A DNA stretch of 64,000 nt from Octopus vulgaris (lineage: Eukaryota), in assembly GCA_951406725.2 (NCBI GenBank), contig OX597831.1, positions 60,760,001-60,824,000 on the forward strand, in the 5' to 3' direction. The notes below the pieces were generated by a model. That model saw nothing but the letters and a program-made list of their open reading frames with translations, did no database searches and was not told the origin of the DNA. Positions 1 through 64,000 of the stretch are shown here, in pieces. Position numbers and translations under genes: made by a program. Each line of letters starts with the position of its first letter. Position 1 is the first letter of the stretch.

Positions 1-1072
1 TACATATTTTTAAATAATATATTGAAATTTTTCTTCTTAATCTTTCATCCCCAAAATAACCTAAGTTCAATAAGATGTCCTTCGCTGAATTGTCAGATGC
101 TGAATTGTTGCGGCATGCTGTGCAACAACAAGATTATAGTTATGGGCCTTGACAGGGTCTTTGACATGGTATTCCATGTGATTCAGTTCTTGGCTTGATT
201 AGAGATTCGGGTCAATTATCTCACCAAATATTTTCCCACCCGTGGTTTCCCCTCAGTGCTAGCTTACTCTTCTTTAGAATTCTTCAATCAATTTATTCAC
301 TTTCCTGTTACCAATCCTAGCATTTGTGTAAACTATCTTCTTTAGTTACCGGAGAAGAGGCATCATTCGACTGTCCATGACTCAATGATGGTACGTAGTT
401 TCCATTTGAAATGCTTTATTTGCGTACAACATTAAAGACAAAAAGGAGCTGTTACTATTGCAGAAGTGGTGCTCTGCCGCCATGTGCAATTTGAAGACCG
501 TATATCATTTAATGAAAATGCTGCACCCCCTCTTACATCATTTTCGGATGGCCCCTTTTATCATAACATTAAATAAGATCTATAAGTAGTAATTACCTTT
601 TGATGCGTTCATTCATCATATAGTTTCATAATTTATATGTTACTCTTATTTATTCTTATTCATCTTCCCCACTGAATTATTACTGCTGCCAATTACACAC
701 ATATATGTTTGCGCATGAGCATATATCTTTGTCGAAAATCTATTTACAAATAACGATAACATTATTAATCTCATTAATTTCAAATACACTTTACATCCAA
801 TACTTCCCTATTGCGCTAACTTAATATTGCTAGATTCACTCAACCTGCCATACTTATGATTATTTATTCAATTATGTTCATTTAATCAAGTATTTTAATT
901 TATCTCACTGATCTTATATTAACTGGTACTAAGCTAATATAAGATTATGAATATAGTTGTTGCTGCAGTTGTTGTTGTTGATAATATTATTATTACTATT
1001 ATTATCATTATAATTATCATTATCGCCGTAAGCACCACCACCATCATTGTAATTACAATTATTAATTTCTAA

Positions 1073-1270
1073 GAGGCAGGTTGGCAGAATTGTTAGAGTG
1101 TTGGAAAAAATGTAATGCGTTATTTATTTCGATTTATTACACTTTGAGTTCAAATTCATGCAGATTATGATTTAGGCTTCCATCCGTCGTTGGTCGTTAA
1201 AAGATTCTTTCGTTAAATACTTGTCTTCTACTCGAAACAACTGGCCTTGTGTTAAAATTAAAAGGGAGAA
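1073..1270 (+). mobile_element. Degenerate SINE family A copy
   Basis: Diverged match to the family A head (ggcaggttggcagaattgttag...tgagttcaaattc) and to its terminal tail (ggccttgtgttaaaattaaaaggg). Confidence 0.55.
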
Positions 1271-2749
1271 TCATTGTTGTGCTTCTCATCCAAGTAGTTT
1301 ATTGCAAATGAACATATATGTGAAGCTCTATTAATATCTACTATGTTTTTCTTTACATATGTTGCACTTTTTAACCTTTTGGCTATATCTGTTGAAGGTC
1401 GCCAGTACTATAGAGAACTGATAACTTTCCTTTCCAGATCTAAGTGCAAAAGTCTCGAATATATTTTTGTACTTATGACAAAAACGGCATCGATGGCTTT
1501 CTCGGTTTTCTTTTTCTGGTTGGCTAGCATAGAAAGAAAGGAAATTGAAAGGCGATTCTGAAGCTGAAATATTAGCTGGCCAAAATAAAATACATATTCC
1601 ATATTACCAGAACTGATTTGATTATCAATGATACTAACGGTAGTTTCAATAACAAAGACTGCCATAACAACAAGAGCTGAAAGAACAACAAACTTCTCAA
1701 CCATAAGTGCAAAAACACCATCGCCATGTATAATAATAGCAACGTTCGCTATAGAAAATACGGTGTGTCAAATAACAACGGTAAAACTGACGCCGTTTGC
1801 GGTGGGAGGGAGAAAATTTGTTTCCATCAGCACCACCGCACCATCAAACACAAAACAAAAGCAATTGGGTCGTTGCCTCTACATTAGTGATAGTTCATGA
1901 AATAATCAACATAAACAGCTGCAGCAGAACACGTATAGCAAAATTTAGACCAGGGGATAAATAGAAATCAACAAGTGTAACAAAACATACGATGACAAAT
2001 ATAGCCATCACAAAAACAACCGTTGAGACACTAGCAAAAGTACAGGCAAATCCATTCAACTTATCAAACAATGAGAGCAGTACTAACAGCAACAGAATCA
2101 CTTAGAATTTGAGTGTCACAGTATTGTATCTTTTTAAGTTGTTTTTTCCATAGATTTTCTAAAGAATACAGAGCCAGTACGATGTTTTGTGTACGTAAAT
2201 AATGAAATCGAAAACAGAAAAATAGGTAACGCATTTATGTGCATATTTCAGGATTTCTGGCTTCCACTTCAGCGGTACAACCAACCATTAACTACGTAGG
2301 AGTACATTGCTTAAATAGCCTCTATGTTTAGCTGTGTAATACTATTAGATACACCAATTCACATATTAAACACATTCCTGGCAACAAATATTTCAATATT
2401 ACTTACTGGAAGCATCAAAATATTTCGTTTTGCAAGCAGAAAATACTATCAAGTATATTAACGGTTCAGATGGCAACACTGTATCCAGGTTTAGGTGTTA
2501 GCTGTGCAATATTTCTCTGTTTCATTGTTTCATTAAAAACTTTTTTATACAATTTAGATCCAGCTTTTGAAAGATACAACGTGTATTGTAACTCCTGATA
2601 AAATTCGTACAACTTTGGGACTCTGAATGCTTGAGTAAAGTTTCAATCGTTTTCAAAACATGGATCATATGTTGATTCATAAAATATGCCATAAACATTA
2701 CGACGGTTTTTTCTTTGCTGAAAAGACAGAAATGTTGCCGATGTTAATG

Positions 2750-2788
2750 ATGCTGCTGCTACTTCTGCTGCTGCTGTTGCTGCTGCTG

Positions 2789-2830
<42 letters not shown>

Positions 2831-2845
2831 TTACTACTAGTAATG

Positions 2846-2904
<59 letters not shown>

Positions 2905-2920
2905 GTTAATTATAATAATA
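2750..2920. repeat. Compound trinucleotide microsatellite (CTG)n(CTA)n(TAA)n
   Basis: Seen directly; explains the poly-L/poly-I ORF 2660-2929. Confidence 0.97.
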
Positions 2921-3484
2921 GTGGCTTGAGTGACAGCTGCTGGACGTATCTTCGCTGCTTGGACCTGTCACCAACTGAAGATACAGAAACACTAATACAA
3001 CCCAGCAGGACAACTGAAAAATAACTCACCAAAACTAGAATATCTATAATTCCCTGTGAGTATTTTGAATTTACCTCAAAATAAGTTAAACTTACATATC
3101 TACAGTTTTGGAAAACATAAACGATCAACTTTAAAACCTTTCATATTACAACTTCTGTGAATACCTATCCTTTCCCTGAGTATTCGAAAATGTAAGACAT
3201 GAAGATATCTACTGTCCCTGCCACTTCCCCATCCCAAGCTCTCAGTTATACTGTAACAACTTTTATGCTTCACTCGCCCTAGGATGCTGGGTTTGTCTCG
3301 TCGAGTGTTTGTAACAAACATGTAGATTAAAAGCTGTTATGTCACAGGTTCGGATGCCTTCTACTCAACTCGACTCCTACTCTGTTCAGCCGTGCTCTAC
3401 GACTGCTACTCTAGTCTACTGCTACTCTCAGCTGTGCTGCTGAGGTCTAGGCTTCTCCCTCTATATCTACGTATATAGGCTACC
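2921..3484 (-). mobile_element. Interspersed repeat fragment, putative 5' region of an R4/Dong-like LINE
   Basis: 2925-3200 aligns by eye to 39715-39980 (ttcgctgc...acagaaac.ctaata.aaccca...gaaaaataactc...aattccctg.gagta), which runs into an R4/Dong endonuclease domain. Confidence 0.45.
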
Positions 3485-3587
<103 letters not shown>

Positions 3588-3589
3588 TA

Positions 3590-3815
3590 ATGGCGAAATG
3601 ATAAAAGAAGTCGGAGAGGAAGGATATAAGTACCTGGGTGTTATTGAAAGCGATAAAATGAAGGAACACAAGATTAAAGAAATATGCAGGAAAGAATATT
3701 TGAGGAGAATTCGGCATGTGCCCCGATCGAAGCTAAATGGCTGGTATACGATTAGAGCAATTAACACGTGGGCAGTTGCTTTGATGAGATATAGGGCAGG
3801 AATAGTATCTCGGAA
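3590..3815 (+). mobile_element. R4/Dong-like non-LTR retrotransposon fragment (RT C-terminal/thumb region)
   Basis: Translation YKYLGVIESDK...EYLRRIRHV..SKLNG..TIRAINTWAVALMRY.AGIV is typical of R4/Dong; it begins right after a (TAA)n run, the known Dong target. Confidence 0.8.
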
Positions 3816-4530
3816 GCTCGTAGGGCAGACCATGTAATCCGGGCGATTTTCTCCTCGTGCCGTCCATTATCTTGTCCTCAATTGTTTTCGGCCTTTTGCA
3901 ACAATCCGCGTCGCTTCCTGACAGCCGAAACAGCCCAATTAGGTCGGCATTGAAATCCATCCTGCGCTCTGGCCCATCAGCGTTCTGGCCCATTTGGTCC
4001 ACCAAATACCGAATGGTGCTTGTGTTGCTATGTTGCGCCACGGCATTCCGGGCCCAACGGGCGGCTTTCCTTCCCTCTAGACGCAGAGCACGTGCCTTCT
4101 CTCTGACAATGCAACCTTCATGCTTAGCGTGGAAGTGTTGATCGCGGGGCAACCTCGTTGCCAGTACGTCAGTTGCAATCCTTTTCCTAAGCGTCTCTTC
4201 TACCTTTCTCGCCAAATCACTCTCTCATCTATTTCTTTGTACTGCTAAAACTTTGCTAAATGTAACGGATTCCACTTTGGCGGCTCTTTTTAAGTTATAT
4301 CACCATTTATTTTTGACAACTGTCTCTATCAAAGTTTTCTCAACTAACTCTTAAATCCGATCTCTGTAAGCTTGGCACGCCGGCAGTAAAGTGTTCAACT
4401 TCCATTTGCCGGGACCCTGTCTACGTACACTATCTAGGTCGATCTTACAATTCACCAATTGGTGATCAGTGTAGCCCACTATTTGAAATAACTGACATGT
4501 AATTCTATCCCTATCCAAAGACCTTCAAAC
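3816..4530 (-). mobile_element. Tx1/L1-type LINE ORF2 relic (APE C-terminus and linker), internally deleted
   Basis: Minus-strand translations GYTDHQLV...GPGKWKLN, GCIVREKARALRLEG and KSPGLHGLPYE match L1/Tx1 ORF2 motifs (SDH, WKLN, KSPGPDG). Confidence 0.8.
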
Positions 4531-5182
4531 ATTCCCCGCCGCCTCAGAGACGCGTAGATATGTTTTGGGGGCTATTTCCGTGGTTTCTTCAGCTGTTGTG
4601 GTGTGGGTGCTGTTTGTATCGAGGCATAACTGCCTTCCTATTGCTGTTGTAGGCAGAAGGCTTTCACCAGGTTATTATGTCCGCATTGATAACATCTTGA
4701 CCTTCTGCTCTCAAATGTAACGTTCAGATTAGTGACATCTAGAAGGTTGATTTGGTCAGGAATTTGTTCCAACAGCTCTTGGTTAATTTGAACCATTATT
4801 TGCAATTCCTGACCAGTCCAGTTGTTTTTTCCTTGTTTCTCTAGTTTGATGAATCTGAACTTATCCTCCAAGTCGAGAAGGACGGCTGCGACAATCCATC
4901 AAGCGTTCATTTCTGGTTGTATCTCCAGTAATTTTATCTTGGCGACCCACCGTCCTAAATATCTTGGAATTAGGACAAGTTCACAGTTTCTCAGCTGGGC
5001 TGTTGAGTACTGTAGCAAATCTGACTTCACTTTTTTCAACTGCTTGCTTTGTGGCAGTTTCTAAATATTTATTTTTTAAATATATAGTTTGTACATTATA
5101 AGACGTATGTTTGTATTGTCTATAATATCTCGAGGTGTGTTTTTCGAAACACATCGTTTGGTTTTTCTTTTTAAAATGTTTC

Positions 5183-5912
5183 GGACCTTTTCGGTTGGAA
5201 CGGCAGTTTTTTCTAGCGGTGCCATATGAAATTGTCACCCATAATTATGACCCTAGTATCGATCTATTGCATCTCAATCTGTTTTAGGGTTAGGGTTAGA
5301 GTTAGGGTTAGGGGTGGGGGAAGGGTATGTTATTTTCTTCAGAAATGTATATAAACCCAATCTGTTTCTTAAACGTGGGACATATTTATACGGCACATAA
5401 TGTTTTCACCTCAATAGACGTCAGTAATTGGTTGAAATTGCAGAAATTGAAGAAAAAAACAACAACAAATATCTTACAAACTATAGAATTTTCTCAATAA
5501 AGCCAAGAGAAAAAGATGTTTTATAAACACATTCTAGCAGTATACGAAGTTTAAAAGTGTTTAGTTACGTGGAAATTATGTTAAAAACTGCCGTTCAAAC
5601 CGAAAAGATCCGGAATGTGAGTTAATGTGATATCATTGTTTCTAATTGAGCTCCAAAGGCACCTGATACACTTCAGTCAGAACTGCAAGAGACATCTAAA
5701 AGTATTCAACACTACCATGCTTGTAATTCGCTTGAGTGTCCGAACAACATTGAAGCAAACGAATCAGATATCTTACAAACTATAGAATTTTCTCAATAAA
5801 GCCAAGAGAAAAAGATGTTTTTATAAACACATTCTACCAGTATACTAAGTTTAAAAGTGTTTAGTTACGTGGAAATTATGTTAAAAAGCTGCCGTTCAAA
5901 CCGAAAAGATCC
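5183..5912 (+). mobile_element. MITE (TIR GGATCTTTTCGGTTTGAACGGCAGTTTT) with duplicated right end; 8-bp TSD AATGTTTC
   Basis: Left TIR at 5183; right TIRs end at about 5611 and at 5912; AATGTTTC at 5175-5182 and 5913-5920; internal TTAGGG repeats. Confidence 0.9.
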
Positions 5913-6361
5913 AATGTTTCTCTAGTCTGTTAGAGATTCTACAGAAACTTTAACGAATTCAGTGCTAGGTTTTGCATTGGATTTTTCTTGTTTTTTGTTG
6001 AGTGTTGAGTGTGTTAGTGTTAGTGGTGGGAATGGGGGGGTGTATTCACAGGTGTTACGAAGCTAGCAGAGTCCATTCATTTCCTTGCTCTTGTCTTCTT
6101 CTTTCTCGCGTTTCTTTTCTTCTCTTTCTTTCAGTTGCTTAGCGTTGCACTTGCTATCAAGACTTTTATCATCCCCCTCCCTGCTTTTCAAGGCGCGGAG
6201 TGAGCGGAGACAATTATTTAAACAATATTTTTGGCTGTCTACCGATAGCAGAGGCGTGAGTTCAAATAGAAAAGAAGAGCTCATAGTCTTCTCCAAGGAC
6301 ATATTTACATATTTTAAAATCAAAAACTAAGAAGAAATCTCTATTTTGAAGTAGAAATTTG

Positions 6362-6786
6362 AGATCTTTTCGGTTTGCACGGCAGTTTTTTAAAAATAAT
6401 TTCCACGTAACTAAACACTTTTAAACTTCGTATACTGGTAGAATGTGTTTATAAAACATCTTTTTCTCTTGGCTTTATTGAGAAAATTCTATGGTTTGTA
6501 AGATATTTGTTGTTTTATTTTCTTAAATTTCTGCAATTTCGACTAATCACTGAGGTCTATTGAAGTAAAAAACATTCTGTGCTGTATAAATATGTCCCAC
6601 GTTTAAGAAACAGATTGGGTGTATTTACATTTCTGAAGAAGAAAAGATATACTTCCCCCCACCCCTAACTATAGCCCTAATCCTAAAACAGATTAAAATG
6701 CAATAGATCGATACTAAGGTCATAATTATGGGTGACAATTTCATATGACACCGCTAGAAAAACTGCCGTTCAAACCGAAAATATCC
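6362..6786 (-). mobile_element. Second copy of the same MITE, opposite orientation
   Basis: Reverse complement of 5183-5611; TSD GAAATTTG (6354-6361) / TAAATTTG (6787-6794). Confidence 0.9.
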
Positions 6787-7079
6787 TAAATTTGCCCCAA
6801 GTGTTCTGTTAGCCAGGTCACAGAAATGTCGTAACAAATTTTCAGATACAGCAATACAAAAGTTGCACAAAACCTTACAGCTCACGGACACACGCCCTTC
6901 CTCTTTGGAATCCCCGAGCAGAGTCAATTGTAATAATAACGACTACAACAGGAAAAATGATAATATTACTATTGCGGCTACTAACTGCTACCCTCAATAT
7001 CACCACCATACCAGCGCCAGCACCAACACCACTACTACTACTACTACTACTACGGTGCTGCTGCTGCTGCTGCTGTTGT

Positions 7080-7440
7080 TGAGCGTAGCTGTCTTCGTCC
7101 TAGTAGGAGAAGTCCGAAACGTAGTCCTTTGCTATCCGTAAGACCCGCAGAAAAGAAAGCAGATGAACCCCCGACACCGAGAGCATTGATGGATGGAGGA
7201 ATGCGCATCCAGGCTCAGCGGTTGCGTAGGAAGTCGGGGACAAGAAACCGGAAGAAAGAATGAAAGAAAGTTGGAGCGAAAGTGTGCAACAGGGGTCGTC
7301 CCCCCACCCCACCGCCGGAGCCTCGTGGAGCTTTAGGTGTTTTTGCTCAATAAACACACACAACGCCCAGTCTGGGAATCGAAACCGCGATCCTCTGACC
7401 AGAAATCCGCTGCCCTCAACCATTGGGCTATTGCGCCAAC
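7080..7440 (-). mobile_element. tRNA-derived SINE family B (tail variant 2)
   Basis: Reverse complement of the head ggcgcaatagcccaatggttgagggcagcgg...gtttcgattcccagac (A/B-box-like); the tail differs from the 8638 copy. Confidence 0.85.
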
Positions 7441-7454
7441 AATGCTGCTGCTGT

Positions 7455-7516
<62 letters not shown>

Positions 7517-7586
7517 ATGCTGCTGCTACTACTACTACTACTAACACTGCTACTACTACTACTACTACTACTACTAACACTGCTAC

Positions 7587-7617
<31 letters not shown>

Positions 7618-7625
7618 GCCACCAC
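7441..7625. repeat. (CTA)n/(CTG)n microsatellite
   Basis: Seen directly. Confidence 0.95.
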
Positions 7626-8069
7626 CATCGACCCACGGGTAATAATCGTCAAATCCTCATAAACAATACATTTCCCTGAGGCAAGAATTTCATTATACGT
7701 AATATGCAATGTTGAATACTTAATTGCATCTGTACATCAATAATTTCTGTATATTTAATTCTGTAGCATAATTTTCTCATTGAGACTCCTAATTAGAGAC
7801 AGTAGCTAAAATAAAGAAGGAATTCGTGTGTTACAAATTATGATTTCATTATAATAAGATGTCCTCAGCTATACATTAGCCAGTTTCGGACATAATCAGA
7901 TTCGTGGCAGTCTTAAATTTCTTCGCTCTCTCCTTAATACACCGTACAGAGGCATCATGTACTCCAGTCATGACATCACTAGGGAGAAATTGAATTAAAT
8001 TTGGCGGAAGATATTCTGATACATATACACACAGAAAAAAAATAGAGTTGACTTTTCAACCTCGCTCTC

Positions 8070-8212
8070 TCCTTTATCTCTTTTAATTGTTTCAGTCATT
8101 TGACTGTGGCCTTGTTGGAGCACCACCTTTAGTCGAGCAAATCAACACCAGGACTTATTCTTTGTAAGCCTAGTACTTATTCTATCGGCCTCTTTTATCG
8201 AATCGCTAAGTT

Positions 8213-8253
<41 letters not shown>

Positions 8254-8428
8254 AATATATATACGACGGGCTTCTTTCAGTTTCCGTCTACCAAAATCCA
8301 CTCACAAGGCTTTGGTCGGCTCCAGGCTATAGTAGAATTCACATGCCCAAGATGCCACGCAGTAGGACTGAACTCGGAAGCATGTGGTTAGTAAGCAAGC
8401 TACATACCACACATCCACTCCAACGCCT
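8070..8428 (-). mobile_element. tRNA-derived SINE family C with internal (TA)/(TG) microsatellite
   Basis: Reverse complement of ggcgttggagtggatgtgtggtatgtagcttgcttac...ggtagacggaaactgaaagaagcccgtcg...cagtcaaatgactgaaac. Confidence 0.9.
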
Positions 8429-8494
8429 ATAAAACATAATGGTGGCCTCTTTATAAAATGTATTTGCTTCCTTTTTTATTAATTGGCCTATAGT

Positions 8495-8532
<38 letters not shown>

Positions 8533-8637
8533 GAGAGAACGAATGAAGCAGTATATGTTGATTTCATTATCTTCAATATAGCCATGCCCACATGTTTGGA
8601 AGCCAAACATTCTCATGTAGAGTAGAAGCGTTCACAG

Positions 8638-8998
8638 TGGAAGCGCAATGGCCCATTGGTTAGGGCAGCGGACTCGCGGTCGTAGGATCGCGGTTTCGAT
8701 TCCCAGACCGGGCGTTGTGAGTGTTTAATTAGTGAAAACACCTAAAAGCTCCACGAGGCTCCGGCAGGAGATGGTGGTGATCCCTGCTGTACTCTTTCAC
8801 CACAACTTTCTTTCACTATTTCAAAGGGCCGGCCTTGTCACTCTCTGTGTCATGCTGAGTATCCCCGAGAACTACGTTAAGGGTACACATGTCTGTGGAG
8901 TGCTCAGCCACTTACACGTTATTTTCACGAGCAAGCTGTTCCGTTGATCGGATCAACCGGAACCCTCATCGTCGGAACCGACGGAGTGCTTCCATTCC
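8638..8998 (+). mobile_element. tRNA-derived SINE family B, full length, 14-bp TSD
   Basis: A box-like tggcccattggttag and B box-like ggtttcgattccc; AGAAGCGTTCACAG at 8624-8637 and 8999-9012. Confidence 0.92.
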
Positions 8999-9511
8999 AG
9001 AAGCGTTCACAGCAACAACAACAACAACAAAAAGACAAGTAAATTATAGGCTATATTATACCACACAATAGAGTAAATCCAGTGTGAAAATGGTAGAGAA
9101 AGTGGACTCAAGTCATCATTAATACACCCTGGTCAACTGAAACTTTTTAGCACCGTTGTATACCGTACGTTCTGACAATGTATATCACAAATATGGAAGG
9201 AGTTCTTAAATAAAAGATATTGATATGCTATTGGCGGTGACAAATTTTTCAGATAATTAAGATTTTATAAATATTTCTTCAGTAAAGTAAAAATTGCTTC
9301 CGACAAGAATTTCTTCCAATATTATACTATGGAAATCCTGAATGCGAAATTCAACGCTAACCAACTTCTCTACCGACACATTTTCCAAACTATGAAATTT
9401 ATTGTCACGTTCTCTGAAATACTAAGAGATGTTACCCTGCAGGTACCGTCTGGTCATATGCATGTACATATACATACATACATACATACATACATACATA
9501 CATACATACAT

Positions 9512-9561
<50 letters not shown>

Positions 9562-9639
9562 CAAGGGGTAAATTTGTCACCATTTTATATTTTGAAATTC
9601 GCGCATTGTTTCCTACACATTAGCAGGAATTCAGCGCTT

Positions 9640-10075
9640 TCAATCTAGAACTTGTGCTTCACGCCCTACGTTTTTTAACCCCTACAGAAATGATAATCCT
9701 TGCACTTACACACGGAAAATAGATGTAATTAAGCTCCTTGCTCTCTCTCTCCCACTTTTCGTCCCTCACAAGTTATGCCTCTCCCCTATTTCTACTTCTT
9801 ATCCTACTTCCCTCTCTATATTTCCATTCTTTCATTCTTCCTTAATATCCTCTCTTCGTTTGCAATCGAAATGCAATTTGCAATCGTAGTGGCTGTCTTA
9901 AATTATGCTTGATAATTCAATTGTGTTTTTTTTGACATCTGAAATCTTATTATGTTAATAATTTCTTATCAACAAAAATGTCAGATTTCCATTTTTTACT
10001 TTTTCCCGATTTGGCATTTATATTCACAATGAACATATAGTTGTTGCTTTTTAACACTTTACATTTACACATTTA
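9640..10075 (+). repeat. Diverged direct repeat, copy 1 (copy 2 at about 12590-13105)
   Basis: Shared blocks tttttaacccctacagaaatgataa, ttcttccttaatatcct, tgcaatcgaaatg, gtcttaaattatgctt. Confidence 0.8.
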
Positions 10076-10099
10076 GTATAGCAGGGTCAGTGGGGCACT

Positions 10100-10770
10100 G
10101 TCTGTGAGAAATATATCATCATGACGCAATTCACTCTGCCAGAGATTTGGAAACGACTGCTTGACATTCGCGATGGAAGCTCCAATACAAATATTTCAGA
10201 GTGCTTAGCTGTCAGTCTGAGGACAGTGCAATTGGGGACATGTACCGAGAGTGATAAATATCAAACATCCATTCAACATCCTGGCATTTAGATTGATCAT
10301 TAGCGAAGGCGCCGTTATGCCTCCATTCATCTTCCTACACGGCCTCCCACTCAACATAGAGGCCTATATCAAGTGCCTCGAAGAGGTATGACTGTCCCGG
10401 GTCAAGAGGGTGTCTGCTGGAAGACGTTATGTTTGGCAACAGGACTCCGCACCATGCCATAGAGGCAGGAGAAACTAGTCATGGTTATCACACAGTTTCT
10501 GCGATCACATCACACTTAACATCTGGCCACCTATCTTACCACACTGCAACCAACTTGACTATTATGTGTAAACCGCATTATAGCGAGAGACCAACAAAGC
10601 TCCTTGTAGCACAAAAACTGATTGAAGGCAAGGATTATGAAAGCATTCAGCAACTTAATCAGTGAGACCATCCAGAAGAGTTGCAAGAGATTCCGAAGTC
10701 GTCTGTTGAATAATTTTACTCGTTAGTATTTCAAACTAATTTAATGTAATTTTGGTAACTATATCTGTGA
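10100..10770 (+). mobile_element. Tc1/mariner (maT/DD37D-like) transposase relic
   Basis: Decayed reading PPFIF..G...N.EAYIKCLEEV...VKRVSAGR.YVWQQDSAPCH...IWPP.....N.LDYYV, the DDD catalytic region. Confidence 0.8.
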
Positions 10771-10861
10771 AAAGGAGCCTGTATATAGACATTCGTCAGG
10801 AAGTGAGCAAATGTAAATACATACCTTGGCATGAGTTGTAACCGCCCCATCAACAACTTGA

Positions 10862-10929
10862 GAGTGACTTTGACTAAACATTTAGTTTCACCTATTTCCG
10901 TTGGCTTCATCAGGGAGGAATCCTCACTC
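10862..10929 (-). ncRNA. Decayed type I hammerhead ribozyme motif in a Penelope-like insert
   Basis: Minus strand: CUGAUGA-A-GCC...GGU-GAA-ACUAAA UG UUUAGU-C; distal stem I GAGUGA/UCACUC; proximal stem I has two mismatches. Confidence 0.55.
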
Positions 10930-11094
10930 AGCTATTGTCGGGCAACTCCGTCTGTCATAACATATATCTTTACCATAGGTATCTATGGATGATTTAGTGG
11001 AATGCTTATGCGTATGCATCATATTGATGTTAACAGCAGAGCACACTGTCATACCATAAACGAAACATCTCATTGTCACGAAATGTGATTAAGG

Positions 11095-11448
11095 CTCCCA
11101 CTCAACATAGAGGCCTATATCAAGTGCCTCGAAGAGGTATTACTCTCCCGGGTCAAGAGGGTGTCTGCTGGAAGACGTTATGTCTGGCAACAGGACTCCG
11201 CACCATGCCATAGAGGCAGGAGAAACTAGTCATGGTTATCACACAGTTTCTGCGATCACATCACACTTAACATCTGGCCACCTATCTTACCACACTGCAA
11301 CCAACTTGACTATTATGTGTAAACCGCATTTGAGCGAGAGACCAACAAAACTCCTTGTAGCACAAAAACTAATTGAAGGCAAGGATTATGAAAGCATTCA
11401 GCAACTTAATCAGTGAGACCATCCAGAAGAGTTGCAAGAGATTCTGAA
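11095..11448 (+). mobile_element. Near-identical duplicate of the mariner segment 10345-10700
   Basis: Track ORFs 10429-10665 and 11180-11416 differ at only two residues. Confidence 0.9.
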
Positions 11449-11976
11449 GACTAGATTGCTAGAAATGGAACTGAGAAGTTGAGTTTGATAAGATATGGCA
11501 TCACGCAAGATGAAATCACATGATAGACAAAAACATGATGAGATAACCTAGACACAACACAATTTTAAATTATATGAGAGAATAATTTATTTTTAAGGGG
11601 AGAGATCCAACATATATTCGAACGGCTGTGTCAATATGAAGAAAACAATATTAAAGTGAACCTGAAGTATAGTTCATAAAGAAAATATGGTATTTCTGAA
11701 ATTAATATTGAAGAAGATTCTGAGGATATAGTGAGTGTTCACATGTGTGTGTGTTTGTGTGTGAGTGTGTGAGTGTATGTGTGGGTGTTAGTGTGTGAAC
11801 GTATTATTGAATGCTCGTGTCTGTAAACAGTGAAAGCTTTACATAGTTGAATATATTGGAAGTATGAGTGTTTCTCACCTCGTTGAATATTTTATATTTC
11901 CATTGATATTCAATATTTAACATCTACAAATGGAAACCTTGAGCATTTTACTACAATAATTATATAGACGCATGAA

Positions 11977-12557
11977 GGCGGCAAGCTGGCAGAATCGTTA
12001 GCACGCCGGGCGAAATGCTTAGCGGTACTTCGTCTGCGTTACATTGTGAGTTCAAATTCCGCCGAGGTCGACTTTGCCTTTCATCCTTTCGGGGTCGATA
12101 AATTAAGTATCAGTTACGCACTGGGGTCGATGTAATCGACTTATTCCGTTCGTCTGTCCTTGTTTGTCCCCTCTGTGTTTAGCACCTTGTGGGTAATAAA
12201 GAAATAGGTACTTCGTCTGCCGTTACGTTCTGAGTTCAAATTCGGCCGAGGTCGACTTTGCTTTTCATCCGTTCGGGATCGATAAATAAAGTGCCAGTTA
12301 CGCACTGGAGTCGATATAATCGACTTAATCCGTTTGTCTGTCTTTGTTTGTCCTTTCTGTGTTTAGCCTCTTGTGGTAGTAAAGAAATAGGTATTTCGTT
12401 TGCCTTTACGTTATGAGTTCCAATTCGGTCGAGGTCGACTTTGCCTTTCATCCTTTCGGTGTCGATAGATTAAGTTCCAGTTGCGTACTAGGGTCGAACT
12501 AATCAACTGGCCCCCTACCCCCAAAATTTCGATCCTTGTGTCTACAATTGAAAAGAA
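11977..12557 (+). mobile_element. SINE family A, trimeric form
   Basis: Head ggcggcaagctggcagaatcgttagc followed by three units of gagttcaaattc...gcctttcatcctttcggggtcgat. Confidence 0.92.
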
Positions 12558-12589
12558 TATACATACGTATGAACACACCCCAATTACCA

Positions 12590-13105
12590 TGAACTCTAGA
12601 ATTTCTTGTTTCAGGCCTTATATTTTTAACCCCTACAGAAATGATAAACCTTCCACCTACACACAGAAAATATACGTATCTGAACTTCTCATTCTGTCTC
12701 CCACTTTACCTCCCTTACTGGTTCTATCTCTCCCATCTTTCTACTTCTTATCCTTCTACTTTCCTCTGTATATTTCCATTTTTCTTTTCTCACTCTCATT
12801 CTTCCTTAATATCCTATCTTCGTTTCCTTTGTCTCATTTAAACATATATACACACTATAACCCAGAAATCCCTTTCACTGAAGTGATGCTTCCAGTAAAA
12901 ACCTTAAATTGTACCACAAATCTGCAATCGAAATGACAGTCTTAAATTATGCTTCGTAATACGTTTCTCTTTCTGTTGCAATCACAAACCTTATTTTTAT
13001 ATTGATAAAGTATTATCAAACAAAACGTCAGGTTTTCATTTTTTCTCCCGCTTTGGCATATATATGTTCAAGCTGTTGCCTTTTCACACTATGCATCTAC
13101 ACATT
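12590..13105 (+). repeat. Diverged direct repeat, copy 2 of 9640-10075
   Basis: See copy 1. Confidence 0.8.
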
Positions 13106-13309
13106 TCCAGACACTTTTTTACGCATGACCAACACCGAGAATAATTTGTGAGTTTGACACCTCTATGCTTGTAAGCATATAATACTTGTCTATCTCTGTA
13201 TAAATATATCCCTGTATATATCTCTCTGTTTCTCTTTATACCTATATAATTACGCATGCATGTGTTTGTGCGTATATTCCTATCTATCAGTCAGCCAGTT
13301 TGTCTATCT

Positions 13310-13370
13310 AACAAACTATCTATCTATCTATCTATCTATCTATCTGTCTCTCTCTCCCTATCTATCTATC

Positions 13371-13401
<31 letters not shown>

Positions 13402-13419
13402 CTATCTGTCTCTCTCTCC

Positions 13420-13461
<42 letters not shown>

Positions 13462-13478
13462 GTCTGTCTCTCTCCCTT

Positions 13479-13519
<41 letters not shown>

Positions 13520-13560
13520 ATCTATCCATTTATCTATTTACTTATATCTATATATCTATA
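13310..13560. repeat. (TCTA)n microsatellite
   Basis: Seen directly. Confidence 0.95.
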
Positions 13561-14172
13561 TGTCATAAATATATGTATGTATGTACATTTGTATGCATAT
13601 ATGTTTGTAGGTAGGTAGGTAGGGAGGATGGGAGCGAGAAAGGGAGGGCGTAAGTAAGAGAGAGGGGTAGGTTAGGTATGCATATGAGAAATATGCTCAA
13701 ACAATCTATATTAATGCTTTTTATTAATATATTTTACATTATTTCTGACAGATTCCATATCCTTCTTGTTCCTACATGAAAGAAATATGCATAATAGATG
13801 CATTCAGTCTTAGTCCACTGAATTTCACATTTATTTAAATATGCTTGAATACAATGAGACTTTATTGATAAATTTACATGCCGCAACATATCAATAAGAT
13901 TAATATACATATAGATAAAATTTTATAAATAACGCAAATAGAATGAAAAATATATCAGATTTTCCTGTGTCGACGTGGTCCTCGAATTACGTGCGTATAA
14001 TTATTCTTTATACACACCGACATTTGTTTTTGGTGTCTTATGTATGTGCGTGTGTATATATATATTTATATATTTATGTATATTTATATATATATATATA
14101 GTTATTTATCTATCTACATGCAAATATATATATATAAGTAGATACATACAATGTACACACAAACACACACAT

Positions 14173-14255
<83 letters not shown>

Positions 14256-14515
14256 CGTGTGTGCTTGTATATATATATATATATTTGTGTGTGTGTATGC
14301 GTGTATATATGTGTGTGTGCATGCGTATGTGTTTGTCTGTGTGCGTGTATTGTATATTACAATCAGGAAATTGAGGAGAAAGAGCGGGAAGCATGTCGAA
14401 AATGATGAGATAAAAATACAATTTAAAATTTACTATTGATCGGAGCTAATGTGCATCGATATATGTTATATTCTATACGATTTTTTCGTTCTTTTGTTAG
14501 CGTTCCTTCTTTGTC

Positions 14516-14579
<64 letters not shown>

Positions 14580-14939
14580 GTGTGTATGTATGTATGTATT
14601 CTATGAAATTTTAATAATTTTCGGGTGAAATTTAAATGGAAATCAAAGTATTAAAGTTTGAAATAACGATAATAGGAACAAATACCAAATAAATAGAAAA
14701 GTGATACGCAATAATAGAAATATGCACGAGTATGTACAGTCACATGGATATGCATGTATATGCAAATTTGCCTGTACGAGTGCTTGAATGTATATATGTG
14801 CATGTGTGCGTGGGTGGGTGTGGGTGGGTGTATGTATGTGTGTGTGTGTTTCCGCTTATGTATCATTAGATAGTCTGTGAACCTGAAAAATACCGCAGAA
14901 GCGCGTGCGCACACAGGAACACAGACGCGCACACACACA

Positions 14940-15435
<496 letters not shown>

Positions 15436-16450
15436 GGTAGCTTTTTGGAGCGAGTTTTACACACGTGTCATGCATATATTTATAATTCAAATAAATTTTG
15501 TGGAGTAAGACACAAGTTGTCAGATATATCATCTTAGAAATTTATCACTCAAATTAACATATATCGGCTTATATTTACGTGTGCCTCATGAGATATAGCA
15601 TACATTATATGCGTTATATATATATCTAAATATGGTGATAAGATCATTCTAGATATACTACACTAAATGACTACATTTCTAATACCTTATACGAGCAGCA
15701 TTAGCGTAACCGTAGAGGTAAAGTGTAACAGGTAAAAAGAATAAAAGCAAAGTCTTTCAGCAGCTAGATATTTTTATGAAATATTTTACAAATATAAGTT
15801 ACAGGACTACAATTATATGGGGCAATTTCAAATCATTATTAACGTATTTTTCAAATATTATGGATGTTGGTACAATCTTGGTTGAATGTTCGGCATTGTG
15901 CTTGAGGATGTGGAGCCCAAATAGTCGCGAGGATACATAGATATATTCTCGGCAATCTCACCAGCATTGAAAGAATCTTATCTTTATGAAACCTAAATTT
16001 GAACGACAATGACGACTTCGGTGCGATTCGATATCAAGGCGCTGAGAGCCGAAACTAATAATTAACGCATTTCATCTGTTTCCTGAATTACTCAGAAAAT
16101 CCGCTGATTTGTGTCCAAATTCTCAGCTGAGTGGCGTGTATCACATTTACCAACAAGCATAATGTAAATTTCATAAGATTCAGTATTATCCTGACATGTT
16201 TGATTTTTGTGGCTCAGAGAGATGTATCTTTATTTCTCCCGAAATTTTTTCACAATGTAGGATTTCTGCATAGTAATCAATAAATAATATTTTGCTTTAT
16301 TGTAATGATCAGATGTCATCCATTGCATATACATAAGCTTAACGATAATTAAAAATTAAAATTATGTTCTTAATAAAGAAATTATAGAAATATTATTATT
16401 TCTAAGTCTCTTTAACGGAGACTACGGCAGCGGTACTGGATATTAACAGT

Positions 16451-16744
16451 TATCGCCAAGCTGTTATGGCAGTCCATAAATATAGGACGAAAGCTGCTGT
16501 TGATTAGCCCCAAGAGTCCATCACCTCTAGCTAGCTATGTGACACACGAATCTGTGTCCATTATAACCTTTGAACAGGGGAGTTCAGCTGCTTCCTCTTG
16601 CTGGTCAGGCTCCTGCAGACGTGTTTCAGGGTATTTGCTCTTTAGCAATGCAGAGTAGCCAAACCCAGCAGGCGTCGCTGCTGACCATCTTTTCGAAGGA
16701 TTATTTACCTAATTTCAGTTGAATACATCCACTGGTTTTCAAAA
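16451..16744. mobile_element. About 295-bp insertion (probable retroposon fragment) flanked by an approximately 67-bp direct repeat
   Basis: GC-richer insert between 16384-16450 and 16745-16812 (atattattatttctaagtctct.taacggagact.cggca.cggtact). Confidence 0.65.
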
Positions 16745-17943
16745 ATAGAGATATTATTATTTCTAAGTCTCTCTAACGGAGACTGCGGCACCGGTACTCG
16801 ATATATTACAGTATTTTTAAATAAATTATAATTATAGTATTTTTAAAATGCTATATTTTGCTGACGTATAAAATTATGCGTAAACGTTAGGTAACTAGTG
16901 AAACCCCAGAGGATATTGTCTAAGAAATTGTAAGGGTATAAAATATCCAGCCAAACAGATCAATTGTAGAATGGTATTGACTGAGTAGTCCAAGCCAGGA
17001 AGAAACATTTAAAAAGAAATTTGTTTTGTTTCTATTTGTTTCATAGGTTTTAGTTCATACGCCAATTTTCCTTTAGACATTCAAAAATATATTCGTATTT
17101 CTGTTCTTGCGAAAAACACTTGGTTTTAATACTAGCGAGTTCTATTAAACTAACCTTCCATATACAACTCATTCAAATTTTTACAATTATGACAAATTAT
17201 AGTATTAAAATTACTAGCATCTCTTTACTGTATATTGAATTTTACAAATCGTGAAATACTTCCAGAAACCTAGGACATGTTTTTAAGTATTTACGAAAAG
17301 TACCTCCCTAAATGCGAGTGCGAGCACATATGTAAGTGAAAGAAAATAAAAGATGGATGCAAATGAAGAGGCTAATTTCCTACATCCGGTTTCTGCTTCG
17401 TGCACAAGAGAAATACTTGAGCATGTAAACCAATGCCCATGCACTCTCAGTTTATTTTAATCTATATTAATCACCAAAGAGTCGATTCTCATAGGCACAA
17501 AGCAAGAAAATAGATGATATTATGTCACAAACACATTGTTTGAATAAATGTTTGTTTTCGTGCCAATAAGTCTCTGACGTGCTCTCTGAACCTGTTAGAA
17601 ATGATAAGTATATCATTGTCTTTCCTCATGAAACATGACGAGCACATTGATTAATGTAATGAGAAATTTTGTTCCTGATGCGAAATATATGCTGACGATA
17701 ACTAGAATGTCCTTGGTAGTACAGATGTTCTTTAAGAACTTATATTGTGCTAAAGATGCTAAAGACTGGGAAAATTCACAAAATTGTTATTTAATTTTAA
17801 TGGGGAGAATCTCCGAATACATAGTTTATTGCATATAAATTTTATTCAAATCACATGCATCTGAGCTTGTTCAATTTCGGGAAGTCGATTCTAACATAAC
17901 TCAGTGTTGACCCAGGTGTCTTAAGGAACTTGCCCATATTCAA

Positions 17944-18174
17944 GGCGGCGAGCTGGCAGATACGTTAGCACACCAGGTGAAATACGTAGCCGTATTTCGT
18001 CTGCCGTTACGTTCTGAGTTCAAATTCCGCCGAGGTCGACTTTGCATTTCATCCTTTCGGGGTCGATTAAATAAGTACCAGTTACGCATTGGGGGTCGAT
18101 ATAATCGACTTAATCCGTTTGTCTGTCCTTGTTTGTCCCCTCTGTGTTTAGCTCCTTGTAGGCAATAAAGAAAT
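17944..18174 (+). mobile_element. SINE family A monomer
   Basis: Full head, core and tail; short flanking repeat atattcaag. Confidence 0.92.
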
Positions 18175-18537
18175 ATATATTCAAGCGAACTATGATTCAG
18201 TCGAATGTCATAGGCTATGTCCTTGTTAGATGGCAACACAACTCTGAGTGTGTTCAGAGATTAACTTAAGAACTTAAATGTAGACATTTCTTTGGAAAAT
18301 ACAGCCGAATTGTTGTTTTTATTACTATTTCAATAGAATATATTTCCATTGATTGAATTAATTCAACACTCCTTCATGAAATCCAGCCCAATATTCATTC
18401 ATGTGCATTATCTATGCATGAAAAACAAAATACAATATGCGTGTTTGTGCGTGTGCATATATGTGTATATATACATATATATATACATATGTGTATATAT
18501 CTATCTGTCTCTGTCTGTCTGTCTCTATCTATCTATC

Positions 18538-18583
<46 letters not shown>

Positions 18584-18949
18584 CGTGTGTATGTATGTAT
18601 TTATATATTCGTATATATGTATTTATATATATGCAAGCAAATCCAATAGAATGAGCAAAATCCAAATATCTATGTCTCCTACTAGCCCTCTTAAACAAAT
18701 TATATATTTGCTTAGAAGTATTGACAATTTATATTTAACTGTGGATGTAACAAAATAACTTGAAACATTTCAAATCAATAATGTGTTAACTTTTCATTGT
18801 ATTTTGGTAATGGGCTGAATATTTTTGATCAGTCCTGTAAATCACATTAATGTGGACTGCTTCAGAGTTATATGTATCCGAAGGAAGAAAATAATTGCAT
18901 TTGGTGAGGAATTGAGACATGAAACTTTTCAAGGCGTAACACAGTCATA

Positions 18950-19300
18950 GACTTATCAGGAAATGTTATAGTTCCAAATCTGGTGGTGTAGTTTGTTTTC
19001 TTTTCATCCCACTGCTTTATTTTGGTACGGATTTTTAATTAAATTTCTAAAGTTTAACTTTTCAAATGTGTAGGTGTTTGTGTACATGAATAAGGTTATT
19101 ATTCTGCGTTCAATATTTGTATTCAAACAGTTTAGAAGAATATTGTTTTTATAAAAAATATTGAACCAATTATCAATGTATTCTAAACACTTTCTCATAA
19201 AATATAAATAGTAACTTAATTTCAGAACATCGACTATTAGATCGTTTTCAATCTTTCTAATTAATTCCAAGCACCAATCCCAATCACTCCTCAATTATTC
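18950..19300 (-). mobile_element. Possible highly decayed Penelope-like RT fragment
   Basis: Weak motif order on the minus strand (IVDV...Y, TNTYTF...YQNKAVG) reminiscent of PLE RT. Confidence 0.3.
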
Positions 19301-19466
19301 AATAATTTCTTTAATTCCTACGCATTGAGATAATGGAAAAACCTACTTATAGCATCCAGACATTATACATCTTTCTTAAATGACGAAATATTAGGGTTAT
19401 TGATATGTAATTCATTTGCTCACTTTTGTATCCAGCTTCGCTCACTTTTATGGAACAGAAATTGAA

Positions 19467-20044
19467 AGCGGTGAGGTGGCAGAAACGTTAGTACGCCGGG
19501 AGAAATGCTTAGCGGTATTTCGTCTGCCGCTACGTTCTGAGTTCAAATTCCGCCGAGGTCAACTTTGCTTTTCATCATTTCGGGGTCGATAAATTAAGTA
19601 CCAGCTACGCACTGGAGTCGATGTAATCGACTTAATCCGTTTGTCTGTCCTTGTTTGTCCTCTCTGTGTTTAGCCCCTTATGGGTAGTAAAGAAATGGGT
19701 ATTTCGTCTGCCGCTACGTTCTGAGTTCAAATTCCGCCGGGGTCTACATTGCTTTTCATACTTTCGGTGTCGATAGATTAAGCACCAGTTACGCACTGTG
19801 ATGATATAATCGACTTAATCCGTTTGTCTGTCCTTGTTTGTCCTCTCTGTGTTTAGCCCCTTGCGGGTAGTAAAGAAATAGGTATTTTGTCTGCCATTAC
19901 GTGTTCTGAGTTCAAATACCACCGAGGTCGAATATGCCTTTCATCCTTTCGAGTCGATTAAATAAGTACAAGTTCCACACTGAAGTCGATATAATCGACT
20001 TAATCCCTTCCCCCAAATTCTAGGTCTTGTCCTTCCAGTAGAAA
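19467..20044 (+). mobile_element. SINE family A, trimeric form
   Basis: Three core units; flanked by ttatggaacagaaat / ttatggaatagaaat (TSD-like). Confidence 0.92.
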
Positions 20045-21049
20045 TTATCATTATGGAATAGAAATGTTTTATTTGAATTTAAATGTTCAATATTGAATAG
20101 CTTTCTGAATCGAACACTAATTTTCAATATAGTATAAAGTTTTCAGAATTACTTAATGCATGCTTTACTCCGAGCCAAAAACGTATAGTACAGGCTGTTG
20201 CACATCGTGAAACAGGAAGTTTACTAGTAAGAGTAGCTAATGTTCAAGACTATTGAGATATGTTTCTTTGAATAAAACAGTGTATATTTATATATTTCAC
20301 ACAGTATTGCAAGCATAGAATACTAAATAGTATCTTATTTTCAACAATAGCAACGTTTTGATGAGAAAAAAAGTGTGATAAAACTTTCAATTTCATATTT
20401 GTGAGTTTATCAGCAACTATTATATCTTTTAGTATCCATAGAAAATTTTTCATTAACACAACTATTGTATGCTTTAAAAAATCTGTATGTTATTCATGGC
20501 AGGAAGTTTGTTTAACAAATAACTGATGCTTTAGTAACGTCATGTTTCAGATTATATCTAGATTTTAACCAACACTCTGTATTGTAAAGTAAACAGCTTG
20601 TCTTCATAAACGATATAATAATGACAGACAGAAGAAAGAATGAGATTCGTTTAAATTACGTATTAGGACTACAAAAGTTACAAATTTCCACGCTTTAACT
20701 GACAACAGTATTATTGCTTTAAACAACTATTTAAAAGTGTTTAAGTAAATCAGAGAAACTTATATTTAAGAAGTAGTATTTGTTATGAGTTCCACTAATG
20801 AATTAATTAAAAGGCATTTTATTTGAAGACATTTTAAAGATCTTTAGAGTTTTCCTGCAAAGGTGGTTGGACAAACACTGCAGTTCTTAGTAATATTGTG
20901 TTTAAAAAGCAATAAATGTTTAAGAGGTGTAACAATATACTAAATGCCTGATGAAATTTCAACACGAAAAATTTCTGAAGTGCGGGTTTTCACTTCTTTC
21001 CGTTAAAGAAAATATTATCTGAAGCCAAATACCTACGACAGATATTGTT

Positions 21050-21480
21050 ATCTTTATTATTTTATCGTTTACTTGTTTCAGTCATTAGACTGCGGCCATA
21101 CTGGGGACATTGCCTTGCAGAATTACAGTCAAACATATCGTTCACAGTACTACTATTTAAAACCTGATACTTACTCTATCCGTCACTTCGCCGAATCGCT
21201 ATCTTTCGGGTACGTAAGCATACCAACATAGGCTGTAAATTGGCGGGGTGGGAGCAACATAAACATACACATACACACATACACATACAAACACACACGC
21301 TCATGTATGTGTATAGATATGTTATATATATATGTTATATATATACGACGGGCTCCTTTCAGTTTCTGCCTACCAAATCTATTCACAAAGATTTTGTTCT
21401 CTCGTGACTATAGTAGAAGACACTTGCCCAAAGTGCCGTGCAGTGGCACTGAACCAGGAATCGTGTGGTTGAGAAGTAAA
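21050..21480 (-). mobile_element. Diverged SINE family C copy
   Basis: tgtttcagtcattagactgcggcc...acgacgggctcctttcagtttc...gacacttgcccaa. Confidence 0.8.
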
Positions 21481-21922
21481 CTTTTTAAGGAAATCTTGAA
21501 ATAGCATAGCGTAAAAACTTAATGTGACATACCAGTTTTATATTACTCCAGCTAAATGAATAGAATGTTTTATAGAGTACAAAGCGTTCTACTTCATTCA
21601 TTTAAGTTGCTCTTGAGTATAAGAACTTTTTCACCGCAGGGAGATAGAGAAGCTACGTGTCCTGCAGTGAAATATTAATACAGGATTCAAACAAACACCC
21701 TTATCCTGTTCCATGCATACTAAATATTATGAAGTGTTTGCAAGCGTCTATCAGTATCGGCCAATACTCTACATATCATTTATTGTATCTTATATCATTG
21801 AAACGAAAAAATAAAAGTTCACATGAGCCATCATTTTTCCAATTTTTTCAATCCGTTCTATTCATCAGCCATAATGAATTTAATGTTTATCATAGAATGT
21901 GACGTTGTATGCGTCACAGATA

Positions 21923-22193
21923 AGTCTGCGAGTTGTCAGAATGTTTACCACACCAGACAAAGTGCTTAACGGTATTTCGTCTGCCGCTACGTTCTGAGTT
22001 CAAATTCCACCGAGGTCGACTTTACTTTTCATCCTTTCAGGTCGATAAATTAAATACCAGTTACGCACTGGGGTCGATATAATCGACTTAATCCGTTTGT
22101 CTGTCCTTGTTTGTCCTCTCTGTGTTTAGCCCCTTGTGGGTAGTAAAGAAACATGTATTTCTTCTGCCGCTATGTTCTGAGTTCAAATTCCGC
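21923..22193 (+). mobile_element. SINE family A, one unit plus the start of a second
   Basis: Core match; second unit truncated after caaattccgcc. Confidence 0.88.
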
Positions 22194-23221
22194 CTGTAAT
22201 TACTAGTCTGTTAAAAGTTTAATCCAGTCACCAGAAGATGTGTTACAAATAGTGGTGTTAGCATGTTGTGGAGTGAATACTATCCAAATGATAATATAGT
22301 GTAAAATATCCCAGGATTTTCGATTTTTGAGCACTAGTCTAATATTGGTTGACGTTTGATTTTACACAGAATAAGCACATATCACTACTGAAATATTTCT
22401 GCGATGGAGATAAAACCCATTTGATTGGGGCGAAATTGTATGTGTGAAATAAATGCGTTGTCACCATGATATATCATCAAGCACTAAGAAACCTATCGTG
22501 TGCAATGGTTTAATGTGATTTCCACTTGCAGATGTATACAACATGGCATATTATATTGAAGCTATTGTTAGGTTTTGTTGAATGAAATCACAATGCTATG
22601 TTACCTTGAGAAGGTGATTTCTTTTAAATGAGACAACGATTTTCATGGATGCATTTAGGAAACATCAGCTTGACAAATATTGTGGAGGAAAGAAAATTTT
22701 TAATATTGGCACCGCTGTAGATATATGATTAGAAGTACCTGAACAGAACAAAACGTGTTATAGAAATAAATCCCTGGCATTCCGCAAATTTGTTAGAATA
22801 CTGCTTAAAAGGAAATGTGACAGCGTATGTCAGATAATAAATATGCTACAAGTTGACGGACATAAAAGATAAGTACCCTCTTTGCAAGATTCTTTCATGC
22901 GGAATTGTCAATTTTCTAGTAATTTCAAAATCATCAACATCGCGCTAAACAAAATCCTTAAATACGAGCTACAATCTAACATTCAGTGAAAATCAATTTA
23001 CTTGGTAAACTTACTCGACTCCAGAGAAATCGCTTTTTTTTTACCAGCTGACAGTAATGTGATTTTGAAATAATGGAAGCAAATCAATGCTAGCAGATGG
23101 CAAAATGTGTAAGGTCGCTCTATATGTGACAATTATTGTAATGTCAATGTCAAGTGAAGGATTGCAAATATGTCTCACGCTTTCAAGTTGTCAAAAATAT
23201 AGATTTTTACCGAAACGTGTG

Positions 23222-23295
<74 letters not shown>

Positions 23296-24233
23296 CTTAC
23301 ACATACACATATGTGTGAGTGAATATATGCATATATGCATTTATATATAGATGATGCATACACACGAACATATATATACAAATAAGTATGGTATGCATGT
23401 ATTTATGTATTCATGTATATACGTATGTATGCTTGTATGTATGTGTATATACATTGTTTTCGTGTTCAGTTCTACTTTGCAAATCAGCGGGGTAACACTA
23501 TAATTTTGTAGAGAACAGGTTATTTTTTTGAGAAGATAAGTGTTGACAGTAAACTTCAAAGTTTCGCTCAGTAAATCCAAATATATACACAAGCATAACA
23601 ATGTCGTCAAACATTTCGAAATGTTTTTGATGATAGAAAATGATAGAAAATAATGGGAGAAACCACTGATAACTGTCAGAAATCAAGTAAGTGTGTACGT
23701 CGACGGAAATAAATCACTTGAACAATCAATTACTTGTACTCTCTATGAAACATCCGATTTTTCATGCACGAAGGGGTTACACAGATTTTGTATACCCGGA
23801 TGCCGTTCACGTCACTAAATGTCATCATTTTCACATTGCCCGGACACAATTCCATAGAACATTGGTAAAAAAAATCTCTTGCTGTAAGATTCGAGCACAA
23901 CTACAGCGCACTATCGAGACACGTCGTGTAAAACAAATTAACGCACGCACATACACATACACCCACTATACATACACACATATACACATAAAATTAAATT
24001 ATCATTTCCTGGTAATCTGATGAGCTAGATTTATTTATTTGCATTGATTTGTAAAAATGCAATTGTATTCTGTACTGCAGAGTACACTCATATTAATGCA
24101 GACATGTAAGCATAATTTCTTCTCCGAAATGAAACCAAAATGAAGTTTGCCAAATGACCATAAACTCCAGGAAGTGGTTAAGTAAACATATATTCCTCCC
24201 TTATAATTTTATTGTTTATATATTCATAAACGT

Positions 24234-24239
<6 letters not shown>

Positions 24240-24265
<26 letters not shown>

Positions 24266-24410
24266 GTATGTATATATATACATAAATGTATATCTATATA
24301 CATATATGTAGTTGTATAAACATATATATATGTATATATATATATACGTATATATATATATGTGTATATATATACGTATATATATATATATATATATATA
24401 TACGTATATC

Positions 24411-24482
<72 letters not shown>
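24240..24482. repeat. (TA)n-rich microsatellite
   Basis: Seen directly. Confidence 0.95.
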
Positions 24483-24486
<4 letters not shown>

Positions 24487-24999
24487 ATTTAAATAATGAG
24501 GGTGATAAATTGAATATTAATTTAATTAATATCAATATAAAACCAGTAGCCTAGCATATAAAAAATTCTGAACATTCAGAAAAATTGTAATACATGCGTA
24601 TAATAGGGATGACCACTAAGTGGACATCCAATATGCTAGAAGAAGATCCCCTATGATCTAGCTAAGAAGAAAAGAATGTTCTCTGGAGAAATTCAGCAAA
24701 CACCAGTGTATCATCGAGTAAGACAGATCAAAATATACAAAATACAGAATTAATCTTAGACCGGTTTCACTATCAACGAATTTGAATTATCTACTGCGGA
24801 ATTGTTTCCGTGATTTGGCGCGCCGGAACTTAGACATTTGAAAGTAATCCCAATGTAATCGATAGAACTATAATTTTATAAGGACAACTAGTGTATAGTT
24901 CTACAAATTATATTGAATTGGAACGATTGTACTGAAGAACCCACGGACAAAAATTGCATAAGTAAATTCGTTTATCGTGATTTTATATAGTTTGTAGTT

Positions 25000-26200
25000 A
25001 AGTTTAATTTTATTGTGATAGTTAGAACACTGTTCAACCATAATTTGTTTCTAAGCTAAGTTGAGATGCCTATATATTATGAAGGAATTTTAGTTAGGAA
25101 AAATCGAGTAGTTACAATTCTTTTTAATCGAATGTTCTTCATTTAATCTGATGTGATACCTTGATGTCTTAGGTTTGATTTCAGTGGAGGCTCTTGTCTA
25201 TAGTTCTCACCATCATACAATACTTTGTTCATAGATGAGCTTATTTAGTTGTTTCAGATTTCAGTCATTGGGATTTTACTATACAAATGTGTTTATCCTT
25301 GGCTTAAAGCGTTGAAACTTACTTTGTTTTGTAGGCCTTACAATTTCCATGACGTAAGCCTAACATACTTAAATAATGGGATTTTATTAAAAAGGTGTAC
25401 ATTGTGGACTAAACCATGCGCAATAGCTCCTATCGTTTGTAAACGAACTCAGTAAACCTAAATAACGCCAACAACAAATAAAGGCAGCTGCTGACCAACT
25501 AAAGATTTTTTGTTAACTACTAAACATAACCTCAAGATTTGAAGCTCTCACCCCTAAATAGATACACCAGATTACAAATCTCTAATTACTGCATTGAATT
25601 CGGAACAATAAAGTTCAAATTTGATCGCCGAAAACCTTCCACAAATGTTTTTACATCAGGACATACTTACAAACCTATTATTCAACAGATCTTCACCTAC
25701 CCAAGAAAATTTAATCTCGCTAGAGATTATATGAAGCCAAGATGAACTTAAATGTACCGTAGTCCGACCAAGGCTAAGCAGGTTAAAGGTTCGAAATCGC
25801 TATCAACAGCATTGTTTTAAAAAAATAGCATGTACTCTTAATGTATGGAATAATACTGCAGCTCTTTACTGTTACTTGCCTTACACACAAATATTCATCT
25901 ATAATAAATTACAAATTCAGGAAATCCTATCAGCAAACCAAAACAGCATGACAGCATGGGTAGATGTATAATTCAGTCCTTCAACACATTCCTGCTGCTA
26001 CTTTCACTTCTCGAACCTACACAGCAAAAACTGATGCAAAATGCGAATTCAGCTTCATGTCTGAACTAGTCAACAAAGATAAGGTACAGCACTACAACCG
26101 TGATTATTTCACTTCATCATACATTTGAGTGGCCATTGATGAAACATGATTACAGCACGAAACATATGCAGTATGTGCTTTATATAAATTAAGATAAGTT
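25000..26200. mobile_element. Decayed Penelope-like element: minus-strand RT remnants (about 25000-25460) joined to a plus-strand 3' region ending in a decayed hammerhead-like motif
   Basis: Minus-strand fragments LQTIGAIAHG, HLYSK and IRLKRIV; plus strand attgatga...cgaaacatatgcagt at 26135-26172. Confidence 0.45.
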
Positions 26201-26899
26201 CTACTCACAGCTTTGAAGGAGCTTTGATATGCATAGTATGTATGTTGTACGCTGATAAATTGAATTCAAATTATTCTTATGCCTTCGTAAATCGATACAG
26301 AATGCCTGATATACATATTATAATGACACTGCTTGTCATAGCTTCTCTATTAACTACAATTTATTCAAAAAATGTATGCATCAACTGAACTTCGTTGTTT
26401 GTCCAACTGCACAACTTGTTAGATAGTGGCTTTTGTTCTAATCTTAACGAAAATATATTTATGCAGTTGCATCCTCAGAAAATGCATTTATCTTCTTTAA
26501 CTTTTATATATTGTCCTTCTTAAGTATATACTTATAGAAAAATAGATAAATTACATTTGTTTTGCTTGACATTCCTGTTGGATGCCGCCTGTCTTAATCT
26601 TTGGCCAGCTTTCAGAGATTACTTTTTATTCATGTCAAGTAGATGGCTTCTAGGTCTTATATCATGTTTAACATATACAAACGTGAAATGCAAGCAAGGA
26701 GGAATGAATATTTTTGAAAAGGTCAGGAATTGCGTGGAGAGGAGACAAATTATAGTGGAAAGAGTAATTTATGGATTTATTCCTGCTTTGTTTACATGAT
26801 TTCTTTTTCAGCATTGTACAATAAACAAGTACTGGTGCACTACTAAACTTATAAAAAGAAATCAATACTAACACACGCATATATATATATATATATATA

Positions 26900-26930
<31 letters not shown>

Positions 26931-26965
26931 TCGTATTTGATTTGCACATGTATATATATTTATGA

Positions 26966-27017
<52 letters not shown>

Positions 27018-27358
27018 CTGTATATATATATATAGAGAGAGAGAGAGAAAGAGGGGGCAGAGAGAAAGAGAGAAAGAGAGAGATAGATAGCCAGACAGAA
27101 AGGCAGATACATATAGAAAAGAATGATTCATAAATAGATAGACGCGGACATACAGACAGACAGACGATGCGAAAGCGAGTGAGACAAATATACAGATACA
27201 CAGGTACATGTAATTTGTCGTGTTGGAACCGCATGAACTGTGATTCTAGCAGCTACGTTTTATATTCCATAAAAGAAAAATGAAACGCATGTATATGTGT
27301 TTGTGTGTTTTATTTAAGTGAGCGTGTATGTAAGTTGATATGTAACAATGTGTGCATC

Positions 27359-27390
<32 letters not shown>

Positions 27391-28153
27391 CATATATATC
27401 TTGCATGTTCAAATTCGTGTCCACAAATGATATTCATTTCAAGTGGATAAACGTGCAAAAATTATGATACAGGTCTATTTGCTTTTCACCCGCAAAGTGT
27501 TTTATGAAATATTTCAACCAAAGATTCGGTTTATGGCGACAGAAACGTGAATATGTTAAGAATAATGTTCTTTATATTTGTTTGGAATGTGCACCAACAT
27601 GGGGGCCGAGTTCATAGTGTCACTCACCCGTTAAGTATGTCAAAATATTTCTGTAGAATGTTAGATTTTTGGCGACATGATATCTGTGAATGTGTATTTG
27701 AACTTATATTTCATATTGAAAAATATATCTATATATTTCCCAGTTTAAAAGAAAATCACAAACACCGATAGTCTGAGTTTGAAATTTACAATGTTCATAG
27801 TATCTCCCCAATGACACTTTAGCTACTGATGTTGGTTGTCGCTTAATATTCAGATATTCATCCATTAAGTTGTATCAAAACATTGTTAAGGATATCTCAA
27901 AGTATATTTATGTTAGTGATATTTACTCGGAAAAAAGTATTTACATTTAATTTGATCTAAAACATCGTATATAGATATACCATAGATTTATATATTCTAT
28001 GAATGTTTTGCTGCGCAGAAGAAGTGAAGCACAGAATCAAAAGTTTAAAAGGTACACAGTGTAACATAAACTTTTTATTATATATATATATATATGTTGT
28101 AATTTTTATGATAATGTTCGTTGCATTCAGGATGTTTTCTTCGCTTTGAATTC

Positions 28154-28218
<65 letters not shown>

Positions 28219-29111
28219 GAGAAAAAGAGAGATACAGAGATACATATATATATATATAAGACAATTACAATGATTGCCGTGATTAGCACACTTCTATATG
28301 TTTTTATTTATTATATATACATCATATTTTATGTAAATATGTCCGATGCACGATTCTGCTGTATAGGTATCTTCTGTATAGGTATCTACATAGGTTACTT
28401 CATGCAAATATAATTGAAGTTGCATGTAATTACTCTGAACTGGTTATTAGTCAATGAAATATTATTCAGGATCCATCCTCTGACGTGATCTGAAGTGAAA
28501 TAAGCGTATGAATATTTAGCTCGCATTATACGAGTTCGCTATAGTTAATGAGTATAAACAACGTGCGAGCAGGATTTGGTGATAAGCAGAAATAGCATGA
28601 AACCGTTCGGACTGGTGATCCCGTCGTCTGTTAGAAGATGATAAGGGTTCGCTCCATTGCTTGCAATGTATAGTGAGTGCAGATTGCACCGATAACCATT
28701 TGGTGGGGGCTCTACCTGAGGCTAAATTTTACTCCTCAGTATGGCTACTACTTTAATTTATTATTTAAACTTTCCAAATGGCTGCTTTGCATATTGCAAT
28801 ATCAGTGACTGATTGCCGCTTAGTTTTCTATATATTTCAATCTGGACGGAATTCCTGCTGTCTCTAACACTGAATATTAGCAGAAATAGCCCGAAACCGT
28901 TCAGTCGTCTGCTAGTATATTGTAGGGGTTCGCTCTCCTGCTTGCAATATATCCTGCGTGCAGATAGCAGAGCTAACCATCCGTCGGGGGCGCTGCTTAT
29001 GGTTAAAGCGTAGAAATTTTAAACAGCCATCTTGTTGTGGGGATAATCATTACATCTTGGTGTAATTAATACTTTCATCTCCCATTGAGATTTTTTAAGT
29101 AGGTACTTTAC

Positions 29112-29172
<61 letters not shown>

Positions 29173-29344
29173 TATATAGAAATATATAAAGATATATATA
29201 CGTGTGTGTGTAACTATATAAATATATATATACACGCACATATATATATATATACGTGTATATATAGAGAGATAGATAGATACATTCATTCGTACGTACA
29301 TACATACCTACATACCTACCTACCTACATACATATATACATACA

Positions 29345-30737
29345 TTATGGCTTCCCCTTCGTTACCGAGTATGACCATTGCATGAAGCTTAACTGGTACT
29401 GGTGCTGTGATCGGATGTGACATTTTAGCCCAGCTAAAGTTCTACAATGTCTTGTACAAAATTGGCAACTAAAACCTTTACTGGTAATAGCCGGCTGTAG
29501 TTGTAACTGGGCTTCATGTACCTTTGCATGTCGTTTACGTCCCCCTGCCCAATTACACCCTCTTCCACATGCCCGACATATATGATTAGTATGGTGTGCT
29601 ACAACACCACCAGTGGCCAGGTTGTCACTCATCTGTCTCATGTTATGACTACGAAGATGACTCTTGAGTCCAGCTTTACTGAGGCAGGGTCTTGCACAGA
29701 CATTGCATGTCAGCATCAAAGAAAGATCCTTACCTTCTGCAAGTATAACTGCGATGCCCTTCCTGACACCCCTCCTTACTTTCTCATGTGCAAATCGAGA
29801 TTTCTCAAAAGTGGCTGTCACCTCATGCACAATCCTTCTCCATCTGCTACTATCAATAGCTATGCCTTCCCATGTGTCAGCAGAGATGCAAGCATCTCTT
29901 AAGGATGCCTTCAACAAGTCCTTATACTTCCTTTTTGGTTTATGTGGAGGTCGTTCTCCTTTAGCTAACTCTCCATAAAAGAGTTGTTTTGGCATCCTTG
30001 AATCCTTCATCCTGACCAGCTGACCACTCCGTCTGAGCCTTTGCTTTAACACAAGAGCTTCTATAATCTCACACGGAGAGCCTTCCAATATTTCAAGATC
30101 ACTGATGCGGTCCTTCCACTTAATGCTATAGATCCGTCTGAGGCACATCTGATGGAAATGTTCCAGTTGTTTAAGGTGGTATCGATATGTGACCCACGTC
30201 TCGCAGGCATAGGGAAGAGAAGGGAGCACACATGCCTTATACACATTTATCTTTGTCTTTCTGCACATTTCTCGCCGACTCCAGAGGCGCTTTTCTAGCC
30301 TTCCGAAAGCAACACTTGCTTTCCTAATTCTATATGGAATTTCATCATCCAAATTGCCATATCTATTAATAGTGCTTCCCAGGTAGACAAACTGATCAAC
30401 TACATCAAGTCGTTTACCATACACATAGATATTTGGTACACTATACTGCTTACCAGGGGCAGGTTGATGCGTGACAACAATTTTCTTGAGATTGACTGTC
30501 AATCCTAAGGCAATGCATCCATCAGAGAATGCATTCAAAATGTGTTGCATATCAATCTGTGTGGGTGCTACTAGCTCACAATCATCTGCATACAAAAGGT
30601 CTCTTATGATAGAGGTAAATACCTTTGTTTTTGCAGCAAGGCGCCTGATATTATATATGCTGCCAGATGTTCGATAATGGACGTAAACACCGTATCTGCA
30701 GTTTCTGAATGCAATAGAGAACACCATCGCGAAATAT
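29345..30737 (-). mobile_element. 5'-truncated RTE-clade (BovB-like) LINE; RT C-terminal half plus three C2H2-like zinc fingers
   Basis: Open frame with LLYADD, FVYLGS, ASVAFGRL, YACETW and RMPKQLFYGEL..G.R..PKRKYKD; embedded in (TACA)n/(TA)n. Confidence 0.95.
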
Positions 30738-33260
30738 ATGTATACATCCATACAAACATACATACATACATACATACATACACGTATACATAGAGAAAGA
30801 TATTGATAGATATATTTTAAGGCATGAAGTATTCCAGCGTCACCGACATTAATAGGAGGAAAAATGATGAGAGTTAACCACTCACTCCGTCACAAACACG
30901 TTCATATAAGTGACTGTGTTAAACTTGGTGATAATTAAGAATCGTAACTAATTATATCACAGTGAGATGTCAGTTTAGAACGTATGGAAACCAAACATAT
31001 GCTGCAAGGAAACTTACTTGGTCCACGATTTCAAATACCACGAAAGACATAAAACATTCTCTTCTTTGTTTCATATCTTTTAGATGTGAAAAAGATGTTT
31101 CAAATCTTTGAAGTAGTTTTCGATATTGGTATCACCTCCTGTAAACTTAATGTACCTCACCGTTTTTTTTTAAATATTTTTGTTACATCAGGAAATAATT
31201 ATATACTAATACAAAATATATATACTGCATATTACATATCTAGTAGTTAACAGATTTTCCTTCTGGTGCACATCGAACGTTATTTCTTTTATGTTTCAGA
31301 TTTGCTTATGCTGTCACTTTCATATCTGCTCCCCTGGCTGCCCCCCCTCTCTCTCTTCTCTTTCTATGCTAATTACGGAATTTATTTTTGTAGGAAAGCA
31401 TGCGTACTATTGGAACTCTGATGTAGAACATGAAACACAAATATAGCAGTTATAATTAAAGCTCAATATTTATACATACAAAGGATGAAATCCTCTATTT
31501 ATCTACTAAATTATATTCCATAATTCCACAAAGCAGTATACCTTCTACACTGTCGTTACTGCCCTTAAACACTATAATGTACTGATAATGGATTTTTATC
31601 TCGACACATGGCATACATTTTTCGGGAGATCTGTAATCATTTGAATCAAACCCGCTAAATTCATTATATTTAGTGAAAAATTGTAAGTGGAGAGAAATTT
31701 CAACTTTTTCAATCGCAAATATTTATAACTATATTTAACAAAATCCGTTTATCCGTTACTGCTTCTGTCCGCTGTCAGCGTTTAACTGAAGCTACGCGTT
31801 TACAAGTGACATGTTGTATGTTTTTAGTGCAATTTGTTGAAATGGCAGCCAGACTTCCCTTAAACCAGTCTTTCATCAAAGGAAACTACAGTATCGACAG
31901 CAACACCAACAATAAATTAGTAGAACAACAATAACGAGAACAACAACAACAACCATCCAGGAACACTGATGACGCTTAGAACCTATTTGCAACCTAATCA
32001 CTCAATTTGAACCAAATATATTCATCCTAAAATTTCAAACATAAGTGATGATAAATTTGTTATTTTTAACTTTAGGTAATTCATTACATACTTTCGTTCG
32101 GCTGGGCCATCCTTATTGGGTTTATGCTTAATCAATTGAGGGCCACAATGACCATGCCACACATTTAGACGCATTATTATTCAATAGAGTTTTCACTTCT
32201 TTTCCTAATTAGTACAATGAGATTTGAATAAAATGCGAGTGCCAATTGCAGTAGGTTTGTCGACCAAATATTCCCTATCAGTTTCTGACTAGTATTCGCC
32301 CCAACAATGTTATTCACTTTTGTTATAAGAACTGATTAATGTAGCACACGACGGAACGAAACTCAGCCTGCAAACTTGTGAGCTGATTACTGAGGAATAA
32401 CGAAAACGAAATGAGATGTGAACTTTGACAAGGATTCAGTGACAGAGAAAAGAAAGAAAGAAAGAAAGAAAAAGAAAGACAGACAGAAAAATGCGTTGGT
32501 GTTGTAAAGATGGATATGATGGTAATATAAACGATATAAAAGTATGAATAAAGATTGGTTAGGAAGAGTTAGGAAGACACGAAGGTGTATACAGAGAAAA
32601 AGATTCATAAATGAGACATGAGAGAATGTATGAAAGTATATATATATATATATATATATAAGTACACACACACGCGCACATTGATACATATGTATATATG
32701 CGTGTGTTTGTTTATGACCATGTGTTTGTGTGAGTAATTGTGTGTGTGTGTATATATATATATATAGTTTTAATCATACGAAAGGCGAAGACGAAATGTA
32801 TCGAGATGGTGTCCAGCAATCATATATATATTGCATTTGCAAATAACTGATATTCGACAATCAAAATAAATGATTTAAACACGCATACGTAGTTAACTGT
32901 TGACAGATAAGTGTCATTATTTTGCTTATATTGCTTGTTTATTCTGTTGTAAGGAATCGTATCGCATCTGCCTGTTATATTTACTCTCAGTTTCATTTCT
33001 AGTACTGTTATAATTGCTGCTATAAAATAGAGAATGGTAACATATCTTAAACTTGTACTCCACAGGAAAATCGCATATCGTGTATACAATTTATAAAAAG
33101 ACATTAACCCTTCGCTTTACACAAGTAATACATTCTAGGATTGCTTTAACACGGAATGAGTTTCCCCTTTTATTTTCATGTTAAAAAGTAGGAACGCACT
33201 CCAAAGAGTTTCTCTTTGAAAACAGAAAATAAAAACAGCACAATATGCATGAAAATAAAA

Positions 33261-33440
33261 GGCACGAGCTGGCAGAAACGTTAGTACGCCGGGCGGAATG
33301 CGTAGCCGTATTTCATCTGCCGTTACGTTCTGAGTTCAAATTCCGCCGAGGTCGACTTTGCCTTTCATCTTTTCGGGGTCGATTAAATAAGTACCAGTTA
33401 CGCACTGGAGTCGATATATTCAACTTAATCCGTTTTTCTG
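33261..33440 (+). mobile_element. SINE family A, 3'-truncated and fused to a Tx1-like LINE
   Basis: Head and core match up to cttaatccgttt, after which the RT reading frame follows. Confidence 0.9.
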
Positions 33441-35270
33441 GCGCAGGGGGGGGGGTTCTGCTACATTTAGACCAGTCTAAGGCATTTGATAGTGTCGACC
33501 ATCGGTACTTGGCGGCGATCCTCGGGGAGTCTGGCCTGGGCCCGACCTTTCGAGGTTGGATCGCTGCTTTGTATAGCGACATCGAGTCTGTGGTCAAGGT
33601 GAACGGCTTCCTTTCGAAGCCGTTCAGGATCGAGCGTTCAGTTCGTCAGGGGTGTCCCCTGTCTCCGCTTCGATATGCGTTGGCTCTTGAGCCCTTGCTG
33701 CGGAAGTTGGAGGCAATAGGGGGCGCACCGCATGATCTATGGTGTGGAAGAGGAGCTACGGCGTACGCGGATGACATCTCGATCATCGTGGCAGATGAGG
33801 ACCAGCTTCCAGTGGTGGAAGAGGCCAGCAAAAGCTACGAGGCGGTGGGAGGAGCAAAGTTGAACAAGGACAAGTCGGTCGGTTTGCAACTCGGCACCTG
33901 GAGAGGCAAGCCGATGCCGTCCAATAACGTCGTGGGGCGTTGGACGGAAGGTCCTGTTAAGCTGCTCGGAGTCTGGTTCAGGCCAGACATCCTGATAGAG
34001 AAAAAAATGGAGTGAGGTGGCCGGCAAGGTGACCGCTCTAACCCAAACCTAGTCTGGACGGGCGTTATCCCTGCTAGGGAGGGCGGAGGTGGTGCAGATA
34101 TTCATAGCATCAGTAGTCACCTACCGCCTGACCGTGGTGCCTTGCCCCGATTTGTGGCTGAACAATTTGGAGAGAATCCTTTTCCACTTTTTGTGGAAAG
34201 GAGGGAAGCCACTTATAAAGCGCTCTGTCTGCAGCCAGATACCGCTAAATGGGTGGGCTAGGGATGCCTTGGCTGAAGATGCGAAAGGTCGCGTTAAGGT
34301 TGAGGCACCTCTGGCTTTACTTGGATGGAGAACAGGTGTGGTCACCGCACGTTCGGTTCTACCTTCCGCGATTAACGTCCTTAAAGGACATTGGTAATTG
34401 GATCAAGCAGAGACCTAGGCTGGGGGACTGGCAATTGTAGTGCCGTCAGGCACTTCAGCTACTTTCTCGGGTGGGCAATGCCGACAACAGGAGTTCCACC
34501 GCGGATTTCTATAGCGGGTTAGTGGAGGTTAAGTCCGAAGACGCCTTGGGGGAGACCCTGGGCTACGATGAAAATCAGTTGACCAACCTGTTCCGGAGAA
34601 CGTTCGGGCCGGGGTACCTGGATAATTACCAGAAATCCCTGGCCTGGCAGTGTTTCCGTGCGGCGTTACCTGTTCTAGACAAGCTGTCAAGGCACGGAAG
34701 TGCCGTTTCGCCGACATGTCCGCGATATGAGCAGGATAGGGAAACGGTCTTGCACGCATTCGTGGAGTGTCCGGATTTATCGGGACTGATTGCTTTCGCC
34801 GAACAACTATTGTCACTCAGCAGGGAAAGGAAGGCTGGTTTTACCTGCGTAGTAGCCATACTGAAAGAAACAGTATGGAAGACGCGTACAAAAGGTATAG
34901 TGACAGGTACCTTTGTATCCGGCCAGGGAATGGTTAACTTTTTCAGTTACCACCTCGGTAGTAAGATCAGGCTGGAGAAGAGGTGTCTGTCACGAGATAC
35001 GTTTGCGAAAAGATGGAAGTCTGTAGCTTGCAAGCTGGGTATATCTGGCACAAGGTAAGTGTGGCCGGATCAAGAAGTAAAGGTTCTACCCAGATGGCTG
35101 GGATCCGTGCCCTACTGTATAATACCAAATTTTTAAAACTTTATATTGTAAATATTATATATATGTTATTGTAATCACCAACGTTTTAAGCTACTACACC
35201 CTATATGTTTGTCTGTATTTGTATGTCTCCTCTATATAACGCCTTAATGGCGAATCTTTCATGAAATAAA
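33441..35270 (+). mobile_element. 5'-truncated Tx1/L1-type LINE ORF2 (RT plus C-terminal CCHC region) with frameshifts and 3' UTR
   Basis: LDQSKAFDSVDH, RSVRQGCPLSP, AYADDI, GGLGMP and CPRYEQDRETVLHAFVEC; ends gccttaatggc...atgaaataaa. Confidence 0.93.
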
Positions 35271-35283
35271 TTAGCTTGCTAAC

Positions 35284-37595
35284 AGGTTGCTTCTACTTAT
35301 GTGCAAGTCAATGTGGTGCTGGACACCGAAGATGTAAGACGTGTTTTTGAAAGCCGTCTTAAATTGAAGACTTTTGAATACTCAGCCATAAGGTAAGAAT
35401 TTTGGGGGTCTAGTGGGGACCTGTTGTATGTTGCAAATTATTTTTACAAGCAAGAAGTCCTCACTAGACTCTGGCCTACCTGAGACTGAGTGAAAATATT
35501 CTCTTAATTGTGAAAATTATTGGTTTGGTGGGCGTATCCTGCCAAACTTTCGTTTGAAAATAGTGTTAAATTTTGGCCGTAACGGTGAATTGAGAATTCT
35601 TCTTGTGGGAGTATCTCGCAAGAAAATATAAGAATAAGCCACTTGGATTACCCTTTTGGATTACCTTTTGGACCAATTTTTGTGGAAGTTGTGTTCCAGT
35701 TGCGGCGTTCCAGGTTCAACTCAGGCCGGGAGTACGGTAAGGCGAGAAGATTTTTGCTGTGTTTTGCTGTTTATTGACTTTCTTTTGAACTTTATTTAAC
35801 TCCGCTTTTTGTTTTGTTTTTTGTTTATTGCGACTTTCCGTTGATTTCTTCCCTTCTGTTGTGCTTTCTCCTTTTTGGTTTTTCAAAAAATCTATCGAAT
35901 TTTATTTGGACTTTTGAACTTTTTTCTTCTCGCTTTTTAAATTTATTTTGAATATATTAAAAAAAAAACATAGCAATGAAAAATGACAAAATTTTGGAAT
36001 GGGAGATTATACCGCCTAAAAAGTGGTTAAAAGACCGTTAAGATAGGACGGTGGTGTTGAGAACCTACTCCAAGGCACTCGACACCATCGCGCTATTCGA
36101 AAAGACGGCAATTGAAAAGGAGTTGGCAGAGTATTTGCCAACAATTAAATACATTTCCAGGGGTGTCAGATATGCAACGGTGTGGTTGCTATTTGACACC
36201 CCTGAAGAGTCTTGCAAATTTGCTAGTAAAACCCTGGAGGGTAAGGAAATTTTATTTTTGCCCACGTACCATGGAAAGAGACTGACGAAAGCTTGGATTT
36301 GCGGGCTGCCACCAAGGATAAAACCCGAGTGGATAGAGGAGACTATCCGCCGGGGTCTGGGTAGCAGCGGAACTAAGCTTCTTAATGTGAAAGTTCTTCC
36401 TGCGGCTGTTTGGGTTGTTTCAAAAACCAATCTTGACCCTTTGGACCCAATCAGCCAATCTGGTTCTTCCAGAATTTTTGAAAATGGCCGGGTGCAGGTA
36501 CCCGGTGATACTTGAGGGTCGCCCCCCTAGGTGTCATCGGTGCTTGGAGTCCGGCCATATAAAGAAAAACTGTCCCCGGAACAAAATAGGATCCCAGAGA
36601 AGTTAAGTGAAACCCCTGTAGAAGAGGGAATGAAAACGGCCGAGGAAGCGGAGGACTCCTCAAACAGAGGCCGAAAGAGGAAGATGAGCAACAGTGGGTG
36701 ATCAACAAAGGATACTAGGGATGAGGAGGGAAAGGCGAATCTTCCGGCCACGGAGGAGACGCACCCTCCCTCAGTTGAAAAGAAAAAAGAGGAAGAGAAA
36801 CAGGACATTACCGGCAGTCGGTGACATAGTACCGGAATGTCCCGGAACCACGTCGGTTGGGGTTGTGCCACCGACAGGAGAAGAAACACCGTTAGCGGGA
36901 ACTGTGCCATCAAAGAAAGAATTGAATATCCCGCCCCCGAGGAAAAACGATGTATTGATCCTCTTCCATAGAGGCGGAGAGATTGAAAAGGTGATGGAAA
37001 AGCACCATAAAGGAACACCTTTAGCCTTCACACAGGACCCCGAATGGCCTACGCAGGTAGCTGTGGAGGCCGTGGCGTTCGATCTCGTGGCTGAAGGATC
37101 TCAATGAGGATTATAGCTTGGTCCCGGGCGACGCTAACTCAGAACTCGATTACATTCTGAGGGAGGCGTGGTGGATGGCGGAGGGTGCGGGCACAAGTTA
37201 TTTTGAGGACGTGTCATAAATTGTGATACGACTTGAGGGGCCCCGACGTAGCGCTGGCGCATTCCTAAGGGAAGTGTAAGCCAGGTCTGGGAGGAGGGGC
37301 TTTGTGTACTGTATTTATATCATATGTAATTATTGAACTATGTTGTTGTTAGTAATGGACTGTTAAGTCCAAAAATTGAAAATTTCTAAAAGTGGTAAGA
37401 GGTTTAATACCTAGTTTTGTGTTTGTTTTTAAAAGAACAATGTTTTAGAGAAGCAGAAATCAGGGGGGCGCTTTTTGTCTTTTCCCATCCCCATCATCTT
37501 TCTTTCATTATCATTCATTTCATTAATGTCCTCGTCCAGCCCGCAAAGCTAACTTACTCTATGTACTGCCTTTATGGCAAATGTTATGAAATAAA
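35284..37595 (+). mobile_element. ORF1-only (no ORF2) Tx1-like non-autonomous retrotransposon with 12-bp TSD TAGCTTGCTAAC
   Basis: TSD at 35272-35283 and 37597-37608; about 690-bp 5' UTR; ORF1; 3' end gcctttatggc...atgaaataaa. Confidence 0.8.
35976..37107 (+). pseudogene. Disrupted Tx1/L1-type ORF1 (gag-like, CCHC zinc knuckle, acidic/basic tail)
   Basis: ATG 35976 is in frame with track ORF 36051 across one stop (DR*DRTVVLR); a frameshift near 36415 leads to RPPRCHRCLESGHIKKNCP. Confidence 0.8.
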
Positions 37596-37995
37596 GTAGC
37601 TTGCTAACCAACCACATGGTTCCGGGTTCAGTCCCACTGCGTGGCATCTTGGGCAAGTGTCTTCTGCTATAGCCCCGGTCCGACCAATGCCTTGTGAATG
37701 GATTTGGTAGACGGAAACTGAAAGAAGCCTGTCGTATATATGTATATATATATATATATGTGTGTATATGTGTTTGTGTGTCTGTGTTTGTCTCCCTAGC
37801 ATTGCTTGACAACCAATGCTGGTGTGTTTACGTCCCCGTCACCTAGCGGTTCGGCAAAAGAGACAGATAGAATAAGTACTGGGCTTACAAAAGTCCCGGA
37901 GTCGATTTGCTCGACTAAAGGCGGTGCTCCAGCATGGCCGCAGTCAAATGACTGAAACAAGTAAAAGAGTAAAAGAGAGAGAGAGAGAGAGAGAG
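37596..37995 (+). mobile_element. SINE family C lacking its first approximately 24 nt (target of the Tx1-like insertions)
   Basis: Starts at gtagcttgctaaccaaccacatggttccgggttcagtccc; the intact head is visible at 45371. Confidence 0.92.
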
Positions 37996-38312
37996 TATTT
38001 CTAACCATAGATGCACATAAAATCATTTGAAATAATTACATTGGAAAGAAGATGAGAATCATATCAAATCAGGGTTTGTTATAACCACATATTCAGTGAG
38101 GAGTGTAGTGGAATAAGTGTTATTGGGAGGGTGTGGGATACTACCCCTTCGTCCTACACTCATCATCAATATCTATGTATGGGATTAAAAATTATCCAAA
38201 ATTCTTTGATGCTTAAAGTGTATCCGTTCTCTTTGTAAATACACTGCTGGAAATGAACTCGTTGTAAAGTTCCATAAATATTTCTAGGTTTCGTTTACAA
38301 GGTATACCAGCA

Positions 38313-39098
38313 AAATGCCGTTTGTATTCTTTTAACAGTCAAATTTTTATCAATATTATTTGTAATCATTTTTAGAAGTTGGTAGTATTTCCGTATTTTC
38401 ATCTACATACGCTGTCTGCTCTTCTTTTAACATTATTTGTTTGATAAAATATATGCGACACTGGCAACTTAAATACATAATCGGGTATGATATATTTAAA
38501 ACCTACATCATTCACAAGTGTCATAATATTTTCATATATACTTTTGCTTGTGGAAATGTTGTCTGACCTACATTTTTCCAAGCACAATTCTTCATTTCAT
38601 AACCCAGAATCATCTAACCGTAGTTTTACCATCCTTGTCAATTGCGTTCATAGATTATTATTATTTTCAAGTTATTCTCAGAACGTATGTCTTGAAATCG
38701 ACTATCAAAACTTGACCTAATAACTAAATAAGAAACGATATATTTATAGAATAAGTACTGGGCTTACAAAAGTCCCGGAGTCGATTTGCTCGACTAAAGG
38801 CGGTGCTCCAGCATGGCCGCAGTCAAATGACTGAAACATGTAGGTCAGACAACATTTCCACAAGCAAAAGTATATATGAAAATATTATGACACTTGTGAA
38901 TGATGTAGGTTTTAAATATATCATACCCGATTATGTATTTAAGTTGCCAGTGTCGCATATATTTTATCAAACAAATAATGTTAAAAGAAGAGCAGACAGC
39001 GTATGTAGATGAAAATACGGAAATACTACCAACTTCTAAAAATGATTACAAATAATATTGATAAAAATTTGACTGTTAAAAGAATACAAACGGCATTT
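38313..39098. repeat. About 261-bp apparently perfect inverted repeat (38313-38573 / 38838-39098)
   Basis: Identical peptide CRSDNISTSK...RADSVCR in track ORFs on both strands; ends aaatgccg / cggcattt. Confidence 0.93.
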
Positions 39099-39214
39099 AT
39101 TTATATTCTTATCTCGCATTATCACGAGGATCTTGGTGAATTGTCAAAAAGAATCAATCTTTTATTATTATCACTATTATTATCGTTATCATTATTGCCG
39201 TTATCATTGTTATT

Positions 39215-39980
39215 ATTATTCCTTCGTAATACAGTGTGGTTAAAAATGCACCAGCGTCTTCAGTCATCTATCAAGTCACAACAAGGACATCAGGCAGATA
39301 ATGCTTTAATTAAGATATGCGCTGTGCCCAATATGGCTGCTGTTTTCAAGACATTAATCTTGCATGAGATTTCCAATTGCCTTAAGAAGTTTTGAAGTTT
39401 TAACGGGATTTAGCCCAATGCTCCGATTACCACTGGTATCACTTTTACATTACGCTCTCGCATTCCATACAGTCTTGCCGTTTCCACTTTCAATTTTGAG
39501 TACTTTTTGATTTTTTCAACCTCTTTACTCACAATATTCATGTCATTTGGTATGGCTACATCAATGATCTGACAGTATTTGTCTCTCTTATTCAATATGA
39601 TGATATCCCGCTGACGGTATTAGATTACAAGATCCGTCATAATCCCATGGTATCATTACTTTTCCAACGCCAGCCTTGACAGAGGAATAGCGCCAGCCTT
39701 GAAAGAATAGCGCCAGCCTTGACGGTGGCTGGATGTGTTCTTCGCTGCTCTGGCCATTCAGTAGTCGAGGAAACAGAAACCCTAATATAACCCAACAAGA
39801 CGACAGAAAAATAACTCTCAAAGACTATCGTATCTACAATTCCCTGGGAGTAAATGAAATTCCCCTGGATAAAAGGTAAGAAACGATAAGCTTTTAAACT
39901 TTTAATATCGACAACTTACTATGAGAATTTTACTCTCGTTTTCTTTTCTTTCTTTTCTCCCTGTGTATTCGAAAATGTAA
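39215..39980 (-). mobile_element. Internally deleted R4/Dong-like LINE: restriction-like endonuclease C-terminus and 3' UTR joined to a putative 5' segment
   Basis: DII...NKRDKYCQIIDVAIPND...KEVEKIKKY..LK.E..RL....VKVIPVVIGALG is a typical RLE domain; followed on the minus strand by a (TAA)-like tract. Confidence 0.85.
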
Positions 39981-40308
39981 CATCATTTTTTATTGCAAAA
40001 GCACTACTCTAATTGGACATACAAACAAACATATCTAGAAAACTTTAAAACTTTTATATCTACAATTTTGTGTGCAAATTTTCTTTTTCTTTTCTCTCTG
40101 ACTACCCGAATATGTAAACATACCATTTATTGCAACAACACAATTAGATGCACGATAAAAAAATATTAAGGATGTAAGCACCTGCCAATATATACAAACT
40201 GCACAATTACAAGACCTGCAAACCTCAGCAAAACTTATAAAAAGAAACGGAAGAAAAATAAATTCAGAAATTCAAAAATTCAACATCAGTATATATATAT
40301 ATACATAC

Positions 40309-40354
<46 letters not shown>

Positions 40355-40384
40355 ATTATTATTATTATTAATATTATTATTACT

Positions 40385-41600
40385 AAGCACGATATACAAC
40401 AGGAGAATAACCTTTGTATGACATCCGGCGGCAAGCACCTGAGAAAAGTGTGTCCGTTCAGAAAAGCAAAGTGTTTTCTTTGTGGGAACACAGGGCACGC
40501 TAAATCGCACTGCAGAACTAAGATGACGAAAAATTGGACCAAACGAGAAGAGTTAGAGAGTTTACCATCACATATTAAACTTTGAACAATATACAGAAAA
40601 TTCACCAAGATAAGAATCGAAACTATTAGTGTCAAAATGCGATGAGACACGGGTAGTGGCATTACTATCATCAATCCAGAAACATTATTTAAGTCAAATT
40701 AAGTAGCATATGGTGTTCCAGGAAAGGAGTAATATTTCATCGGCGAATATATTTGCTTTGTAAATTGCCAAGGTGAAACGAAAATGATTATCAGTTGTGA
40801 GTTGAAAATAATCACTAAAACCGTTTAGCCCAGGGAGCATGGAGTTATTTAAAATGTGGGATACCGTCCCTCATTAGTGCTCTTTGTGTATTTGTAGTCG
40901 ACATGGTTGGACGGTTCGAAGGAGGTAGAACAATTGAGACAAAAGGTTGGAAAAAATAGTTTCCAAGTGTTTTTTTTTTTTTTTTGGAGTGGGGATTAGA
41001 CTGTTGCACTAAATCAAAAGCGAGTATCAAGGTAACAGAAAACGCAACACCCGTTTTTAGGCTCAAATGGAACGTGCCGTTTGCGGCGTTGGACCAAGTC
41101 AATAAAGAGCTAGAAAGACTAGAAATACAAACCATAACTGAAGACGTCAACCATTCAGACTTGGCAGCTCCGACGGTCTATGTAAAGAAAAAATAACAAA
41201 CAAAGAGTGTGTGCGGACTTTTCGACTGGATTAAATAACTGTGAAGTCGAATGCAATTATCCATTACCAAGACTAGAAGAAGTGTTCTCAGAACTTGATG
41301 GAGGGAAAATTTTCTCGGAACTAGACCTCTAGGAGGCCTACCTACAGATACAGGTAGAGGAAGATTACGCAAACCTTTTAACAATCAACACACACTGTGG
41401 ACCGTATAAATTCAAGCGGCTTCCTTCTGGAGTAAGAGTGGCACCTGCCATATTCCAATAAGTGATGGACATAATGTTAAATGATTGCGACTTCGGTATC
41501 GTTTATCTCGATGATATCTTGATAAAGAACGTGTCAGTGGAGCAACACTTCGAACATATTAAAAAAAATTTCGGAAAATAAATGAATTCAGGTTTAGACG
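40385..41600 (+). mobile_element. Decayed Ty3/Gypsy LTR retrotransposon gag-protease-RT relic
   Basis: CFLCGNTGHAKSHC knuckle, DTGSGITII protease motif, RT motifs PVF...VPFA, AAPTVYVKK, CADFSTGLN, FKRLPSGV..APAIFQ and YLDDILI. Confidence 0.88.
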
Positions 41601-42567
41601 TGTAATAGCAATTACACAGCCTATAAATACCTAAATTTACATGTTACAAAAGCATGGTCAAGTTTCCTTAAAATTCGGTTTATCCTCAAAATAATTTTCA
41701 TACAAATTTCAAGAAAATAAATACTACCTGATATTACATTTCCTATTGACACAGATGGATAATCTATGTTTCCCCAATAAAAAATTCACCCGCAATATCC
41801 CATAAGTTTTGTGTGCCACATAACTACAGCTTTGTAAAAGAAGGACAGATCTAGCAAATATGATTTTCTGCTCATTAATTGTAAGCTTGCTGTTCAATAT
41901 TCCAATATTTTTCTTCCAGTCATTGTATATGAGAGTATGTGTGTGTGTTCGCACACGTGTGTATACCTATATGTACGTACATATATATAGTTTGCATGTA
42001 TATATTGCCCTTTTGCTCTAGGTTACACCTGGTCTAGTACACGATCGACCAACGAATTTTAATTATTTTACAGAACCAATTCTTATACACCTAGGATTTG
42101 GTTTCACTTGGATTATGATTCATTTTCATGTCAGCATGTTCGACGAGTTACCTCCTAGGATGTTACTTTGCTGTGTCAGCAAATGCTATTATATGAAGTA
42201 ATGCAAGTATTTTTTTTTCCGTCGGGCCAACGGATTATGGTCCATAGTGATTAAGTAAATATGTAATGTATTATTTCTAATTCAGTCTGTTCTCAGTTAA
42301 ATTAGCTCTATTACAGCATTGATTATTAATTTATTTCTGCGCAGTGCACTGAGTCAGATATTCAAAATATGATAACAAGAAAATGCATGATGCAAGACAT
42401 GGATGTTAATTTACTTACTGTATTAAACGTTGTTATTCAACGCTGCCGCTATTCGATGGTCACATTAGATAAATGTAAAATATAGTCCTATGCTTTCTAA
42501 AATTCGGGTTGATTTTTCATTTGCTATTTTTAGATGAGTAAGAAGCAAATCAATTCCATTAATGTAA

Positions 42568-42972
42568 GGCGGCGAGCTGGCAGAAAGGTTAGCGCGCCGG
42601 GCGAAATGCTTAGCGGTATTTCGTCTGTTGTTACGTTCTGAGTTCAAATTCCATCGAGGTAGACTTTGTCTTTCATCCTTTCGGGGTCGATAAATTTAGT
42701 ACCAGTTACGCACTGGGTCGATGTACTCGACTTAATCCGTCTGTCTGTCCTTGTTTGTCTCCTCTGTGTTTAGCCCCTTGTGGGTAGTAAAGAAATAGGT
42801 ATTTCGTCTGTCGTAACGTTCTGGGTTCAAATTCCGCCGAGGTCGACTTTGCCTTTCATCCTTTCGGGGTCGATTAAATAAGTACCAATTACACACTGGG
42901 GTCGATTTAATCGACTTCATACCTATGTCTGTCCTTGTTTGTCTCCTCTATGTTTAGCCCCCTGTGGGTAAT
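42568..42972 (+). mobile_element. SINE family A, dimeric form
   Basis: Head plus two core units. Confidence 0.92.
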
Positions 42973-43304
42973 TTGGCAAAGTCTCGGACAAATCTTTAAA
43001 GGGAGATTTGCTTCGGATCTGAATGAACCTTAGAAATGGGATTACACTAAAATAATAAATGTAAAAATAATCAATTCATTAACAAAGATATAATTAGATA
43101 GGAATGATATAATTTTCCCAGGGGTCTACCATAGCAAATAATCAAAACTTTTAGTCAGCAATAGATAAATAAATAAGTAGGTTGTAAATAAATTATAAAA
43201 TTTCGTGATATGTGTGTGCGAGTGTAGGTATGTTTGTATGTAAGTATATATTACGAACTACATGTACATATCTCTCTCTTTCTTTATATATATATATATA
43301 ATAA

Positions 43305-43592
43305 ATCACCGTGACCGACGAGGCTATCAGATGTTGCTACACATCGCTGGTTACAATGCGCTTCGCATTGTTTTAGCCTTCAAATAACGCCACCCCGCTG
43401 GCTAAGCGAGCAGGCCAATAGAAGAAAGTGAGAGAAAGTTTTGGCGAAAGAGTACAGCAGGGATCGCCACCACCCTCTGCCGGAGCCTCGTGGAGCTTTA
43501 AGTGTTTTCGCTCAATAAACACTCACAACGCCCGGTCTGGGAATCGAAACAGCGAGTCCGCTGCACTAACCACTGGGCCATTGCGCCTCCAC
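43305..43592 (-). mobile_element. SINE family B (tail variant 3)
   Basis: Reverse complement of the head gtggaggcgcaatggcccagtggttag; distinct tail ending gcctcgtcggtcacggtgat. Confidence 0.88.
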
Positions 43593-43603
43593 ATATCTAT
43601 CTA

Positions 43604-43638
<35 letters not shown>

Positions 43639-44580
43639 GCGGTGTGTGTGTTTAAATATTTATGCATCTATGTAAACGTATGCGTTTATATGGAAACGGA
43701 AAAATAAAAATACACAAGAGCATAAGTACTTTTCTGACTATAAGAAATTGAAATGAAAAGTAGCAAAACTTGAATGGAAAAATCAGAAGATCAATGATGT
43801 GCAGTTATCTCAAAGGATGTTTGGGGAAAGAACTGAAACAAACGCTAAAATAAATATTATCAATAAATTATCAGAAAGTCTTTGACAGATTCCTTTAGTT
43901 ATAGATTGCAATATATCTTAAACTGACAAATGCAACACACAATCATTGCTGATGTATAAAAAAATGAAGATTTATAAAGCGTATACTTGAAAAATTGCTG
44001 ACAATTTTTTCAATGCACATTCATTATTTTTACTCCGGCTATACTATGGACAGTACTGACTTATCTACACACAAATATAAAGTGTCAAACCTTCTATGAA
44101 GCAATATCATATATATTTCATTTCGGTTTAATATTTGTGTTTTTTCTTTTTTAATTTCTTTTTTGGAAGGAGAGGTTCATGGACTAACTCGAAGCAAAAT
44201 AAACAAGCATTATATACCCATACATATGCAATTACATCTTTCGTGCTCATTCATCAAAGACTTAATGAAGAGTTTCTTTTTTTATTTTTGCAGAACTAAA
44301 TAATGTTCAACGTTTCTCGATGAGAAGCTATAAAAATCATGCATCGAATTACATTGAAACGCGATGTATATTTTTTACTAAATGACAGTTATTAATTTGA
44401 CGTTACTTATATTTATTTCTCCTGGAAATCTATGCAACCTGCATATTTTGCGTTCGAAACTGCCTAAAGGTAGTGAAAGTAAATATGTAAATAATTCATT
44501 GAGGTCTCAATGTACATGGTGCAAAGGACTATGTTTTTAAGATAACAAATTGATTAAAATATATTTATTTACAGTTTTAA

Positions 44581-44766
44581 GGCGGCGAGCTGGCAGAAAC
44601 GTTAGCATGCTGGGCGAAATTCTTAGTGGTAATTCGTCTGTCGTTACGTTCTGAGTTCAAATTCCGTCGAGGTCGACTTTGCTTTTCATCCTTTCGGGAT
44701 CGATGAATAAGGTCTGTCCTTGTTTGTCCCCTCTGTGTTTAGCCCCTTGTGGGCAATAAAGAAATA
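44581..44766 (+). mobile_element. SINE family A monomer (internal deletion) flanked by an approximately 170-bp direct repeat
   Basis: 44409-44578 is repeated at 44768-44937. Confidence 0.9.
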
Positions 44767-45370
44767 CATATTTATTTCTCCTGGAAAGCTATGCGACCTG
44801 CATATTTTGCGTTCGAAACTGCCTAAAGGTACTGAAAATAAATATGCAAATAAGTGATTGAGGTCTTGATGTACACGGTGCAGAGGACTATGTTTTTAAG
44901 ACCACAAATTGCTTAAAATATATTTATTGACAGTTTTGATGACGGCCATATGTCAATTATCGCCGCGAGCAGTCTGTGCTCTGTAAGATGGAAGTATTAG
45001 CTTTAGAGCAATGCTGTAAATTTAATCATACTGAATTATAAACAGCGTATAATGGAAACGACATAATGTATATTGTTTTAGTCAAAACCGTTTAGGGTCT
45101 GTAATTTTGCCAAATTAATGCCAAATAGCAGATTGTTCTGAAAGTTCTTTACAATATGCCTATGCTGAAAATACTGCACATCGAAGAGGAAAATGCAAGA
45201 CAGCCATGGTATAATATTCCAATTACAATAATCAGAAGAAATGATGATTAGAAAGAAACTCAATCAAAATTTCGGCTGCTCTACCATTATTCAGTTACTG
45301 CAATCACGTCATTGTGTTTGTGCGATATGTGCGATTCCTTGATAAATATATCAGAAAGAATATATGAATA

Positions 45371-45526
45371 GATGCAGGAGTGGCTGTGTGGTAAGTAGCT
45401 TGCTTACCAACCACATGGTTTCGGGTAAAGTCCCACTGCGTGGCACCTTGCGATAGTGTCTTCTACTATAGCCTCGGGCCGACCGAAGTGGATTTGGTAG
45501 ACGGAAACTGAAAGAAGCCCGTCGTA

Positions 45527-45565
<39 letters not shown>

Positions 45566-45970
45566 GAGAGAATGAAGCAACAAGAATGGATAGGTTTTTA
45601 GTACAATCGTTTCATACAAGGACAGGTTTTATTAAAAGTTGCAAAAATTACAGCATATAAACGTGTCCCGTACTCATCAGCTAAAATACATGTGAGTTCT
45701 CTAGACATCCTAGTGGTTGAGGCTATACTCATGAAGTAATGTAGATAATTAAGTAACATAAACAGATTTCAAAAGTTCATTAAAGTTCTTTAAAGATGAT
45801 GTACAGTCTTATCACAGAATTTTAAAAAAGTCTTAATAGCATCGTATATATATATATATATATGGGTGAATGAATTATCCTCTGTTTACCGTTAGCATGG
45901 AAAATTCAAAGTAAAGGAATTTTATTAACATCTTCGTTCAACTCCATTTATTTATTTATTTATTCATATA

Positions 45971-46008
<38 letters not shown>

Positions 46009-46227
46009 ATTTGTATGTCGTGTTTGTCCCCGCAACGTCGATTGACAACCGATGCTGGTGTGTTTGCATCCCCGTAACTTAGCGGTTCGGCAAAAGAGAC
46101 CGAAAGAATAAGTACTAGGCTTACAAAGAATAGGTCCTGGGGTCGATTTGCTCGACTAAAGGCGGTGTTCCAGCATGGCCGCAGTCAAATGAGTGAAAAG
46201 TGTAAAAGAGTAACAGTAAAGAGAATG
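45371..46227 (+). mobile_element. SINE family C interrupted by insertions within its internal (TA)n
   Basis: Head 45371-45530 and tail 45990-46227, with foreign sequence at 45565-45970. Confidence 0.88.
45596..45686 (-). ncRNA. Type I hammerhead ribozyme (minimal stem III)
   Basis: Minus strand: UUUUAG-CUGAUGA-GUACGGGACA...UGUCCUUGUAU-GAAAC-GAUU-GUA-CUAAAA; intact core, 6-bp stem I, long stem II. Confidence 0.85.
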
Positions 46228-47459
46228 AAAGTCATCTGCAGAAATATGCATCTGTAGAATTGTAGCCACAGAATTGTTTTAAAACATATTGTGTGACTGA
46301 TGTGTGAAGAGCAGCAAGACAGAGAATGTTGACTACTCTTTTTCTGTGTATTACATTTTAGTGAGGAAAAACCTATGATATGGATAAACGGAATGAGAAA
46401 ACCATTCATTACTGTTTTGCATTGTTTTCATTTTTTTTTTTTTTTTGAGACATACAGTATCAATCTTGAGAACTTGAAGGACAATGTTCTCCATTTTTGA
46501 ACGTAGCGAATTTTAAGGTATGAGAGCTGATGGTGAGGTGAAATCAGAGATATGTTTACATATATATTTGTAACTAGTAATTAAGACAAAAATAAAGCCT
46601 GTAAGACGACATACGGTGAAATCAAACCATGTGAGAAAAGAGGATAGCACGCAAACCAGCGTGAGAAAATTCGAACAAAAGCTAATGAACCAGCATTTGT
46701 GAATAAAAGCATGTACATTTTAATAGTAATAACTAAAAATTCAGACACTTCGAATGAACGTACCATAGGTTTATGAGGTGCATACACATCTCGGTAGGAT
46801 CTTGAAAAGATTTGTAGATACGATAATTGAGATATGTATCAATATTAGACTACTAAAATTTAATTGAAGAATAGAAGTACATCAAATAAAACATTGATAT
46901 CGCAAAAATTTTAATCTAGCTTTGTTACAACTTTAACATAAACCTGCAAACATATGGGGCGGCGGTACACCTACGCGTTACTGCGATGGTTAAACCAAAA
47001 TAAACATCCAAATAATAAAAACAGGCAATGCTGATTCCGTTATGTGCCGTTAAATATGATGGAATACATATTCTGCCAAATTACACTATTTTCAACAGCA
47101 TCTCCTCGTCTCGTCGTTTTCACATCCGCTTATTCATTTTTATTTAAATTAACGTACAAATTTACATACAAGCGAACCTATACGTAAAGATACCAAAGCA
47201 ACCACTCAGACTTTTTCACAAATACACACTTTAACGTACGTCAAGCACACAACCACAAAAATATGTATACTCTCAATCCCGAATGCAAGGCTACATTAAC
47301 ACACAAAAACACGCAGCTCTCATATCCTCTTAACCGGATACTCAATAATACACACACACACATTCTAACACTACGGTACGTATACATAACAGATCACGTA
47401 CACAGCCAGATGTAAGATTTCACTCTTCATATGTCTACTTCCTCCTCTCTCTCACACTG

Positions 47460-47952
<493 letters not shown>

Positions 47953-48434
47953 ATGAAACACATTAATATTATATATGTTCGCTCACACTAACATACATAG
48001 AATGAAATATGCATATAAGTACGTTTCATCCAAAGTAATAAGAGCAGAAGCCAACTCAAAATCGTTTAGTTGATGCAAACACTTTATTACGGTTTTTTTT
48101 AATTCTATTGAAATTCAAAGTGGAATATATAAGCAAAATCACGTGATAGAACAAAGTACTAAAAATGATGGACTATTAGTATCTTAATGAAATACAATGT
48201 TGCATCGTTAAAAATGTGCAATTAGAGCGAGACACATACCAAAAATGTAACTTTAATTAGTGCTGCATTATATTTTAAAATTTTATAAGAATTACATTTG
48301 CTGTTATCATTTATTTTTAAATTATGCTTAAAGATTATCTTAGTTTTCTGCCCATATTCTTTTCCCGCTAGTGCTGAAGGCTCATTGACATGATAGTATA
48401 TATGATTCTGTAATATGTGTGTGTGTCAATGTAC

Positions 48435-48471
<37 letters not shown>

Positions 48472-48474
48472 GAA

Positions 48475-48590
48475 CTAGCAGTATAAACCGGCTTTGCCCG
48501 GTATTAAGTTACGATTATTAAGCTAATCAAGTTCTTTATTTCAAACCAAACTAAGTAATATCGACAGAACGGAATGGAACGGACTTGTTA
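48475..48590 (-). mobile_element. Helitron-like 3' terminus
   Basis: Minus strand: ACCGG-GCAAAG-CCGGT hairpin, 8 nt, then CTAG followed by host T, which is the canonical Helitron 3' end. Confidence 0.7.
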
Positions 48591-48619
48591 TCGTTCCAAA
48601 GCCTCGTTTTCATTCAAAA

Positions 48620-48842
48620 ACTACCCACAAGGGGCTAAACACAGAGAGGACAAACAAGGACAGACAAACGGATTAAGTCTTATATATCGACCCCAGTGCG
48701 TAACTGGTACTTAATTTATCAACCCCGAAAGGATGAAAGGCAAAGTCGACCTCGGCGGAATTTGAAATAAGAACGTGACGGCAGATGAAATACGCTTCCG
48801 CATTTCGCCCGGCGTTCTAAAGTTTTTGCCAGCTCGCCGCCT
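48620..48842 (-). mobile_element. SINE family A inserted into the edge of the 19-bp minisatellite
   Basis: Reverse complement of the family A head and core; satellite units on both sides (48591-48615 and from 48843). Confidence 0.9.
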
Positions 48843-51800
48843 TTCGTTCCAATTTCTCGTTTTCGTTCCAGACCCTCACTTTCGTTCAAGACACTCGCTT
48901 TCGTTCCAGAGCCTCGCTTTCGTTCCGAGGACTCGCTTTCGTTCCAAAGCCTCGTTTTCGTTTCAATGCTTCGTTTTCGTTCCAAAGCTTCGTTTTCGTG
49001 CCAAAGCCTCGTTTTCGTTCCAAAGCCTCGTTTTCGTTCCAAAGCCACGTTTTCGATCCAGAACCTCGTTTTCGTTCCAGAGCCTCGTTTTCGTTCTGGA
49101 ACCTCTTTTTTGTTCCGGAGCCTCGCTTTCGTTCCAGACCCTCGCTTTCGTTCCAAAGCCTCGCTTTCGTTCCAAAGCCTCGTTTTCGTTCCAAAGCCTC
49201 GTTTTCGTTCCAAAGCCTCGTTTTCGTTCCAGACCCTTGTTTTCGTTTCAGAGCGTCGTGTTCGTTCCACAGCCTCGTTTTCGTTCCAGAGCGTCGTTTT
49301 TGCTCCAACGTCTCGTTTTCGTTCCAAAGCCTCGCTTTCGTTCCAAAGCCTCGTTTTCGTTCCAGAGCCTCGTTTTCGTTCCAGAGCCTCGTTTTCGTTC
49401 CAGAGCCTCGTATTCTTTCCAGAACCTCGTTTTCGTTCCAGACCCTCGCTTTCGTTCAAGACACTCGCTTTCGTTCCAGAGCCTCGCTTTTGTTCCAAGG
49501 ATTCGTTTTCGTTCCAAAGCTTCGCTTTCGTTCCAATGCCTCGTTTTCGTTCCAAAGCCTCGTTTTCGTTCCAGAATCTCGTATCCGTTCCAGAGCCTCG
49601 TTTTCGTTCCACAGCCTCGTTTTCGTTCCAGGGCCTCGTTTTCGTTCCGGAGCATCGTTTTGTTGCAGAACCACGCTTTCGTTCCAGAGCCTCGTGTTCG
49701 TTCTGCTCCAACGTCTCGTTTTCGTTCCAAATCTTCGCTTTCATTCCAGAGCCTCGTTTTCGTTCCAGATCCTCGTATTCGTTCCAGAGCCCCGTATTCG
49801 TTCCAGAGCCTCGCTTTCGTTCCGCAGCCTCGTTTTCGTTCCAGAGACTCGTTTTCGTTCCAGAGCGTCGTTTTCGCTCCAGAGCCTCGTTTTCGTTTCA
49901 GAACCTCGTATTCGTTCCAGAGCCTCGTTTTCGTTCCACAGCCTCGTTTTCGTTCCAGAGCCTCGTTTTCGTTCCGGAGCCTAGTTTTTGTTGCAGAACC
50001 ACGCTTTCGTTCCAGAGACTCGTTTTCGTTCCACAGCCTCGTTTTCGTTCCAGAGCCTCGTTTTCGTTCCAGAGCGTCGTTTTCGCTCCAGAGCCTCGTT
50101 TTCGTTCCAGAACCTCGTATTCGTTCCAGAGCCTCGTTTTCGTTCCACTGCCTCGTTTACGTTCCAGAGCCTCGTTTTCGTTCCGGAGCCTCGTTTTCGT
50201 TGCAGAACCACGCTTTCGTTCCAGAGCCTCGTTTTCGTTCCAGAGCCTCGTTTTCGTTCCAGAGCCTTGTTTTCGTTTCAGAGCGTCGTGTTCGTTCCAG
50301 AGCCTCGTTTTCGTTCCAGAACCTCGTTTTCGTTCCAGAGCCTCGTTTTCGTTCCAGAGCGTCGGTTTTGCTCCAACGTCTCGTTTTCGTTCCAAAGCCT
50401 CGTTTTCATTCCAGAGCCTCATTTTCGTTCCAGAGCCTCGTATTCGTTCCACAGCCTCGTTTTCGTTCCACAGCCTCGTTTTTGTTCCAGAGCCTCGTTT
50501 TCGTTTCAGAGCCTCGTTTTCGCTCCAGAGCCTCGTTATCGTTCCAGAGCCTTGTTTTCGTTTCAGAGCGTCGTTTTCGTTCCAGAGCCTCGTTTTCGTT
50601 CCAGGGCCTCGTTTTCGTTCCAGAGCCTCGTATTCGTTCAAGAGCCTCGTATTCGTTCCAGAACCTCATTTTCGTTCCACAGCTTCGTTTTCGTTCCAGA
50701 GCCTCGTTTTCGTTCCAGAGCGTCGTTTTCGTTCCAGAGCCTCGTTTTCGTTCCAGAGCGTCGTTTTCGTTCCAAAGCCTCGTTTTCGTTCCAGAGCCTC
50801 GTTTTCGTTCCACAGCCTCGTTTTCGTCTAACGCCTCGTTTTCGTTCCAAAGCCTCGTTTTCGTTTCGAAGCCTCGTTGTCGGTCCGAAGCCTCGTTTTC
50901 GTTCCGAATCTTCGTTTTCTTTCCGAAGCCTCGTTTTCATTCCGAAGCCTCGTTTTCATTCCAGAGCGTCCAACGTCTTGTTTTCATTCCAAAGCCTCGT
51001 TATTGTTCCAAAGCTTCGTTTTCGTCCCAGAGCCTCGTTTTCTTTCCAGACCCTCGTTTTCGTTCCAGAGCCTCGTTTTCGTTCCAGAGCCTCGTATTCG
51101 TTCCAGAACGTCGTTTTTGCTCCAACGTCTCGTTTTCGTTCCAAAGCCTCGTTTTCATTCCAGAGCCTCGTTTTCGTTCCAGAGCCTCGTATTCGTTCCA
51201 GAGCCTCGTTTTCGTTCCACAGCCTCGTTTTCGTTCCAGAGCCTCGTTTTCGTTCCAGAGCGTCGTTTTCGCTCCAGAGCCTCGTTATCGTTCCAGAGCC
51301 TTGTTTTCGTTTCAGAGCGTCGTGTTCGTTCCAGAGCCTCGTTTTCGTTCCAGAGCCTCGTTTTCGTTCCAGAGCCTCGTTTTCGTTCCACAGCTTCGTT
51401 TTCGTTCCAGAGCCTCGTTTTCGTTCCACAGCTTCGTTTTCGTTCCAGAGCCTCCTTTTCGTTCCAGAGCGTCGTTTTCGTTCCAGAGCCTCGTTTTCGT
51501 TCCAGAGCGTCGTTTTCGTTACAAAGCCACGTTTTCGTTCCAGAGCCTCGTTTTCGTTCCACAGCTTCGTTTTCGTTCCACAGCCTCGTTTTCGTTCCAC
51601 AGCCTCGTTTTCGTCTAACGCCTCGTTTTCGTTCCAAAGGCTCGTTTTCTTCCGAAGCCTCGTTTTCATTCCGAAGCCTCGTTTTCGTTCCGAAGCCTCG
51701 TTTTCGTTCCAGAGCGTCGTTTTTGCTCCAACGTCTTGTTTTCGTTCCAAAGCCTCGTTATTGTTCCAAAGCCTCGTTTTCCTCCCAGAGCCTCGGTTTC

Positions 51801-53170
51801 GTTCCTGAACCTCGTTTTCGTTCCAGAGCCTCGCATTCGTTCCAGAGCCTCGTATTCGTTCCAGAGTCTCGTTTTCGTTCCACTGCCTCGTTTTCGTTCC
51901 AGAGTACGTTTCGTTCCAGAGCCTCGTTTTCGTTCCAGAGCCTCGTTTTCGTTCCACAGCCTCGTTTTCGTCTAACGCCTCGTTTTCGTTCCAAAGCCTC
52001 GTTTTTGTTTCGAAGCCTCGTTGTCGGTCCGAAGCCTCGTTTTCGATCCGAATCTTCGTTTTCTTTCCGAAGCCTCGTTTTCATTCCGAAGCCTCGTTTT
52101 CGTTCCGAAGCCTCGTTTTCATTCCAGAGCGTCGTTTTTGCTCCAACGTCTTGTTTTCATTCCAAAGCCTCGTTATTGTTCCAAAGCTTCGTTTTCGTCC
52201 CAGAGCCTCGTTTTCGTTCCAGGGCCTCGTTTTCGTTCCAGAGCCTCGTTTTCTTTCCAGAGCCTCGTATTCGTTCCAGAGCGTCGTTTTTGCTCCAACG
52301 TCTCGTTTTCGTTCCAAAGCCTCGTTTTCATTCCAGAGCCTCGTTTTCGTTCCAGAGCCTCGTTTTCGTTCCAGAGCCTCGTTTTCGTTCCACAGCCTCG
52401 TTTTTGTTCCACAGCCTCGTTTTCGTTCCAGAGCGTCGTTTACGCTCCAGAGCCTCGTTATCGTTCCAGAGCCTTGTTTTCGTTTCAGAGCGTCGTGTTT
52501 GTTCCAGAGCCTCGTTTTCGTTCCAGAGCCTCGTTTTCGTTCCAGAGCCTCGTATTCGTTCAAGAGCCTCGTATTCGTTCCAGAGCCTCGTTTTCGTTCC
52601 CCAGCTTCGTTTTCGTTCCAGAGCGTCGTTTTCGTTCCAGAGCCTCGTTTTCGTTCCAGAGCGTCGTTTTCGTTACAAAGCCTCGTTTTCGTTCCAGAGC
52701 CTCGTTTTCGTTCCACAGCCTCGTTTTCGTTCCAAAGCCTCGTTTTCGTTTCGAAGCCTCGTTGTCGGTCCGAAGCCTCGTTTTCGTTCCGAATCTTCGT
52801 TTTCTTCCGGAGCCTCGTTTTCATTCCGAAGCCTCATTTTCGTTCCGAAGCCTCGTTTTCGTCCCAGAGCGTCGTTTTTGCTCCGACGTCTTGTTTTCGT
52901 TCCAAAGCCTCGTTTTCCTCCCAGAGCCTCGTTTTCGTTCCAGAACCTCGTTTTCGTTCCAGAGCCTCGCATTCGTTCCAGAGCCTCGTATTCGTTCCAG
53001 AGTCTCGTTTTCGTTCCACAGCCTCGTTTTCGTTCCAGAGTACGTTTCGTTCCAGAGCCTCGTTTTCGTTCCAGAGCCTCGTTTTCGTTCCAGAGCGTCG
53101 TTTTCGTTCCAAAGCCTCGTTTTTGTTCCATCGCCTCGTTTTCGTTCCAGAGCCTCGTTTTCGTCCAGAG
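48843..53170. repeat. 19-bp minisatellite (consensus CGTTCCAGAGCCTCGTTTT), about 4.3 kb, roughly 225 units
   Basis: The 19-nt period gives the 19-aa repeat FVPEPRFRSRASFSFQSLV in the ORF track. Confidence 0.98.
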
Positions 53171-53318
53171 GGTGGTGTTGATCCCTGCTGTACTCTTTCA
53201 CATCAATTTTATGCATATAATTTTACTAAATCACTTTGAGAGTGTCGCTACTCGGATGAATGACACCGCAAACTCAGTGTCACGAAGTCCACATACAAAA
53301 ATATTGCCGAATGTATGT

Positions 53319-53646
53319 GGATGGAAGCACTCCGTCGGTTATGACGACGAGGGTTCCGGTTGATCCGATCAACGGAGCAGCCTGCTCGTGAAATTAACGT
53401 GTAAGTGGCTGAACACTCCACAGATACGTGTACCCTTAACGTAGTTCTCGGGGATATTCAGCGTGACACAAGAGAGTGACAAGGCCGGCCCTTTGAAATA
53501 CAGGTACAACAGAAACAGGAAGTAAGAGAAAGTTGTGGTGAAAGAGTACAGCAGGGACCACTCACAACGCCCGGTCTGGGAATCGAAACCGCGATCCTAC
53601 GACCGCGATTCCGCTGCCCTAACCACTGGGCCATTGCACCTCCACT
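53319..53646 (-). mobile_element. SINE family B (same tail as 8638 copy), 11-bp TSD
   Basis: CGAATGTATGT at 53308-53318 and 53647-53657. Confidence 0.9.
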
Positions 53647-54461
53647 CGAATGTATGTATGGATCATGTGGTGTAGGCCCTCACTGACAGTTTATTTACGA
53701 AGTTGTTTGTACGTTTATGCTGTGTCAAGGTAGACAGGTGCACATGTAAGTCCGTTTGAATGTATATGTTTGATTGTTATAAATTTGATGCATATAAGCA
53801 TGTATCTTATTACTATGTAAATCTATATATGTTTGTTGAATGGTGCAGATGTATAAACAGAAGCTTCAACATGGTAAACTGTAGTTATATGGGTTATAAG
53901 TATCACTTAAATATACTCTCGGACACATACAGCCGCAATCAAAAAACTTTCAGCAACACACGACGCGTGTCGATTACTATTACCTCGACGATCACATGCC
54001 ACCAATTCGGGCTGTCTTGGCGATTATCTCCTAGGTATTTTGGGGCAATAGATCAGCGTGGAAGGAAACGGAATTTGAGGATTCTTGACGGTCTGGTGTC
54101 TGCGGGCAAATCTGCAGAGAGGATATGACGGAGGAGGCGCATTTGAGGTATATCTATGACGTATACTGACTAGTGGAAGCAGTGTTGTGACTCAGCGACT
54201 TCGCTGCTGGTCAATGCGGAGTGTAGTCGCTCCGACGAATTCTCATCATTAGGTTAATCGGTGCTGCTGCGTAGGTTCTATTTTCTTCAAGTCCCATCGT
54301 TACAATAACAACGTCTCACAGCCGTAAAGGAGTGTGGAAGACATGACAGCTCAGAATACCGTAACTTTCCTTTAAATGGGGAGGTCATGGTTTCACAAGA
54401 CTCATTTTGATTGCCTTACGAAAGCAGTATAGGCAGCGCTGATCCTATTCTCGATGACTTC

Positions 54462-54500
54462 TTGGTAGACGAAAACTGAAAGAAGGCCGTCGTATATATG

Positions 54501-54552
<52 letters not shown>

Positions 54553-54706
54553 CTAATGTATGTATGTATTTCCCCCCCCCCCGCCAGCCATCGTGTGAAA
54601 GCCGTTGCTAGTGTGTGTATGTCTCCTAACTTAGCGGTTAGGCAAAGAGGGATAGATAGAACAAGTACTAAGTCAAATGACTGACATAAAGAAAAGAATA
54701 AAAGAA
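54462..54706 (+). mobile_element. Partial diverged SINE family C
   Basis: ttggtagacgaaaactgaaagaaggccgtcg...taacttagcggt...gtcaaatgactga. Confidence 0.75.
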
Positions 54707-55082
54707 TATATGTGTTTGTGAGAGTGTGATTTTGTGCGCGCGCGCGAATGCGTGAACGCGTGCGTTTATGTCTGTGTGTGTGTATGTGCGCGCGTACGTA
54801 CGTCTGAGTGTGAGAAAGGAATCCACACGTCAGAAAATATAGTATTTGCTATTTCAATGCAATGAGTAACCAGCACTTAGTCGGTATGATCGATGGTTTC
54901 AAGTATATAGTTGATGAAGTGTAACGACGCAGAAATACATGAATTCTATTGTCTACTGACTGACGTCTGGTGAATGACACTGATGTGTTTACATCCATGT
55001 TGTCTATTTGAAAAATTTTTTCTCTCTATGTAATTTTGCAGCGTACATCAAACCTGCAATTTATAAATGTACATAAAAATAT

Positions 55083-56493
<1,411 letters not shown>

Positions 56494-59400
56494 ATGAGAC
56501 GATGAAGGAAGTCACCCCCACCTGGTGGACGCCCGGGAGGAGGTTTTGAATGAGAAACCTGCCCGGGAAGTGAACCCAGGTGCAAGTTCTCCAACCGGCA
56601 GCAAGGGCCATGGAGACGGAGAACCCGATGAAGAGGTAGAGCGAGGAAGAGGAACTAAAAGAAGGACTGGAAGAGCTAAAGGAAAAGAAAAAGCTCAAGC
56701 AGGACCAAAGAGTGAAACAACCAGAAATAGAAGTGGAATCGCAAAGGATGGAACCAAACAGCGCACACGGGTGTGTGTGTTCTACCTGAGAGGTTCCTGC
56801 TGGCATGGAAAGGAAGGTGCAGGCTTCCGCTTTGCACATCGGGGACCCTGCCACAGAGACACGAGGCAGATGGACAAACCATCAACACAAAGAAAAGGGA
56901 TGGACCACGCACCACCTGCCCCAAAGCGGAGGTACGCAGATGTTGTTCGCGCCACAAACAGCCAACATGATGTTGTCGAAAGAGCAGCTGCTGAGCAACA
57001 ATCTTTTTTGTGCATGGCACAAAAGATTGTACAGCAGCTGACCTGGCTTCATCAAACCCAAGCCCGCAGGTGGGACTACCCACTATATACCAGACCACCA
57101 CAGCAAACAGACACAGGATGGACACCGCCAGCAACAACGTACACCTCACCTCGATACTCCTACTGAACATCAGAGGACTGCAAACACTCAGTAACAGGAC
57201 AAAGATCCCGTTCCTGAGAGACTTTGTTGCATGCAATCAAGCCTTATGCATAGCACTCACAGAAACGCACCTGAAACCGGACATAGCAGATGCGGAGTTA
57301 CACATACCACAGTATGCTGTACTACGGACCGACTGGAAAGAAAGGAGTCATGGAGGTGTTGCTATGTACATCCGTGAGGACCTCACACCCCAGGTCCTCT
57401 TGTCATACTCAAACTCGGTGTGTGACACACTAATTGTACATATTAGGCAACTTGATGTAGTTATTTGTGCTACATATCGCCCTCCAGATACCCCAAGCCA
57501 TGTGGGCAAGTTTGAAGACTGCCTTATAAAAATAGAAGAAATTCTAACCACATTAGAACAACACATAGGTGTGCTTCTTATGGGAGACTTCAATCTGCCC
57601 AATGTCAGATGGCCCGAGGGCCTTTCTCTCCCAGGAATGACAAGATGTGAACGAGGACAGGCGAGGTCCCTCCTGAACCTCATCAACACCCTGTACATGG
57701 AGCAGGTAATACTCCAACCAACCAGGGCAGGTAACACACTGGATCTCTGCTTCACAAATGACATGGATCTCATCCATAATGTGAAAGTGACACCGACACT
57801 ACTCTCGGATCACAACATGATAGAGCTGACCATGTACGGGTCAAAAGAGAGCACGGACATGCAGCCTACAAGAAACCTCAAAATCTTTCCAGCTTGAACT
57901 ACCATAAGGCAAACTGGAATCAAATTGAGAAAGAGATCCTCAAACAAAACTGGCCTAAATGTCTCTCCTCGCCAGACATCGACGTGAAACTTCAACAATT
58001 CATGTCTGTAATGCAAGCCATATGCTACAAATGTGTCCCAGAGAGAAAGGCCACTGTACACAAGAACAAAATCCCCAGAGAGAGGAAAATTTTAATGAGA
58101 CGGTGTACGAAATTTTCAAATCGCCTAAACAAACAGATTGAAAGCAGTGAAAAGTCCCGCCTAAAAATAAAACTGTTGGAAATCGAAAAATGTCTGCAAC
58201 TCTCCCATGAAAAAGAAAGAGCAGACAAAGAAGCCTGGGCTATAGAAAACATAAAATCTAACCCCAGAGCTTTCTACAGGTATGCCAAAGAAACAGCTAC
58301 AGTGCACTGTAGAATAGGGCCACTCCTCGAAAAGGATGGCACACTTACAGGAAAACCAGTGAGGGTAAGTGAAATACTGAATGAGCAATTCAAGAGTGTT
58401 TTCACTCCACCCCTTGGGCATCTCCAAATCACCAATCCAACTGACTTTTTTACCACTGCAGATATAAAATCAGAGGCGGCGACGATAGATTACATCGATA
58501 TAAAGGAAGACGATGTAACCAAGGCTATAGATGAAATGAAAACAGACTCAGCTACTGGCCCCGATGGATTCCCGGCAATCCTCCTAAAAGCATGTAAGAG
58601 AGTCCTAGCAAGACCACTGCAGTTCCTCTTTCAGAGCTTCCTTGCAGCTGGCAAACTTCCAGGAAAACTGAAGGAAGGTAAAGTATGCCCCATTCATAAA
58701 GGAGGTAGCAGAGCGGAAGCCAAGAACTATAGACCTATCTCTCTGACCTCACACATCAGCAAGGTCATGGAACGAATAGTCAGAAGGAAGCTGATCACCT
58801 TCCTTGAAGAGAATGACTTGCTGCCCGACACCCAACATGGTTTCCGACCAGGAGAAGCTGTTTAACTCAGCTCCTACAACACTATGACTGGGTGCTGAAA
58901 CGGCTGCTCAACCACTCAAATGTGGAAGTGATATATCTCGACTTTGCAAAGGCCTTTGATAAAGTCGATCATGGAATGATATGTCACAAACTGCGTGATC
59001 TCAACATAGTTGGAAAACTGGGAGAATGGCTTCATGACTTTCTGAAGGATAGAAGTCAGGTGGTAGTAGCCAATGGGGCCACCTCCATTAACACACAAAT
59101 AGTGAGCGGTGTTCCGCAGGGCACTGTTCTGGGACCACTACTGTTCATAATGGCCCTCTCAGACATGCCCTCAGCCACGCAGAGAGCCACGATCACAAGT
59201 TATGCAGATGATACAAAAGTTTCACAGGCAATACAGAACCCTGAGGACACTAAACACCTGCAATGTGAGCTGGACGAAATATACAAGTGGGCTGAAAAGA
59301 ATAGCATGCAGTTCAATGCTGGAAAGTTTCAAGCTTTATACTATCAGCATGCAAAACTGAATGCAATACCCAATGAATACACTGGACCCGGAGGGATTGC

Positions 59401-60200
59401 AATCCCAGAGGCACAATCAGTGCGTGACCTGGGTATTCACATGAGTGATGACGCGACCTTTCATGTACATGTTGCTAAACTGACAATGAAATGTAGACGG
59501 CTGGCTGGATGGATTCTTAGAACCTTTAGAACAAGAGAACAAAAAACCATGATGGTCCTCTGGAAGACACTTGTCCTAAGCCACTTTGACTATTGCTCTC
59601 AGCTATGGTCACCATCCAGTGTCAAGTTGATCACAGAACTTGAGGCGATCCAACGAAGCTACACAAAGAAGATAGCCTCTATGCAGAATGTAAGCTACTG
59701 GGAAAGACTCAAGAGATTAAAATTATATTCTCTGGAGCGTAGGCGGGAAAGATATGCCATAATATACATCTGGAAGATCCTGGAGGGAAGTGTCCTGAAC
59801 TTTGGCATCGAGAGTTACGCAAATGCCAGAACTGGGCGCCACTGCGTGGTGCCTAGGCCTCCAAACCTGCCATCAAGATGTAGGACAAGATTCTGTGATA
59901 GCCTGGGCTTCCAAGGCCCACAGCTCTTCAATATCCTCCCGAAGAACCTGAGAGACCTGCATGGGGTGGATACAGATGTCTTTAAAATGAAGCTGGATCT
60001 CTTCCTGTCAGGTGTCCCAGATGAACCAACTTCACGGCAGGAGGGGCAGATGAGGGCAGCTGCATCGAACTCTCTCATGCACCAAATAGCAGTTGCTAGA
60101 AAGCCTCCATGAAGTGAAACCAAGTAGCAACACCAAATGGCGGTGCCCCAGCATGGCCACAGCTCATAAGCTGAAACTAGAATCAATCAATCAATCAATC
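56494..60200 (+). mobile_element. Near full-length CR1-clade LINE: partial ORF1, ORF2 (APE plus RT) with two frameshifts, (AATC)n tail
   Basis: LNIRGL, LTETHL, GGVAMY, YRPP, MGDFN, LDLCF, SDH; NYRPISLTS, QHGFR, DFAKAFDKVDH, SGVPQGTVLGPLLF, YADDTK, LYSLERRR; frameshifts near 57890 and 58860. Confidence 0.96.
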
Positions 60201-60720
<520 letters not shown>

Positions 60721-61299
60721 GAATGTGTATGTATGAATGCATGTATTTATGCAGTCAGCCACACATACAAACGCATATAATGCATTATATATTAGATATA
60801 TATGAATGATTTTTATACGCATTCTTCATTATTGATTATAATTTTCCTCTTTTTCATAAGGTTGAGGTGCTTTGTTCTTTGTCGTCATTTCGCACTATGG
60901 TGGCATCCTTATTGATTAATTTAAATATAATTACATAAAATTAATACTAAAACACAAGAAAATGAAATGGAAAAATCTACTTCCTGTTCTTCGCTTTCCC
61001 TTTGTCATGACTTACAATTTGTAATTAGTTGTTTTCTAATGTTTCTTTAAAAACTTTCTTAAATTTTTTTGAGATGTAAGGAAAATTCTAGAATATTTTA
61101 GAAAAATCATGGCTGCGTATACTTGTAGATACGTTGCATTAATAAGCAAGATTGAAATTGAAATTTGTTCTTACATGTGTTGTAACAAAGTTATGATGTC
61201 AGTTTATCACACTCTTTGCTACTAAGGCAGAGCAGTTGAAGGAGCGTTAAGTGCTTAGATTCATATATTATATATAGTATATTATTTTCGCTCAAGTTT

Positions 61300-62110
61300 T
61301 TAACGGGATTATTTTACCCATCGAAAAGCACTCGTTTCTGGAGTGTTATCAAGGAGTTTATCATTGAAGAAAAAATATCTACAAATAAAAGGTACAACTA
61401 TGAGTGTGATATTTGTACCTTCATATCCATCATGGGTTATCTAGAAGGTGAACTTTACGAGGAAGTAGGAAAAATCATTGATCACTACTTCAAGGAAAAC
61501 CTTGTGCAAAAGTGAAAGCGCTACCTTGATGACTGCTTCCTTGTTTGGGATGGACTAGAAGAAAACCTGCAAACATTTCACACCATCCTCAACACACTGC
61601 ATCCATCTATCAAATTCACAACAGAAACTAGCTTCAGTTGACTACTATTCCTTGACATTAACATCAAAATACACAACTCCACTGTTAAAACAGACATATT
61701 TTATAAAAACAAAACGGACACATACCAATATTGCTACGCTTCCCCCCGCCCCCAGACGCACATCAAAATGAACATCCCATACATTATGGAATGATGCATG
61801 TGCACCCTGGTAATTGACCTACAAGTACGCGAAATTTGAATTGCTGAACTCAAAATCATCTTACAAGAACAAAATTACTCCATGAAACTAATAAATAATT
61901 GAATCTTCAAAGTGATGAAATTAGACATTACAGAAATAAGGATTCCAAAACTAAAAAAAGGAAGTGACATATTATTCCATTCGTTAATACACACAACACT
62001 AGAATAACCAACATTTTCCACGATATACAACAAACCTACCAATACTCTTAAAGAACTCCAAAATGAGAAACCTTATAGAAAAAAGCTACCTACGAAATAG
62101 TAAACGTTAA
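61300..62110 (+). mobile_element. Decayed Penelope-like element RT fragment, copy 1
   Basis: MGYLE, RYLDDCF.VW, LNTLHPSIKFT.E, FLDINIKI, KTDIFYK. Confidence 0.85.
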
Positions 62111-62119
62111 GAAAAAAAA

Positions 62120-62900
62120 GACGATATGGACTTCTTAAACAATGTTTCAATAAGGATAAACAAAGAAACTATTTTAGTCAGCTTTGATGTAGATTAGCCT
62201 CTGCATTAATGCCCCCCGCCATACCTTAGACGAGAAGCAGTAGTATTCCGGATAAACAAACACACCCAAAAAATTCAAGAGGGATTCTCGAAGGAGTTCA
62301 TACTAGTACTAGAAGACAACTACTTCTTTTTTTTACATTGAATGTTTCCTACAAATACAAGGAAACCGCAATGGGCATGAAAGTGGCACCGGCGTTTGCG
62401 ACACTAGTAATGATAAATTTGGAAGAAAAATCCATTCTTTATCTAGCATTTCCTTTGTCCAAAACATCCATTCATACTTAGAGGGAAACTGGAAAGTTTC
62501 TTGGATGAATGATTTATATTCTGGAACAAAAGTAAGGAGGACCTTACAAAATTTCTCGAAATGATAAGCAGCATTCATAGATCAATCCAATGCACTATGG
62601 GAATGAATGAAATGGAACTCTTTCCTAGATATTTTAATAATCTAAGAAAATGAAATTATTACAACTGACATCGATTATAAAAACGTGGGCACGCACCAAT
62701 ATTTAGATTTCAGTTCTTGCCATCCTTTGTATACAAAATGAAACATACCATTTAATATGACAAGACAGATATGCACAATAGTTTCGAATACAAACAAACG
62801 AAAAAGATGACTTGCATAACTTAATTTGTTCCTTAAAAAATAAAAATACTCCTCCAAACTAATAAACCAAGCTATAGCTAAATTAGAATATTCCAATATC
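62120..62900 (+). mobile_element. Decayed Penelope-like element RT fragment, copy 2
   Basis: LVSFDV, FLQIQG.AMG.KVAPAFA, IH.SIQCTM, FLDILI, QYLDFSSCHP....NIPFNM.RQICTIVS. Confidence 0.85.
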
Positions 62901-64000
62901 TACATTACCAGAAAATCCTCTTTTAGTCCTTAGATTTAATAAGTATCTTCTACTTTTGTGTCGTAAAAGCACAACCTATGGGTTTTTGACGTGCTAAACG
63001 CCGAACCTACGACATAAAAGTTTCTAAGATCATATTTTATATTTATACTATTTTCCCCTTCGATTTACATGATTTATACAAATTCATGACTACAAATGCA
63101 TAACATTTTCACGTTACGCGGTGATTTTTAAAATTATTTTTTAATATGCTAGTCCTGTTTTTACAGTTTGTGTTGTGTGGTGGAGGACATCATGAATAGA
63201 ATAATTAATTAGCATTTCACTACCCTCTTATTTACTTCACAACAGAGTATTTAGTTTACGTATTTATTTTTATTGCTGGCATTGCAATTAGGCCTTTTCC
63301 ACACTCCTTGTTTAATTTCGTTTATTGGAATAATTGTCTAAAGGATTTTATTTACAGAAAGTTTTGCATCGAAAATGTAATCTAGAATATTGTATTTTAG
63401 TAAGAGGAAACTCTGATGCTACATTTTGTAAATATTACATGTTGTTAAGTATAACAGACACAAACATGAAATAAGTGTCATGAGTGTGAAGCAAGAAAAC
63501 GACATGCATATGGGAATGCATGTTTACATTTTTTTATGCTAGTGTGTTTATAAATATGTTTGAGTTTATATGCTGTTTTCCATGTATATGGTCTTTTGTA
63601 TGCGTGCATATATTTGTACGAGGGATCTTACTTTTTCAATATGTGTTGAGTGTTCACAAGTGCATGAAACCAAATAGTAAATGTCTTAAGTTAATTATAG
63701 TGGAGCCGAAAAGACTGTGCACGTCTCTATCTCTTCCGCAAAGAAATGCAAATTTCTCAGTGTAGCACTATCAGCTTTCATCTTATCTTCCTTCACCTAA
63801 TATAATTTACGCTCTCTTGAAAAGTTGTTCATCTGTTGCTGCCTTTACATGATTTACTTTGTCGGATTTCCTGTCACAAGTAGCAAGATGTTTACAGAAA
63901 ATTATAGAATCCAGCAACTAAAATTTTACCAGTAAGGTCATCAAATAAAGTTAATTTACACATGTGACGTTTTGCTTGTAATACAAAAAGTATGCGCATT

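Follow-up and report, generated by a model that had tools for sequence, protein, structure and literature searches.

Organization of the Locus

Two retroelements lie head to tail in the 64,000-nt stretch of Octopus vulgaris DNA analyzed here (the window), bordered by SINE sequence (Table 1). Element 1 retains part of an ORF2 matching Pfam RVT_1 (E 6e-17) and zf-RVT (E 1e-7); it is 94–96% identical to full-length copies and, compared with most copies, has a 60-bp deletion at ∼34815. LINE homology begins at ∼33435, adjoining the body of a SINE other than the target. The target-SINE head that usually precedes such insertions was found neither in the window upstream of element 1 nor in the 10 kb that precede the window, and was probably removed by a deletion. 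A stub of that head at 33441 was ruled out, as the GGCGCAGG there is LINE coding sequence. Element 2 has a zinc-knuckle ORF1, with the CCHC knuckle at ∼36529–36576 (zf-CCHC E 5e-4, slightly under the Pfam cut-off), a variable linker, and a conserved C-terminal region. Compared with an intact copy, the ORF1 in the window carries six indels and is interrupted by a stop codon in frame near 36039; intact frames of 418–435 aa were found at loci L013, L015, and L028.

Table 1. Features of the window around the paired elements and the empty target site.
Feature	Position	Strand	Remarks
Body of a SINE of another family, tail absent	33262..33434	+	Short microhomology joins it to the LINE
ORF2 of element 1, an autonomous two-ORF LINE	33435..35058	+	5'-truncated, frameshifted; RT and C-terminal zinc motif
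3' UTR of element 1	35059..35271	+	Closes with a 4-bp hairpin, then ATGAAATAAA(G)
Target 12-mer separating elements 1 and 2	35272..35283	+	Probably part duplicated target, part the element's own 5' end
5' UTR of element 2	35284..35969	+	The family has at least three interchangeable 5' types, this being one
ORF1 of element 2, broken here	35970..37236	+	Two predicted RRM folds, CCHC knuckle, linker, C-terminal region
3' UTR of element 2	37237..37596	+	Terminal hairpin, ending ATGAAATAAAG; ORF2 sequence absent
Rest of the target SINE	37597..37980	+	Target 12-mer first
Intact head of the target SINE family (empty site)	45371..45530	+	TAGCTTGCTTAC variant at 45396–45407

An earlier sequence-only reading of the window had proposed that two otherwise unrelated elements end almost identically and are each followed, after one base, by a 12-mer that matches part of a SINE head with one mismatch. 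Both end motifs were confirmed (GCC-TTAAT-GGC...ATGAAATAAA at 35241–35270 and TGCC-TTTAT-GGCA...ATGAAATAAA at 37567–37595), and their terminal hairpins span 35240–35252 (CGCC-TTAAT-GGCG) and 37567–37579 (TGCC-TTTAT-GGCA). The 12-mer TAGCTTGCTAAC is likewise present at 35272–35283 and 37597–37608, with its one-mismatch form in the intact head; the window holds four matches against 0.34 expected, a number that none of 100 shuffles reached. The single intervening base is present at both ends, but the T at 35271 is private to this copy, nearly all others having G. Nor are the elements wholly unrelated, since the ORF1s of the two families are homologous (32% identity over 200 aa, E 4e-23).

A Shared Target Site in a SINE Head

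Genome-wide, we counted 1,080 exact element/SINE junctions (reversed-pattern control, 0) and 61,686 exact empty SINE heads. The SINE-head site follows 98 of the 100 element-2-type 3' ends listed, from a total of 273, and all 26 element-1-type ends; the 3' flanks are thus non-random, and both proportions exceed the 20% of flanks in one repeat that PMC4494074 gives as its criterion for target specificity. At 11 distinct loci (30 locus ids scanned) the head directly abuts a 5'-truncated LINE, at internal points that vary among the loci, and at L006, L022, L050, and L077 locus-specific target variants are repeated at both ends, which together argue for independent insertion.

The 12-mer between the elements had been taken for a target site duplication (TSD). 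Part of it does appear to be duplicated target, but discordant junctions in other copies suggest that the remainder belongs to the 5' end of the element itself; element-borne 5' target bases occur at L007, L023, L024, L027, and L028. The target SINE has visible A-box-like and B-box-like motifs. Its head has no tRNA match in Rfam or ARAGORN; in its best alignment to 17 genomic tRNAs, the SINE scored 52 (shuffled maximum, 47) and an older copy 54 vs. 55. A tRNA origin of this SINE is plausible.

The Autonomous LINE

Full-length members of the element 1 family are 5.5–5.7 kb, two-ORF LINEs of the L1/Tx1 group, with Exo_endo_phos, RVT_1, and zf-RVT domains on a 1140-aa ORF2 frame and a 478-aa ORF1 upstream. 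Many genomic copies have an intact ORF2: there were 151 endonuclease matches, many in open frames of 1140–1150 aa, in a screen that scored 150 of 8,509 candidates. Against solved structures, ORF2 scored 226 bits with human L1 ORF2p and 80 bits with R2, and is thus closer to L1. The nearest named reverse transcriptases are from Argonauta (64%) and from fish or cnidarians (37–41%); homologue searches, Atlas, and PDB returned no Tx1-named relatives. A type I ORF1, with RRM and CCHC knuckle, is consistent with Tx1 (PMC5203782); zf-CCHC was detected in three ORF1s, in one of them above Pfam's cut-off. Membership of the LINE in Tx1 is plausible.

ORF1-Only Elements

Elements of the element 2 family are 2.2–2.35 kb long and encode only an ORF1 with tandem RRM and CCHC knuckle. 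Both ends were resolved in 27 of the best 30 loci, giving lengths of 2.0–2.36 kb, and across groups the ORF1-only partners are coding elements of 1.2–2.4 kb; the underlying unit listing counts some loci more than once and contains a small number of spurious units (part of group 8, and groups 13 and 18). No ORF2 match was found in the ORF1-type units, and none of 30 further ORF1 loci had a sense ORF2 after ORF1. The ORF1 screen scored 138 of 11,953 candidates; with this share and that of the endonuclease screen, a helper whose ORF1 is of the element-2 type may have escaped notice. Structure modeling predicts the tandem RRM fold, with the C-terminal region at low confidence (pLDDT under 50). Relatives of this ORF1 above 40% identity come from octopus only, and it has no Transposase_22 match.

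The pattern of substitution indicates that the element-2-type ORF1 is under purifying selection. Among ORF1-only copies dN/dS is about 0.1–0.3: the comparison of subfamilies a and b gives 0.19 for the core, 0.17 for the C-terminal region, and 0.85 for the linker, and between groups 0.08–0.30 with dS near saturation, values to be read against a neutral control of 0.74 and 0.49, not 1. Fisher tests gave p 3e-4 against site counts and 2e-3 against private changes. In an unrooted tree built from fragments projected on three queries, 16 element-2-type ORF1s, one of them from Octopus sinensis, formed a clade (100/100) apart from 13 autonomous ones. The possibility that the ORF1-only form was a single-copy deletion, against which the sequence-only reading had set its proposal, is accordingly replaced by a multi-copy family within a larger clade, selected and without ORF2. 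Four contig sets, possibly DNA, cover most of one element-2 copy; they cannot show the start, end, or strand of an element-2 RNA and were set aside as evidence of expression.

The 3' hairpin is short, its stem of just 4 bp having about −6 kcal/mol. In the alignment 96.9% of cells are paired, and two pairs are changed on both sides. Compensatory cells number four, among related sequences; a control slid by −3 also gives four, but with 57.5% of cells paired.

Arrays and Order of Insertion

At L073 and in the C9 array, one junction variant, marked by an additional T, is repeated at upstream junctions that belong to different families, while the 3' site retains another variant. One insertion at C9 occupies a head whose downstream sequence differs from the SINE body. 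New units are likely added to arrays at the head-side junction, so that element 2 was probably in place before element 1 in the window. The TSD described around element 2 is thus no sign that this element was the later arrival. Divergence offers a weak hint of age in the window (3.1 vs. 4.1%), and the order of events is not readable from the window's own 5' junction, which has no SINE head. Tallied from the exact-junction listing, stacks made up 4 of 74 loci on chromosome 1, against 1.7% expected (p 0.04); adding L103 brings the chromosome-1 stacks to five (p 0.009).

Proposed Mechanism and Alternatives

Given what was observed, namely a common site and 3' end, elements with ORF1 only, selection on ORF1, and independent insertion, we consider it quite probable that a site-specific L1/Tx1-group LINE and many ORF1-only families share one SINE-head site, with the ORF1-only families likely using the ORF2 of the LINE. 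The interpretation first drawn from the sequence is supported overall; its two-component system has the common site and 3' hairpin it called for, but comprises many ORF1-only groups rather than one pair. Transcription would start at each element's own 5' end, giving an RNA that opens with a few target bases. The shared hairpin and AATAAAG end would be recognized by ORF2, which we infer to be borrowed in trans by way of that hairpin, while the RNA-packaging ORF1 protein of the ORF1-only families is likely their own product. Recognition by the endonuclease would rest chiefly on the part of the SINE head that precedes the cut (GGAGTGGCTGTGTGGTAAG^TAGCT), where reverse transcription would be primed, and the cDNA end may then anneal to the duplicated target, yielding many full-length copies with an overlap varying from 6 to 15 bases. 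The head-side junction would remain a good target, and newer elements would stack upstream of older ones.

Several other accounts were weighed. It is improbable that the ORF1-only elements are recent internal deletions of an unsampled or lost autonomous LINE, with ORF1 conservation inherited from the parent: selection acts between close ORF1-only subfamilies (dS 0.11, dN/dS 0.19), the clade reaches saturated dS with its ORF1-only layout unchanged, and the sampled autonomous copies, with endonucleases 62–96% identical, have ORF1s just 23–36% identical to that of element 2. Such deletions would nonetheless fit the small share of endonuclease and ORF1 candidates scored, an ORF2-bearing copy (C6:73929461) that shares element 2's final 23 bases, and the first 26–31 bases of the 5' end that some ORF1-only groups have in common with the LINE. 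We give very little credence to the idea that SINE head, element, and SINE body were copied as one, so that site specificity reflects common descent. Head and body do flank nearly every copy and the same family order is repeated in some arrays, but the idea is contradicted by the many different points at which 5'-truncated copies meet the head; moreover, insertions occur in either SINE variant and in an older one, target variants peculiar to a locus appear in duplicate, one at each end, and LINE-then-element-2 stacks at three loci involve three different element-2 5' types.

Less remote, though still unlikely, is an account that keeps the partnership and has the stacks arise either through template jumping within a single insertion event or through local duplication in tandem, with ORF1 perhaps only stabilizing RNA and the 3' end sufficing for copying. 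Six units of an array at C1:223.7 Mb are 99.2–99.9% identical to one another and 97.6–99.2% to copies elsewhere, the chromosome-1 stacks exceed chance, and a 106-bp non-coding derivative exists (L100); this derivative, however, is the sole such case among 30 junctions sampled, and at L073 neighboring junctions of different families have the extra T in common, a pattern beyond the reach of duplication and not expected from template jumping.

We raise tentatively, and with some doubt, the possibility that the ORF1-only lineage is an old satellite that predates the current helper families and perhaps the current target. Its ORF1, which has a conserved C-terminal region of its own, would have become specialized for capturing a helper's ORF2 in trans, and the lineage would have followed successive helpers and SINE subfamilies by swapping its 5' and 3' ends and would now outnumber its helper. 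If true, the system would have three tiers, with the SINE as host site, the LINE as parasite of the SINE, and the ORF1-only elements parasitizing the LINE in turn.

Relation to Known Systems

HAL1 and crocodilian Tx1-Mar/SINEU are the closest precedents. HAL1 depends on poly(A) and has no fixed insertion site, whereas the octopus elements lack a poly(A) tail, share a 3' hairpin, and occupy a single site. As described in PMC5753468 and PMC3627910, mammalian HAL1 is non-autonomous, encodes ORF1p only, and has several origins, and in guinea pig its ORF1 coding has been kept for ∼29–44 Myr, read as ORF1 in cis with ORF2 in trans. The octopus elements are similarly multi-copy, with an ORF1 coding under selection and no ORF2, but they are paired with a site-specific LINE of an invertebrate; with RRM plus CCHC and no Transposase_22 in ORF1, they fall outside HAL1 in the strict sense of mammalian L1 derivatives.

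Tx1-Mar is a Tx1 group targeting a Mariner DNA transposon (Kojima, 2015, PMC4494074). The same account describes SINEU as a short, non-coding, non-autonomous element with an snRNA head that shares the Tx1-Mar target (90% for SINEU-3), and tandem insertions that enclose a TSD. A transposon as target, a non-autonomous partner at the same target, and tandem insertions with TSD are thus common to both systems, but the octopus target is a SINE head and the partners, at 1.2–2.4 kb with a selected ORF1, are coding and hence not of the SINEU type. Xenopus Tx1, Keno, Kibi, and Koshi likewise insert sequence-specifically into a multicopy repeat or small-RNA gene, but the targets listed in PMC4494074 are Tx1D, U2 snRNA, microsatellites, and DNA or LTR transposons, and its account of these elements names no SINE-head target or ORF1-only partner. 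Drosophila R1 arrays have units separated by TSD, and their growth has been proposed to proceed via insertion at the 5' TSD, some full-length transcripts carrying 5' target sequence that anneals at second-strand synthesis (PMC2718515). R1 differs in its clade and its 28S rDNA target, and ORF1-only partners are not part of the description in PMC2718515. For the combination of site-specific LINE, ORF1-only partners, and SINE head, we found no description in the literature searched, Repbase lying outside its scope.

With the octopus system, HAL1-like elements are no longer confined to mammalian L1 but also accompany a site-specific LINE of an invertebrate, and a SINE head joins the targets known for L1/Tx1-group LINEs. 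The system combines many ORF1-only groups, an intact-ORF2 helper, and a single defined site, and so provides a replicated natural experiment on the reasons for the cis requirement of LINE ORF1 and on the means by which a non-autonomous RNA evades the cis preference of ORF2. An endonuclease-RT with ∼98% site fidelity that apparently takes foreign RNAs in trans is also relevant to targeted gene insertion. Older elements occupy an older SINE variant, so that co-evolution of endonuclease and target can be traced.

Target Specificity at a SINE Head

Two elements lie head-to-tail in the window, a LINE copy (element 1, 3' end near 35271) and an ORF1-only element (element 2, ~35284-37596), and the sequence-only reading had taken them for a Tx1-like LINE and a partner sharing its 3' hairpin and its insertion site in the head of a SINE. 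All motifs on which that reading relied were found where it had placed them, and the 12-mer target sequence following each element occurs four times in the window at ≤1 mismatch vs. 0.34 expected. RT and zf-RVT domains were matched in element 1, and a CCHC knuckle in element 2. The observation holds and has good support, and there is more to the system than the first description gave.

We searched the genome (2.8 Gb, 227 contigs) for element-2-type 3' ends with a pattern that places almost no constraint on the flank and recovered 273; of the 100 listed, 98 run on into GTAGCTTGCT(A/T)A or a sequence close to it. One exception is an ORF2-bearing copy whose last 23 bases are the same as those of element 2 and which is still followed by the SINE body; the other lies away from the target. 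GTAG or TTAG comes next at each of the 26 element-1-type ends, and three of the four that diverge further on have the SINE head directly upstream. The 3' flanks are thus not random, and genome-wide there were 1,080 exact junctions and 61,686 exact empty heads. Hitchhiking, as a source of this site specificity, was rejected because the SINE head is joined to truncated LINEs at differing points in 11 loci and target variants are duplicated at both ends.

The shared hairpin has a 4-bp stem, paired at 96.9% over 32 distinct 3' ends, and two of its pairs have changed on both sides: one from T-A to C-G, a difference that distinguishes element 2 from element 1, and one from C-G to T-A. None of 500 shuffles reached its pairing or covariation score, although the sequences are related and the stem is short. 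Stems of this kind are characteristic of LINEs with stringent 3' recognition (PMC3747384).

The Autonomous LINE and Its Relatives

Element 1 represents the 3'-terminal 1.8 kb of a LINE 5.5-5.7 kb long, full-length copies of which encode ORF1 (478 aa) and ORF2 (1140 aa, with endonuclease, RT and zinc motif) and have the SINE head on one side and the rest of the SINE on the other. An endonuclease search of the genome gave 151 matches from the 150 candidates scored out of 8,509, many in frames of 1140-1150 aa. The nearest solved structure to ORF2 was human L1 ORF2p (226 bits; R2, 80), and the LINE is a putative Tx1 member on the grounds of the type of its ORF1 and of its site specificity, rather than of a tree. 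The window copy starts at ~33435, fused to a SINE of another family, and no target SINE head was found upstream of it. The tail of this second SINE family closely resembles the 3' UTR of these LINEs, a likeness by which it may be mobilized by a Tx1-like LINE. A related LINE family (L115, L116, and L117; 64-67% in ORF2) has a different terminal hairpin, and the identical non-SINE flank AAATCCTTTCGG after two of its three copies suggests another target.

A Community of ORF1-Only Elements

The 40 loci scored among 3,222 candidates for element 2 were copies 82-93% identical, on many chromosomes. Among the best 30, chosen with a full-length query and so biased toward full-length copies, both ends were resolved in 27 (2.0-2.36 kb); 19 of these were arranged head-element-body, five followed another element, and three preceded no recognizable SINE body. 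ORF1 is an intact frame of 418-435 aa in three copies, and the window copy carries one stop and six indels. Two RRM-like folds are predicted N-terminal to the knuckle (residues 18-210, pLDDT mostly 70-90), and the model matches tandem-RRM proteins in structure comparison. This ORF1 shares 32% identity over 200 aa with that of the LINE, and its only close protein relative is from Octopus sinensis (74-76% identical).

The elements at the SINE-head site are a community, not a pair: the ORF1-only partner and the shared site proposed from sequence stood, and the single pair gave way to ~19 ORF1-bearing groups by clustering, many of them seen as single copies. Of the 1,080 junctions, the first 30 were viewed with 1.5 kb upstream; 17 of these had ORF1 running straight into the 3' UTR, seven had ORF2, five had no coding match, and one was a 106-bp internal deletion. 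In an unrooted ORF1 tree of projected fragments (35 rows, none dropped), the 16 element-2-type rows grouped together with 100/100 support, at the end of a long branch; two smaller ORF1-only clades (four and two rows) were likewise separate from the 13 autonomous rows, which were united with support of only 88/85. Sense ORF2 was found within ~1.5 kb of none of 30 further ORF1 loci, and in 20 stretches surrounding endonuclease hits that share 62-96% identity with the query, recognizable ORF1s preceding ORF2 were only 23-36% identical to that of element 2.

Comparison of the majority sequence of subfamily a (16 copies) with that of subfamily b (15 copies) gave an ORF1 dN/dS of 0.19 for the core, 0.17 for the C-terminal region, and 0.85 for the linker; comparisons across groups gave 0.08-0.30 (dS 0.2-3.4, four comparisons saturated), pointing to selection on ORF1. 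For private changes, used as a control, the values were 0.74 and 0.49. These fall short of the 1 that drift alone should produce and so weaken the control; fixed and private changes nonetheless differed (p 0.002).

Insertion, 5' Ends, and Stacking

At variant-target loci, full-length 5' junctions often change to GCTAAC (L007, L023, L024, L028), and one locus (L027) has 15 target bases and then a second copy of the site, from which it is likely that the element RNA begins with target sequence. Older groups are located in, and start with, the older SINE variant AAGCTTGCTTCC. At the 5' end of one unit (L076) and at window 35284-35294, the current target variant is immediately followed by an apparent relic of the older one, which suggests that target bases may be absorbed into the element over time.

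A junction variant spreads upstream over different families at L073 and also through an array of three units, and in one insertion the SINE head used is followed by non-body sequence; together these make it likely that the recognized sequence is upstream of the cut and that arrays grow at the head side. The same growth side has been proposed for Drosophila R1 arrays (PMC2718515). On head-side growth, element 2 probably arrived in the window before element 1, with which divergences of 4.1% vs. 3.1% weakly agree. Stacks are more frequent than chance predicts: 4-5 of 74 loci carry one, against an expectation of 1.7% (p 0.04-0.009). Local duplication may have contributed to near-identical arrays.

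A GCGCATGCGC-like motif, which resembles an NRF1 site, was present in 5 of 16 5' ends tested (those examined include L013, L022, L073, and L077). Several other 5' ends start with a short palindrome plus a T-run, found both in the LINE and in some ORF1-only groups. Two families that otherwise diverge have a 250-bp 5' UTR at 96% identity, which indicates promoter swapping.

Precedents and Other Window Features

Every part of the octopus system has a precedent (HAL1; Tx1-Mar with SINEU; R1 arrays), and the combination appears undescribed in the literature searchable. In the full-text literature searched, including passages of PMC4494074, PMC5753468, PMC3627910, PMC5203782, PMC4758252, PMC3747384, PMC2718515, PMC8967140, and PMC9115989, neither an ORF1-only, site-specific partner of the Tx1-like kind nor a SINE head as target was described; an earlier repeat-library entry may exist. 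In the supplement of PMC13282606, 80 L1-Tx1 consensus families were counted, with no match to "non-autonomous."

Locations of arrays, individual elements, and other features of the window
Feature	Location	Description
Array	G000:C1:223.69-223.71 Mb (L129, L130, L200)	One SINE head with seven 2-kb ORF1-only units and a LINE
Array	G000:C9:2.66-2.68 Mb (L201, L202)	One SINE head with three full LINEs in tandem
106-bp non-coding element	L100:1403-1508	Built from the two termini (5' and 3') of the element-2 family, sharing its target
Second SINE family	Window 33262-33434; intact tail in L075, ~4850-4985	Tail TGTTTGTCCCCTCTATG, short hairpin, AATAAAG
Open frame, 514 aa	Window 29345-30889, minus strand	Weak RT match, C-terminal zinc-finger matches
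Satellite	Window ~48720-52700	19-bp units, ~200 copies
Perfect inverted repeat, 266 bp	Window 38313-38578 and 38833-39098	Spacer 254 bp

The 514-aa open frame is probably the end of an unrelated LINE.
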